DNA from: Nitrosopumilus sp. | GTDB taxonomy: Archaea; Thermoproteota; Nitrososphaeria; Nitrososphaerales; Nitrosopumilaceae | DNA: 64,000 nt | NCBI GenBank assembly: GCA_965207445.1 | Contig: CBDBLX010000002.1 | Location: 2,359,849 to 2,423,848, forward strand | Direction of reading: 5' to 3' | Shown: positions 1-64,000 of the stretch, piece after piece | Numbering within the stretch: the first letter of the stretch is position 1 | Layout: every line of letters begins with the position of its first letter | Notes under the pieces: model-generated | Seen by the model: only the letters and a program-made list of their open reading frames with translations | The model's database searches: none | What the model was told of the DNA's origin: nothing | Translations under genes and position numbers: made by a program

Positions 1-904
1 TATCAGGGCAACCATCATCATCCATAAAGCCGTTGTATCGTTCAGGTATTAGAGGACAAGAGTCTTCATGATCTGCAACACGATCGCCATCAGCGTCACC
101 TGGTGTGTTACGGAAATTTGGAAGAGTGTCAGGGCAACCATCAAAGTCAGAGAATTGGTTGTATGTTTCGCGATCAGACGGACAAATGTCGAATTGATCT
201 GCAATGCCATCACCATCACGATCAGATGAATCTACGTTGAGAACAACATCAGGGCATCCATCCAAATCACGATAGTTGTTTATAGTTTCAGGTTCAGTCA
301 TACACAAGTCGACTTTGTCTGGTATACCATCACCATCTGTATCATCAAAAGAAGGATCGCTGGGGGTGTCAGGACAACCATCTTCATCTTGGAAGCGATT
401 ATAATTTTCAGGCGCAAGTGGACATGCATCAATATGGTCAGAAATACCATCATAGTCACGGTCCACGGTACTTAATGAATCAGGACAACCATCCAAATCA
501 AGATAGCCATTAAATGTCTCAGGTTGTGTCGGACATAAATCTACAACATCAGAGAACGAATCATTATCAGAGTCTGGCAACCCACTTTCACCGCTTCCAG
601 GTGCAGAATCAGGACAACCATCTTCATCTTCGAATCCATTGTGTTGTTCTTTTAGTGCAGGGCATCTATCTTCATGATCCTGAATTCCATCAGAGTCCTC
701 ATCGTACCACGGGACAAAGTTTGATGGGCACCCATCTATTTCTCCTTGATAATCTTCAATTAGATTTGGGCATAAATCCACATCATCCATGACACCATCC
801 TTGTCAGGATCTGGGTCAGAAAAAGCCTGTTGAGAGGCAAACGGGACGCTAGTCAACGTAGCTACTAGTAACAGCATAAAGGGAAATATTTTATTTTGTT
901 TCAA
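1..904 (-). CDS. Secreted thrombospondin type-3 (Ca-binding) repeat protein, N-terminal part; runs off the window
   Basis: Minus-strand frame from TTG at 904 reads MKQNKIFPFMLLLVATLTSVPFASQQAFS (signal peptide), followed by repeated DxDGDGIxDxxDxCP / DGCPD motifs. Confidence 0.8.
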   Translation of the reverse strand, partial: MKQNKIFPFMLLLVATLTSVPFASQQAFSDPDPDKDGVMDDVDLCPNLIEDYQGEIDGCPSNFVPWYDEDSDGIQDHEDRCPALKEQHNGFEDEDGCPDSAPGSGESGLPDSDNDSFSDVVDLCPTQPETFNGYLDLDGCPDSLSTVDRDYDGISDHIDACPLAPENYNRFQDEDGCPDTPSDPSFDDTDGDGIPDKVDLCMTEPETINNYRDLDGCPDVVLNVDSSDRDGDGIADQFDICPSDRETYNQFSDFDGCPDTLPNFRNTPGDADGDRVADHEDSCPLIPERYNGFMDDDGCPD

Positions 905-1068
905 ATACAAGGATTGTTTCAATAATCTATTTATTAAACTTCTCTAAATTGGGCGGATCTCTATTGAATGAATCAAAAAAGTGTCAAAGTGCCAATAGTA
1001 ATAGCAAACCATCCGTAATGTGCCAACACTACAATAATTATAATAAACAAGCAAATCTACAAGCAACC

Positions 1069-2103
1069 ATGAGTTGCTCAGGTGAAATAGTCGACATCGA
1101 GGATCAAGGTACAAGTCTGATACAGATAAAGCCTGCCATAGCAAAACAACTCAAAAAGGCAAAGTATGGCGTATCAGATCATTCAACAGTAGAGTTATGT
1201 CACTGGACCAAAAAATCATTTAGAGGTGAAGGAAACTGTTACAAACATAAATTTTATGGAATAAGCACACATAGATGTATGGAGTTTTCACCAGCAGGAA
1301 TGCATTGCGAAAATCGTTGTGTATATTGTTGGCGCCCCATGGAGTTTTATGACGCACTAAACATGGAGCCAGACAAAGTAGCAGCGCCACAGGACATTCT
1401 AGAAAACCTCATGGCAGAGAGAAAGAGATTGATTAATGGATATTACGGTAGTTCAAAAAATGACAAAAAGAAACTCGATGAATCGCTTTTGCCTGCGCAC
1501 TATGCAATATCTCTGTCAGGGGAACCTACGATGTATCCAAAACTACCAGAGTTGATAAAATATTTGTATACATTTGATGCAACAAAATCTGTATTTTTAG
1601 TGACGAATGGTCAAGAGCCACATATGATAGAAAAGATGCAAAATATGCCAGACACACTTCCTACACAATTGTACCTTTCAACAAATGCAGCAAATAGAGA
1701 GTCATTTATGAAGATAAACAAGCCCAGATATGAAGACTCTTGGGAGAGATGGAATGAAACTTTATTCATGTTAAAAAAACTCCCAACAAGAACAGTATTA
1801 CGCGTTACACTAATTCGCAAATATAACGACGATGAATCAATGATACCCACTTTTGCAAAGATGTTTGATGATGCCAGCCCACATTTTGTTGAGATAAAGT
1901 CATACATGCACATAGGACGGTCAACAAACAGACTAGAGTATGAGAACATGTTAAACATAGACGAAGTGAGAAAATTTGCAAAAAAGATAGTTGAACATAG
2001 TAATACATTTTCCATAATGGATGAGAGTGAGGTATCAAGAATTGTAATTTTACAAAACAACAAAAGAAAAATAAACCGATATATAGAATCTTATTTAAAG
2101 TAA
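1069..2103 (+). CDS. taw1: 4-demethylwyosine synthase Taw1/TYW1 (radical SAM)
   Basis: CENRCVYC radical SAM motif, CHWTKKS and GEPT motifs; likely start MSCSGE at 1069. Confidence 0.9.
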   Translation: MSCSGEIVDIEDQGTSLIQIKPAIAKQLKKAKYGVSDHSTVELCHWTKKSFRGEGNCYKHKFYGISTHRCMEFSPAGMHCENRCVYCWRPMEFYDALNMEPDKVAAPQDILENLMAERKRLINGYYGSSKNDKKKLDESLLPAHYAISLSGEPTMYPKLPELIKYLYTFDATKSVFLVTNGQEPHMIEKMQNMPDTLPTQLYLSTNAANRESFMKINKPRYEDSWERWNETLFMLKKLPTRTVLRVTLIRKYNDDESMIPTFAKMFDDASPHFVEIKSYMHIGRSTNRLEYENMLNIDEVRKFAKKIVEHSNTFSIMDESEVSRIVILQNNKRKINRYIESYLK

Positions 2104-2349
2104 CATATTATTACAAATATTTAAAAACATATAGCAGAAGATTCATTTTTATTCAAAAGTTTTATTTAAAAACATAACATGATTCAAAAATACAAACTCG
2201 ATGACTTTTTGATTCATCACATATGCAGATTTTTAATTTAAGACAAACATAAAATAAAATTCAAAGATACCAGTAAGTTGAACAATGCTGGAGATTCAAG
2301 TATCCATATATTATTATATTTTATATCACTAATTGGGCAGACATGTACA

Positions 2350-2907
2350 TCACGCGTGTTTTTCATACCAACTTGCAAATATTTTGAGTGCAGATGTTCT
2401 ATGAGACATGAGAATCTTTTGCATCATATCCATCTCTGCATATGTATTGCCATTGTAATGTTCAGGAACAAATATCGGGTCATAACCCCAGCCATCACCA
2501 ACAGGCGTTTTAGATATTGTACCACAAACTTGAGCCCGAAATGTATGATTCAACACGCCATCATCATATGCAACAACTGCAACAAACTTTGCATCTCTGT
2601 TATCAGATGTATGTAAAAGTCTCAATATGCCATTAACTCCGATCGTTTTATGTACATATGATGAAAAAGGGCCGGGGAATTCGTTTAATCCAGTTATAAA
2701 CAGACCATCATCTTCTACAAGTACGGGTGTGTTAAATTTCAAAAATGCATCATGTGCTTTGGATTGCGCGATTTCCTCTAGTGACTCAGATTGAATCTCA
2801 ATTAAATCTGATTTTATATAATTTGTAGTTAAACCAAGTTGTGTCAATATGATACTAGCCTCATCATATTTATGAGAATTTGAGGATACAAATGAAATCA
2901 TTGTCAT
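2350..2907 (-). CDS. rdgB: Non-canonical purine NTP pyrophosphatase (RdgB/HAM1)
   Basis: SSNSHK, VEDDGL, FPGP, GWGYDPIF and SHR motifs. Confidence 0.92.
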   Translation of the reverse strand: MTMISFVSSNSHKYDEASIILTQLGLTTNYIKSDLIEIQSESLEEIAQSKAHDAFLKFNTPVLVEDDGLFITGLNEFPGPFSSYVHKTIGVNGILRLLHTSDNRDAKFVAVVAYDDGVLNHTFRAQVCGTISKTPVGDGWGYDPIFVPEHYNGNTYAEMDMMQKILMSHRTSALKIFASWYEKHA

Positions 2908-3090
2908 GTAATTCCCATCATGAATATCATTACAAATATCATTATCGTTATTATAATAATGAAGAGAATAACATAATCATTTGCATCAATCCAATTTACA
3001 ATACCACTAGTAGCATCATTGTAGCCATCAATACAATAACCACAATTACAATAACCATCAATACAACAATCATCAATACAACAATCACAA

Positions 3091-3738
3091 TTACACAACT
3101 GTTGCATAACGCCCGCGTCCTTCTATCTCTAGTACAAGTTGTTTAATTTTAGCACATCGATCATATCCTACAACAGATGTGTATCCTTGCAGTAACTTTT
3201 TCCACGATGAATTCATTATACGTGCATGAGCGCTATTAAATATCTCCTTGATGAGTCTCATGTCCACTGCATGATCTTCGGGTTTTTGCGTGTTTTGAGA
3301 TAGTCCAAAGTCCAGCATATACAATATGTTGCGATCTTGGTTATAGACAAAGTTTGATGTAGTCAGATCACCGTGCATAATACCATTTTTGTGTAAGATA
3401 CCTACCAATCGTCCAATTGTACCAGAGAGATAAATTATAAGATCATCTGACAGTGACTGTACAGTTACACCTTTTACATATTGCATTATAATGGCAGATT
3501 TTTTAACATCAACCAAATATATCAAAGGAGTCGGTATACCAAATGTGCGCGCAGCACATATGATATTTGATTCTCGTACAGTACGTTGATGTCGTATTCG
3601 AGTATCTAATTGAGTATTACGGTAACTTTTTGGTTTGCGTATCTTCATTATTGCATCACGTCCATCCCACAGTATATGATAGATGTCTGCCTCTGCTCCC
3701 TTTTTGATAAGTTCCATTATCGTTATAACTACAAGCAT
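3091..3738 (-). CDS. bud32: KEOPS kinase/ATPase Bud32
   Basis: KGAEA, HGDLTTSN and DFGLS motifs; near kae1; true start may be 3717. Confidence 0.9.
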   Translation of the reverse strand: MLVVITIMELIKKGAEADIYHILWDGRDAIMKIRKPKSYRNTQLDTRIRHQRTVRESNIICAARTFGIPTPLIYLVDVKKSAIIMQYVKGVTVQSLSDDLIIYLSGTIGRLVGILHKNGIMHGDLTTSNFVYNQDRNILYMLDFGLSQNTQKPEDHAVDMRLIKEIFNSAHARIMNSSWKKLLQGYTSVVGYDRCAKIKQLVLEIEGRGRYATVV

Positions 3739-3754
3739 TCAATAAAAGTTAACT

Positions 3755-4114
3755 ATGGAAGAAAATGAAAAAAAGATCAGACAAGAAGACTGTAATGAAG
3801 ACAAGCTAGGTCCAGGCATACTAACTCTGACTAACAAACGCATTGCATTTGACAAGACAAGATCCCGCATAATGGATTTTAGCAAAAACATCGGAGATAC
3901 CATACTAGACGTCCCATTACACAACGTAACCGATACATGGAAGGAAGGTCTGTTTATGAAAAAGGTCTGTTTTACTGCACGTACAACAAATGGTGAGGAG
4001 ACTTACAAATTTGGAGTGTTCGGCCCAGGTAGTTGGAGAAACACAATAAAAGATGCAATAGATGAATATGATAAAGATAGATCGCACAACACAGAACAAA
4101 AATCACAACAGTGA
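3755..4114 (+). CDS. Hypothetical protein, PH/GRAM-like
   Basis: 119-aa ORF with a GILTLTNKRIAF motif. Confidence 0.55.
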   Translation: MEENEKKIRQEDCNEDKLGPGILTLTNKRIAFDKTRSRIMDFSKNIGDTILDVPLHNVTDTWKEGLFMKKVCFTARTTNGEETYKFGVFGPGSWRNTIKDAIDEYDKDRSHNTEQKSQQ

Positions 4115-4290
4115 TCAATACTGTGAGATCTAGATATTTGCAACTAGTAGACTTGATCAGTGTCATGTATTGATCTGGTGCCAGATATAAAAATTGCAAT
4201 ATTTAAAAAATCTAGTCATATTATATATGATTAATTATTAATATGATCGTAACATTGTATTTTTGCTTATCTTTTACAAGTTATTCTCTT

Positions 4291-4533
4291 CAATAATCCA
4301 CAATGTGTTTTATATAATTTTATTTGAATAATCTACAATGTCGTTAAACATTGATGATCATACTTAATCAGATCAAATAAAAAGTATAAAGTATGGGAAT
4401 ATTCAATACATCTGAATATATATGAAAAATGAGGTACTAGAACATCAATATGAGTTAGGACAGGTAAATTGCAAAGTTTTACGAAAACGGTTCATCGATC
4501 TCGGACTAAATATATCAACCAGATATAACAACA
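4291..4533 (+). mobile_element. Left-end remnant of the ISH3-type IS (degenerate TIR plus transposase N-terminus), cut by MITE-B
   Basis: Homologous to 27900-28140; encodes MKNEVLEHQYELGQV. Confidence 0.75.
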
Positions 4534-4614
4534 GTAACAGTTCAACTCATTATCAAGTTTAGACAAAGATTCATCGCCTAACTTCTAGTGCAGGCACGGG
4601 GGTTGAACGGTTAC
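4534..4614 (+). mobile_element. MITE-B (~80 bp, TIR GTAACCGTTCAAC), degenerate copy
   Basis: gtaacagttcaac...gttgaacggttac; similar to the copies at 10743, 22081, 28644 and 38452. Confidence 0.75.
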
Positions 4615-4760
4615 ATTTGTTAAATAATTTAAAAAATGATCGAGTTAATAATTAATATAATTAATTAAATGGAAAAAATAAATATGTTCTTATAAAATAT
4701 TAATTACCTATACGGTTTAATATCATACAACATTATATCACACAACATTATAGCACAACT

Positions 4761-5906
4761 TCAATAATCTACACGAACAGAATCAAGTCGCCACGATTGT
4801 GTCACAAAGGTATCAGATATCTTGACCCCAGACTTTACATTTGACTCAAGTAGACCCGTCCAACATATCTGGCTTCCACAATCTCCGGCATAATTTAATG
4901 GAACTACAAAAAACTTGCAAGAATGTCTCCTAGATACATCCTTGAGCATAGCAGAGAGTCGTTTATTGGCAGCAACACCACCTACTATCATCAACTCACG
5001 TTTTCCAGTAAATGATAATGCACGTTCCACTGCCTCACCTATCATTGCAAACGCAGTTTCTTGTAATGAAAAACAGGCGGCATGTTTATCAGTGGTCGCA
5101 GCAGATTTTGCAGCAGACAACAGTCCAGAAAAAGATACATCATTTCCCTTTACCGTATATGGAAGAGGAATATAGTGTTGATCAGAGTCGGTGTTTTTTT
5201 GTTTTTTTTCATTATTGGTATTAGGCACACCACCATCATCACCACCATCATCACCACCATCATCACCACCATCACCACCATCATCACCACCATCATCACC
5301 ACCATCACCACCATAATTTCTCAAAACAGATCTTTGCAGTGCCATCTCTTCAATTATCTTACCACATGGAGATGCGAGTCCAAGTGTCCGCCCAAATTGA
5401 TCAAGTAATTGTCCTAGTGTAATATCTAGTGTCTCACCAAATACTCGCCATTGTTTGTCCAAAAATGCCAACAGCATTGTATGCCCACCTGATACGAGTA
5501 ATACCAATGGATTCTTTGCCCCGGTAAGTAGCTTGCCAAGCTCAATGTGTCCTATAGCATGATTAACAGGATAGATTGGAATTTTGTGAAAAGAACCAAG
5601 TGATCTCGCCACTACAGCACCAACACGCAAGCAAGGTCCAAGACCAGGTCCAGCAGCATATGATATTATATCCACATCTTTAATCGAGACACCAGATTGC
5701 TCAAGACAGTCACGTAATACCTGAGGCGCGTACTCTACATGATGACGTGATGCTTCTCGAGGATGTATCCCTTCACCATCATCAGGCTTGTAAATATGAC
5801 GTACATCAGAGAGTATCACCCCTCTATCATAACCACGCTTTTCAAGTATGGCACAAGAGAATGTATGTGCAGTACTTTCGATACCCAAGCCAATAGTCTT
5901 TGCCAT
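4761..5906 (-). CDS. kae1: KEOPS tRNA t6A threonylcarbamoyltransferase Kae1, with a Gly/Asp-rich insertion
   Basis: GIESTAHT, HAIGH, VSGGHT, GETLD and GGVAAN motifs. Confidence 0.93.
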   Translation of the reverse strand: MAKTIGLGIESTAHTFSCAILEKRGYDRGVILSDVRHIYKPDDGEGIHPREASRHHVEYAPQVLRDCLEQSGVSIKDVDIISYAAGPGLGPCLRVGAVVARSLGSFHKIPIYPVNHAIGHIELGKLLTGAKNPLVLLVSGGHTMLLAFLDKQWRVFGETLDITLGQLLDQFGRTLGLASPCGKIIEEMALQRSVLRNYGGDGGDDGGDDGGDGGDDGGDDGGDDGGVPNTNNEKKQKNTDSDQHYIPLPYTVKGNDVSFSGLLSAAKSAATTDKHAACFSLQETAFAMIGEAVERALSFTGKRELMIVGGVAANKRLSAMLKDVSRRHSCKFFVVPLNYAGDCGSQICWTGLLESNVKSGVKISDTFVTQSWRLDSVRVDY

Positions 5907-5907
5907 T

Positions 5908-7113
5908 TCATCCTCGGCTCATAGTAGATACAATCTTAATCACATCACCGTCGCATAATTGTTTACTACCACTTATCCGTTGTTTTGTTTTACAGTCAAT
6001 TGCATGAAGTAGTCCTTGCGCTAAATCAGCATGTACTAATGTCGCCAAGTCCTTTACAGTTGAACCTTTTTTAATTAATTTAGTATCAGGTAATACTTGT
6101 CCATCCTTGTTTGTGAGTTTATTTTCATCCTCTACAGGATAGACCACAATATAATCTAGCATCTCAAACACTGCACGATTCAATATCTTTTGTACCCCCG
6201 TATCAGATATTGCAGACAAGATAGAAGCAGTCATCTTTAATGCATTTTGTTGAGAAAGTGGCAAATCAGTAAGTTGTTTTTTGACCTCAAACTTTTCAGA
6301 ACCAATCTCATACGATATTATCCCTGCTTTGGCGGCCTTGCGTAATAACAGTTCAGTCTCTGCGCTACACGGCATTACATATCCACCAACTTGTTTAAGA
6401 CGTTCAATCACATTACCAGCATCATCACCACACAAATCAATCTTATTTGCAGCAATTATCATAGGTTTTGAGTCAGCACGTAGCTCACGTGCAAATAACA
6501 CAATATCAGATTCTGACCATTCAGTCGGACTTCTCCCTTCAAAACTTATTTTTGTCAAAACACGATTTACATCAGATGTACTTACACCTAGTCCCGAGAA
6601 TCTTTGCGCTATACCATCGACGAGTTTGGTACGTTTTTGGCCAACCTCACGTACGATCTTGTCCCAATCACGGCTTAGAATATCTGCAAACCATAAATCA
6701 AACTCATCTTTTACAAACTTTACATCCTCAGTCGGATCGTGTGTTCCTGCCGATACAGGCTGACCACATATGTCAGTAGTACCTGCAGCATCTACAACAT
6801 GTATGAGAATCTCTGCTTGTCTTGCATTATCAAGAAATTTATTTCCAAGTCCTTTGCCTTGATGTGCGCCAGGCACCAAACCTGCAACATCAATTAATCG
6901 TATAGGCACGAGTCTAGTTCCATTATTGCACGGACAGTCTTGATATGAGATTCCAAAGTGTTTGCATGCACAATCAGTCTCAACATGTGCAACACCAACA
7001 TTTGGCTCTATTGTGGTAAATGGAAAATTACCAGATGGAACCGTCACCTCTGTTGCAGCAGAAAAGAATGTTGATTTGCCGACATTTGCTTTTCCCAATA
7101 GTCCAATCTGCAT
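5908..7113 (-). CDS. ychF: YchF/Obg-family ATPase with TGS domain
   Basis: GKANVGKST, FPFTTIEPN, DVAGL and NKID motifs. Confidence 0.9.
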   Translation of the reverse strand: MQIGLLGKANVGKSTFFSAATEVTVPSGNFPFTTIEPNVGVAHVETDCACKHFGISYQDCPCNNGTRLVPIRLIDVAGLVPGAHQGKGLGNKFLDNARQAEILIHVVDAAGTTDICGQPVSAGTHDPTEDVKFVKDEFDLWFADILSRDWDKIVREVGQKRTKLVDGIAQRFSGLGVSTSDVNRVLTKISFEGRSPTEWSESDIVLFARELRADSKPMIIAANKIDLCGDDAGNVIERLKQVGGYVMPCSAETELLLRKAAKAGIISYEIGSEKFEVKKQLTDLPLSQQNALKMTASILSAISDTGVQKILNRAVFEMLDYIVVYPVEDENKLTNKDGQVLPDTKLIKKGSTVKDLATLVHADLAQGLLHAIDCKTKQRISGSKQLCDGDVIKIVSTMSRG

Positions 7114-7162
7114 TAAATGTATAAAATACCTACTTTATATTAGTATTACAAAATGAGGCACT

Positions 7163-7933
7163 ATGAACAGTAATATGACAATAACAAAAGAGACAAAAAC
7201 AGCAACGAAAAAACATACTGGCACAATAATAATAATAATAACAGGAACCCCCGGAGTTGGAAAGCATACTGTTGCAAAAGAGATTATGAAAATGACAGCC
7301 GACTGGCACATTATTGATGTAAACGAATCAGCTCGTAAAGCAGGGCTATATGAGTATAATATAGATGCACATACAAATGATGTACATTACACCACTAGCA
7401 AACATAATAAAAACACAATTGATATTGATACAGATAAACTCTCAAATATAATAAAACAAGAGATCAAAGCATCCAAAAACTACATTGTAGTCGGACATTT
7501 GGCACCATATGTCATACAAGCAACAAAAGAGGTCATATTTGTAGCCATACTGAGACGAGACCCATATGATCTTCTCAAAGTTTACAAAGATAGAGGGTAC
7601 ACAGATTTAAAATCCCGCGAGAACGCAGGATCAGAGGCACTAGGGGTAATTGCATACGATACGTTTGCAGCATCATATAACAGAATAGGTCAATTTAACA
7701 CAACAAAAAGAGATCCCAAAAAAGTGGCAAGGGGGATACTTGATGTAATACATGACATACGTCATAACAATAAGAGTAGTGATTACAACTCACAACATCC
7801 AATAAGCAAAAAAAACATAGAGCCATGGAAACCCATAGATTGGATGCGAGACGATGATGATTATAATGATGATGACATTGGCAGAGTATCTACAAAGACA
7901 CGACGTATGCTAGAGGATTTTTTCAAAAACTGA
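7163..7933 (+). CDS. Atypical adenylate kinase (AK6/Fap7 family)
   Basis: ITGTPGVGK P-loop, VVGH, RGY...K.REN. Confidence 0.8.
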   Translation: MNSNMTITKETKTATKKHTGTIIIIITGTPGVGKHTVAKEIMKMTADWHIIDVNESARKAGLYEYNIDAHTNDVHYTTSKHNKNTIDIDTDKLSNIIKQEIKASKNYIVVGHLAPYVIQATKEVIFVAILRRDPYDLLKVYKDRGYTDLKSRENAGSEALGVIAYDTFAASYNRIGQFNTTKRDPKKVARGILDVIHDIRHNNKSSDYNSQHPISKKNIEPWKPIDWMRDDDDYNDDDIGRVSTKTRRMLEDFFKN

Positions 7934-8032
7934 TCAAAATATTACATATGAATATTTTGTAGATAATCATACGTGTAATTTGTCAAAATGTCCAAATGGT
8001 AATTAATTATAGAGTACATAGATCAACACAAT

Positions 8033-9559
8033 ATGCACTTTGAGATATTAAAGACAGACCTGGCAGCTAGAATCGGCAAAATATACACAGAGCATGGTAT
8101 AGTTAAGACTCCAGCATATGTTCCAGTAATACATCCTGCCAAACAGATCATACCAACAAAATACATCAAGGATATGGGATTCGATATCGTCATTACCAAC
8201 GCATACATTACAAGAAATGTATACGGTGACAAGGCAATTAAACACGGCATACATAATATAATCAAATATGATGGAGCCGTAATGACTGACTCGGGAGGAT
8301 ATCAAGTTCTCGAGTATGGCAAGGTCAAAGTTACGCCACAAGAGATGGCCGCATTTGAGAGAGGCATACGGACAGACTTTGCAATACCCCTTGACAAACC
8401 TACAGGATTTGGCATGTCAGCAGATATGGCAGAGTCATATGTCAAACACACACTCAAAGTATCAAAAGAGACATTAAAGAATCGTGGCAAACAGAACCAA
8501 ACATGGGTCGGACCAATACAAGGAGGTGAACATTTTGATCTTGTAGCAAAGTCTACAAAAAGTCTAGTAAAGATGGGCTTTGAGATGTTAGCACTAGGTA
8601 GTCCAGTTGAGTTTATGGAGTCTTACGAGTATAGGCTATTAGCAAAAATGATCATAACTGCGAAGCAGAATATGCCACACAACATACCACTTCATCTGTT
8701 TGGTGCAGGCCACCCACTTACAATATCGCTTGCAGTAGCATTGGGATGCGACACATTTGACTCTGCATCATACGTGTTATATGCAAAACAACGACGATAC
8801 ATGACAGAAGACGGCACACGAAATCTAGATGAGATAGAGTACTTTCCATGCTGTTGTGTTATATGCTCAAAGTACACTCCAAATGAGATGCGCCAAATGG
8901 ACGATGACATATTAACAAAAGAGTTAGGAATACATAATCTGTATGCAATAAAGCTAGAACTAGACAAGACAAGACAAGCTATTGTAGAGGGCCGGTTATG
9001 GGAGTATGTAATAAAAAAGTCAAGGGCACATCCCAAGTTATACGAGGCAATTAACAAAATTATTGCAACACCAAGCATCACACCATATTTTAAGACTGGA
9101 ACTTTACAATTCAAACAAAAAGCAGTGTTCTTGTATAATATAGAGGACCAATACAGACCAGAGGTTATAGCATACCATGAGATAACTCGAGCATTTAAAA
9201 CAAAAAAGAGCAAAATTGTGATTATATCAGAGTCTCACATAAAACCAGGATACATGTCACGTGATTATAAAAAAGTATACAAGAATGTAGACAAAAAAGA
9301 CACACAAATTTGTCAGTACAATCCCATACTGGGAATTATACCAATTGAGCTATCAGACATGTATCCGGCAGCACAGCACGAGTCAGCACATATTTACATA
9401 GAACCTTCAAAATGCACAGAGTTCTTACACACATGGAATGCATTATTTGAGAATAACAAATTTGAGGAGATCTATTATGATAAGAGTGACGAATTCTTGA
9501 GTTATTTTGTAAAAATGCTCAAAGGAGTAAAGAGGCAAACACTCTACCTACACAAATGA
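8033..9559 (+). CDS. tgtA: Archaeosine tRNA-guanine(15) transglycosylase
   Basis: MTDSGGYQ, PIQGG, HLFGAGHP, DTFDSASY and CCCVIC Zn site. Confidence 0.93.
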   Translation: MHFEILKTDLAARIGKIYTEHGIVKTPAYVPVIHPAKQIIPTKYIKDMGFDIVITNAYITRNVYGDKAIKHGIHNIIKYDGAVMTDSGGYQVLEYGKVKVTPQEMAAFERGIRTDFAIPLDKPTGFGMSADMAESYVKHTLKVSKETLKNRGKQNQTWVGPIQGGEHFDLVAKSTKSLVKMGFEMLALGSPVEFMESYEYRLLAKMIITAKQNMPHNIPLHLFGAGHPLTISLAVALGCDTFDSASYVLYAKQRRYMTEDGTRNLDEIEYFPCCCVICSKYTPNEMRQMDDDILTKELGIHNLYAIKLELDKTRQAIVEGRLWEYVIKKSRAHPKLYEAINKIIATPSITPYFKTGTLQFKQKAVFLYNIEDQYRPEVIAYHEITRAFKTKKSKIVIISESHIKPGYMSRDYKKVYKNVDKKDTQICQYNPILGIIPIELSDMYPAAQHESAHIYIEPSKCTEFLHTWNALFENNKFEEIYYDKSDEFLSYFVKMLKGVKRQTLYLHK

Positions 9560-9890
9560 TATGATAATCATTTCACGTATAATTTCAATTGTACAAGAAA
9601 ATGAAAATTTATGAATTCATTTTTTAATTTCAGAATATTATAAAACAGATCATGTATGTTGTTATGGTAATTGTTATTGTATGGTAATTGTTATTGTGTG
9701 GTAATTGTTATGATTGTAATGAAACCATCCAAACAGATCTTTTAACAATCTACCATTATGTCTCAGCAATTCGTCTGTACTTGACCACAATAATGGACTA
9801 GTTAACTAATCAAAGTGTTAAATTCCAACATAGACAGTGATCAGAGCCACATGATCTAAAATAAGAAAGAAAAGAAAAGAAAAAGAGCGG

Positions 9891-10193
9891 TTATAGTGCC
9901 GCATCTTCGGCCCAGCCATTAATGAAGACACCGTTCTTGTGGAGCGGTACTGGCTGTCCTGCAGTATAGTTCATTGGTCTCATCCAAAAGATGGACTTTG
10001 TCGGGCATACACCAATGCATGCACCGTCTGAGATACATCTCTCGGGATAAAAGACAAATGCTTTACCACGTTTCCAGCCTTCGACTGGTTTTACTCTTAG
10101 GACATCAGGTCCCAAAGACGTACAGATCTCTACGCACAGTGCGCAGCCGATACATCTCTGTTCATCGATGTCAGGTAGTATTGCTATAGGCAT
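9891..10193 (-). CDS. 2x[4Fe-4S] ferredoxin-like protein
   Basis: CIGCALCVEIC and CISDGACIGVCP. Confidence 0.9.
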   Translation of the reverse strand: MPIAILPDIDEQRCIGCALCVEICTSLGPDVLRVKPVEGWKRGKAFVFYPERCISDGACIGVCPTKSIFWMRPMNYTAGQPVPLHKNGVFINGWAEDAAL

Positions 10194-10742
10194 TACACTA
10201 TGAATTCTTGTTATTTAGTATTTAAACTATGAGTGAATACTATAACCCTGTTATGAAAAACGTGCAGTACACAACGAACAGTAAAAGTCAGGGAATCATG
10301 TCACCCCGACACATAAGAGACATGACGTGCAAGGACAGATAATGATTTGCACAGTAAAAACCATATTCATTGAGAATTCCAGAGCAGTTTATCATATATC
10401 ACAACACGCGTATACATCGCAGCCTTTATGGCCAAACACCGATCAGTACATACAAAGAAAGAATACTCTCAGAGGGAGAATCTCACCAAAGCGACGTCTG
10501 AGTTGACTCGCATAATGTTTCAAATAAAAAATTGAAAATCCCATCTACAAATATCTATAGATCAAGAACAATAAATGAATATAAAAGACCAAAAACTTTT
10601 GGATCACTATTTTAATTACTACGCATATTGACTGAACTGAGAGTACTTCCATACACCACAGTGTATTCTATGTACCGTGACGTAAAAACCCGATCATTTT
10701 ATGCCCAATTTACTGAATCGGCAATTACCACCCCACATTGGC

Positions 10743-10822
10743 GTAACCGTTCAACCCCTTCCCAAATTTAGGCACAAATTCATCGCCTAACGTCTGGCGC
10801 AGGTACGGGGTTGAACGGTTAC
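10743..10822 (+). mobile_element. MITE-B with 9-bp TSD CACATTGGC
   Basis: TIR gtaaccgttcaacccc / ggggttgaacggttac flanked by a perfect 9-bp direct repeat. Confidence 0.9.
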
Positions 10823-10969
10823 CACATTGGCCCTGCTAAAAACTGATATTCGGCCATGTCGTAGGAAATACATGTCACAACTCTATGAGGTGACATCATT
10901 TCTCGACTATACAACAGCGAACAGTACAAAAAATAAATAAATAAAGAAAAGAAATGCGCAATAATGTAA

Positions 10970-11191
10970 TTACTTTGCTTTTTCTCTCATTGCGTCGATC
11001 TGACCTGATGTAACCCAATCAAGCAGTTCAGCAGAACTTGGATTTAGATCGGCCTTCTTATTCATAAGATTACTAACCCAGATCCAGTTAATTTGGTTCA
11101 GCAGTGGCTTGTTATCTTCGTCATCTGCACGAGTTTTCCTTACAAGATCAGCATCTTGCTCTGAAAGCCATTGCTCAAAGGTTCTTCCCAT
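10970..11191 (-). CDS. Small hypothetical protein
   Basis: 73-aa ORF with upstream TATA-like tttaa and downstream T-rich terminator-like tract. Confidence 0.7.
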   Translation of the reverse strand: MGRTFEQWLSEQDADLVRKTRADDEDNKPLLNQINWIWVSNLMNKKADLNPSSAELLDWVTSGQIDAMREKAK

Positions 11192-11472
11192 AAATTGCCA
11201 AAAGTTGATTATAGTAATTAAAGCTTTTGAAGATTACACACTACATAAAATCACAATCGTTTAACTTTTCTGAAATCTAGGCGTAAATTTTAGATGTGAT
11301 TGTTCAGATACAGGTAAAATGATACATAAAATAAGTCATACACGATACAACATACAAGGAAAATACAACGCATAAATCACAAAATGACAAGAGGTACGTG
11401 TTTAAATGAGCTCAAATTTATGTAATGTGAAAAAAGAAGGGTTTTAACGTAGATGTTTTTGAGTATTAATTC

Positions 11473-12765
11473 TTGAATGTTCGAGTTTTAGGAGCAGCAG
11501 GTGAGGTTGGAAGATCAGGTTTTTTGATAAATGGTGGTGACACTAACATACTACTTGATTATGGAGTTATGTTTGGGAGGAGAGGAAGCCCTCCAAAGTA
11601 TCCATTACATGTGAGGCCAAAGGATGTAGATGCAATAGTTATCACACATGCACATCTTGACCATTCGGGGTGTGTACCTGCAATGTTTGTGAGTGGAAGT
11701 ACAGATGTCTATGCTACTCTACCCACACTTGATCTATCAGAGTTGCTGATAACTGACATGCTAAAGATAGAGAAAAATGCGCATCAATTTGATATGCCCG
11801 AGTTGATCAACATGATGAAACACGCAAAAGGGATAGAGTACAAACAAAAGGTTGTAAAAGGAAACACCACATTTGAGTTACGTGAATCAGGCCATGTGAC
11901 AGGTGGAGGTACAGTACTAGTAGAGTCAGAGAACAAGAGACTCTTTTACACAGGGGATATAAAGACAAATGGCTCTAGGATGCTCCGTGAGGCAGACTTG
12001 GATATTGGTGAGATTGATATGCTTATCACTGAGAGTACGTATTCACAAACTGTCCAAACACCTAGAACAGAATCTGAGCGAGCGTTAATAGAATTTGCAA
12101 ATGAGGTGATGGATAGAAAAGGTATATTGTTCATACCATCGTTTTCAGTTGAACGGTCCCAAGAGATTGCATGTGTCTTGCGCAATGCAAACTTCAAACA
12201 CAAGATAGTAATGGATGGTATGGCACTAAAAGTAAATGATATAATATTAAAGCATCCGAATTATTTGCGCGATGCAGATGTGTTTAAGAGTGCAATAAAT
12301 GATGCAGTTACGATAAAGAGTCATGGACAACGAAAACATGTAATGAGGGAAGGTAAATCAGATAAAGGTTATGAAGAACCATGCGTTGTGATATCACCTG
12401 CAGGGATGTTGGTTGGAGGAAATGCAGTATTTTATCTACAAGAGTTGGCATTTGACAAACGAAATGGCATTGCACTTGTTTCATATCAAGGTGATGGTAC
12501 ACCAGGTAAAAGATTACTTGATACTGGCAAGGTAGAAGCACGAGGTATGGAAATTGATGTTGCAGCAGAAGTCAAAAAATTTGAATTTTCAGGCCATGCA
12601 GACAGAAATGAGTTATTTGCAATGTTGAAGAAAATACAGGGAGACCCAAAAGTACTCACAGTACACGGAGATGGGGAGGACTGTAAAGCATTTGCACAAG
12701 AGATTCACGATGAGTTTGGATGGGATGCACACGCACCCTCTGCAAATGACACAATACAGGTATAG
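11473..12765 (+). CDS. MBL-fold beta-CASP ribonuclease
   Basis: GAAGEVGRS, THAHLDH, TGD, ESTY, FSGHAD and VHG motifs. Confidence 0.9.
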   Translation: MNVRVLGAAGEVGRSGFLINGGDTNILLDYGVMFGRRGSPPKYPLHVRPKDVDAIVITHAHLDHSGCVPAMFVSGSTDVYATLPTLDLSELLITDMLKIEKNAHQFDMPELINMMKHAKGIEYKQKVVKGNTTFELRESGHVTGGGTVLVESENKRLFYTGDIKTNGSRMLREADLDIGEIDMLITESTYSQTVQTPRTESERALIEFANEVMDRKGILFIPSFSVERSQEIACVLRNANFKHKIVMDGMALKVNDIILKHPNYLRDADVFKSAINDAVTIKSHGQRKHVMREGKSDKGYEEPCVVISPAGMLVGGNAVFYLQELAFDKRNGIALVSYQGDGTPGKRLLDTGKVEARGMEIDVAAEVKKFEFSGHADRNELFAMLKKIQGDPKVLTVHGDGEDCKAFAQEIHDEFGWDAHAPSANDTIQV

Positions 12766-12785
12766 TGTTTATTCAATGAGTATAG

Positions 12786-13721
12786 ATGAGATATAATGAG
12801 ATAAATTTGGTAGACACCATTGATAGTGGCCAAGTTTTCTTGTGGAGTACAATCAAGGCAAGACAAAAGGGCGAGAATACACACAGAGAAAAGAATGAAT
12901 GGTACGGTGTCAACGGACAAAACATACTAAAAGTATACATGACATCAGATTATAGCAATGACAACATTATAGTGAAATCATACCACAACGGTAGATGGTA
13001 CAAAGATACAAGTGATCTTTTTAGAAATAAAGATGACATACGAAATAACATAACAAGATCACTTCCAAATGACAATACAATAAAGACGGCATTGTCAAGA
13101 TACCCAGGGCTTCGAATAATGCGCCAAGACCCATTCCAATGCACAATATCATTTATTACATCTGCAAATTCTAACATACAACGAATCAGAACAAATCTCA
13201 CAAAAATTACACAAAAGTTTGGCAAAGATGTAACAGTAAACAATATAGGCAAGATGCATCTTTTTCCGACACCTGATGTACTTGCAAAAGCATCGGTGCG
13301 CGAGGTAGAGGAATGTGGAGTGGGTTATCGTGCCAAATATATTGTAAAAGCCTCAGAGATGGTTGCATCAAAAGATATCAATTATGATGAGATCATGCAA
13401 ATGGAGAACTATTATGATGCATTAAATGCCATGTGTAAAATACCAGGCGTAGGAAATAAAGTTGCTGACTGCATACTACTTTTTTCATTAAATAGATCAG
13501 ATGCGTTTCCGCTTGATAGGTGGATGATTCGCATACTATCAAAGTATTATGGAAATATACTAGATATCGCAGATCAAACACAAAAAGTAACAGCATTGAC
13601 AGACAAACAATACAAAACCATACATGAAAAAATAGTACAATATTTTGGACCAAATGCAGGATATGCACAACAGTGGCTCTTTAAGATGGCAAGAGATGAT
13701 GCCAATGCCGCATGGCTTTAA
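12786..13721 (+). CDS. 8-oxoguanine DNA glycosylase (HhH-GPD, Ogg1-like)
   Basis: SGQVF, GLRIMRQDP, GYRAKY, PGVGNKVADC and AGYAQQWLF motifs. Confidence 0.88.
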   Translation: MRYNEINLVDTIDSGQVFLWSTIKARQKGENTHREKNEWYGVNGQNILKVYMTSDYSNDNIIVKSYHNGRWYKDTSDLFRNKDDIRNNITRSLPNDNTIKTALSRYPGLRIMRQDPFQCTISFITSANSNIQRIRTNLTKITQKFGKDVTVNNIGKMHLFPTPDVLAKASVREVEECGVGYRAKYIVKASEMVASKDINYDEIMQMENYYDALNAMCKIPGVGNKVADCILLFSLNRSDAFPLDRWMIRILSKYYGNILDIADQTQKVTALTDKQYKTIHEKIVQYFGPNAGYAQQWLFKMARDDANAAWL

Positions 13722-13758
13722 AAAAACCCTTAAAATAGCATTATAAAATTAACACTTT

Positions 13759-13833
13759 GGGCCCATAGCTCAGCATGGATAGAGTGTTGGACTTCTAATC
13801 CAATGGTCAAGGGATCGAAGCCCTTTGGGCCCG
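13759..13833 (+). tRNA. tRNA-Arg(TCT); integration target of the island
   Basis: Cloverleaf: acceptor GGGCCCA/TGGGCCC, anticodon arm ttgga-cttctaa-tccaa, T arm aaggg-atcgaag-ccctt; no encoded CCA. Confidence 0.95.
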
Positions 13834-13842
13834 CTCTAACAG
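13821..13842 (+). repeat. att core 1 (tRNA-Arg 3' end) CCCTTTGGGCCCGCTCTAACAG
   Basis: Identical 22-mer at 17424 and 25201. Confidence 0.9.
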
Positions 13843-13965
13843 CTGGTTCAGGCCCTCTTTTTTGCAATACGACCTTGCCGTTTGGCAGCACGCAAGCAAA
13901 CACCCATGCACCAGATACGATTAGGTGTTCTGCAGTGTCCGCGTCAACGACTGTCTGTCTCTTTA

Positions 13966-14512
13966 TTATGCCAGTATCGCAGCCTGTCCCTATATGTTGC
14001 CGGCGCGTCTTAGCGCCTCTAGCACCAGGTCAAGCTGCTCTGACGTTGCGTTCTGTATGATGTCGTGTAGTTCCTGTTTTTGGTCTACGGACTGCTGCAG
14101 ATTTGCATGCATGGTTGCTGCGCCATCCTCCAGATCCAAAAATTCTTCTGATCTGGCAAAGGCGTCACGCATCTCTCGTGTGAGCATTTCAGGCAGCATT
14201 CCCTTGTTTGTCGTGTATCGCGCCTCCATTGAGCCCTTGTGGCCCATGAAGAAGACACGAAAGTCGTGTGCAATTTTACCTCGTCATAGATTCTGGATCA
14301 AATACAAGCAAGTATAACATGAAGAAGACACGAAAGTCGTGTGCAATTTTACCTTTGGACTCTGCAATGAGCAGTTGCGTATCAAAGTAGGCGCGTAGTA
14401 TGTATGGTCTCCATGCAAACCTGGGGCGGAACGTCTTGCGAATCTCCTTGCTGATCTGCGGCGTGGACACGAATGTCTTGAGTGCCCTCTTGCCGCTGTC
14501 CTGTGGATGCTT
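13966..14512 (-). pseudogene. Tyrosine integrase C-terminal remnant 1 (nonsense codon, 73-bp insertion, truncated by IS630-type element)
   Basis: RPYILRAYF...FFMGHKGSMEARY catalytic R/H/Y region, adjacent to the att core. Confidence 0.85.
14245..14354. repeat. 37-bp direct repeat flanking a unique 36-bp insert (CRISPR-like repeat-spacer-repeat)
   Basis: catgaagaagacacgaaagtcgtgtgcaattttacct at 14245-14281 and 14318-14354; insert at 14282-14317. Confidence 0.9.
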
Positions 14513-16179
14513 AGTGATTTCATTAAAGATCCGATAGTTTTTGCAGGCGATTTCGGCTAGGCAGACGGGTACGGAGTGGAAAAATAGACATAATTGGCAC
14601 TATGTGTAGCAGATACCGTGTGGTGTCCAGAAGAGAGGTGAGAAATTGGTGTGTATGTCCAGTGGCAGGTATTAAGTAACTTTTGATCATTTGGTTTAAC
14701 TAATTTGACCTCGAGTGTCAAAAGGTGATGTGGCCATTAGTGTTTAATGAATACCCACAAAATGGTACATCGACTAGTATTCGCCGATGCCATATTTAAC
14801 GACTCTGCAGGCAGATCGTCTTGCGGCATCGACGAGGTGCGTATTTTTTGAAGACAGCCCATGTAGAAAGAGGGACGGGTTCATGCCCGACGTGTCCCTG
14901 GAAGATCTAAAAGCCGCCTACCGCAAAGAGCCTCCGGGCAAGTCCCGGGACAGACTGCAAGCTGCAGTTGGGCGAAAAAAGGGCAAGAGTGAGTCTGTAA
15001 TAGCCGCCCAGCTCGGACGCAGCCAGAGCGTCATATCCGAGTGGCTCAACATGCTACAATCAGAGGGCCTGGAGGGCAGGTATGACCGCAAGAGCCCTGG
15101 CAGGCCGTGCAGACTCACAAAAGAACAACAAGAACAGGCAAAGTCCAATTTGAGTAGTGAGTCGATGCAAAGTGGCTTTGAGCGTGGGACATGGACTGCC
15201 GCCTTGTTTGCATTGCATCGGGTAAACATTTTTGACGTCCAGTACACGTGGACCGGAGCCCTGGCGCTAGCTCACAGGATGGGCTTTTCAATAAGAATAC
15301 CCACAGGCCAATCCACCACAAGTCAGCCAGTCCATTAGAAGAACTGCATTATGTACACAACACAATACGCGACATCATGGCGCACGCCCGCGCCGGCTAT
15401 GAGGTGTTCTGTATGGACGCCTCTGCAATCACAAACTCGCCGTATGTCGCGCGCGGACTACATCTCCGAGGAGGCTCTGAGACTGTAAATGTCAACTTTT
15501 CAAAAACGCGCATGAAAATGCTGGGTGCACTCGGGGCCGGTACATGCCACCTGCACTTTTGCGACAGTGCAAATACTGTAAACGTCATAAAACTGTTGGA
15601 GGTGCTCCGAGAAAAGTACGGCAAGGTATTTGTCATATGTGACAATGCGTCTGCGCACAAGTCCAAAGACATCAAACAGTATCTGGAACAGACAAGGGGC
15701 CAAGTCGCACTATGGTACTTGCCGCCATACACTCCTCAGCACAATCCCATAGAGATCCAATGGCGCGAGATAAAGCGCGCATTGGTAGGCAGATACTACA
15801 AGGGTGGTTTTCCAGAGATTCAAAAGTCCATACTACACATGATGGAAAAAGGCGAGGTGGGTACAGTCAGGCTACTAGAGTACATGCGCAATGCCATACA
15901 AGACGCAAAGAACAACGCGCCAATACCAGAACTCCGGGCTGCATGAACTGCATATTACGCGAACTAGGTGGTCCGGGCGAGGCTGTGCGACGCACAGATC
16001 GTACTATGATCAGGACGGCTGCGCACATACCCTTTGCCACGTCGAAATACATGGCTAGCATGCACATGTCCATGGGAAAATCATGGAGCATGTCTGGATT
16101 ACAACATGGGGCCTGCCTGATTTCCCAATATATGATTATAAGAATGTCTAAAAACTATCGGATCTTTAATGAAACCACT
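14513..16179 (+). mobile_element. IS630-type element, copy 1; transposase 14883-15946 frameshifted near 15300
   Basis: TIR agtgatttcattaaagatccgatagttttt / aaaaactatcggatctttaatgaaaccact; HTH domain plus DNASAH and LPPYTPQHNPIE DDE motifs; 2-bp insertion relative to copy 2. Confidence 0.9.
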
Positions 16180-16410
16180 AAACATTCGGTTTTGATCGGT
16201 CTCACTCTAGCTGGGTCCCCACCATATCTCTGGCCTAACATAAACCATTCCAAGTGGACGTGTGCCACAAAGACATGAGTTAACAACACACCAAATCCAT
16301 GCTTAAAGTGACTTAACATTCACAGAATTTGTGCCTGCGAGGTCAATCGACATGAAAATGAACATATTATGCTCAAAAATCCATATATAGTACCGTGTCG
16401 TACTATACTT

Positions 16411-16466
16411 ACGGTCCTGTGTTTTGTATAGAACACGCCGGATACATTGTATCCAAGGGACCGCCA
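16411..16466 (+). ncRNA. Candidate DUF3800-associated structured RNA 1 (three-way junction), antisense to the gene
   Basis: P1 cggtcc/ggaccg, P2 gtgtttt/agaacac, P3 ggatac/gtatcc; TATA-like atatata at 16383; ends CCA followed by a T tract. Confidence 0.7.
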
Positions 16467-16469
16467 CTT

Positions 16470-17213
16470 TTACAATGAGCAGCTCCCACGCTTGAACACG
16501 TTGGGATGATCTAAGTTGTAGTACTTGTGAGATATGGACTTCCACCGGTCCTGCTTTTTACCTTGCGTCCTTGCCCTTATCAAGACAGAGTACGCAAAAA
16601 AATCACTGAGTTGGAGTATGGGTGCTTCTGCAACTCTTGCAAAGTGTATCCTTTCTTCAATGTTTGAAAACTTGACAGTCTGTGGGAGACTGGGTATCTT
16701 GAACAGCTGCCCATAGTTGGTCTGCATGTATCTGTTTATCTGTCGTGTCACATACTCGTGAATAATTTTTCCCGTGCTCTTTTGATCAAGCAAAAAGTAC
16801 TGAAATCGTTCTGTCAGAAATGAAAGAGACAGGGTCCTCTGCGGTACTTTGCAAAGATAGTCTTTGTATACATAGTCCATGTCTATGATGCAGGAAATAA
16901 GGTGGCAGTCAGAACTTGCAATTATGTCAAACATTTGGTTTGCAATGGCATATCTGGTGCCTCTATCTAGGGTATCGTATGGAGGTAGGGTCTCACTGCG
17001 CAGGCCGTGGTAGGACAGCTTGAATGTATCTGGTAGATCGGATCTTGCAAAATGCTCTTCAATTATTCCTTTAATTTTTTTCTCAAGTATTGGTATCTGG
17101 CCTACCTCTACGATCACACCTCCCAGCACGAAATACCGGTGTTCCATGTCTGGATGTGCATTGGGGTGGTAGTTCTGCACATGGCCGCTCTCATCTACGT
17201 AAAGGTTGTACAT
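16470..17213 (-). CDS. DUF3800-family protein (RNase H-like), apparently intact
   Basis: N-terminal LYVDESG, FVLGG, ERFQYFL and C-terminal LQLSDFFAY, matching the family DESG...QxxD signature. Confidence 0.8.
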   Translation of the reverse strand: MYNLYVDESGHVQNYHPNAHPDMEHRYFVLGGVIVEVGQIPILEKKIKGIIEEHFARSDLPDTFKLSYHGLRSETLPPYDTLDRGTRYAIANQMFDIIASSDCHLISCIIDMDYVYKDYLCKVPQRTLSLSFLTERFQYFLLDQKSTGKIIHEYVTRQINRYMQTNYGQLFKIPSLPQTVKFSNIEERIHFARVAEAPILQLSDFFAYSVLIRARTQGKKQDRWKSISHKYYNLDHPNVFKRGSCSL

Positions 17214-17329
17214 TTTTTATCTCAGCATAGAATTTAATTAAGTCTTTAAATACATGACGGAGTCCGGCGCCGATCGTGCCTTGCAAACTTCTTACTTTGA
17301 CTGCCAGTCACATCCTCTTGTAAACATAA

Positions 17330-17445
17330 ATTGAAAATGAGTAAAAATGTAGGAGGGGTATTGTAAGCGTCCCGGTTCGCTTTCTGCCGTCGTTACGGGC
17401 CCGCTCCCACAGCTGTGTCGGTACCCTTTGGGCCCGCTCTAACAG
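17330..17445 (+). repeat. Element-end arm plus att core 2 (core at 17424-17445)
   Basis: About 115 bp nearly identical to 25101-25222; the sequence downstream duplicates the region after 13842. Confidence 0.88.
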
Positions 17446-17516
17446 CTGGTTCGGACCCTCTTTTTTGCAATACGACCTTGCCGTTTGGCAGCACGCCAGC
17501 AAACACCCATATGCAT

Positions 17517-17624
17517 ACTGATATGATTAAAGATCCGATATTTTGATTGATGTTCATCTCGAAGTTGAGTACATATTATGAATACAAAATATTAGAAAAC
17601 TATCGGATCTTTAATGAAACTATT
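17517..17624 (-). mobile_element. MITE-A (108 bp) sharing TIRs with the IS630-type element; TSD ATGCAT/ATGCAC
   Basis: attaaagatccgata TIR core; absent from the paralogous site near 13905. Confidence 0.88.
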
Positions 17625-17684
17625 ATGCACCAGATACGATTAGGTGTTCTGCCGTGTCCGCGTCAACGACTGTCTATCTCTTTA

Positions 17685-18044
17685 TTATGCCAGTATCGCA
17701 GCCTGTCCCTGTATGTTGCCGGCGCGTCTTAGCGCCTCTAGCACCAGGTCAAGCTGCTCTGACGTTGCGTTCTGTATCATATCGTGCAGTTTCTGCTTTT
17801 GATTTATTGATTGTTGCAAGCCTGCGTGTATGGTTGCGCCATCTGCCTCCAAATCCAGAAACTCTTCTGATCTGGCAAAGGCTTCACGCATCTCTCGGGT
17901 GAGCATCTCAGGCAGCATTCCTTTGTTTGTCATGTATCGTGCTTCCATGGATCCCTTGTGTCCCATAAAGAAAACACGAAAGTCATGTGCAATCTTGCCC
18001 TTTGATTCTGCTATGAGCAGCTGCGTATCAAAATAGGCTCGCAG
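17685..18044 (-). pseudogene. Tyrosine integrase C-terminal remnant 2
   Basis: YLRAYFDTQ...MGHKGSMEARY; paralog of 13966-14512, cut by a MITE-E end. Confidence 0.85.
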
Positions 18045-18172
18045 GTAACTATTTTGCTTTTTGAAGCGCACACACATAAGGTAAAAAATTATGCTCATTT
18101 TTCTGATCATGACGATCTCGGCATTGTATGCTCATATATAATCAATTGGCAATAATAACGCGTAGATGATTA
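18045..18172 (+). mobile_element. Left-end remnant of MITE-E
   Basis: gtaactattttgctttttgaag... homologous to 40240-40365. Confidence 0.7.
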
Positions 18173-18439
18173 CAATACGCAGATGGGGCAAACGATTCTG
18201 TAGTTTTAACCGGGTTTGCATGCATTGCACAGCATATCAAAAAAAAGCTCTCGCCTCTGATCTTACCTGTTGCAAGTAGTGTGAGTAATATTGAGTTGTC
18301 CTCATACCACGAGACGTTCTGTTTCCACCATTACCTTCATTTTTTAGGGATACAAATACTCGATTAGTTCGTTCAACATCATTATTGTCTGTCCGCACAC
18401 CCTTTATGTAGATATTATGTATAATATCTAATGAAACAA

Positions 18440-18712
18440 CTATGCGGTTAGATGATTCATGAAAATTCCGGTCACATAAAATATTGCTATTCCAAGCCCC
18501 ATCCAGAGAGAATATTTTTGTTTTTTATAAATAAGATAACCAAGTATTATTCCTACTCCTCCAATTAAAAAATGAAGAGCAATAGCTTCCATTCCACTAA
18601 ATTTAGTTCCAAAAAACCACGTTTCTGCATTAATAAGAATGACCGGCAACATAAGGAAGGTGTAAAACACCCAATGCATACTTCCTATTATAACGTGTTT
18701 CATATTGTTCAA
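18440..18712 (-). CDS. Small membrane protein (about 3 TM segments), possible immunity/accessory protein
   Basis: Three hydrophobic segments; starts 12 bp after the stop of the upstream secreted-protein gene. Confidence 0.6.
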   Translation of the reverse strand: MNNMKHVIIGSMHWVFYTFLMLPVILINAETWFFGTKFSGMEAIALHFLIGGVGIILGYLIYKKQKYSLWMGLGIAIFYVTGIFMNHLTA

Positions 18713-18724
18713 ATGAAAAAAGGA

Positions 18725-19629
18725 TTAGGTTGTCCAGGTTGTAATTGACATGTCTAAATTTTCGTTTGAAGTGTCCATTGCATGGTTCCAGACGTTACTT
18801 ACGTAGATACTCATACCAGAGTTATAAGATCTTGTTTTTGCGCCGTGTTGTCCCCAGAACTCTGCGAATGTTCGGTCATTATCCCATATGTCGGCAAATA
18901 CGACACCGTTACTGTTCACAGTAAATGATTCTATGTCGGTAGTTCTTTGGTACTGGATCCTTCTCCAGTTGTCCCAGAATACATCCCAGCTTGGATCTGG
19001 ATGATCTTCGTCTGCAAAGGTTAGTGTGTAAGTTACTTGTGAAGATGTGTACGTGGTCCGGAGAATAGATAGTTGATTTCCACCATTAATGTCATATGAG
19101 TTTCCGGCACTGTCGGTACCAGAACCCCCATTAACATCAACGGTTACTTGTTTCCAACTGTTAATTGGGTATGGATTGCCGGAGGCATAAGCTGCTGGCA
19201 AGATAAACTCACCCTGAACAGACAGACCACCAATCTCGATTGTCTCCGTTATTGCGTCATCAGGTATAGCATTTACCATGTCTTGTCTTTTTACTTCATT
19301 CATGTGTTCCGTGATGATTAAATCTTTTAAACCGTCCTTATCTTCTGTGCCGAATTCAAAACTGTGCTTTTGGGATATTTTGGACACGATTTGTTCTAGT
19401 TTATCTGCATATTTTGTCTTGAGCTCATCTTTCTTTTCGTTAGGATCTTGCATCTCGCCTTTTACATAAGATTTGATTTCGCTGTCAATCTCTGCAAATA
19501 GGACTTTTACCTCTGCATCATGATTGTCTTTTGAAGCATCTACTTGAATAGATGCAACCGAAAACAACATGATTACGGCAACGGAGCAAGCAAAGTAGTT
19601 TTGATCGTTTCTGTACGTTTTGCATTCAT
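18725..19629 (-). CDS. Secreted protein with internal ILPAAYA motif; probable 1-bp frameshift in the signal peptide
   Basis: ATG at 19629 gives MNAKRTETIKTTLLA, which shifts into SVAVIMLFSVASIQVDA; TATA spacing matches the gene starting at 43626. Confidence 0.6.
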
Positions 19630-19649
19630 TGCATACCACTGCATCTCCA

Positions 19650-19688
19650 CGTTATATAAAGAAGTTTATCAAGATCTGGAGTGCCTTT
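19650..19688 (-). promoter_or_regulatory. Conserved promoter/operator shared with 43646-43684
   Basis: cgttatata...gatcYggagtgccttt present in both; TATA box about 22-30 nt upstream of ATG. Confidence 0.6.
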
Positions 19689-19895
19689 TGGCCGCGGAGT
19701 TCGGATCTACAACGCCGCAATCACATCTACACTGACACGATTTCAAATTGGTGGATGATCCCAGAACCGTACACATAATTATAGGCTCACAAAAAATTAA
19801 ACGTACGTATTCGCGTCCTAAGGTGGTTTTGTGCCTAAACAACGACCAAATGTATGAAAAACCAGGCACGACGTGAACTCATACAATTAAACTAA

Positions 19896-20053
19896 CCGAG
19901 TTTGCAAGAACCATTATGATGATTTCTCGACTACTGGTATGTGACTACAGCATCGTCTTGAGCTGGACCCCACCAATTGAGAACGCTTTTGGCATGAAAA
20001 AGGAAACACCGCCGGTCATTTGTTCACTTCCCGCCATTTTTCTGCAAACTCGG
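19896..20053. mobile_element. Possible MITE-D (TIR CCGAGTTTGCA)
   Basis: ccgagtttgcaagaa...ttctgcaaactcgg inverted ends; single copy, no TSD. Confidence 0.4.
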
Positions 20054-20065
20054 CCGGCGGCATGT

Positions 20066-21432
20066 CAGTAGTTCGCAATGTGCTCAATTTTTAATGATCT
20101 TATTTCTAATTATGCAGTGCGACAGATTTACAATGGTAAGGAACCACCGTGCTCTAATTCCCACCGAAGCAGTCTTCTGATTGAACCGGCAATTGAATCT
20201 ACAAACGCATCCATTGTGAATAATTTTTCATCTACAAGTCCGCCGTAATTTTCGTACCTTGCCATTACCCATAAACCATATAATAACATTCCAAAAAATA
20301 TCAACAGTAATCGAAGCTGCAAGGCGTTGCTAGTTGTCTTTGGAGTCGTGTTTTTATCACTCTGTATCCCGTCTCTATTATCCAGCGCTTGCAACAAGTC
20401 TCTGGGATGGTTTTGATGAGTTTGCTTTTGCTAGTGATTTTCATATTTGTGGCAAATGCTACATACTGACTGATTATATCATCAATTTCTTTGGCACTGT
20501 TTTTTTTCTTGATGACAAGTAATCTAAACTTGCTAATTTTTTGTTTTTGCCACACATCTTGATGACTGATGCAGTTTTTCTCTTTTTGTTGTGAATTTTT
20601 AAAATGTATTATGCTTATTTTTGATTGCAGGCATTATGAAAGGCAGGCGTAAAAGTTCATCTATGCATGAAACGTTGTAAAAACCTCGATCAAAGAGGCC
20701 AAGTTCCGGACGTGCACCTCGAATTAATTTTTCAATGATTTTACGCATGACTGTGACCATTTTATCATTACGGGTCACATGATGTGCAAACAATTACCTG
20801 CTTGATTCACCATTTGTGCTGTCATAAATGAATAAAATCGCGGTGCAATTTTTGGGTTTTGTTTTTAGCATCTCAGGTTTGAGTGCCTTGCCATAATATT
20901 CCCATCCAGTCATATCAATTGCAATAGTGCCACGCCTTTTTTGACCACGTTGTGTATTCTGGCATTGTTAAACAGTTTTGACGTTCTCGTCACCCCATTG
21001 TTTTACTTTCTCTAGATCTGCACTCTTTAGGCATTTGAGCACAGTATTTTCAGATGGTATGTTTATGCGCTCGTCTTTTTTAAAATAGTTAGCCTCATTG
21101 CGTTTTCTTTTGTGTGTTGCTGCATTTACGCACATGTTATCAAGTGACATGGTGGCAAGTGTACCAAGATAATCATCCACCCCATACTTGCTGTTATATC
21201 TGGTTGATATGTTTAGTCCGAGATCGATAAATCGTTTTCGTAAAATTTTATAATTTACTTGTCCTAATTCATATTGATGTTCTAGTACCTCATTTTTCAT
21301 ATAACATCAGAGGTACTAGAATGTTCCCACATATTATACTTTCTATTTGATCTGATCAAGTATGATCATTAACGTTCAACGATATTAAAAATTATTTAAA
21401 TAAAATCATATAAAACACATTGCGAACTACTG
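20066..21432 (-). mobile_element. ISH3-type IS with multiply frameshifted transposase
   Basis: TIR cagtagttcgcaatgtg; FDRGFY and KRWIIETGYR motifs. Confidence 0.85.
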
Positions 21433-22009
21433 ACATAACGCCCTCAAACGTCGGTATCCACGCGCCCACCGTGTAGAGCGTGAATGCGGCAAGGTACACC
21501 ATCCCGTTGGTGGTGACCGACTGGAACGCAATGTACCGAGTCCTTCCTATACCGTAAAAGACGCTGTCAGTTACGGTATTGAACGAGAACAGCACGTAGG
21601 GCACGAGTAGGATCCCGAATGCCACAACGGCTAGCCTCAACGTCTCCGCGTCGTCCGTAAGCGAGCCTGCTATGTCGCCGAAGAAAAAAAGCACAGGAAG
21701 CCAGACTACCGCCATTATAAGGGCCGTGACGAGCATGGATGCGAGCCAAAGCCTCCGGACCAGCTGCATGTCTGCTGACGCGTTGGCAATCAGAGCCTTT
21801 GCCGACTCGGCAAACGCTAGTACGGGCACTAGCACCCTGCTCCGAGGTAATCGGACATGTGGCAGGCCCACCGCTTGCAGGCCAAAGAATCGATGGCACG
21901 CAGGACACCCATCATCATTATAAGAGTCGTGCTCATGTGTACGGTGACGCAGAGCGTCTTGCAAGTAGGCCAAAACCAACAGCGCGTTGAAGAAACTGCC
22001 CGCAGTCAA
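21433..22009 (-). pseudogene. MATE-like membrane transporter fragment, truncated by the IS
   Basis: Hydrophobic ORF containing DSVFYGIGRTRY; GC-rich; frameshifted. Confidence 0.55.
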
Positions 22010-22080
22010 GACGCACCGATCCTGATCAGGTTATGGCCATCTCTGCCACGACGATCCCAGACATGCGAGAGTCCAAGTAT

Positions 22081-22161
22081 GTAATCGTTCAACCACCGTG
22101 CCTGCACCAGATGTTAGGCTGCGAGTCTGTGCCTAAATTTGGGAAGAGGTTGAACGGTTAC
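22081..22161 (-). mobile_element. MITE-B, TSD (T/A)CCAAGTAT
   Basis: Inverted copy with an 8/9 matching TSD. Confidence 0.85.
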
Positions 22162-22187
22162 ACCAAGTATCTACGGAAAACTAAAAT

Positions 22188-23027
22188 ATGTACACTACGG
22201 ACTTTGTTAAGTTGTATTATTTTTACATTGATGAATCAGGCGTCGACACGCTTGTCAAAGATCCAAGAAAGCAGGATTTCGGCTATGATTGGTTTACTAC
22301 GGGTGGACTGATCGTGGACGAGCAGGGCAAAAAGGCGTTCGAAGACGTTCATGCATCAATAATTGATCGATATTTCCACGATAACGGAATTACACTGCCA
22401 GACAGATTCAAACTGCATTATTCGGAATTGAGACAGAAAAAGCACCCATATGACAAGCTGTCGGGCACGGCGCAACGCCACGACATTGCCGACGAGATAT
22501 TCGATGCCATCTGCAACATAGATTGCGCCCTCATCTCCGTGTCCATAAATAAAGTAAAGCACATGGCCCAATACACCCATCCTACAAATGTGAGGGCCTA
22601 TACACTATTGACATGCCTCGAAAGATTCCAATTTTTTCTAGAGGACAGCCAAGACGAAGGCATCACGTACTATGAGTCGTTTACTAACAGCATGAGGAGA
22701 AAGATTATGTCCGAAATGCCTAGCCTGCGATCGATAACACAGCTTCATCCCATATTGAGCAGAATCAAGGGAAAAATGGTGTGAACCAATCTCTGTGCGT
22801 GGAAAATGGCGTTTGATGGATTTTCTAGGCACGGAGCTTGGTTCACACGAAAAATCAAAAACGGAGAACCCCGCACGGATATCCTTCTCCAGATTTCAGA
22901 TTTTTTCGTCTATGCCCCCCACATCAAGGCCATAACGCGCAATGAAAAGCAGGACAGGTGGCACCAGATTCAACACAAATACTACCGCGGCGATGGGTGG
23001 AAGAGAAAGGGATTTGTCATATTATAA
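22188..23027 (+). pseudogene. DUF3800-family gene 2, interrupted by MITE-C
   Basis: FYIDESG...ERFQFFL...LQISDFF; removing 22779-22848 and one TSD restores RIKGKIKNGEP in frame. Confidence 0.82.
22779..22848. mobile_element. MITE-C (70 bp, TIR GTGTGAACCAA), TSD GAAAAAT(G/C)
   Basis: gtgtgaaccaatctctgtgc...gcacggagcttggttcacac flanked by gaaaaat. Confidence 0.85.
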
Positions 23028-23093
23028 GGCGATCCTTCCGGGTTCTTACCACTTGGTGGCTACCCCCGGTAACATGTTACCATGTAAGACCGT
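23027..23093 (-). ncRNA. Candidate DUF3800-associated RNA 2
   Basis: Minus strand: P1 CGGUCUU/AGGAUCG (G-U pairs), P2 ACAUG-GUAA-CAUGU (GNRA loop), P3 CCGGG/CCCGG; TATA tttaaa about 29 nt upstream. Confidence 0.72.
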
Positions 23094-23136
23094 ACTTATC
23101 ATACACAACACTTGGATTTAAATTATTCTGAGCGGG

Positions 23137-24172
23137 TAGCGTGTTGCATAACTCGATGCGCATCCTATAGGACGACACCGTTGCAATATGATTCAGCAGG
23201 CTTGCAGTGACACGTGTAAGAGCGCAAGCTACAATGGCCGGATTTGAAGCCTTACATCTTCAAAAATCAAGCATGTTGATCCGGCACTAGGACTCTATTT
23301 GCATCTAGTGCGTAATTATATGCACAAATAGTTGTTTATGTTTATGTTGTTAGAATTATGGTTTCACCTCCTTGCCAATTCGCAGCATTGTGTTATAGGT
23401 GCGGATCTTTAATTTGATCTCTTGGCAGATATTCTCCATCTTTCTTGTCATGACCACACCACCGTATGTTCTCTTGAATGCAGATATCACAATCTCAACA
23501 AGCTAACCGTAGTCCATAATCTACTTGTTTTTTCCAATCTTTGCGGTTTGCCTCACGTTCGGGTTCTGTAAGTGATGCAAATTTCATTGGTGTTGCATCT
23601 GGGCCACCGAGCTGCTCGAGTACCACATTGGATCTAGCGCGGTCAACGCCACGAGCTTTGGTATTTGAGTTTGTCTGAACTCTAATGTTTGGCGTAATGT
23701 CTAATTCTCTACACATTGAGAACATCTTTCTTGTATCAAAACCACCATCAGCAGTCATAGTAATTTTAGGATATGTCTTACTCTTGTGATTTTTTTGCTC
23801 TTTGGCCTGTCTGCGTCGCGCGCCAGGTTCAATATCCATATTTCTGAGGGCGTCTTCTAAAAGGTATAATGGCACATTGTATAGATTAAATACAAATATG
23901 GAGATATGTGTATGTACTCATAAAATACCAAGGCGTCTACCACGCCATGTTTTGCGCGTACACTTTGTAGGCTTGGAAGCACGGCCTGCTTATGGCTTGT
24001 TGTAGGCGTGACTTGACACACCCGCTGGCATCGTAGCTTGAGGCAGACAGTCTTCCTGTCCAGTTTACAGAGCATTTGAGTGGCTTCGAATCGTGTAACG
24101 TAGGTTGCGCGGCTCAGACCACATGGCCACGACCCCAGAGGAGTATAAATTTACGAGTTATGCAACACGCTA
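23137..24172 (-). mobile_element. IS5-type element with degraded transposase
   Basis: Perfect 19-bp IR tagcgtgttgcataactcg / cgagttatgcaacacgcta; TADGGFD DDE fragment at 23495-23875. Confidence 0.75.
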
Positions 24173-24215
24173 ATTGCATTCAAAACCATATATAGCGCCA
24201 TGTCGTACTATACAT

Positions 24216-24272
24216 ACGGCCCTGTGTTTTGTATAGAACACGTCGGATACGTATGTGTCCAAGGGACCGCCA
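24216..24272 (+). ncRNA. Candidate DUF3800-associated RNA 3
   Basis: Near copy of RNA 1; P3 ggatac-gtat-gtgtcc keeps pairing through G-U on this strand; atatata 28 nt upstream; ends CCA followed by T5. Confidence 0.7.
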
Positions 24273-24275
24273 TTT

Positions 24276-25028
24276 TTATAATGAACAGTTTTCGCGTTTG
24301 TAGACGTTAGGATGGTCTAGGTTGTAGTATTTGTGAGATATGGATCTCCACCGGTCCTGCTTTTTTCCCTGCGTCCTTGCCCTTATCAAGACCGAATACG
24401 CAAAAAAATCACTGATCTGAAGGAGGGGTTCTTCTGCAACTCTTGCAAATTTTATCCTGTCTTTAATGCTTGAGAATTTGACAGTCTGGGGGAGATTGCG
24501 GGGCCTAAAGACACGACCATAATTGGTCTGCATAGTTTTGTGAATTTGCTTTGTAACAGATTCATGAATGATTGTTCCCGTACTCTTTTGCTCAAGCAAA
24601 AAGTACTGGAATCGCTCTGTCAGAAACGAAAGTGCTAGTGTCCTCTGTAGTATTTTGTCAATAAGGTTTTTGTATACATAATCCAGATCTATAATACATG
24701 AGATGAGGTGACAGTCTGAACTTGCAATTATGTCAAACATCTCATTTGCAATAACGTACCTAGTGCCGGAATCTAGCGCGTCATATGGAGACACAACCCC
24801 ATTACGCAATCCATGATATGATAACTTGAATGTATCAGGCAGATCAGATCTTGTAAAATGATCTTTAATTATTCTTTGAACTTTTTGCTCAAGTACGAGT
24901 ATTTGATTGGACTCTACAATGACTCCTCCCAACACAAAATATCGATGTTCCGAGTCTGGATGGGTGTTAGGATGATAGTTCTACACATAGCCACTCTCAT
25001 CAATATACAGAGTGTATGTTTTTTGCAT
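24276..25028 (-). pseudogene. DUF3800-family gene 3, in-frame TAG at 24981-24983
   Basis: MQKTYTLYIDESGYV*NYHP versus HVQNYHP in the paralog at 16470-17213. Confidence 0.82.
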
Positions 25029-25100
25029 CAACAGAGGATATGATTGAGCCTTTAAATGCGTGACGAAAGCAGGCGCCGATCATTGTGTCTAATAAACATG

Positions 25101-25222
25101 ATTGAAAATGAGTAAAAAATGTAGGGATGGGGTGTTATTGTAAGCGTCCCGGTTCGCTTTCTGCCGTCGTTACAGGCCCGCTCCCACAGCTGTGTCGGCA
25201 CCCTTTGGGCCCGCTCTAACAG
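25101..25222 (+). repeat. Element-end arm plus att core 3 (core at 25201-25222)
   Basis: Matches 17330-17445; arm 25139-25168 is also present inverted at 25307-25338. Confidence 0.88.
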
Positions 25223-25446
25223 ATGGCCCGAGCTCATTGCGGCAGGCTGCACTCCACGAGATGGCACGCGGTATAGCCATCCATATAAGATCATACAAAA
25301 CAGACAGACGGCAGAAAGCGTATGCGGGGACGCTTACAGTATCTCACACACACCCTTTCTTTTTTTATTATCATACTAAAAGGTGTAGTGTGGTTGTGCG
25401 CACGTGCGCAAACGTCCCTTTTATCATATCTGCCATCGGTAATCAA

Positions 25447-25740
25447 ATGGCAATTTCAGAAAAGTCCCCCGAGGACATGAAAAATCTCAAGAGCGGCATG
25501 ATCGGCGTCGTACTGCTGCTGGTGCCAGGTGCGCTGTCGCCTGTGATTATCGCAGAGTTTACCGGTGTTAACCTTGATGACCTCTGCGAAACTGTCACCA
25601 AAGACGATGGTACCACCGAAAAGGTGTGTCTAAAGGACGGTGAGATCAAAAAGAACATCATCAGGGCGCTCGACTACGTGATATATGGCGTCGCAATAGT
25701 CGGGTTTGTCGCGCTGGTTGCAGTGGGCGTAAAGTATTGA
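25447..25740 (+). CDS. Small two-TM protein (pilin- or virion-protein-like), about 97 aa
   Basis: MAISEKSPEDMKNLKSG followed by two hydrophobic helices around a two-Cys loop; truncated paralog near 44318 on the minus strand. Confidence 0.6.
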   Translation: MAISEKSPEDMKNLKSGMIGVVLLLVPGALSPVIIAEFTGVNLDDLCETVTKDDGTTEKVCLKDGEIKKNIIRALDYVIYGVAIVGFVALVAVGVKY

Positions 25741-26328
25741 CCTTCAAGGAGATGTTTGCAGTCAGCGCGGCAGCCTCACCATCTGTTTTATTTTACAAGC
25801 TTGGAATGATTCCTGCCGACAACCTGGCGCTGCTGTGGAGGCTGCTTGGGTTCTGGCTGCCGACATGAGCAGCAGACATGGCATATACCGTGAGGTATCG
25901 TGCATACATTGCAGAACGTGAGCAAAATCCGTTGTTGCGCACACGGGCAAGACGGCTGCCTTTACGAAACAAGAGATACGGACTGGGCGCGGCAGTCGGC
26001 GTCATGCTGGCAGCCGAGGTGGTGGTGGCTCTGGTGGCTTCCTTGGTGGTGGTTCGTGAGTTGGATGTGGTATTTGTGGCCTCCGTATCCGGGGTGGCAG
26101 ATGGAGCCGCACATTTGGTCGGCCTGGCGCAGACTGTCGTGTTTATGCGCCGCATCAGAACTACTGGCAGTCTGCGCCATGCCCAGTGGGTAAGGGATTG
26201 CGGGTAGCATGACTCTTTGAGGCGCAAAAATTCTCCACGTTTCATGCTTTGTGTAATGTTATGGCACAGGCCAGACCCCACCCGGTACATGCAAAAAATT
26301 ATCATGCACAATCAACAATCAAAAAATT

Positions 26329-27067
26329 ATGTTTGGCATGTACGTTGACGAGTCCGGCGATCCGGGCAGGCCTCTGGATCAGGATCGCAACGTAATACAT
26401 GGCAGTTCAAAACTCTTCACGCTTGCAGGAATCATAGTGGACGGCAAGGAGAAAGACAGGATTGATACAAACGTAAGAGACTTGGCACTGTCGTTCTTTT
26501 CAGAGTTGGTCGTAAACACAACCAAGATCCACAGCCATCCCCTTCTCCGGCGGGCGCCCCCGTATGATGCACTTTCGAGTCTGGATCGGCACCATCTGGA
26601 GGATGGGATGTTTCGCATAATACAAGATTCTCCATGCACGTTGCTGTCCGTGACGATTGACTTGGTTGCCCATTTTGACAAATACTCGTTTCCCATAAAC
26701 CCAAAAGCGTATGCAATGTTAATTATTCTTGAACGATTCCAATCGTCTCTGGAAGACAAAGACACACGAGGCATAGTAAAGTATGAACGGTTTAATAAGA
26801 TCGAGCGCAAAAAACTCCGAGGTAATGAACAGGCTAAGGCAGATGCTTGCACTGAAACACTATGTGGAAATTGATAACATACGGGGTGACATACAGAATG
26901 GGAATCCATTGAAAGATCCCGTACTCCAGTTGGCAGACTTTTTTGCATATGCGACGCAGGAGATGTACAGGACCAATGGGGACAGGAGTCGCAGGTGGGA
27001 TTCCATCAGGGAAAAATACCACAACATTGATGGTGTATACTATGAATCTGGATGCGTCTATAGATAA
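26329..27067 (+). pseudogene. DUF3800-family gene 4, frameshift at an A-run near 26810
   Basis: MYVDESG...ERFQ in one frame and LQLADFFAY in the next frame. Confidence 0.8.
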
Positions 27068-27125
27068 TGTCGGTCCCTGGGCCTCTATGAACCCGTAGCC
27101 AGCAATTGCCACCAGCGGGAGCCGT
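27068..27125 (-). ncRNA. Candidate DUF3800-associated RNA 4
   Basis: Minus strand ACGGCUCCC-GCUGGUG/UGCUGGC-UAC-GGGUU/GGCCC-AGGGACCG; P2 and P3 need G-U pairs and form only on this strand; tttaaa about 31 nt upstream. Confidence 0.68.
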
Positions 27126-28643
27126 ATGGATATAATATCACTATACGTATTTTAAAGTTTGTATTTTTTTTATGTGCATTTATTATGCTGACTGCATAGG
27201 CATCTTGCCATCATCGTGACGGTGCCATCAAAGATGATGCCTTGAGTGGCCGGGACCTTTTATACCACTGACATTAGTGATTATGCAGAAACCCCGTATT
27301 TGGTGGAAAATTGCTAGTTTGCATGCCCGGGCATCATAATCCAATGATAGATGGTAGTTATTTTTCACTTGTCAAGTAGTTTTTTTAAAACGTCAGTTAA
27401 CCCAAAAGTCTTCAAAACAAATGGATTTTTACTTAAATAGACATTAAAATATAGTTATATAAAAACTACCAATCATATAAAATGATTCCATGTATATTTT
27501 TGAGTTGCCATAATTAGTCATTGTGTCTGTTGATAACGTTGTAACGATATTATATGATAATATGCATATTGTGATATTTGTACGTTTAATATGAATGTAA
27601 TAATTAGTAATGTAAGTATGAGAAATTTGGCACAGATCATGTTTTGATTATCTCTATGATGTATTCATTAGGTGGCGGTTTATGTAATGTTTTAAATAAG
27701 GCATATAATAATATGCACATCTTCATATTCAGTTGTGTTACAAGCTGTTCACCATCTCATACTTCAAAAATACCCATTCGTGCGACATGTAAATAATTGA
27801 TCATAACCCAAATATTGTATAGCATCACAGCATACAAAAAGTGAAACGTGCGAACAACGTGATTCTTTGATCGGGTACGTGGCCTAACAGCCTCGATCTC
27901 AGTAGTTCGCAATGTGTTTTAGATGATTTTATTTGAATAATCCGCAATGTCGTTGAACGTTGACGATCATATTTGATCAGATCAAATAGAAAGTATAATA
28001 TGTGGGGACATTTTAGTACCTTTGAACATATATGAAAAATTAGGTACTAGAACATCAATATAAATTAGGACAAGTAAATTATAAAGTTTTACGAAAACGA
28101 TTCGACGATCTCGGACTAGACATATCAACCAGATATAACCGCAAGTATGGGGCGAATGATTATCTTGGTACACTTGTCACCATGTCACTCAACAACATGT
28201 GCGTAAATGCAGCAACGCACAAAAGAAAACGCAATGAGACTAACTATTTTAGAAAAAGTGAGCGCATAAACATACCATCTGAAAATACTGTGCTCAAATG
28301 CCTAAAGAGTGCAGATCTAGAGCAAGTAAAACAATGGGGTGACGAGAACGTCAAAACAATGCTCAGCAATGTCAGAAAACACAACATGCTCAAAAAAAGG
28401 CAAGCACTATTGCAATGGATATGACCGGATGGGAATATCATGGCAAGGCACTCAAACCTGAGATGCTAAAAACAAAGCCCAAAAATGGTACTGCGAGATT
28501 TCATTCATTTATGACAGCACAAATGGTAAATCAAGCAGGTAACATACATTTGTTTGCACATCGTGTGACCAGTAAGGATAAAATGGTCACAGTCATGCGT
28601 AAAATCATTGAAAAATTAATTCGAGAGGATGCACGTCCGGAAC

Positions 28644-28725
28644 GTAACCGTTCAACCCCTTCCCAAATTTAGGCACAAATTTACCGCCTAACGTCTGGCG
28701 CAGGTATAGGGGGTTGAACGGTTAC
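28644..28725 (+). mobile_element. MITE-B, 9-bp TSD GTCCGGAAC
   Basis: Perfect TSD; the empty site is visible in IS copy 1 near 20703. Confidence 0.92.
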
Positions 28726-28898
28726 GTCCGGAACTTGGCCTCTTTGATCGGGGTTTTTACAATGTTGCATGCATAGATGAACTTTTGCGCTTGCGCCTGT
28801 CTTTCATAATGCCGGCAATTAAAAATAAGCGCATACAAAAATATATTTTAGAAGTTCACAACAAAAAGAGAAAAACTGCATCAGTCATTGAGATGCGT

Positions 28899-29006
28899 AG
28901 TAGTTTCATTAAAGATCCGATAGTTTTCTAATATTTTGTATTCATAATACATGTTCAACTTCGAGATGAATATCAATCAAAATATCGGATCTTTAATCAT
29001 ATCAGT
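28899..29006 (+). mobile_element. MITE-A, 6-bp TSD ATGCGT
   Basis: Reverse complement of 17517-17624; the empty site is in IS copy 1 near 20555. Confidence 0.9.
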
Positions 29007-29988
29007 ATGCGTGATAAAAACAAAAAAGCAGTAAAGTTCACATTACTTGTCGTCAAAAAAAAATAATGCCAAAGAAACTGATAAAACAGTCGATCAGTAT
29101 GTAGCATTTGCCACAAATATGAAAATCACTAGCAAAAGCAAACTCATCAAAACCATCCCAGAGACTTATCGCAAGCGCTGGATAATAGAGACGGGATACA
29201 GAGTGATAAAAAACACGACTCCAAAGCCAACTAGCAACGCCTTGCAGCTTCGATTACTGTTGATATTTTTTGGAATGTTATTATATGGTTTATGGGTAAT
29301 GGCAAGGTACGAAAATTACGGCGGACTTGTAGATGAAAAATTATTCACAATGGATGCGTTTGTAGATTCAATTGCCGGATCAATCAGAAGACTGCTTCGG
29401 TGGGAATTGGAGCACGGTGGTTCCTTACCATTGTAAATCTGTCGCACTGCATAATTAGAAATAAGATCATTAAAAATTGAGCACATTGCGAACTACTGAG
29501 GTGCCACATTCATCACAAACCATGCATTGTAATGGGTGTCATTCTGTGTAGTATAGCATGTTGTGGCAACCCACCATATGTCGTCGTTCCACCACACTTC
29601 ACAAACGATACGTTGATAACATTGACTAGTCAACGTTATTTAGCATCCCCTTTGTACATATTCCAATTATTCAATTGGGATGTCCCTATAAGTAACTTTT
29701 GGTATACGCGCAGATATTTTTATATATGAGCTTATTAAATATATGTACATAGAACTCTGGCGATATTTGCAGATGGCTTTGCAAGTACGATGCAGATAGC
29801 GATTTGATGAATTACGCACCAACCTCGGCGCACTCGACAGGCTGATCGCATATGCATCAAGCATCTTGCGTACCACAACTTTGCGTATTTCCATGCTATC
29901 TTATTATACGCCTGCATATATAAAGATATTGTAAGTTAATCTAGTAAACACAGCGCTTAAAAGTAGTGTCCCATAATAAGACAGCATC

Positions 29989-30222
29989 ATGGCACTGATA
30001 ATCAAAACGTCAAGGGGAGTCAAGTACCTGTACTTTCAGGCGGGGCCAAAGTCGTTGTACATTGCGCCCAAAGACGATCCGTCAAAGGCCAAAATAGAGA
30101 ATGTGAAAAAGGCAGTAGAGTACACCAAAGAAAGGATCAAGCACTATGACGAATCTCTTGATGAACTCTTAAAGTTTTTACCAGCCAAAGAACGTAGGCA
30201 GCATGTGAGGCGGTCCATATGA
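29989..30222 (+). CDS. Small basic hypothetical protein, first gene of the defence operon
   Basis: 77 aa; 4-bp overlap with the next gene; TATA-like ttaaaa upstream. Confidence 0.6.
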   Translation: MALIIKTSRGVKYLYFQAGPKSLYIAPKDDPSKAKIENVKKAVEYTKERIKHYDESLDELLKFLPAKERRQHVRRSI

Positions 30223-31121
30223 ACACTGACCAAGATGTTGCATCAGACATACAGTTATTTACAAAAAATGGAAAAAAGTTTCAAAAATTAGACGAGCGCA
30301 AGTTCAAACATGAATCTGAGTTACAACACATGATAGAAAGTAACATGTACAGCATACTTGGGATTGAGTATATCAATAGCGAATTACGCGTAAATAATTT
30401 TCGCATAGATACTGTTGGATTTGATCGTGACACAAAGTCATTTGTCATAATAGAGTACAAACGAGACAAGAGCTATTCAGTAGTCGATCAAGGTACGGCA
30501 TATCTCAATATTTTAAAAGAAAACCAAGCCAATTTTGTACTTGAATATAATAAAAAATTCAAATGTTTTTTAGAAAATAAAGACTTTGACTGGGAGCAGT
30601 CAAAAGTCATCATAATAGCTCGTACGTTCAATGCACATCAAAAACAAGCAGCCAATAAACCAGATTTACGTATAGAACTTTATGAAATACGTCGATATTC
30701 AAAAGATACAATATTACTCAATACAATTCATAAAGTTAAAAAAATTATTAAAAAACCACATAAAAAACGACCCAAAAAAAATCAACCAAATAACACACTA
30801 GAGATAAAAAAAATGGTCAAGAAAATTGAGAATAATATCATGGCACTTAATGTAGACATACAAACCAGAACTAAAAAATTCTGCACGGTGTTCAAGTTAC
30901 AACGTAATTTTGCATGGGTTGAGCCATGGAAAAACAGCATTGACATAACTTTTTCAGGCAGTTTGCATAAAATTAATGATCCTAAAAAAATGATTGAAGA
31001 TGTATCGAATATTGGACATCATGGTGGCGGAAATTTACGAATTAAAATAACAGAAGAATCACAAATACCACATATGATAAATATAATTGAACAAATACTC
31101 AAGGGGATGAAGGTACAATAA
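30219..31121 (+). CDS. PD-(D/E)xK endonuclease (NucS-like) with DUF5655-like C-terminus
   Basis: ESELQ...RIDTVG...IIEYKR...VVDQG; C-terminal DVSNIGHHGGG. Confidence 0.75.
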   Translation: MNTDQDVASDIQLFTKNGKKFQKLDERKFKHESELQHMIESNMYSILGIEYINSELRVNNFRIDTVGFDRDTKSFVIIEYKRDKSYSVVDQGTAYLNILKENQANFVLEYNKKFKCFLENKDFDWEQSKVIIIARTFNAHQKQAANKPDLRIELYEIRRYSKDTILLNTIHKVKKIIKKPHKKRPKKNQPNNTLEIKKMVKKIENNIMALNVDIQTRTKKFCTVFKLQRNFAWVEPWKNSIDITFSGSLHKINDPKKMIEDVSNIGHHGGGNLRIKITEESQIPHMINIIEQILKGMKVQ

Positions 31122-31141
31122 ATCCCCATAAAGACTTAGAA

Positions 31142-34100
31142 TTGATTTCAAAAAATCGAATAAGTGACTTGTATGCCGCAATTGGCCTTGACTATGAACT
31201 GGGCTATGAAGTGTCACCCACATTTTCCACAAAACCGCCACGAACCGGTTGGCAGGCGCTGTTTTTTGAAGTCGATTCGAGACTAGGAATATACCACCTG
31301 AACACACATGAGAAGAGCATATCAGCGCTCCGAACATTCGTGGGAGGAATAAAAGCAGATCATTTTGTCATTACTGCATCACTCAAAGATCATGACTGTC
31401 TATTCATCAAAAATTTTCGTAGGGGCAACAAAACAAAATACCACACGTTTTCTTTGCGCAAGGACTCTGAATACAAAAAGGCAATAGCCGTATTTCGAAA
31501 GTACACTTTGACCACAGATATACTCACTGCACATGCAGGACTTGCAGATATCTTGAAGGATATGGCCACCTCCAGCGAGTCATTTACTAACAGGGGGTTA
31601 TTCTCCACATATTATCTTGAGAATCGTATGTTCAAAGATCTTGTTCACACGAAAAAAAGGAAGATAATAAAAGAGGTTATACCCGTACTAGAAGCACTTA
31701 GAACACCTGAACAGAAAATTATATCTTTGCTCAAAGCGCTTGGATATGAGTTACGAGAAAAAAAGAATGGATATACTCTGTTGGTAAATGAAATTCCGGC
31801 ATCAAGTATAGTGGTATCTGACCGCCACAATCTAGATGTAAGGTATGACGAGGGAGTGCCTAGCATGCAGGCCGTGGCGGCGCTCTCAGACCATGAGTGG
31901 GTGATGCTTACCAATGGACGCATATGGAGGATGTATTCATCAAAGGTGTCTTCTGCAAGCACGAATTACTTTGAGGTGGATCTTGAACAGGTAGATGATG
32001 AAAAAGATATACGGTTGCAGTATTTTGTTGCAATCTTTGGTGCACTCTCTCTTCAGGTTGTAAATGGCACGTCCCAACTCGATTCTATCCACGAAGGAAG
32101 TACGATGCATGCCTCTGAATTGGAAGATGACATGCGTAGTAAGATATTCGATGGCAACATGTTTGTCATGCTGATTCGAGGGGTGCTGGATCACAACCCC
32201 AAGAAGAGATACAAGCGCATAGAGTTAGAAGATGCAAAAGAAAAGGCAATACGGATCCTATACAGACTGCTCTTTATTCTGTATGCAGAGTCACGGTTCC
32301 TTCTACCAGTGGATCATACCAAATACAGAAATGTCTCAATGCTTTCCATGCGTGACGGTCTTGATTCATACGAAAAGAAGGGCGAATCATGTTCGTGCTG
32401 GGACAACCTGGGAATTTTGTTCTCCGGCATAAGCAAAGGCAATACGGAATTGAATCTTCCGGCGTACAATGGCAGGCTGTTTGAAAAAGGCGGTATTGAC
32501 AAATTGCGTATACGAAACAAGTTCTTGATTCCTGTAATACGGGACATGACCGAAAAGAAAGGAGAAAGTGTAGACTATCAGAGCCTAGGAGTCAGGCATC
32601 TTGGTTCCATATACGAAAGTCTGCTAGAGTATGATATAGTGCAAGCAAAGCAGGATATGATAGTTGTAGGCGATCGAATACTTGATGCGGATTTTGCAGT
32701 TGATATTTCAGAAAAACCTGATTCATACGTACAAAAAAATGATATTTATCTATCTACAGGAGGCCTGGCGCGCAAGGGAACAGGAAGCTATTTCACGCCA
32801 GAGCCCATAGTCAAAAACCTTGTCAGATCGGGGCTGCAACCCATATTTGATGAACGTACTAAAAAATTTGAGAAGTCCATGAAACAGTACAGAGATGGAG
32901 ATTCCAATGCTACAAAACAGTGCAACAATCTGATGCTTGACCTTCAGGTACTGGATCCCGCCATGGGGAGCGGACACTTTCTCGTGACCGTGACAGACGA
33001 GATAACACGGTGGATAATGGAATTAATCAGTATGTATCCGGATGCTCCAATAGTCAACATGGTTGATGCTCAGAGAAAAAAAGTAATCAAAACTCAGAAA
33101 GAAAAAGGCATAGAACTAAACTCTGATCTGCTCACGCCCAACGCGATTCTCAAACGCATGGTGATGAAGAGCTGTGTGTATGGGACGGACATAAACGAGC
33201 TGGCAGTAGAACTTGCCAAGCTTTCGTTGTGGCTCGACTCTTTTACCATCGGAATGCCATTGACCGTTTTGGGGCATCACATACGACATGGTAACTCGTT
33301 GATCGGTGTATATACAAATATGCAAAATAATGGCACGCTTGATGACTATATGGAACAGACCATGAAATCAGGTGGCCATATATTGCGTGAGATCAGCCAG
33401 TCACCTGATATCATACCAGAGGATGTGCAACAGGCAGAAGTACATATTATACAACTTTACAAACAAAACACAAAATTAAGGAGACAGTTTGATGCAAGAT
33501 GTGCCCACATTTTACGACAGACCGAAGGCACACCATCAGAACCAGAGGTAGTTACAACTGTGAACAAACATGATATTTTTCATTGGCAGCTAGAGTTCTC
33601 AGATGCGTTTACCGATGCCCGGCCGGGCTTTGACCTCATAGTTGGAAACCCACCATGGGAGTCAGTGGAACCTCACGATGACGAGTTCTTTTCCAAATAT
33701 GATGTTAATTTTCGAGCATACAGTAATAATCAAGACAAGCAAAAAATCAAATCAAAGTTACTAGGACAGCAAGATATCAGAACTGCTTTTGAAGATTATA
33801 AACAGTACATAAAAGAACAGTCATGGTTTTTCAAGGATTCAGAACAATACAACATGCGCGAGGGAAAATCAGACATGTGGAAATTGTTTCTTGAGAGAAT
33901 GATTGGATTACTAGCCAAAGAAGGACGTTTGTCAATAGTCATACCTTCAGGGATCCTGACCAATGATGGAGCAACAAAGCTGAGAAAAGCCTTGTTAGGC
34001 ATGCAGATCACATCCATATACGAGTTTGAAAACAGGCGAAAAATATTCCCCGAGGTTGATTCCAGATACAAATTTGTACTGTTGACTATTGCAAGCGCAA

Positions 34101-35176
34101 AACCAGAGTCAAAATTTGATGCTGCATTCTACCTATATGACATTGCTGCACTCGATCACAAAACAGAGCAAGAAAAATTTGTAAAAATGCCAATAGAAAT
34201 GATGCGTTTAACATCACCGGATATCTTCTCCATACCCGAGGTACGGACATCAAGAGACATAGATATCCTCAACAAAATATACCACCAACACAAATGCATA
34301 AGGGACGGACTAGATAATGGAAAATACACGATTAACTTTCTTACAGAATTTAATAGAACCACAACCAGTAAATTGTTTAAACGTGACGGCAAAGGCTGGC
34401 CTCTGATTGAAGGCAAAAATTTTCACCAATTTATTCCAGATTTCTTAAAATCTGAATTTACAATAGAACCAAAAAAAGGACTGGCCAAAACTGAGAAAAC
34501 CAAAGTGTATGGAGAAAAAAACAGGCAAATCCATGATGAGTGTAGGTTGTCATTTAGAAAGGTGGCAAGCGTGACAAATATACGGACAATGATATCTTGT
34601 ATAATCCCTCCTCATAGATTTTTTGCAGACAGTTCGCCAACGCTTGTCATATACCACAACAAAGCGCCACTTTTAAACAGCACATATAACAAAATTATAC
34701 TTTATCTTACGGCAATATTTAATTCAATGACATTTGATTATATAACTCGATTAAGCGCAAACATGAACTTGAATTTTTTCATACTAAACAACATTGCCAT
34801 CCCAGATGACACACAATCCAAACTCGCACAGCAGATAATCAAACTTTCAGGCGTTCTAACTATACAGCACGAGGATTTTTCTAAAATGGCAAATGACCTG
34901 CGGACAAAGGTCAACAAACTGAACATACAACAAAAAATTGAGACTGTTGCCCATTTAGACGCATTAGTGGCGCACCACTACGGCCTAGATAGGAAACAGT
35001 ACGAATACGTCGTAAATACATTTGATGATCATAGAGTTATGACCAATCGTCTTGTTGTAGACGAAAACAATGAAGATGATGAAGAGTTTGAATGGAACGA
35101 CACCACCATACGTGCCTTTAACCATGAGGTACGCGAACGTGTCCTGACATTCTACGACAAGCACATATCGAGATGA
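31142..35176 (+). CDS. Type IIG (Eco57I-like) restriction-modification enzyme / N6-adenine methyltransferase
   Basis: LTNGRIWRMY, LGSIYESLL, GSYFTP, DPAMGSGHF (motif I), GNPPW (motif IV) and a C-terminal TRD. Confidence 0.88.
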   Translation: MISKNRISDLYAAIGLDYELGYEVSPTFSTKPPRTGWQALFFEVDSRLGIYHLNTHEKSISALRTFVGGIKADHFVITASLKDHDCLFIKNFRRGNKTKYHTFSLRKDSEYKKAIAVFRKYTLTTDILTAHAGLADILKDMATSSESFTNRGLFSTYYLENRMFKDLVHTKKRKIIKEVIPVLEALRTPEQKIISLLKALGYELREKKNGYTLLVNEIPASSIVVSDRHNLDVRYDEGVPSMQAVAALSDHEWVMLTNGRIWRMYSSKVSSASTNYFEVDLEQVDDEKDIRLQYFVAIFGALSLQVVNGTSQLDSIHEGSTMHASELEDDMRSKIFDGNMFVMLIRGVLDHNPKKRYKRIELEDAKEKAIRILYRLLFILYAESRFLLPVDHTKYRNVSMLSMRDGLDSYEKKGESCSCWDNLGILFSGISKGNTELNLPAYNGRLFEKGGIDKLRIRNKFLIPVIRDMTEKKGESVDYQSLGVRHLGSIYESLLEYDIVQAKQDMIVVGDRILDADFAVDISEKPDSYVQKNDIYLSTGGLARKGTGSYFTPEPIVKNLVRSGLQPIFDERTKKFEKSMKQYRDGDSNATKQCNNLMLDLQVLDPAMGSGHFLVTVTDEITRWIMELISMYPDAPIVNMVDAQRKKVIKTQKEKGIELNSDLLTPNAILKRMVMKSCVYGTDINELAVELAKLSLWLDSFTIGMPLTVLGHHIRHGNSLIGVYTNMQNNGTLDDYMEQTMKSGGHILREISQSPDIIPEDVQQAEVHIIQLYKQNTKLRRQFDARCAHILRQTEGTPSEPEVVTTVNKHDIFHWQLEFSDAFTDARPGFDLIVGNPPWESVEPHDDEFFSKYDVNFRAYSNNQDKQKIKSKLLGQQDIRTAFEDYKQYIKEQSWFFKDSEQYNMREGKSDMWKLFLERMIGLLAKEGRLSIVIPSGILTNDGATKLRKALLGMQITSIYEFENRRKIFPEVDSRYKFVLLTIASAKPESKFDAAFYLYDIAALDHKTEQEKFVKMPIEMMRLTSPDIFSIPEVRTSRDIDILNKIYHQHKCIRDGLDNGKYTINFLTEFNRTTTSKLFKRDGKGWPLIEGKNFHQFIPDFLKSEFTIEPKKGLAKTEKTKVYGEKNRQIHDECRLSFRKVASVTNIRTMISCIIPPHRFFADSSPTLVIYHNKAPLLNSTYNKIILYLTAIFNSMTFDYITRLSANMNLNFFILNNIAIPDDTQSKLAQQIIKLSGVLTIQHEDFSKMANDLRTKVNKLNIQQKIETVAHLDALVAHHYGLDRKQYEYVVNTFDDHRVMTNRLVVDENNEDDEEFEWNDTTIRAFNHEVRERVLTFYDKHISR

Positions 35177-38100
35177 TAAACAGTATGAGTATGGAACCGA
35201 AAAGAGAGATCATAGACAACGAGGCAGGGAATATTTTAGCTACATTTCTCAACGAACATCTTGCCAAACATACCAGAGTGGATGTTGCCACAGGCTTTTT
35301 CAATGTAGGGGGTTATACACAAGTGGCAGATACACTCCAGAACATGGTCAGTAAACCAAACAGTACGTTCCGCCTCTTGTTTGGAAAGGAAAGTTTGTCA
35401 GATATAGAGCCTAGCGACATTGATTATCACGATACAATTCTAGGCGATATTGACACTCTTGACATGAATGGTGGTGAAAAACAGTCAGTAGATGACCTGA
35501 TTGAATTTCTAAAAAGGGACAACGTAATGATCAAAAAAAGTCATGGACGGTTCTCCCACGCCAAGTGCTATGTATTTGGACAAGATAACGCTGTGGTTGG
35601 ATCCAGCAACTTTACGCGCGCCGGATTGCGCGACAACATAGAACTGAATGCCGTACTGTACCAGCCATCTGCATTAAAGTTGGTAGCAGAGTGGTTCGAG
35701 AGGCGCTGGCAGGAAGCAGATGACACAAAGGCCGATCTAATAAGTCTGATAGAGGAATCAAAGTTTGGGCTACCCCTTGAGCCACATGTGATGTACATGA
35801 AGATGCTGTATGAATATTACAAACAGAGAATTGATGATATGGAAAACGCTCAAGGCAAGGGAGTTGAACTTACAGAATTTCAGCAAGATGCCGTAACAGA
35901 AGCAAAAAGGATACTACGTAGATACGGCGGCGTGATAATATCAGATTCCACCGGACTGGGAAAGACCCACATAGGTGTGGAACTGCTCCGATACCTCTTG
36001 CTTGAAAAAAAACAAAAGGTACTGTTAGTGGCGCCTGCGCAAGTAAAGGATACTGTATGGGAACCACGATTACTCGAGGACAGCATAAAGACCAAGAACG
36101 TATCCCTCGAATCCATGGGACAGCCCACATTTGACCCAGGCGAATATTTGGACTTTGATATCGTACTGATAGACGAGAGCCATAACTTTCGCTCTCCTGG
36201 TGCAAAGCGTCGCATGAATATGATGAAGATACTGGCAGGTGGCCGGCGAAAAAAAGTGATATTGCTATCTGCCACTCCTGTCAACAACAGCATAATGGAC
36301 CTGTACTATCAGGTATCGCTCCTCACCACTGGCAACGACGCGTACTTTGCAAACTTGGACATTCCGGATCTGAGATCCCATTTTGTACAAGCGGCAAACA
36401 AAAAAGAGGTGAGAGAGAGCATAGATTCCATAGTAAGACTCCTAGACGAGATAATGATAAAGCGGACCCGCGGATTCATCAAATCAAACTATCCAGAGGC
36501 AACCCTCAACGGAAAACATCTCAACTTTCCAAAGAGAAATCTTCACAAGATAGAATACTCTCTTACCAAGTTGTATGGCGCCAACGTATATCATGATGTC
36601 ATAGACGCCATATCAAATATGCATCTGACACCCTACAAACTGGTGGTCTATGACAAGAAGGCAGACGAAGACGAAAAGAAGAGTGCAGAACACATATCCG
36701 TACTTCAAAAGATAATTCTGGCCAAGCGGTTCGAGTCCAGTATAGATGCCATACGTTCCAGCATAGGAAGGCTACAACAATTTTACGCCTATTTTGAAAA
36801 GGCCATGCAACAAAACAAGATAATAAACCGCAGACAGCTGGACGACCTACTAGAGAACATACGCAGTGATTATGCAGAAAATGATGAGAATGCACTCAAA
36901 AAAGCTCTAAATGATGATGTGTTGGATTTAGAGTCGCTAGGCTCACACTATGACAAAAAGCAAATGGCAAGAGACCTACGTGAAGATATGAGTATGATCT
37001 CAAATCTTGTCAAGAAACTTGACCTGATACAACCTGAGGGAGACAGCAAACTTCAAAAACTGCAAGATGATCTAGAAGAATACGATGTGTTTGAGAAAGG
37101 TGGCAAAAAGGTAGTCATCTTTACGGCATATGTGGATACGGCCACATACATACACAAGTATCTAAAGGAGCGTCTAAAATCCAGACAAATCCTGCTGCTT
37201 ACAGGTCAAAAATCAACCAAGCAGAGGAGTGAGTCTCTGAAGAGATTTTCCCCGCGATCCAATTATTTAGACGAAGATGAGATCCCTGCAGACTTGGAAG
37301 AGGCAGATATTTTGGTCACTACTGAGATACTCAGTGAGGGTCAGAACCTGCAGGACTGTAACTATATCATAAATTATGATTTACCATGGAATCCTATGAG
37401 GATAGTGCAGCGGGTAGGTAGAGTAGACAGGCTGACCAGTCGCTTTGACGAGATCACATCGGCCGTATTTATCCCCGAAAAAGAACTAAACGAATTGCTT
37501 GGCATAATGGAAAAACTGGAGCGAAAGATTCAGAACATTGGAGATGTAGTGGGCGCAGAGGGCAGCATACTGGGTGAAAAAGAAAATCCAAAGACATTCA
37601 ATGCGGTTGAACGAATTCGAAAAAACGACCAAGGACTCATCGATGACATTGAAGCAGGCTCAGACTTGTTTGGAATGATGACCCCATACCAAGAGATTTT
37701 ATCATATGTAAAGAATTTGGGTTCTGATACATTGCAAACTATCAAATATGGAAGGAGGAGTGGACTGGATTCAAGCCATTCTGGCGTCATCTTGATGTAC
37801 AGAGAGAAAAACACGCAGGACGTTCACATGGCCATGTACAACCACAAAGAATCCAAGGTAGATTTTATGAACGACATAACAAAACTGTTCTCATACATAA
37901 AATGCGACAACGATGAAAAACTCTCCATGCCATTCAAAGGTAGTGATTCCTTTAATTACATTAAAATGGCAAATGATAAAGCATGTGCTGAGATCCTAAA
38001 AATAATCAACAAGGGAATGGTAAATCAGAGTGCGCACGACGTGGGAGAAAAATTCCAAGGAGCAATTAGAGATCTAATACAGAGGGGTTATCAAGACGAA

Positions 38101-38379
38101 AAGTCATTGGTATATGATGATATTGGTGACGCATATAATATTTTAAACACAAGAAGTCTAGCAGCTTGGGAGTTTGAACTACGCGAGATAGTAGAACAGT
38201 ACAATGTGGAACACGATATTATGATGCTGCTCAAACGGACCCAATCACTCTTGGCAAAGTACAAGATAGAATTAGAGCCACTCAAAGAAATGCAAAAGGT
38301 CAGTAAAGATGACTTACAGATCATAGGCTGTATGTTTCTTGACGGGCCATCTATGAAAGACACAAAACTTCACATCTAA
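35173..38379 (+). CDS. PLD-nuclease domain fused to SNF2-family helicase
   Basis: HAKCY...GSSNFT...NIELN; DSTGLGKT, DESH, SATP and QRVGRVDR motifs. Confidence 0.88.
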   Translation: MINSMSMEPKREIIDNEAGNILATFLNEHLAKHTRVDVATGFFNVGGYTQVADTLQNMVSKPNSTFRLLFGKESLSDIEPSDIDYHDTILGDIDTLDMNGGEKQSVDDLIEFLKRDNVMIKKSHGRFSHAKCYVFGQDNAVVGSSNFTRAGLRDNIELNAVLYQPSALKLVAEWFERRWQEADDTKADLISLIEESKFGLPLEPHVMYMKMLYEYYKQRIDDMENAQGKGVELTEFQQDAVTEAKRILRRYGGVIISDSTGLGKTHIGVELLRYLLLEKKQKVLLVAPAQVKDTVWEPRLLEDSIKTKNVSLESMGQPTFDPGEYLDFDIVLIDESHNFRSPGAKRRMNMMKILAGGRRKKVILLSATPVNNSIMDLYYQVSLLTTGNDAYFANLDIPDLRSHFVQAANKKEVRESIDSIVRLLDEIMIKRTRGFIKSNYPEATLNGKHLNFPKRNLHKIEYSLTKLYGANVYHDVIDAISNMHLTPYKLVVYDKKADEDEKKSAEHISVLQKIILAKRFESSIDAIRSSIGRLQQFYAYFEKAMQQNKIINRRQLDDLLENIRSDYAENDENALKKALNDDVLDLESLGSHYDKKQMARDLREDMSMISNLVKKLDLIQPEGDSKLQKLQDDLEEYDVFEKGGKKVVIFTAYVDTATYIHKYLKERLKSRQILLLTGQKSTKQRSESLKRFSPRSNYLDEDEIPADLEEADILVTTEILSEGQNLQDCNYIINYDLPWNPMRIVQRVGRVDRLTSRFDEITSAVFIPEKELNELLGIMEKLERKIQNIGDVVGAEGSILGEKENPKTFNAVERIRKNDQGLIDDIEAGSDLFGMMTPYQEILSYVKNLGSDTLQTIKYGRRSGLDSSHSGVILMYREKNTQDVHMAMYNHKESKVDFMNDITKLFSYIKCDNDEKLSMPFKGSDSFNYIKMANDKACAEILKIINKGMVNQSAHDVGEKFQGAIRDLIQRGYQDEKSLVYDDIGDAYNILNTRSLAAWEFELREIVEQYNVEHDIMMLLKRTQSLLAKYKIELEPLKEMQKVSKDDLQIIGCMFLDGPSMKDTKLHI

Positions 38380-38451
38380 TGCAACGGTATCGGGTATTAG
38401 TAATGTATAGCAGTACGTTGTTGTAATTTAAGTCAACAACAAAAATCAATC

Positions 38452-38532
38452 GTAACCGTTCAGCCTCTTCCCAAATTTAAGCACAAATTCACCGCCTAAC
38501 GTCTGGCTCAGATACAGGGGTTGAACAGTTAC
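38452..38532 (+). mobile_element. MITE-B copy, no TSD
   Basis: Same internal sequence and TIRs as the other MITE-B copies. Confidence 0.8.
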
Positions 38533-38574
38533 GTGTTAAGGTGCGCAAACTTGCTTACTTTGCGCGTGATAAAC

Positions 38575-39123
38575 TCAGATGACCACCTCGAACTCTCGCC
38601 GTCGATCACCTGATTGTCCTCTATTACTATAATTTCGCTTGTCCATGCCCAATTGACACCACCATCCCCGTACTTTGCCCGCATCAACCAACGTCCCAAC
38701 TGCATGGGCTACCACATCACAACGCTCTGTATCGGGAACGCACTTGCGCACAAGCTTGGATACAGAATCGCGGCAGTCAGCGGCCTCGTATGGCAGTCCC
38801 ACTGCCATCCTGATTTTTTTATTTGTACTGTCAACATCAGCTCTATGTCCTGCGGCCACATGCACCATGGATACTGCTTCTCGTATAAGCATCCCGACCT
38901 GCCTGTGATACCTTGGATCTGGCATTCTCCTCGCTATGAGGCGCACAGTGGCGGCCCCTGCAGTATGCAGCATCATGGCAGCCCTTTCACCCACAGCTTC
39001 AGAGTTATTTGTAACCCAGTCCCTGTGTGTCCTTTTCACATACAGGGACGGAAACTTGACTAACCCGTGCTCTGAGACGCACTTTACAAAACCCGTCCCG
39101 ATGTCAAGTCCGATTTTTAGCAT
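38575..39123 (-). pseudogene. ParM/StbA-like actin-fold ATPase, frameshifted and truncated
   Basis: IGLDIGTGFVK phosphate-1 motif, FPS, VGLP; reading frame lost near the phosphate-2 region. Confidence 0.7.
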
Positions 39124-39360
39124 GCCAGCAGATACTTCATTTGTATATAATGCCCCCTGCTTTCATGCACTTCTTAAAACCACACCCGTCATGGAACTAG
39201 AGTATGATGCGGAGACTTGTTGATACATAGTGTAAACACCATAGTCGTTCCCGCGTTGTTACTGTTTTTGTCAAAACCCGTGCCATTGTATGACATGATG
39301 ACGTACATGCAGGTTATTGGTGCAACTTTGTTCGTATACAAGATAGTCTTGTGGTGTGCG

Positions 39361-40131
39361 TCACCACAGGGAACTAGGATCCCTTCTGTCCGATGACCTT
39401 TTGCGCGACTGCTTTGAGTCACCCCACAGGGCGCGGCTTATCGATGCGTCCTTGTCACCTTTGCTACTCGATGACCTTTTGCGCGACTGCTTTGAGTCAC
39501 CCCACAGGGCGCGGCTTATCGATGCGTCCTTGTCACCTTTGCTACTCGATGACCTTTTGCGCGATTCTCCTGAATTGCTTGAAAATAGTGTGTTTGTAAT
39601 ACTTTTACGAATTCTATTGCCAAGTGTTTTCTTGGTTGTGTGTGTTTTACGTGACTTTGCACTATGTGATGGTGGTGATCTATTTACGGACATGCCAAAA
39701 AAACCACCCTCGTTTGAAGAATGTGGATTCGCATCAAAGACGCTGTCGCCGTTTTCCACCACATACCTGCCACCGAACTGGCGCCGTTTCTTCTTTTGCA
39801 ATGGAGATAGTTTTGCACCGCCTGTCTTGGTCTCCACGTATACGGTCTCTTTTTTTCCTGTAAGTGGGTTTGTCTTTGTGGCCTTAAAGTCGTGCCCCTT
39901 TCCTGTTCGCGTTACGTTGTACCCCATAAGCTCGTACCTGGATCGCGTGCGTTCTTCCCCCTCCCTGCCCTGTTCCTGGTTTTCTCGGTTGACCTGCCTG
40001 CGGCTTTTTCTGTGATGCGTGTTGCTTGTTCTTGTATTGCGGCGTCTTTGTGGACGCGCTCCACTGGGAGATCCCCCCTTGCTCCTTTTAGCGTTGCCTC
40101 TTGGTTGCCTCCCACGACCCTTGCACATCAA
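39361..40131 (-). CDS. PD-(D/E)xK nuclease-like protein with basic low-complexity tails
   Basis: GREGEE...GYNV...GHDF...YVETKTG...LSPLQ; 78-bp tandem repeat (about 2.2 copies) at 39391-39564. Confidence 0.6.
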   Translation of the reverse strand: MMCKGRGRQPRGNAKRSKGGSPSGARPQRRRNTRTSNTHHRKSRRQVNRENQEQGREGEERTRSRYELMGYNVTRTGKGHDFKATKTNPLTGKKETVYVETKTGGAKLSPLQKKKRRQFGGRYVVENGDSVFDANPHSSNEGGFFGMSVNRSPPSHSAKSRKTHTTKKTLGNRIRKSITNTLFSSNSGESRKRSSSSKGDKDASISRALWGDSKQSRKRSSSSKGDKDASISRALWGDSKQSRKRSSDRRDPSSLW

Positions 40132-40239
40132 TGCTTATGCTGTCATACATTTGCATATAATATTAGCTCCTAGTCACGGGAGATGTCCAGATCATGAATA
40201 CATGCCACGCCGTCAAAGGCCTCAAACACGCGTAAGTTG

Positions 40240-40646
40240 GTAACTATTTTACTTTTTGAAGTGCACATATAAGATAAAAGATCATGCGCATTTTTCCGAT
40301 CATAATGATCTCGGCATCGTATATTCACATATAAACAATTGACAATAATAACGCGCAGTTGATTATTTTTGTCACGAGTTTTTGAGCAGCACAACTATAC
40401 ACCTTCCTGCAAATAATTGGCATTTGCAACGCCAGTCACACTGATCACTTAAATCACGTTTGTGCGATGATCTAATATCATTCCTGGCCATCATTTTATT
40501 CACACTTAATGATAAATGAAAGCGTTTTGATTTAACACCTCTAACATTAAATTATTAGAGTTTTTAATCAAATTTTTTAAACCAAAATTATCATAGTATG
40601 TAATTATAAGAATTTAAGTATCCACTTCAAAAAGCAAAATAGTTAC
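40240..40646. mobile_element. MITE-E (~407 bp, TIR GTAACTATTTTRCTTTTTGAAGTG)
   Basis: 24-bp near-perfect IR; no substantial ORF; the left end is also present at 18045. Confidence 0.75.
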
Positions 40647-40794
40647 ATACATGCAGTCTAACGTGACGGGAATGGACGACTTTCTACATGCACATTTAAA
40701 ATCCTCCTTCCCGCGCCTTCGGCGCCTGCTACAAAAAAAGAAGAAAGGGAGAACGCGCGAGTGTTTGGCGCTCAGTTATACGTCGCCGACGCGT

Positions 40795-42458
40795 AGTGAT
40801 TTCATTAAAGTTCCGATAGTTTTTAGACATTCTTATAATCATATATTGGGAAATCAGGCAGGCCCCATGTTGTAATCCATACATGCTCCATGATTTTCCC
40901 ATGGGCATGGGCATGCCAGCCGTGTATTTAGGCGTGGCAAAAGGTATGTGCGCAGCCGTCCTGATCATAGTGCGATCTGTGCGTCGCACAGCCTCGCCCG
41001 GACCTCCTAGTTCGCGTAATATGCAGTTCATGCAGCCCGGAGTGCTGGTATTAGCGCGTTATTCTTTGCGTCTTGTATGGCATTGCGCATGTACTCTAGC
41101 AGCCTGACTGTACCAACCTCGCCGTTTTCCATCATGTGTAGTATGGACTTTTGAATCTCTGGAAAACCGCCCTTGTAGTATCTGCCTGCCAGTGCGCGCT
41201 TTATCTCGCGCCATTGGATCTCTATGGGATTGTGTTGAGGAGTGTATGGCGGCAAGTACCATAGTGCGACTTGTCCTCTTGTCTGTTCCAGATACTGCTT
41301 GATGTCTTTGGACTTGTGCGCAGATGCATTGTCACATATGACAAATACCTTGCCGTACTTTTCTCGGAGCATCTCCAACAACTTTATGACGTTTACAGTA
41401 TTCGCACTGTCGCAAAAGTGCAGGTGGCATGTACCGGCCCCGAGTGCACCCAGCATTTTCATGCTCGTTTTTGAAAAGTTGACATTTACAGTCTCAGAGC
41501 CTCCTCGGAGATGTAGTCCGCGCGCGACATACGGCGAGTTTGTGATTGCAGCGGCATCCATGCAGAACACCTCATAGCCGGCGCGGGCGTGTGCCATGAT
41601 GGCGCGTATTGTGTTGTGTACATAATGTAGTTCTTCTAATGGACTGGCAGACTTGTGGTGAATTGGCCTGGGCATTCTTATTGAAAAGCCCATCCTGTGA
41701 GCTAGCGCCAGGGCCCCGGTCCACGTGTACTGGACGTCAAAAATGTTTGCCAGATGCAATGCAAACAAGGCGGCAGTCCATGTCCCACGCTCAAAGCCGC
41801 ACTGCATCGGCTCTCTACTCAGATCGGCCTTTGCCTGTTCTTGTTGTTCTTTTGTGAGTCTGCACGGCCTGCCAGGGCTCTTGCGGTCATATCTGCCCTT
41901 CAAGCCCTCTGATTGTAGCCTGTTGAGCCACTCGGATATGACGCTCTGGCTGCGTCCGAGCTGGGTGGCTATTGCAGACTCACTCTTGCCCTTTTTTCGC
42001 CCAACTGCTGCCTGCAGTCTGTCCCGGGACTTGCCCGGAGGCTCTTTGCGGTAGGCGGCTTTTAGATCTTCCAGGGACACGTCGGGCATGAACCCATCCC
42101 CTCTTTCTACATAGGCTGTCTTCAAAAAATACGCACCTCGTCGATGCCGCAAGACGATCTGCCTGCAGAGTCGTTAAATATGGCATCGGCGAATACTAGT
42201 CGATGTACCATTTTGTGGGTATTCATTAAACACTAATGGCCACATCGCCTTTTGACACTCGAGGTCAAATTAATTCAACCAAATAATCAAAAATTACCAA
42301 TACCTGCCACTGACATACACACCCAATTCCTCGTCTCTCTTCTGCTACCACACGGTATCTGCTACACATAGTGCCAATTACGTCTATTTTTCCACTCCGT
42401 ACCCTCCTGCCTAGCCGAAATCGCCTGTAAAAACTATCGGATCTTTAATGAAATTACT
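40795..42458 (-). mobile_element. IS630-type element, copy 2; TSD ACGCGT
   Basis: TIRs as in copy 1; acgcgt at 40789-40794 and 42459-42464. Confidence 0.92.
41028..42089 (-). CDS. IS630-family transposase, intact
   Basis: HTH...GRP...W; CMDAA, CDNASAH and LPPYTPQHNPIE motifs. Confidence 0.9.
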   Translation of the reverse strand: MPDVSLEDLKAAYRKEPPGKSRDRLQAAVGRKKGKSESAIATQLGRSQSVISEWLNRLQSEGLKGRYDRKSPGRPCRLTKEQQEQAKADLSREPMQCGFERGTWTAALFALHLANIFDVQYTWTGALALAHRMGFSIRMPRPIHHKSASPLEELHYVHNTIRAIMAHARAGYEVFCMDAAAITNSPYVARGLHLRGGSETVNVNFSKTSMKMLGALGAGTCHLHFCDSANTVNVIKLLEMLREKYGKVFVICDNASAHKSKDIKQYLEQTRGQVALWYLPPYTPQHNPIEIQWREIKRALAGRYYKGGFPEIQKSILHMMENGEVGTVRLLEYMRNAIQDAKNNALIPALRAA

Positions 42459-43626
42459 ACGCGTATGTCCGAGCCTTTGCGCCGTAGGAGTGGTTTGTTC
42501 CCGGCGGGTTCCAACTGTCTGAAACATTTGCGCGCGTAGTGCCGTAGGCGCTCTCAGACGAGCTGTCGCTCGGTATCTTGAACTGCGCTGTGATGTAGAC
42601 GTACTGGCTGAGGGCGCCAGACGAGTGGCTCGCCCGCACGGTCCCGTCGTAGTGTATCTTGCTGCTGGCGTGTGACGAACCACCGCGGATGTCGTGCCAG
42701 TCAGTCGAGGCAGGGAACGCTCTGTTCCAGCCGATGCCGTCGTCGCTGTCTTGAAAACGACATTTCGTCTGGTCATAGTGCGTGCAGGTGCTCCTGTCTG
42801 CCCACACTACCATGTAGGCGGTGTTGAGTTTTGCCACCCTCTCCAGAGCATAGGCGGAGGGGATTATGTCGTCGTCGCCGGTGGTATCCCGATCCATGTG
42901 CTCGTGGAGGTCAGCGATCTCCTCGGTGGTCAGCTCCCGGTTCATGGCCGCGCTTGCGCGCAGGTCGTCGGCATCGCAGTCATCCCAAAAGTGCTCGCAA
43001 GAGGCGTAGAACGCCTCATCGTGCCAGTACATCCGGTCCTGCATGTGCAGGTCGTACGGGACGTACCCGAAGTTGGCTCCCACGTTGGTCGCGTCATAGA
43101 GGGCCTCCGCATAGTGCATGTTATCGGCCGTGCCTATGATGCCCAGGAGCGCCGCGTATATCTCAACGGGATCCGAGGGAGGGTCGTGCTCTGTTATGTG
43201 CCAGTCGTGTACCAGTTTCTCGTTTGCAGTCGGGTCATATTCGCCTGACAGCCTGTCCATCTGTACCAGAAGGGCTACTGCCACTCCCGTTACGTCAGGG
43301 CCGTCGTGGTCGGTATTGAACCTGACCTCAAAGTCGTGCTGCAGTACGGCGATGTCGCGTGTGAGGGCGTTCATTCCTTCGTACTCGGCCGTCCTGTACC
43401 ACTCTATCCACTCGTCGTGGGACTCGGTACCTACGGCCGGGGGCGCATAAAATGTCGTTCCGGGTTCGTCGTCGTCCGAGACCATCACGATCTCCAGAGA
43501 CTCGCTATCGTTTATGATGTCGATCTGCTGCGTCTGTGTCTCTCCATCGCCCGGCGGCCACGCCACAAAGGCTGCCACCATGACGACCGCCAGCGCTACG
43601 ACAACTGTCGTCTTGGTTCTCGTCAT
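42457..43626 (-). CDS. Secreted acidic protein with internal IIPSAYA motif; last codons (SATYN*) displaced by the IS to 40772-40794
   Basis: Signal peptide MTRTKTTVVVALAVVMVAAF; GC-rich; the frame continues across the TSD. Confidence 0.7.
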   Translation of the reverse strand: MTRTKTTVVVALAVVMVAAFVAWPPGDGETQTQQIDIINDSESLEIVMVSDDDEPGTTFYAPPAVGTESHDEWIEWYRTAEYEGMNALTRDIAVLQHDFEVRFNTDHDGPDVTGVAVALLVQMDRLSGEYDPTANEKLVHDWHITEHDPPSDPVEIYAALLGIIGTADNMHYAEALYDATNVGANFGYVPYDLHMQDRMYWHDEAFYASCEHFWDDCDADDLRASAAMNRELTTEEIADLHEHMDRDTTGDDDIIPSAYALERVAKLNTAYMVVWADRSTCTHYDQTKCRFQDSDDGIGWNRAFPASTDWHDIRGGSSHASSKIHYDGTVRASHSSGALSQYVYITAQFKIPSDSSSESAYGTTRANVSDSWNPPGTNHSYGAKARTYA

Positions 43627-43770
43627 TGTATAACCTCGTATACTGCGTTATATAGGGAGGTCTAACCGGATCCGGAGTGCCTTTGCGCAGGACGGGGTCC
43701 GGCACGGGACCGAGTCTCGACACTTCGTCAGTGGCGGCGGGTGTCAGGTACGTGGACGACCCTCAAGGCA

Positions 43771-43831
43771 TCTGCCGCACTGCATAATCAAAAATAAGAT
43801 CATTAAAAATTGAGCACATTGCAAACTATTG
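43771..43831 (+). mobile_element. Right-end remnant of the ISH3-type IS
   Basis: Matches 29438-29498. Confidence 0.75.
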
Positions 43832-44566
43832 ATGTGTGTGTTCTGCATGTTGCACAAGCACAATGGACATGCCAAACACGAGCGTCAAGAGTGTCAACGC
43901 AGTGGGAATTAAGATCATTTTATTCATAAAATGAACAGAAAAAAATAGTATATTAACCGGTGGATCAAGACAGATGAATTAAAGCCCGTCAGCCCTGATC
44001 AAATGGCACATCCACAACGTCACGAAGAATAATCGCGGCGGTCATACACACTATTGACTTCAAAGTGAGATCTTCAGGGTTTGCCCCCTCTCTGCAGCGC
44101 TCGATGGTCCACATGTTATACATGAACAGCGAGGTGTAGAACAGTAGCGGGCTAGTCAGTCAAGGGCTAGTCAAATCAAAAGGATATAAGCTCAGGTTAA
44201 ATCGCTAGGCAAGGTTGGGACTTAACGCGTGCTTGCAATGCATGTGCAATACTACGACGCTGATCACGCCGCTTTTCAACTTTTTCATGTCCTCGGGGGA
44301 CTTTTCTGAAATTGCCATTGGACAACAGGCTGCAGATACAATAAAATGGGCATTCGCATGTGAGCGCGCCACGAGTCGGCCACTTTACAAACAAAAGGAG
44401 AAAACCAAAGGACTAATACCGCAAACGCCGACCATTTTGTTTTATGTCAGCCGTTTGGTTCCCAAAGGCGCGTTACAAAAGAACAAGGGTGTTAGTATAC
44501 GCGGTAGATGCAATCGCAAGTGTTTTTGCAGCCTCACAAAAAAAATCAGGGCCAGTATCCTCAAGG

Positions 44567-44908
44567 TCATGATCTTTGGATGCAGGCTATGCGCTCGTCG
44601 GCAATCTGAAATGCCAGTTTTTCCAGCGTCTTGGCCCGCTCTGAGTTTGGATTCAATCTGTACATTATGGCCCTGCCCACGTTTCGCGTCCTGAGCAAGA
44701 TGCCATCATCCTCCATGCTGTGAACTATACGCAGCACGGTCTTTACCCCGACGCCTGATGCGTTTGCAATGTCGGTAATAGAGTAATCAAATGCCTTCAT
44801 TATTATCATATGATCCAGCACGCGCGATTCTGAGCACGGAAGGACGCTTGCAAGCGGCCCCGAATCTTCCAACTGCTGCCCAGATACCCGTGTCGTGCCA
44901 CCCTTCAT
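44567..44908 (-). CDS. Winged-helix transcriptional regulator
   Basis: YSITDIANASGVGVKTV...RNVGRAIMYRLN. Confidence 0.75.
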   Translation of the reverse strand: MKGGTTRVSGQQLEDSGPLASVLPCSESRVLDHMIIMKAFDYSITDIANASGVGVKTVLRIVHSMEDDGILLRTRNVGRAIMYRLNPNSERAKTLEKLAFQIADERIACIQRS

Positions 44909-44995
44909 ATATCATGATATGCAGTATATAATATAAAACTACACATCATATGGTAAAAAAATACCATATATACACAACCCCTAGATATAGAACAC

Positions 44996-45208
44996 ATGAA
45001 CAACGTAGTTGAAATCACGGTATTGTGGAAGATGTACACATACAGGTATGTGGGCAAAAAATACACGTCGTTGGACAACTTGCAAAAAGGATTCCCAATG
45101 CACGAGCGCGGCAACGTAACCAAAGCCGTAAAAAAACTGATTAAAAAGAACTACATAGTCATAAAATTATTCACAATGGATTATTTATGGATTCAATTGC
45201 CGGATTAA
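44996..45208 (+). pseudogene. Small wHTH-like protein truncated by an ISH3 remnant
   Basis: Its C-terminus (KLFTMD) derives from the IS remnant. Confidence 0.5.
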
Positions 45209-45323
45209 TCAGAAGACTGCTTCGATGGGAATTGGAGCACGGTGATTCCTTGCCATTGTAAATCTGCCGCACTGCATAATCAAAAATAAGATCATTAAAA
45301 ATTGAGCACATTGCGAACTACTG
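45163..45323 (+). mobile_element. Right-end remnant of the ISH3-type IS
   Basis: Matches 29338-29498 including the TIR. Confidence 0.8.
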
Positions 45324-45496
45324 ATGTATATTCAAAAACGAAACGCACTATAGATAGATTTCAGTCTTCTGCAGATTAAATGTGCAATAAACCGAATAAG
45401 TTCACAGAAAGGTCACAGGCAGTCCTAATGTCAATTACGCACCAACCTCTCTCGCTCTATATTTCTTATATAACAGTCGGAACATGAGTTGAAGTA

Positions 45497-45985
45497 ATGC
45501 CCACGAAGGTCTATTTAGACACGTATGTGCTGCGCGGACTTGTTTCTAGTAAGAAGCCAGAGAGATCAGAGGCGCTGGGCGAGATCTCAAAGCTGGCAAA
45601 CGCTTCGTTTGAAACTGTAATGCCCCAGATCGTTTTAGGAGAAGCACTTGCCACAATCATAAGAGACTATTCAGATCCCAACGACGCCCATGCTACCATA
45701 AAACACCTTTATGATAAAATAATGCAAATACATGTACCCGATCGCGGCTTTCCTGTAATAACGATGAAAATCCTCGGAGAGGCAAAACTACTCAAGGACC
45801 GTGACGAACACCTTAGTGATACGGATGCAATAATAGTGGCACAATCCCTGCTGGATCCCGATTCACAAAGGCTGCTTACCGCAGACAGGAAGATGCTTGA
45901 CTCAGATGTGATCGTAGACGAAGAGAAGCACCTTAGGGATTCGGGCAGCCGTAGGGTACAGCTTAGGATCGTAGACGGATTATGA
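45497..45985 (+). CDS. PIN-domain (VapC-like) ribonuclease
   Basis: VYLDTY, VLGE, LSDTDAIIVA and LLTAD motifs. Confidence 0.8.
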   Translation: MPTKVYLDTYVLRGLVSSKKPERSEALGEISKLANASFETVMPQIVLGEALATIIRDYSDPNDAHATIKHLYDKIMQIHVPDRGFPVITMKILGEAKLLKDRDEHLSDTDAIIVAQSLLDPDSQRLLTADRKMLDSDVIVDEEKHLRDSGSRRVQLRIVDGL

Positions 45986-46456
45986 GTCGATCATTCCATG
46001 TGCCTTGAGATCGGACAGAACGCCCCGGATGTAATCTCTCGAATAGTTGCACTTGATGCGCTCTACGTGACGTACGAGTCCCTCGTCGCCCCGGAATCTT
46101 GGATTCTGATCTATCAGTGTGGATGCCACCTCCAGCCAGCTTGAATCCCTGCCGCGCACCAGCCGCAGAAACCGCTTCTGTTCAAGTTCGCCTGCTAGCT
46201 GCTGTCTGGATTCGGTCGCAATCTTGGCCGGATCCTCGGCCAGTGCATAATAGTCATCTGCAAGCGAGGGGGAATATGGGCCGTATCGGTACAACGAATA
46301 ATTGTATCCGTGTTTCAACCCAAGATTTCCTGCCAAGTAGGTGTATTTTTGAATCCTCAGGCGGGTATCAAAGTCCAGGCCCTCGACGGTGACTTTCTCA
46401 AGGCCAAGTAATCCACGTTCTCCCAGAAATCTTATGAAGGAACCAAGCATTTCCAT
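45980..46456 (-). CDS. YwgA/DUF4065-like protein (antitoxin-like)
   Basis: RLRIQKYTYL...YSLYRYGPYSPSL...LEVASTL. Confidence 0.65.
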   Translation of the reverse strand: MEMLGSFIRFLGERGLLGLEKVTVEGLDFDTRLRIQKYTYLAGNLGLKHGYNYSLYRYGPYSPSLADDYYALAEDPAKIATESRQQLAGELEQKRFLRLVRGRDSSWLEVASTLIDQNPRFRGDEGLVRHVERIKCNYSRDYIRGVLSDLKAHGMIDS

Positions 46457-46806
46457 TAGGTATCATCAATACGCGTCAAATAATAAAAGTTATTTCTATT
46501 ATTCTTCCCAAATGACGTAAGCCAAGTCAAACCAATCACAAATTGCCCTGCGGCAAGGCCCGTCCGCTGTGTCACCTCTTTGATACAGGGTGGACGCGGC
46601 GTGACGTACGGGCGCTTGGACGCGCCCATACTTGCACTATATACATGACATCACAGAAGATGAATCTTGGGACATCTTTGCCTCTGGAATGAGGTTGGTG
46701 CGTAATTCGTAAAAAAATGTATGTAAGTTAATTATAGACAGCATGTCCATCTCGCAAACAATATCTCTTAAAATATTGCAACTATACATAATGATATATT
46801 ATAATA

Positions 46807-47805
46807 ATGTGCAGTGTTATATTATTTACAGTAATATCACAAATATTGTCAGAAAATAAAATACAGAGACTGGATCGTTACAAGGGATGTATGATTGGGC
46901 TCGCCACAGGTGATGCTTTGGGCGTAACTTTAGAGTTTAAAGATCCGGGCTCATTTGAGCCAATAAAGGATATCAAAGGTGGAGGTCCACACGGATTAAA
47001 ACCAGGACAATGGACAGATGACACATCCATGTCCTTGTGTTTAGCCACAAGCTTGGTCGAAAAGAACAAATTTGATCCTATTGATCAACTTGAACGATAT
47101 GTTCAATGGTACAAAAATGGATACATGAGTTGTACAGGAATGTGTTTTGACATTGGAGGTACAACGAAACAGGCGCTAGAAAAGTTTCAAGTGACACAAG
47201 AGCCATGCTGTGGTCCCACCGAATATGAAAAATCAGGAAACGGTTCCATAATGAGACTCGCACCCGTACCACTCTTCTTTGCAAATGATCCTATAACTGC
47301 AACAAACATGTCAGGTACAAGTTCACGTACAACACATGGAAGTATACAAGCAATTGATGCGTGCAGATATCTTGGTTCCATAATATCTGGAATCATATTA
47401 AATAAAACAAAAGAAGAAATCCTGTCACAAGAATACGAGCCCGCACCAAATTATTGGAAAGACAATCCACTTGTAAACCAAATTGATGAGATTAAAAGTG
47501 GATCATTTAAAAGATTGGAGCCACCAGAGATCAAGGGAAGTAGGTTTGTAGTAGAATCTTTAGAGGCAGCACTCTGGGCGTTTTACAAAAGTACGTCATT
47601 TCAGGAGGGGTGTCTGCTAGCAGTAAACTTGGGTTGTGATGCAGATACAACAGGTGCCGTATATGGCCAAATAGCAGGAGCATATTATGGCATAAATGAA
47701 ATACCTAAAACATGGTTAAACAAGATAGCACATATTAATATAATTGAATCGTTGGCAGAAAAAATATGTATCTTGGCGACGCATCATACATCTAATCAAC
47801 CTTGA
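46807..47805 (+). CDS. ADP-ribosylglycohydrolase (DraG/ARH family)
   Basis: GDALG, WTDDT, GNGSIMR, TTH and GCDADT motifs. Confidence 0.9.
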   Translation: MCSVILFTVISQILSENKIQRLDRYKGCMIGLATGDALGVTLEFKDPGSFEPIKDIKGGGPHGLKPGQWTDDTSMSLCLATSLVEKNKFDPIDQLERYVQWYKNGYMSCTGMCFDIGGTTKQALEKFQVTQEPCCGPTEYEKSGNGSIMRLAPVPLFFANDPITATNMSGTSSRTTHGSIQAIDACRYLGSIISGIILNKTKEEILSQEYEPAPNYWKDNPLVNQIDEIKSGSFKRLEPPEIKGSRFVVESLEAALWAFYKSTSFQEGCLLAVNLGCDADTTGAVYGQIAGAYYGINEIPKTWLNKIAHINIIESLAEKICILATHHTSNQP

Positions 47806-47917
47806 GAATACTAGAGATGATTTGAAAACAACACCATTATATAATCATTATATAATTATTAGATAAAAAGTACGCCCATTAATGAGTTAAATCTTTTAAT
47901 TTAACAAGTATCTTTAA

Positions 47918-49300
47918 TCACACATCATCCAAATAGTTTTCCAATCGAAATTTTTCAACTTTTGGAATCTTTGCAATCTCAAAGCCCTCAAGGCGTTTTG
48001 ATTCTGGCCGTGTAGCATCAACACCCATCTTTGCAGTCTTTAAGTTTTTTTGATCACTTGAGGGATCCAAACTAGAACCACGAACATTCTTAATTATAAC
48101 CAAATTTCGATCAGCTTGGAATCTTGTCGCCATTGCATACTCAACTGCTTCGGCACTATTGGGATCAATGTCCGTATCCACAACTATAACTTGCTTGAGA
48201 GAACGGTGAGATTCAAATGTCTTTTTGATTATATTTTGTGGATCAGTAGAGTGTCTTTTATCTATCTGAACAACAGCATGTAACCAGTTACAACCACCGT
48301 TTGTCATAGAAACTTTACGTACTTGTGGAAACACTGCTTTTAGCTCACCGTTGAGTTTTGATTCAATAGGCATTCCCATCAAGAGTCGATGCTCTGCATA
48401 CCCAGACAACACATCATGAAATAATGGAGAGTCACGGTAATAGAGATTTTCTAGTTCAAATACAGGTTGTTCACGTTTATGATCGTATGTCTGCAACATC
48501 TCAACCATCCACTCAGGATGTACAACATCTTGCAATATACGACCCTCAAGCACTATTTCAGTCTTTGATGGAATGTATAGTCCAGACCACCCTAGTTTCG
48601 CTAGTGTTAATTTCCCTCTTAGAATTGAGTTTGCAATATCCATCTCACTTTTCCCCCACTCTGCCTGATAGGCACCTGCAATCGATATTGCAGGATGAAC
48701 ACCGATTGTGATGGCCACCTTGAGATCTTCTTTACATTTTTTTGCAACCTCAAAGCACCGGTGTAAATGACGTCCCTCAACCATACGAACAGAACACTGC
48801 GTCTTACTTTTTGGAAGGGGCATAAGTCTATGAAATGACGAGTTTTGCTCACCTGTCTCAGGATTAATTGTATGTATAATAGAGGATGTAACAAATGGTC
48901 CCGATTCTTTTTCAAAATGTGTCACTATTGGAAGCTTTGATATGTCACGAGAGTGATTCGCCTCAAAGGCACCTGCCTGACGTGACACTTTTGGCTTTTT
49001 TGCCCTTGTAATTGCAGATAACATTCTGTTATGAATGTCATTTTCTGACTTTGCACCGATTGCTAGTGCAAACCTAGACCTAGTCCCAACTAGATTTGAT
49101 ATTACACGAAAGTCACCTTTTTTGACAATTTGCTCAAACAGTATTGCAGAACCATTGTCATTAGCCCATGCTGTAACGCCTGCAATCTCAAATTTAGTAG
49201 ACACGGGTTTTGTAATTGTGTGTAGTTCACCACGATTGCACAAGGCATCAATATACCCACGCAGGTCATCAATGATCGTCGTCTGTGTCTTTTTTGTCAT
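47918..49300 (-). CDS. UbiD-family decarboxylase
   Basis: EIVLEG, VVDTDID, MATRFQADR, SSLDPS and KMGVDAT motifs. Confidence 0.9.
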   Translation of the reverse strand: MTKKTQTTIIDDLRGYIDALCNRGELHTITKPVSTKFEIAGVTAWANDNGSAILFEQIVKKGDFRVISNLVGTRSRFALAIGAKSENDIHNRMLSAITRAKKPKVSRQAGAFEANHSRDISKLPIVTHFEKESGPFVTSSIIHTINPETGEQNSSFHRLMPLPKSKTQCSVRMVEGRHLHRCFEVAKKCKEDLKVAITIGVHPAISIAGAYQAEWGKSEMDIANSILRGKLTLAKLGWSGLYIPSKTEIVLEGRILQDVVHPEWMVEMLQTYDHKREQPVFELENLYYRDSPLFHDVLSGYAEHRLLMGMPIESKLNGELKAVFPQVRKVSMTNGGCNWLHAVVQIDKRHSTDPQNIIKKTFESHRSLKQVIVVDTDIDPNSAEAVEYAMATRFQADRNLVIIKNVRGSSLDPSSDQKNLKTAKMGVDATRPESKRLEGFEIAKIPKVEKFRLENYLDDV

Positions 49301-49658
49301 ATGTTATCATCTCCACTATTGCATCAAGTAAAACCTTTGACATTGGCATGTCTATCTCATTTTTTATATATATTGAAACTATCGCGATCCCACTTATACG
49401 TGTGCTAACTTGTTCAGCAGTCATTCTCATAAAAAATAAAGAGTTCTGATTAACAGGAGAAATGATCGTCGTAGTGATCGGTGGAGCTCCTGACTGAGAT
49501 ATCATAGAGACTATTAAAGATCCAATCTTAGCTTCTCCCTCATATATGGAAACAAACATTCCATTGCCAAATCTCTGTATGCGAATGAAAAAATACCGCC
49601 CACCGACACTCAATTCTTTGTGCAAAAACACACCATTACCGCCATCTAGACTATCCAT
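49269..49658 (-). CDS. Hypothetical protein (possibly proteasome assembly chaperone 4-like)
   Basis: 129-aa ORF overlapping the start of the UbiD gene. Confidence 0.55.
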   Translation of the reverse strand: MDSLDGGNGVFLHKELSVGGRYFFIRIQRFGNGMFVSIYEGEAKIGSLIVSMISQSGAPPITTTIISPVNQNSLFFMRMTAEQVSTRISGIAIVSIYIKNEIDMPMSKVLLDAIVEMITYDKKDTDDDH

Positions 49659-49769
49659 TGGTAACTGCTATTCATACAGCTATTTATTATCAACAGGTAC
49701 ACTAGACACTTTATAGTTCATTGTATGTTATAATGGACATGTAAATATTTTGCCACGGTATACATACGA

Positions 49770-50567
49770 TTATTCGTCATTTTTTGTCTCTTTGGGTACA
49801 GTGGCTTTTGTAGTCTTGCTAGCTGTGGTCTTTTTTGGTGCTTTTTTCTCTTTGGTATCTCCAGTTTTGGTAGCTGTCTTTTTTGTAGTGGTTTTTGCAG
49901 TCTTGCTAGCTGTGGTCTTTTTTGGTGCTTTTTTCTCTTTGGTATCTCCAGTTTTGGTAGCTGTCTTTTTTGTAGTGGTTTTTGCAGTCTTGCTAGCTGT
50001 GGTCTTTTTTGGTGCTTTTTTCTCTTTGGTATCTCCAGTTTTGGTAGCTGTCTTTTTTGTAGTGGTTTTTGCAGTCTTGCTAGCTGTGGTCTTTTTTGGT
50101 GCTTTTTTCTCTTTGGTATCTCCAGTTTTGGTAGCTGTCTTTTTTGTAGTGGTTTTTGCAGTCTTGCTAGCTGTGGTCTTTTTTGGTGCTTTTTTCTCTT
50201 TGGTATCTCCAGTTTTGGTAGCTGTCTTTTTTGTAGTGGTTTTTGCAGTCTTGCTAGCTGTGGTCTTTTTTGTAGTAGATTTTGCAGTCTTGCTAGCTGT
50301 CTTTTTAGCTTCAGCAGCCAGTGCTCGTGCCTCTGCATTACTTGCTTCAACACGTGCACGTAGTTTTGCCTTGTACTTGAGATTCCTAGGTTTAGTACGC
50401 AATCTGTAACCACAGCATGGGCACCATAACCCTTCCCATTTTATAAATATCTCACATATCTGACATCGGCGTTGACCAGAGGCGTATCTGCCAATCCCCA
50501 CGGGCTTTTGAGCCTTGTATCGTGTGCAAATTCCCTTACAAGTCATGTTAGTGTTATCATTAAACAT
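49770..50567 (-). CDS. Zn-ribbon protein with a long Lys/Thr-rich repeat tail
   Basis: CKGIC...CQIC...CPCCG, then 29-aa repeats. Confidence 0.8.
   Translation of the reverse strand: MFNDNTNMTCKGICTRYKAQKPVGIGRYASGQRRCQICEIFIKWEGLWCPCCGYRLRTKPRNLKYKAKLRARVEASNAEARALAAEAKKTASKTAKSTTKKTTASKTAKTTTKKTATKTGDTKEKKAPKKTTASKTAKTTTKKTATKTGDTKEKKAPKKTTASKTAKTTTKKTATKTGDTKEKKAPKKTTASKTAKTTTKKTATKTGDTKEKKAPKKTTASKTAKTTTKKTATKTGDTKEKKAPKKTTASKTTKATVPKETKNDE
49813..50247. repeat. 87-bp perfect tandem repeat, 5 copies plus a partial copy
   Basis: Unit starts at 49813, 49900, 49987, 50074, 50161 and 50248. Confidence 0.95.
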
Positions 50568-50891
50568 GTAGGGTATTTAAATATAAAGACAAAAAATACT
50601 TAAAAAAAGTAATATCATTTAAAAGATATTTAAATTTAAACCAACTTTTATTGAAAAAATAACAAAAAAACATCAAAACCTTAATAAATATCCATACTTT
50701 TTTTTAGATGTGAATTTTATAAATCGAATTTATTTACAATTCATTACTATAATTCCTGTAACACCAAACAAGTATACATTTTTCAAGATTGTATAAAATA
50801 ATGACGCGGTATTTTTCTACATCATAATGATCAGGTGCTTTACTATATAATCATCTCTAACAACAACATTAAAATTTTTAATGTACATTTT

Positions 50892-51605
50892 TTAACCTGT
50901 CAATGAAAGTGGCATAATCTCACGGTGACGTCCATCTCTGCGCGATATGTATCTTGCAGAGAGAATGTCACGTCTACTACGACAGTTAAAGTTCTTAATT
51001 TTGAGACTAGTTCTACTTTCATCTACAAGCTCCAACTCAAAAGGAGAGTAGAACCGCAAATGCAATGAATTTATTATCTTATTTGCTGTACGCATATCAC
51101 CATCACCAATCTTTACTAGTTTACGTTTGACAGACAAATTACCAAGAATGCTAATTATTTTAGATACCAGACTATCAACTGACGTGTGTATGGATGACTC
51201 TATCTCTTGACCACAATACACGACAGACAAACCGTTGCGCTGGCCTGGATCAATACCAACAACAAGACTGTCAGTTGATTTATAATATATATGATCAATT
51301 TTTTGTAACATCAAGCCGTATACAGCAGCGGCAGGACAATCTATTACATCTTCAAAAAATATTGCAGGTATATTAGAGTGAGATTCAAAGTATTCGGATT
51401 TAGTAGTAAGAACAACATGGCCAGTATATGTATCTATATCATCAGGTATAAGAGAGTCAAAATGCATGTCAATACGTCGTAATAAAGTTAAAAAATAATA
51501 GTATGGTTTACCATAACAAGTTGCAATTGCAATACGATAATTTTTTGGAAGCGGGGAATTTCTTGTGAAATGAGTAAACATTAGAGAATTTCCTCTACAG
51601 ATCAC
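50892..51605 (-). CDS. Hypothetical protein with a YqgF/RNase H-like domain
   Basis: VVGIDPG...VDESRTS...RDILSA. Confidence 0.65.
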   Translation of the reverse strand: MICRGNSLMFTHFTRNSPLPKNYRIAIATCYGKPYYYFLTLLRRIDMHFDSLIPDDIDTYTGHVVLTTKSEYFESHSNIPAIFFEDVIDCPAAAVYGLMLQKIDHIYYKSTDSLVVGIDPGQRNGLSVVYCGQEIESSIHTSVDSLVSKIISILGNLSVKRKLVKIGDGDMRTANKIINSLHLRFYSPFELELVDESRTSLKIKNFNCRSRRDILSARYISRRDGRHREIMPLSLTG

Positions 51606-51958
51606 GGCTGCAATATTGTTAAGACTACATTCTCAACTGCACTATCAAAATTAGCATCTACAGATGATTTGATCTTAGATATCTTGACTTTGCCATCTTC
51701 GATTATCTCTTTAGATTCAGCCTCAGCTTTAATCTTCGATTCGTTGATTATAATCTCAGCTTCACTAGTTGCCATCTGACGCGTCTTTTCACTCAAAGAG
51801 TCTATCTGTGATTGTGTATTTATTGCAAGTTGTTTTTTTACATCACCTACTTTGGCATTCAAAGAATCGAGATCATCTTCTAATACATTTAATGATTTGA
51901 CAATTTCGGTAACCTTGGATTCGGACACCATAGTTGAAGAACGACTACCCATTGGCAT
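51602..51958 (-). CDS. Coiled-coil protein, A/V-ATPase subunit H/G-like
   Basis: Helical EAE-rich pattern. Confidence 0.55.
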   Translation of the reverse strand: MPMGSRSSTMVSESKVTEIVKSLNVLEDDLDSLNAKVGDVKKQLAINTQSQIDSLSEKTRQMATSEAEIIINESKIKAEAESKEIIEDGKVKISKIKSSVDANFDSAVENVVLTILQP

Positions 51959-52183
51959 GATTTCAAGCGGCTATTACTTAAACCTTCATTCAAATGCAAG
52001 ATCAAACAATAAACACAGATCATAACAAATAATATTAGTATAATATATAAATATATAATTAATATAATATATGAATATTTTACATTACAATAATGATATA
52101 CCATATATTAACATAATTACATATTAAAAACAAACATGGAATTAACAAAAAATGCATGTCATGTATAACAAGGTCAATTATAA

Positions 52184-52528
52184 TTATCCGCCCAATAATA
52201 GTATGGCCTTTACTAAATCACCATCTGTTTCTGCCAATGCATTTTTTGCTTTTTCGTCATCAACACCAGTCTGCTCACAGATTAATGCAATATCTTCATC
52301 AGAGAATACAGGAACCTCCAGTTCTCGTTCTGAATATTCATCAGCCGAGACAATAAATACTGTAGAGTCTTTGTTTTCCATTTTCGATATACTAGGCTTT
52401 TCAATTATAATTTCTTTTTTGTCTGTTTTGATGATCGCCTCTTGTACATTTTTGAGTTCATCCATATCAAACCCCATCTTGTCCATCATGCGGCGTGCAT
52501 CACGGTTTCCTCTTCCACCTCGCATCAT
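52184..52528 (-). CDS. nac: Nascent polypeptide-associated complex protein
   Basis: RRMMDKMG; C-terminal UBA-like EDIALICEQTGV...GDLVKAIL. Confidence 0.9.
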   Translation of the reverse strand: MMRGGRGNRDARRMMDKMGFDMDELKNVQEAIIKTDKKEIIIEKPSISKMENKDSTVFIVSADEYSERELEVPVFSDEDIALICEQTGVDDEKAKNALAETDGDLVKAILLLGG

Positions 52529-53034
52529 AACATATTCAATGAATCACGACTTTTTAAACTATCCCTGATCTTGACTGCAACACCATTATTCATATCACAC
52601 ATTACATCACATGAAAGTAGTGCCTTTCCAACTGCAATTATCTTTTGATCACACGTGACAGGCACATCAGAATTAGCCCTTACACGGTTACCACATCGTA
52701 CAACATGCTTACAAAATACCGATCGCCCCTGTGCCACAAATATAGCAGCATCTGCTGTGACATCTACACAATATATTGCTGCAAACGACTTTGGCCGTCT
52801 TGAGAGTAATCGTTGTGCAAGATATATGCCAATTGCTAGCCCACCATCAGGCCTCAATGTACCAAGCAGTTTCCCATGACTATCACGAATCCCACGTATA
52901 CGGCCTGTTCTCTTAGAGTATTCTATTACAACATCAGAAGGCAATGCCATACTAGCATTAAAGCCAAACTGTGCATCAATTGTATGTCGTATCTTGAGAA
53001 TGTGATCCATACTAACGCACAAAAAACAAGTCAT
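52525..53034 (-). CDS. PUA-domain protein
   Basis: SKRTGRIR...GRSVFCKHV...AVGKA...GVAVKIR. Confidence 0.8.
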   Translation of the reverse strand: MTCFLCVSMDHILKIRHTIDAQFGFNASMALPSDVVIEYSKRTGRIRGIRDSHGKLLGTLRPDGGLAIGIYLAQRLLSRRPKSFAAIYCVDVTADAAIFVAQGRSVFCKHVVRCGNRVRANSDVPVTCDQKIIAVGKALLSCDVMCDMNNGVAVKIRDSLKSRDSLNML

Positions 53035-53204
53035 TATTAGTTATGCGAAATTATATCAAGTCAATCATCCACCACACGTACCAGAAACCAAGTGTGGTGT
53101 TTGTGTCATATTGTGGTGTTTAATTTGTTTATGATATATATTAATATATTTAAAAATATTTGAATCAAGTTATCATAAAATACATTATAAAAGATCCCAT
53201 ATAA

Positions 53205-53720
53205 TCAAAATATCTGTTGCATGTCTTTTTTGATCTCATCAATCTTTTTTGCGTATGCTTTTTTCACTCTGTCGTTTTTCTTAAAGTTTAAGACTCCGCC
53301 ACACGTTGTACACTTGAACATACTCTCTAATGCATCTTCAAATGTAGTACGGATACATTCATGATTGCCACAATGATAAAAGTCTGAATTGTTCTCATAA
53401 TCTAATCGTTGTTCTAGTCGCTCTCTTATCTTTTTTTTCTGTTTTTCTATAAAATGTTCAACTTCTTCGCGTCGTGTCCTCCACCGATATACGAACCATC
53501 CTTTGCGCTCATCTTTTACCCTGATTCCAGTTATGAGTGATTTCCCAAACAAATCATACAACACCTTACGAACCATGTTTATTCTCAATCCAGTTGAGCT
53601 TGCGATCTCCTCATCAGTCGCATCGTCTGCTTTCAAAAGTGCTATTGCAACTTTAAGGTATTCATCACCACCCAATATTGTTGCAATTTTTACAAATGGA
53701 TCTTCGTATTTTTCTGCCAA
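53205..53720 (-). CDS. tfe: Transcription factor E, alpha subunit
   Basis: TDEEIA...VRKVLY...GWFVYRW; Zn ribbon. Confidence 0.9.
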   Translation of the reverse strand: MAEKYEDPFVKIATILGGDEYLKVAIALLKADDATDEEIASSTGLRINMVRKVLYDLFGKSLITGIRVKDERKGWFVYRWRTRREEVEHFIEKQKKKIRERLEQRLDYENNSDFYHCGNHECIRTTFEDALESMFKCTTCGGVLNFKKNDRVKKAYAKKIDEIKKDMQQIF

Positions 53721-54054
53721 TTATATTTAGGCAACTTTGACATTATTAATCTGTTGTCGATTTTTGTAATTTACATTATAATCTATAAAACCCAATAATA
53801 CACCTCTTAAAATCAAAGATTCTCTTGTAAACATGGGTAGTTGACACTGAATCTACACATGCGTAACTGTAAGAGAATCAAGTAAAACGAAATTTAACAA
53901 TAAATGTGAAAGCAACTACTCATCTTTTAGACAAAATGACAACTGATGAAATTTTTTCCACATCACATATTTTGTGACGTGTCCATGCAAATATGCACGT
54001 TATAGTTAGTTCAACAGATAAGAATATCAGAGTCACCAAAGTAATTATACAATA

Positions 54055-54585
54055 TCAAAGACCCATTACATTCTTACCGTGTCGGGATGGTATGATCTGC
54101 TGTTTTGCACCTGCAAACGTTACATTAAACTGTCTGCCTTTGTGTATACGATCCAATAACACTGCCAAGGCAGATATCTCAGAGTGAGGTTGTCCTCCAA
54201 CACCTACATTGTAGTCTGCCATCTCATATACTTCTCTTGGAACTTTTTTAGCACCAACAACGACTAGTATATCACGATCCTTTAGATGCTCATGCAACGT
54301 ATCTTGTATATCATTTATAGACTCACCGTACATCGACAGATGCACAATTAAATAATTTTGACTTTTTTTAAATTTTAAAACAGGCTTCCATGTATCAATA
54401 TACGTGACCTCAAATTGGCCACCCCATGTGTTATTTATTGCTTGAATCGAGTCTTTGATCTCTGGATTTGCCTCTGTCATGTATATTTTAGATGCACCAA
54501 ATGCACGCGATACCAATGCCACATGGGTAGTGACTCTATCATCTCTTACAGGACGTTGTCCTATTCTCAATACCTCTATTGTCAT
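54055..54585 (-). CDS. trm56: tRNA (cytidine56-2'-O)-methyltransferase
   Basis: [23 protein letters not shown] and [10 protein letters not shown] motifs. Confidence 0.92.
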
Positions 54586-55853
54586 CGTTTATCGCCTGAC
54601 GTACACAGTTCATCATTATCATTATCATTATCATCATTATCATTATCATCATTATCATTATCTGTGTGTGACTGATATGAAATACTCTTTGTTTTTTCAG
54701 ATGTCCGCCCATCATCCATTACAGTAGACATGTTCCATTTCTTGTTTACCACCTTTTTTTCATACTCTGGTGTGACATAAATGATACGACTTGCCATACT
54801 CTTCAACTCTTCTATGTTTTCTCCTGTTTGTGCAGAAATTACAACCCATCGATCATTTTCCACATCTAGTATGTCTGATATTTTGTTGTTTATCACATCT
54901 TTTGCATTTATCATATCTACTTTGTTCAATGCATATATGATACGTCCCCTATCGATACCAATTTCATCGAGTACTCTGTGGCAGCTTGAAATCTTCTTTC
55001 TTATCATTTGAGTAGACTCACTAAAATCTACTACCAATATTATAACATCAACATATCCAAGCTCCTCCAAAGTAGAACGAAATGCATCGATCATATATGC
55101 AGGTAATTTACTGATAAATCCCACAGTGTCAGATATCAGTATTGCTTTTTGTTTTTTTGTTGTCATGTCATATATTGTTGTGCGTCGAGTGGTAGTAGAC
55201 AGTGTAGTAAACAACTCTTTGCTCTTTTGATTGCTCTCACCTGTCAAGTAATTAAATAGCGTAGTCTTGCCTGCTGATGTGTATCCGGCCAATGACAAGG
55301 TACTGAATCCGGCGCGTTTGCGTGCGCGCCTGTGTAGTTCACGCTGACGCCCAGATTTCTCAAGCTTTGTTCGTGTGCTATTCATTCTATTTTTAATATC
55401 ATTATAGTATACATCAACACCAAACTTGCCGATTCCCATAAAACCAGGTTGTTCACCCATACTAGATAATCTCACTCTCTCTTTTGCACGAGCCATCTCA
55501 TAGCGTAATTGTGCAAGTTTTACCTGTAATTTTGACTCTGCACTTGATGCTCGACTCTCAAATATTTCAAGTATCAGTGTCTCTCTGTCAAGTATCTCTT
55601 TGCCAAGCACAGATGCAAGGTTATAATTTTGACTAGGTTTCAATATTTCATCATATATTATTACATCAGGGTTAGTCTCATTTGATATACATTTGAGATT
55701 ATCAAGTGTGCCACTTCCTATTCCATATTTTGGGTGCTTTAGATAGCGTTGCTTTATTACATCAACAAGATCATATCTAGCCGCATCACACAATCCCAAG
55801 GCCTCATCAAGAATATCGTCTCTATCATATGTAATCAATATTGCAGTCTTCAT
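54582..55853 (-). CDS. hflX: GTPase HflX
   Basis: [27 protein letters not shown] and NKVD motifs. Confidence 0.92.
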
Positions 55854-55883
55854 ATCTTGCTCACTTTTGTTAACAGTATGTAA

Positions 55884-56933
55884 CTATTGTTTAGATTTTT
55901 TCAGTGCTTTTTCAATATTCATGTTTAGTACGATCTCAGATATGTCACTTGCATACTCTGCAATTCGCTTTATGTTCTCAGACATTCTTCTTATACGATA
56001 GGTCTCCTCATCATCTTTGAGTTTCTTTACTGACTCGATCAAGTCATTCTCATATAATGTAATTTCACTACATCTAACTATGGTCTGCTCTGCCTGTACA
56101 TAGTCTTCTTTGAACAATGCCAAGCATGCATCATCTAGTACCGACAAACAAAAACCATTCATGTCTTGAAGTTTTTCAAGAAAGTCTTTGCTGATGGTCT
56201 TTTTAAATTCCAATATGTCACTTGCTATTCGAGAAGCATGATCACCTGTTCTCTCAATATTTTTAACAACCAACCTATAACCAAGACAATTTCGCGCATT
56301 GCTAAATCCGATCTCTTTTAATACATGCTCATTTTGTATAGCTATTTTCAGTTGACGTATTATGTAAAATCCAAATCTATCAACTTCATCATCAGTGTTA
56401 ATGACCTCTTTTGCAAGCTCAAGGTTGTTCTCTTGCACGGACAGTAATGCATCCTTGCACATGGATTTTGCCAAATGTACCATTCGTTTGAATGCCCCAT
56501 CTACTGACAATTCTAAAAAGTTCACTAGTACCTGCACAGTTATCTCACTACTCGAATCTGATGTTATCTCAGAGCCCATCAGCATTCTTTTTACAGACTC
56601 TTTTATGGTACTCCTTTGGTTAGTATCAAGTCTGCCATTTTTTGGTTTTATAATAATTGATTTAAATCCTAAAAAGTATAATGATATAAGCTTACGAATG
56701 ATACTTGAGGGTTCCTCTTTGTCGTTGATCTCAAGTATTGCATCCTCTTTCCTTGGAGTTCTAGATTCGTACTTTGGAGGATAAATCTCAAGCGCAGTTG
56801 CACTCTTTCTCCTAATCTTGATCTGATCTCCTCGCTTCAAACCCAGATCGTTGATCCAATCTTTTGGTAATGTCACTATATAAGAAGACTTGCCGGTAAA
56901 TTGAATCTTACGGGTCTCTTCATTTTCACTCAT
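55884..56933 (-). CDS. phoU: AbrB-PhoU phosphate uptake regulator
   Basis: RKIQFTGKSSYIVTLPK; DDEVDR; ERTGDH. Confidence 0.85.
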   Translation of the reverse strand: MSENEETRKIQFTGKSSYIVTLPKDWINDLGLKRGDQIKIRRKSATALEIYPPKYESRTPRKEDAILEINDKEEPSSIIRKLISLYFLGFKSIIIKPKNGRLDTNQRSTIKESVKRMLMGSEITSDSSSEITVQVLVNFLELSVDGAFKRMVHLAKSMCKDALLSVQENNLELAKEVINTDDEVDRFGFYIIRQLKIAIQNEHVLKEIGFSNARNCLGYRLVVKNIERTGDHASRIASDILEFKKTISKDFLEKLQDMNGFCLSVLDDACLALFKEDYVQAEQTIVRCSEITLYENDLIESVKKLKDDEETYRIRRMSENIKRIAEYASDISEIVLNMNIEKALKKSKQ

Positions 56934-57042
56934 TTACTTTATAGTTTTAAAACTTCTATATAGTTTGTGCCATAAGTTCAACTATCTGTCACTGCTCACG
57001 ATAACATTTTGACACATATCAGTCCAACATTTTAAAACACAC

Positions 57043-57507
57043 ATGAAAAACATGTATAAATATAAAATATTTAGAGTGATTACAATGACACAAGAAGTAT
57101 TACTAACCAACACAATTAAAGAAAATACCTTGAGGATACTCAAAGAGATAGAGCGGCAGTCACCGACTCACTTTCAATTATACTCAGACATGTATAAAGA
57201 ATATATACATATATTAGATAACATGTTCACTATGTTATCTATCTCAGAAAAAGAGATCAAAAACAAGATAAACATAGATGACAGTATTATATCAAATATA
57301 GGACAGAATACAAAAGGCATGACAGAGACATTTTTGGAATACATTGACAACTATAGGGAGTATCTGCACATGTATGCAAAAACTCACTCAGAGATGGTAA
57401 ATACATATAACAAACAGATGCACACGGCTATTGGCCTATATACACAGTTTGTCTCAAACAGTGCAAAGTGGTTTAATACATACAACAATAATATACAAAA
57501 GTGCTGA
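57043..57507 (+). CDS. Hypothetical protein
   Basis: 154-aa ORF directly upstream of the aldehyde dehydrogenase. Confidence 0.55.
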   Translation: MKNMYKYKIFRVITMTQEVLLTNTIKENTLRILKEIERQSPTHFQLYSDMYKEYIHILDNMFTMLSISEKEIKNKINIDDSIISNIGQNTKGMTETFLEYIDNYREYLHMYAKTHSEMVNTYNKQMHTAIGLYTQFVSNSAKWFNTYNNNIQKC

Positions 57508-58913
57508 AAATGACTATGAAATTTAATACCGTAAACCCTGCTACAGCAAAGATATTATCCACATACGAGGCAATGTCTGAGTCTCAGATAACAGAGAGGA
57601 TTAGCAGGGCAAAACGAGCATATCCAGAATGGAAAAAAGACTATGAGAAACGGCGCAGTTATGTGTATAATTTAGTCGAATATTTAAAGAAACATAAAAA
57701 CGAGATGGCAAAAGTTGCGACTGCTGAGATGGGCAAGGTCATAAAAGAGTCCATAGGTGAGATAGAAAAGTGTGTGTGGGTACTAGAATTTTACGCAGAT
57801 CATGGAGACAGTTTTCTAGCTGATGAGGTACTAAACACAGATGCAAGAAAAAGCTTTTTGACATTTGAGCCATTGGGTGTAATAGGTTCGATAATGCCAT
57901 GGAACTTTCCATATTGGCAGGCACTACGATTTGCAGCACCATGTATCATGGCAGGAAATGTCATTGTGATGAAACCTGCAAGTGTGACACCACAATCAGG
58001 TATTGAGATAGAGTCGGCATTTCAAGAAGCAGGAATTCCCGATGGTGTATTTCAATGCATAGTCGGAAATGTAGACACTGCAAATCATATGATCGACTCA
58101 CCAGGAATCAATGCAGTCACATTTACTGGAAGCGCATATGCAGGTGCAATGGTGGGGCAAAGGTCATCGGCCAATCTCAAAAAGTGTGTACTAGAATTGG
58201 GCGGAAGCGATCCATTCATCGTATTGGATGATGCAATAATAGACGAGGCCGCCAAGGGAGCAGTAAAGGGCAGATTTATCAACTGCGGACAGAGTTGTAT
58301 TGCATCAAAGAGATTCATTGTAGCAAAAAATGTAGCAGAGGTATTTGCCGAAAAATTTGTCAAAGAAGCATCCAAACTTGTGGTAGGCGATCCTATGAGC
58401 ATGGACTCAGACTTGGGTCCTATTGCAAACAAATCTGGATTTGATACCATATCAAATATAGTAAAAGATGCAAAAGTAAAAGGTGCAACGGTCTTATTAG
58501 GAGGTGAGCCAGTAGACAAGGACGCAGAAGGATTTTTCTACAAACCAACCATATTAACTGGCGTGACATCAGATATGAAAATAGCTAAAGAAGAGACATT
58601 TGGACCAATTGCGCCAATTACAATAGTAGAGAACGAATCAGAGGCAATAAAAATTGCAAACGATTCAGAGTATGGACTCGGGGCAAGTATATGGACTAGA
58701 GACTTGAGTAAAGCAGAAAAATTATCACGTAGAATAGAGTCAGGAATAGTCAGTGTGAATAATGTAGTTGTATCAGACCCAAGGGTGCCATTTGGCGGGG
58801 TAAAACATAGTGGATTCGGCCGCGAGTTATCAAGATATGGAATGCTAGAGTTTGTAAACGTAAAGTCAGTAAGATTTTATGATAATCTGACGCATCAACA
58901 TTACGTAGAATAG
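57501..58913 (+). CDS. NAD(P)-dependent aldehyde (succinate-semialdehyde-like) dehydrogenase
   Basis: PWNFP, FTGS, LELGG, GQSC, EETFGP and PFGG motifs. Confidence 0.92.
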   Translation: MLKMTMKFNTVNPATAKILSTYEAMSESQITERISRAKRAYPEWKKDYEKRRSYVYNLVEYLKKHKNEMAKVATAEMGKVIKESIGEIEKCVWVLEFYADHGDSFLADEVLNTDARKSFLTFEPLGVIGSIMPWNFPYWQALRFAAPCIMAGNVIVMKPASVTPQSGIEIESAFQEAGIPDGVFQCIVGNVDTANHMIDSPGINAVTFTGSAYAGAMVGQRSSANLKKCVLELGGSDPFIVLDDAIIDEAAKGAVKGRFINCGQSCIASKRFIVAKNVAEVFAEKFVKEASKLVVGDPMSMDSDLGPIANKSGFDTISNIVKDAKVKGATVLLGGEPVDKDAEGFFYKPTILTGVTSDMKIAKEETFGPIAPITIVENESEAIKIANDSEYGLGASIWTRDLSKAEKLSRRIESGIVSVNNVVVSDPRVPFGGVKHSGFGRELSRYGMLEFVNVKSVRFYDNLTHQHYVE

Positions 58914-58916
58914 CGA

Positions 58917-59477
58917 TCAAGATGGTTTGTGATTTGAAACATCACGTTCAAGATCTCCGGCAAGTTGCTCATAATGATCTCTAGTCTTTCCCACTATACG
59001 TAGTTGTTCGTCTTCGATATCTTTGAGATTGTCATCCATTTTCTGTGATACGTGTTGTAGGCGCGCCTCTGCCATGGCAAACAATCGATTGTTCTCTTTC
59101 CACAGATGTTCTGTTACGTGCTCAACGTACTGTTTCATATCGTGTATTAGATCCGAAGAATCACCTGACTCGAGATACTTTAGAGCAGACTTTTCCATAT
59201 TATGGCCAATCTCTCGTGTACGTACATGATCAGCCAACATTACAGGAATAGGTCCCATACTAGTAGGCATGCCGGCATCTGCAAGAGCAGGAAAGAGTGA
59301 CTTTTCTTCTTTTGTATGGTGGCACACATCTGTAAAATTCTTGGTAAAGTCTACTACAGGTAAAAGTATGAACTCTGGTATCTTTTTTCCATCTTGAAGT
59401 AATTGTATTGTAGACTCCATAGCTCGAGTCACCTTTGTAATTAAATCATGATCACGTCGTAATGATGTAGTTGACAT
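58917..59477 (-). CDS. Hemerythrin-domain protein
   Basis: RDH...HHTKEE..LFP...DH...HLWKEN. Confidence 0.85.
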   Translation of the reverse strand: MSTTSLRRDHDLITKVTRAMESTIQLLQDGKKIPEFILLPVVDFTKNFTDVCHHTKEEKSLFPALADAGMPTSMGPIPVMLADHVRTREIGHNMEKSALKYLESGDSSDLIHDMKQYVEHVTEHLWKENNRLFAMAEARLQHVSQKMDDNLKDIEDEQLRIVGKTRDHYEQLAGDLERDVSNHKPS

Positions 59478-59749
59478 ACAACAAGTATCAAATGTTCTAG
59501 TTATATTTATGTACGTGATCACCCTCATCTTAATGAAGGTAGATTTTTACCTTTATCTTTGTGACATTAAAAAATGGATAATCCAACTCTGCATTGGATC
59601 TTACACTCTTATTTGGAGTAACAGGTATATTTTTTGAGAACACATTTGAAAGTATCTCCGATTGGTTCTAGTACACTTGGATCAAAAAATATGTATTATA
59701 TGTTCAATTTATTATAAAATATAAAATTTACGAAATAAAATAAATTCAT

Positions 59750-60004
59750 TTAAAATATACCAGGCTCACCATACAGGCATGCGAGGTGTGTATATATCTC
59801 ATCTGCAGGATTCGTACCACGTGGAAATAAATCAGACTTACCATTCACTTTATCACCCATATACAATTCCACAGTCACATCATCATTACCAGATTCATTA
59901 AAGACAAGTACATGTGGCTCATTTTGTGGAGTATTTTGTAATAATGAACAACCTTCATTTGTTAATTCAATAATACGTTCCTTTGAAAGTCGTATATTAG
60001 TCAT
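59750..60004 (-). CDS. Small hypothetical protein
   Basis: 84-aa ORF. Confidence 0.45.
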   Translation of the reverse strand: MTNIRLSKERIIELTNEGCSLLQNTPQNEPHVLVFNESGNDDVTVELYMGDKVNGKSDLFPRGTNPADEIYTHLACLYGEPGIF

Positions 60005-60310
60005 GGTGCAGCACTCCGTATTATGTTAAAAATAGTTGACCTATCACGACCGTCTTCTTGGTTTATGTAACATATTTCTTCATCCCCCATAACACATGTT
60101 AAATTTGTGCCATCAGTAAACACTGAACAACCCCCCACTAGACGCGCAGTTATTTTGAACTGTATCTATAATACGTTCAATCTCTGCATCTGATACTCCC
60201 ATATACCTATTATATTTAATCCTCTTATATATGTGGTGTAACTTATTTCATCTATTTCTTAAACTATTCTAATTATTTTAGATATGTTCTAATTATGTAC
60301 ATATTTATTA

Positions 60311-60385
60311 TAAATTATATTTGTTACAAATTATATTTGTTACAAATTATATTTATTACAAATTATACTTATTACAAATTATACT
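60311..60385. repeat. AT-rich ~16-bp tandem repeat (ACAAATTATATTTGTT), about 5 copies
   Basis: Visible intergenic minisatellite. Confidence 0.75.
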
Positions 60386-60426
60386 ATTATATAAATAAAA
60401 TACATTCATAACAGAACAAATACATG

Positions 60427-61152
60427 TTAGTATGGTACATAGGATAATATTATATGGTCACCGAGCCGTTTGGAATATTTGAGACGTAGTTTTGGTGAGT
60501 CAGAGAGTCGTGTAAATCCAGAACCACCTACAAATGACACAACATCACTGCCTTGATTACCACCTAACACGTGTGGAGATATTGCAACTATTATCTCGTC
60601 AAACAATCGTTTTTGAATAAATGACCAGTTCACCGTACTCCCGCCTTCAACCATAACAGTACGTATACCAAAATTAGTAGCCAAATGTGAAAGAAGTCTT
60701 TTGATATCAACTGTGTGCTTGCCAATTACAATCACATCAACAGATGAGTTTTGTAATAGTTTTGATATGGACTGTTTAGAGGCGGCTTTTGAAACAGCTA
60801 TTATTGTTTTGATCGAATCACTTGACTGAACAATCTTAGAGTCAAGTGGTGTTTGTGCACAAGAGTCAAGTATCACTCGAACTGGATTGTGATGTTGTTT
60901 TGTGGGTAGTTTGGTATGTCGTACTGTAAGGAGCGGGTCATCAGACAATACAGTGTTAATTCCAACTAGTATTGCATCATGACAAGCTCGTAGTCGGTGT
61001 ACTCTGGCAGTATCATCCACAGAAGAGAGCGTCACAGTATTTCCACGAGCACCAGAAATCTTCCCATCAATGGATATAGTAGCACTCAGTACAACTCGGG
61101 GTCTGTTATTTTTGGCAAATATTTGAGCCTTCTCAGATCTGACCATGTACAA
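60427..61152 (-). CDS. 2,5-diamino-6-ribosylamino-4(3H)-pyrimidinone 5'-phosphate reductase (RibD C-terminal type)
   Basis: SIDGKI, VGINTVLSDDPLLTVR, PVRVILD and VEGG motifs. Confidence 0.88.
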   Translation of the reverse strand: MYMVRSEKAQIFAKNNRPRVVLSATISIDGKISGARGNTVTLSSVDDTARVHRLRACHDAILVGINTVLSDDPLLTVRHTKLPTKQHHNPVRVILDSCAQTPLDSKIVQSSDSIKTIIAVSKAASKQSISKLLQNSSVDVIVIGKHTVDIKRLLSHLATNFGIRTVMVEGGSTVNWSFIQKRLFDEIIVAISPHVLGGNQGSDVVSFVGGSGFTRLSDSPKLRLKYSKRLGDHIILSYVPY

Positions 61153-62488
61153 TCTTTCCCCTTATCATAACTGCCTTTATGGATGATATGTCTACTCTAT
61201 GTACAATTGCAGCGTGTGGATTGTGCATGGGTTCAACCTCAATTGAGTGTTTATCAATAAACACGCAATCGGCTATCATACCAGATGCAATCTGTCCTAT
61301 ATCCAAATCAAGTATAGCACCAGCATTAACAGTTGCCATCTTTAATATCTCGACTGGTTCTACTGTCTCTTTGTGCATACCCATAGTCAGTTTCCATATG
61401 TAATCCATCTCCCGAAACATATCAGGAGTATTTACCATAACATTGTCAGTGCCAAGTGCCAACTTACAATGAGAGTGTCGCTGCATCGTAATTATATCGG
61501 GGAGTCCTTCTGCCAAAGCTGAATTTGCACGTGGACACACTACAATACCTCTGACACTAGATGACTCTGCAACTGCCTCTAAATCATGTACAGTGGCATA
61601 AGTCATATGAACTAAAAAATTAGGCATGAACTTGAGGGCCCTGATAGTCTCAGAAGTGCCAGTGAGTATTTCTGAGTGAGATGTACTCTCTTGTGTCTCT
61701 GCGGCATGTATTGCACGTAGTGTGTCACATTTAGAGTATGTTTCAAGTACAGCATCACTATTTTCATTTGCACCGCTTATTCCAAGGCCATTGCACTCTA
61801 GTATGAGATTCTGTAATTCAGAGATCTTTTCTTGTGACAGGGGTGTGTCATTGTGTATATCATCAGAGTTATGATAATTGTCAATTCGTCCCATTATGAT
61901 GCCACGTATTGGTATTTGATCAAGTGCACGTCGTAGCATCCTTGTGCCCAAAAGCCCCCCTTCTCTAAAATCAACAAAGGTTGTGGTGCCACCTTTGAGC
62001 ATCAACATACACGAGTATTTCATGAATTCAACAAGAGTATCAGGTGGAGTTTGAGATAGTATGCGAGATTTCAAACCAAATACAGGGTGTATTTTTTGGT
62101 CTACGGTTCCTTTTAGTCTTGCATCTTTCCCAATAGAATCACCAATATGTGTATGACAGTTTATTAAACCAGGCATTACAAGTAATCCTTTGCAATCAAT
62201 TACAGTATGATTAGTATGAGTTGTATCAAATGCTGTATCAAATGAGGTATCAAATGTCGTGTCAGTATCAGTAATGTGACTAGTAGTGTGACTAGTAGTG
62301 TGATCATCATTATGAGAAGAATATTTCATATCATCACCATGAACCAAATCATCTGTCACAACAGAGACAAACCTATCACCCTCAATAACAATATCAGCAC
62401 AAGGCAAATACGCCAAATCAGAACCATATAAAACAGAAGCATCTTTAAGTAATAATCGATGTGCCATATATTCATCCACCAAGATCAA
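61133..62488 (-). CDS. Metal-dependent amidohydrolase/deaminase
   Basis: PGLINCHTH, IHAAE, LVH, CPRAN and LGTDN motifs. Confidence 0.88.
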   Translation of the reverse strand: MILVDEYMAHRLLLKDASVLYGSDLAYLPCADIVIEGDRFVSVVTDDLVHGDDMKYSSHNDDHTTSHTTSHITDTDTTFDTSFDTAFDTTHTNHTVIDCKGLLVMPGLINCHTHIGDSIGKDARLKGTVDQKIHPVFGLKSRILSQTPPDTLVEFMKYSCMLMLKGGTTTFVDFREGGLLGTRMLRRALDQIPIRGIIMGRIDNYHNSDDIHNDTPLSQEKISELQNLILECNGLGISGANENSDAVLETYSKCDTLRAIHAAETQESTSHSEILTGTSETIRALKFMPNFLVHMTYATVHDLEAVAESSSVRGIVVCPRANSALAEGLPDIITMQRHSHCKLALGTDNVMVNTPDMFREMDYIWKLTMGMHKETVEPVEILKMATVNAGAILDLDIGQIASGMIADCVFIDKHSIEVEPMHNPHAAIVHRVDISSIKAVMIRGKIVHGQI

Positions 62489-63387
62489 AAATGTCTCTTT
62501 GTGGCATGCTCGTACACTTGTGATTTTTGAGGATGTTTTGTTGATGATGTATCAGATGTAATATTTTCACCAACATGCGACATGTATGATGGATCATCAC
62601 GCATCTTTCGTATCATATCAAGTGATTCAGTTGCAAGACAAGCAGCATCCCGTGCAGTGGGTGCACTCCCTATACCACAATTGAGTTTTACACCATCTTG
62701 TTGATATATCATGTCAACAAATTTTCGAGCAGCGGCCTTGGCAGAGTCTGAGGATATTATCATAAAGTTATCACCACCCATAAAGAATGCCAACGAATCA
62801 TAATCATAGAAAAACAAAGACATCTTGTGATACAGTCCAAACATTAAAAGTGATATATCATACGGACTCAAGTCACGATTGCCAAGTCCATCAATGTCCA
62901 TATGCATTATTGTCACATTAGATGATAATCTCATAGATTCATCAAGAGGGTCTTTTTTGGATTCAGCATCTAGAGTAGAGCCAAATATCATGTAGTCTTT
63001 TTTTTCTAATGTGGATTCGGATCTCAAGGATAAACCATCATTATTATTATTATTTTGAGAGTTAGAGATAGATTCATGTGCCATATTATTTGCTATCAGA
63101 GGAGTTTTCCCATATCCTATTGCAATTCTTATGCGTAGATTTTGAAATTTTGAGATTAAAGTATCTTGAATAGCCTTGTGGGACTCTAAGTCAAGACCAT
63201 TGCTAAGTACTATGAGCTCATCTGCACGGTTTGAGAACACGAGACATCTGCGTTCAGAAAATAGTCTCTGTACCTCTTTGTACAATGATGCCTGAAGCAT
63301 CTGTAATTCATGTTCTCTATCACTTCCTAGTGTAAGCGTCCAAGGCCCATATCCAACAATTGTAAGAACACTCAATTGTACCGTCAC
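62485..63387 (-). CDS. gch3: GTP cyclohydrolase III (IIa)
   Basis: GYGPWTLTLGSDREHELQMLQ; FMGGDNF. Confidence 0.9.
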   Translation of the reverse strand: MTVQLSVLTIVGYGPWTLTLGSDREHELQMLQASLYKEVQRLFSERRCLVFSNRADELIVLSNGLDLESHKAIQDTLISKFQNLRIRIAIGYGKTPLIANNMAHESISNSQNNNNNDGLSLRSESTLEKKDYMIFGSTLDAESKKDPLDESMRLSSNVTIMHMDIDGLGNRDLSPYDISLLMFGLYHKMSLFFYDYDSLAFFMGGDNFMIISSDSAKAAARKFVDMIYQQDGVKLNCGIGSAPTARDAACLATESLDMIRKMRDDPSYMSHVGENITSDTSSTKHPQKSQVYEHATKRHF

Positions 63388-63449
63388 GATGCAACACCTC
63401 TAACTTTATATGTATATATTAAATTCACCTTTATCAACACTCCTACCAT

Positions 63450-63869
63450 TCACAACATACGAATTTTTGCAAGTTCACCATCTATTTGTAGTACAGCTTC
63501 GACGGCACGCTGAGCAACAGGCCGTATACGTGCAAGCGCGTGTTGTTCTTGCATTCCTGGACCCGTCACACCAAGTGACACTGGCTTGCCATATTTGACA
63601 GATAACTCCGATAGTATCCGCGCAGTAGAGTGTCCTATCACCTCATCGTGTTTTGTCTGCCCCTTTATTATTGCTCCAAGTGTCACTATACCATCGACAT
63701 CATCTTTACGTAATAATGCATCCACAACAACTGGCATATCAAATGAACCCGGGACCCATGATGTATGCACCACATTAAGATTTAGTGATGCGGCGTGTTC
63801 TTTTGCCACATCATACATGCGTGACGTTACATCATAATTGAACTTTGCAGATACAATAGCGATTCTCAT
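63450..63869 (-). CDS. ribH: 6,7-dimethyl-8-ribityllumazine synthase
   Basis: VSAKFN, VPGSFDMP, LGAIIKGQTKHD and KPVSLGV motifs. Confidence 0.93.
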   Translation of the reverse strand: MRIAIVSAKFNYDVTSRMYDVAKEHAASLNLNVVHTSWVPGSFDMPVVVDALLRKDDVDGIVTLGAIIKGQTKHDEVIGHSTARILSELSVKYGKPVSLGVTGPGMQEQHALARIRPVAQRAVEAVLQIDGELAKIRML

Positions 63870-64000
63870 CTAGTGCACCTTGGCATATTCTAATAACTCT
63901 GCAGAGTCTATCAGAGGTATTCCATGCTCAGATGCAAACTCTGATGCTTTTTGAACAGATAGAGCAGTATATGTTTGAGCATCAAGCATCTCGCACATAG
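63870..64000 (-). CDS. ribB: DHBP synthase RibB, C-terminal fragment
   Basis: CEMLDAQTYTALS...FASEHGIPLI; directly upstream of ribH. Confidence 0.75.
   Translation of the reverse strand, partial: MCEMLDAQTYTALSVQKASEFASEHGIPLIDSAELLEYAKVH

Follow-up and report, generated by a model that had tools for sequence, protein, structure and literature searches.

A spacer-sized insert between two copies of an integrase segment in a Nitrosopumilus genome, probably left by off-target integration by the host type I-G Cas4/1-Cas2

What process can copy a piece of coding sequence exactly and lodge between the two copies a short piece of DNA that belongs to neither side? The question is raised by a scar in the window (i.e., the whole 64,000-bp stretch of Nitrosopumilus sp. 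DNA that was analyzed), in which positions 14245–14281 and 14318–14354 form a direct repeat with 37/37 identical bases (CATGAAG...TTACCT) around a 36-bp insert (14282–14317, plus strand) unrelated to either flank. Both the perfect 37-bp duplication around a unique 36-bp insert and the palindrome inside the repeat (ACACGA-AAG-TCGTGT, a hairpin with a 6-bp stem and a 3-nt loop) had been described in an earlier note on this DNA, and the sequence comparison found them exactly so. Across the 2.6-Mb assembly, the 37-mer has just these two occurrences, the full insert is confined to the scar, and an exact 37-mer repeated 73 bp away is not attributable to chance. The two copies of the duplicated target (hereafter pseudo-repeats) are 100% identical and are given without strand; in translation, the left copy encodes GKIAHDFRVFFM on the minus strand, with an HxxR box. 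Note that the T at 14281 is ambiguous, because the same base also precedes the source of the insert, so that a 36-bp duplication around a 37-bp insert is an equally possible reading of the scar.

The insert has a source in the host genome. The search of that genome proposed in the earlier note placed it at 1108489–1108524 of contig C2, with 35/36 identical bases (36/37 with the ambiguous T), on the same strand and 1.27 Mb off, the only mismatch being a G/A difference at insert position 27. This donor is part of an intact ORF of 1087 aa, whose product has SBP_bac_5 and ANF_receptor domains, and since the donor flanks show no duplication, the copying direction was from donor to scar. An origin in adjacent DNA consequently fails, and slippage or tandem duplication was rejected because the 36 bp between the copies come from 1.27 Mb away. 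The insertion of an IS or transposon was rejected as well, given an insert of 36 bp whose full copy is found only at the scar and a duplication of 36–37 bp; no terminal inverted repeats were seen in the 36-bp insert.

The homologs of the locus keep the site without the lesion. A paralogous integrase remnant of the same window (17697–18068, minus strand) holds, at 17964–18000, one undisrupted copy of the target with 84% identity and without insert, and the target site is likewise uninterrupted in the paralogs at C2:643k and C2:898k and in a relative from the same genus (G214). In alignment, the window paralog (17914–18051), the C2:898k paralog and the G214 homolog all lack exactly 73 bases of the scar locus. 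BLAST of the scar locus yields two pieces that overlap by 33–37 nt on every homolog, and such an overlap is the signature of a duplicated target. The reconstructed empty site is spanned by three other loci of the genome (3/3 paralogs) and by the one relative, which bears out the derived duplication claimed earlier: on these alignments, the scar is the derived state and the empty site is ancestral. As for an assembly or sequencing artefact, its probability appears negligible. In 4/4 short-read runs (one study and two samples, possibly the assembly's own source and so not independent), a 96-nt contig covers 14252–14347, i.e., both junctions from the first pseudo-repeat through the insert into the second, with 0 differences. 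Equal depth of insert and flanks (19.3 vs 19.2/19.5, 55 vs 52/55, 65 vs 64.7/65.1 and 4 vs 9/4.3) is the sole argument against a rare empty allele, as the 37-bp duplication exceeds the contig word length. The donor locus is represented by a separate short-read contig, and no joint is listed at the scar in the four runs. Moreover, there are dozens of like events in the genome, some of them common to two copies of a region (on contigs C1 and C2) at 98–99% identity.

The interrupted gene is a remnant of a tyrosine-recombinase-like ‘site-specific integrase’ (13978–14512, minus strand), which matches in tblastn residues 259–411 of a full-length 426-aa paralog (P0004, at L017:853–2133, C-terminus GHKGSMEARY). 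The scar duplicates residues 311–323 and shifts the frame, and in translation it adds 12 codons and then a stop (product ...HDFRVFFM-LYLLVFDPESMT-R-stop). The suggestion that the scar knocked out the integrase could not be upheld, since an IS630-like insertion sequence (14507–16185, plus strand, with HTH and DDE_3 ORFs in Pfam) also truncates this copy by removing its N-terminal 258 codons, and either lesion may have come first. This element ends in 36-bp terminal inverted repeats (14507–14542 and 16150–16185), and its near-full copies number more than 10 genome-wide. More than 50 loci outside the window hold the element or its terminal repeat (24–36 bp, TTCATTAAAGATCCGATAGTTTTT), which also stands alone at dozens of sites. 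The integrase label relies on the names of homologs, on motifs and on the position next to tRNA-Arg(TCT) (13759–13834, plus strand), the integration target of the decayed element; the 3′ end of this tRNA and the downstream DNA (13821–13907) are repeated at 17424–17510 as an 87-bp att-like sequence with 97% identity. Sequence searches with the P0004 family gave no Pfam, PHROG or PDB match; P0004 has 1840 homologs at E ≤ 1e-5, which carry, where NCBI gives any name, that of ‘site-specific integrase’. Together they make up a large thaumarchaeal family of ~430 aa with R...HxxR...Y motifs, invisible to these searches. In addition, the region 13759–18110 consists of two decayed integrated elements in tandem at tRNA-Arg(TCT), each of which has retained the C-terminal part of an integrase gene along with an att-like repeat of the tRNA 3′ end, and a DUF3800 gene (16470–17213) lies between them.

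The host also carries a CRISPR-Cas system whose dimensions are those of the scar. Cas1 has a single match in the genome (C2:80241–81080, ~2.3 Mb from the window), and the earlier statement that the window holds no cas genes stands for Cas1, the gene that was checked. This Cas1 makes up the C-terminal half of a Cas4-Cas1 fusion protein of 565 aa (PF01867, E 3e-91; PF01930, E 3e-16), and a Cas2 gene (PF09827, E 1e-16) follows it; both are open reading frames above the Pfam cut-offs, and the adaptation module is apparently intact. The genes for GSU0053, GSU0054 and a Cas3-like helicase, which form a type I-G (formerly I-U) set, are followed directly by the first part of the CRISPR array. The array counts 122 repeats of 36 nt, which start in sense orientation with ATTTCC and end with ATTGAAG(G/C), and is split into 83 and 39 repeats by an IS66-family element (C2:74632–76825). 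Its 120 spacers measure 35 (10 spacers), 36 (36), 37 (52), 38 (19) or 39 nt (3), so that the unit period is 71–75 with a mode of 73 (52/120), while the period of the scar is 73. The comparison of the scar with cas genes and arrays suggested in the earlier note thus came out in favor of its reading, and the agreement reaches the modal array geometry (36 + 37) because the T at 14281 can be assigned to the insert. A casposon was rejected as the source, since the single Cas1 match is the Cas4/1 fusion and no second, casposase-type copy was found in the genome. Note that contig C1 (121 kb) is a collinear second copy of C2:1–120000 (98–99% identical), representing either a variant strain or a duplicated segment; it has ~70 bp in place of the 20.8-kb CRISPR-cas locus (C2:61088–81863). 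Of two scars compared between these copies, that at C2:27186 is common to both and the site of that at C2:111042 is empty in C1, which suggests that the C2:111042 scar arose more recently than the 1–2% divergence of the two copies.

At the scale of the genome, the scar belongs to a class. An exact-seed scan for isolated two-copy direct repeats (14-mer seed, span of at least 22, periods 40–140, arrays excluded) returned 93 repeats, 37 of which have periods of 69–76 (binomial p = 2e-17); the other 56 are thinly spread, and 48 of these 56 periods are multiples of three. With a more sensitive scan (at least 29/34 identical, periods 50–100), 56/79 isolated events fell at 69–76 (binomial p = 9e-28). 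Removal by eye of 11 cases (low-complexity or tandem) and of 3 duplicates left a curated set of 55 scars, whose periods (69–76) peak at 72–73. Copies of the same IS or gene with the empty site exist for 9/33 retained events (11/37 candidates), with up to 27 copies; several scars sit in an IS that retains the empty site in its remaining copies. Duplication lengths cluster at 36–37 bp, shorter ones resulting from mismatches near their ends and longer ones from chance identity between insert end and flank, and in scars with known donor the ambiguous bases belong to the insert. The mean unit length is 71.85 bp for scars and 72.74 bp for the array, a difference of 0.9 bp (Mann-Whitney p = 5e-6), and the shorter part appears to be the insert and not the duplication where donors are known. 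Host-derived inserts were found in 6/55 curated scars (the window scar and those at 293216, 1629809, 521111, 1959914 and 2066147) compared to 0/120 array spacers (Fisher p = 8e-4), which fits inert scars, since self-spacers in the array would be autoimmune and lethal. No source was found in the genome for the other 49/55 inserts, and scar inserts and array spacers have no spacer in common. Examples of the class are located at C2:111042, 120263, 120384, 293216, 543089, 567055, 1099770, 1593464, 1708312, 1805712 and 2066147 and at C1:41141, and two pairs of scars are 121 and 197 bp apart. A MITE-like family of ~72 bp (containing ...CTCAAATTTAGGCACAAATTCACCGCCTAACGTCTGGCGCA) was also noticed, with at least 31 copies genome-wide (e.g., at C2:55916–56060, 1463830, 1135870, 1629850 and 1808860). 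Such copies contain or immediately adjoin four or five scars, and the family may be a hot spot for scars.

We consider that the scar very probably results from one off-target spacer integration by the host type I-G Cas4/Cas1-Cas2, as the earlier note had proposed for Cas1-Cas2, and we infer that Cas4/1-Cas2 was the catalyst. The geometry, the distant donor, the Cas genes and the derived state all point this way, and it is the best reading because of the scar class itself (~55 across the genome, with 56/79 two-copy repeats at 69–76). Cas4/1-Cas2 would have (i) captured a 36–37-bp fragment of the host chromosome from the solute-binding/receptor gene 1.27 Mb away and (ii) attacked the two strands of a non-CRISPR site ~36 bp apart, as it does at both borders of a true repeat, after which (iii) gap filling would have left a copy of the 36–37 bp that separate the nicks at each end of the fragment. 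A very improbable alternative is the repair of a break with filler DNA, in which template switching would have copied the distant 36 bp and then re-copied the local 37 bp. It accommodates an insert templated from the host chromosome and the one base of junction homology (the T), but it gives no reason for a 36–37-bp duplication together with a 36–37-bp filler, ~55 times and at periods of 69–76; it also sits badly with the inserts that lack a source in the genome, and the broad length spectrum of duplication-plus-filler events was found in neither scan.

Off-target integration by Cas4/1-Cas2 leaves the choice of the site to be considered, and here two properties assigned to the target by the earlier note did not generalize. 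Compared in register with the real repeat, the window target has 17/36 identical positions, including an ACAC-AAAGT core, a level reached by 3.7% of random sites and hence no significant likeness. Across 33 scars the mean identity to the repeat is 13.5 vs 13.4 in 5000 controls, and repeat likeness was rejected as the determinant of the site; note that repeat or leader likeness has been reported for some off-target sites but is not strictly required. No leader-like motif was seen at the scars by eye. Hairpins with a stem of at least 5 occur at 24% of scar sites vs 16% (p = 0.18; MFE p = 0.08), and the palindrome was therefore rejected as a determinant too, the enrichment not being significant. 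Junction logos are weak (at most 0.37 bit), and the biases observed at junctions and insert ends (A favored at +1 and +6, T disfavored at −2, a CT insert start slightly commoner) are not safe after multiple testing. As for the donor, it is flanked by CAT (or TCA) and, at its opposite end, by ATA, without TTN, which may not be the PAM of this system; TTN stands beside the donor for 1/6 host-derived inserts, in one orientation. According to excerpts of one study (PMC6547450), TTN is the only PAM known for type I-G. The array spacers gave no independent protospacers: the 120 spacers have 0 significant matches in their own genome, the 39-repeat part matched only related arrays (and no spacer) in 200 family genomes and gave only weak matches in five picked genomes, both array parts had no match among INPHARED phages, and the newest spacer had no exact match in viral or metagenome contigs.

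The resemblance of the unit to a minimal array raises the further possibility that it works as one, i.e., as a one-spacer neo-CRISPR array transcribed and processed into crRNA. The 6-bp hairpin of the pseudo-repeat and its core shared in register with the real repeat would speak for it. However, the pseudo-repeat, which is made of integrase coding sequence, has no counterpart of the 3′ handle (ATTGAAG) found in the real repeat, the unit has a single spacer, and a crRNA from it would target a gene of the host itself. Moreover, none of the genome's scars seen among the scan candidates has acquired a second spacer, and no three-copy case at ~72-bp spacing was seen there. A working array is thus extremely unlikely, and the scar is best seen as a neutral lesion within a decaying, IS-truncated integrase.

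Would the same lesions arise without Cas proteins? An integrase or repair process with a ~36-bp stagger and ~36-bp fragments could in principle produce them, the match to the CRISPR unit being then a coincidence or the result of shared enzyme ancestry. In its favor, a complete same-genus genome (G202, 2.2 Mb), in which no Cas1, no GSU0053 and no similar array were found, has 12/41 isolated events at periods of 69–76, ~5 of which look like genuine scars of the same geometry, one of them an exact 36-bp duplication at a period of 73. Scars of the 36 + 37 geometry are located in this genome at L114:1143–1251, L039:6319, L116:17518 and L122:13870, among others. The lack of a visible PAM and of repeat or leader likeness at the targets would also be explained. 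Against it, the scar density is 4–10 times higher in the two Cas4/1-positive genomes, namely 21.7/Mb in the genome studied here and 12.5/Mb in the first 400 kb of a second one (G248), compared to 5.4/Mb raw and ~2.3/Mb plausible in the Cas1-less relative. Furthermore, the scar periods (69–76, peak 72–73) track those of the array (71–75, mode 73), and the genome has a single Cas1 without any casposase-type copy. We know of no Cas-independent pathway that makes such lesions. A loss of the CRISPR-cas locus in the Cas1-less relative is plausible, because Cas1 was found in only 14/41 genus genomes searched and the C1 copy lacks the 20.8-kb region; its scars are presumably relics of a lost system, whose past possession is assumed. 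This relative is consequently not a clean negative control, and a Cas-independent mechanism keeps a slim chance for that reason, although we hold it to be quite improbable.

Off-target integration by Cas4/1-Cas2 being preferred, the scar is a clean natural case with donor and acceptor in the same chromosome, and one of ~55. Sets of such scars make several properties readable from sequence (a ~36-bp integrase ruler, a very weak target preference and the sampling of self-DNA) and quantify what a CRISPR adaptation module costs the genome that carries it. In annotation, lesions of 71–74 bp explain puzzling frameshifts and in-frame insertions of 24 codons. More tentatively, and as a possibility we favor less than its opposite, the scars may form an unselected fossil record of the fragments that a type I-G integrase takes up in nature and of the places where it puts them. 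If so, host DNA would be taken routinely without PAM (6/55 scars, 0/120 array spacers), as fragments ~1 bp shorter than array spacers that land almost anywhere in the chromosome, often enough to weigh on sponge-type thaumarchaea as a real mutational burden. Such a burden could in turn explain why CRISPR-cas is patchy (Cas1 in 14/41 genus genomes, the locus deleted in C1) and why the Cas1-less relative nevertheless has a few scars.

Among known systems, casposons are kilobase elements with a Cas1-family integrase, terminal inverted repeats and target duplications of 14–15 bp, and they occur in Thaumarchaeota. The scar shares with them a target-site duplication, here too probably by a Cas1-family integrase, but it has a 36-bp unique insert, and the genome has only the CRISPR Cas1. 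The resident module resembles the type I-G systems of Geobacter sulfurreducens and Methanosarcina barkeri, which likewise combine a Cas4-Cas1 fusion and Cas2 with ~36-bp spacers (in excerpts of PMC6547450 and PMC10504553). As an example, the spacers acquired by the G. sulfurreducens I-U Cas4/1-Cas2 are mainly 36 bp long (same excerpts of PMC6547450), and the ends of the array repeat studied here resemble the M. barkeri type I-G repeat, as given by search strings quoted in PMC10504553. The passages cited from these two studies concern the leader-repeat junction and a TTN PAM, whereas the present scar lies at a non-CRISPR site and its donor lacks TTN; the PMC10504553 passages also report that the type I-G complex chose the correct spacer-side site in vitro in only 60–70% of events. 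Another archaeal integrase, Pyrococcus furiosus Cas1-Cas2, performs full-site integration into non-CRISPR (plasmid) DNA in vitro, as would have happened here; however, its off-target sites share features of the repeat, according to PMC6698737, and the 33 scars compared here have no excess of repeat similarity. The nearest precedent for the scar is the off-target integration by the E. coli type I-E system described by Nivala, Shipman & Church (2018, Nat Microbiol 3:310), as cited in 10.1101/148544, PMC7054753, PMC6698737 and PMC11788318. The frequency of natural off-target integration is called unclear in 10.1101/148544, which mentions ‘circumstantial evidence in two other species’, and a literature search of limited scope found no description of natural scars genome-wide. 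As portrayed in those citing passages, the E. coli neo-CRISPR units resemble the present scar, with a spacer-sized fragment outside the array and a repeat-length target duplication. There, the dependence on Cas1-Cas2 was established by experiment, whereas here we infer it; the E. coli case involved over-produced Cas1-Cas2, supplied oligonucleotides, a bacterium and a 28-bp repeat, whereas the scar in the window is natural, has a 36-bp stagger and belongs to an archaeon whose Cas4/1 fusion is of type I-G. In contrast to the E. coli case, the host donor locus of this scar is identifiable, and it stands among ~55 scars in one genome.
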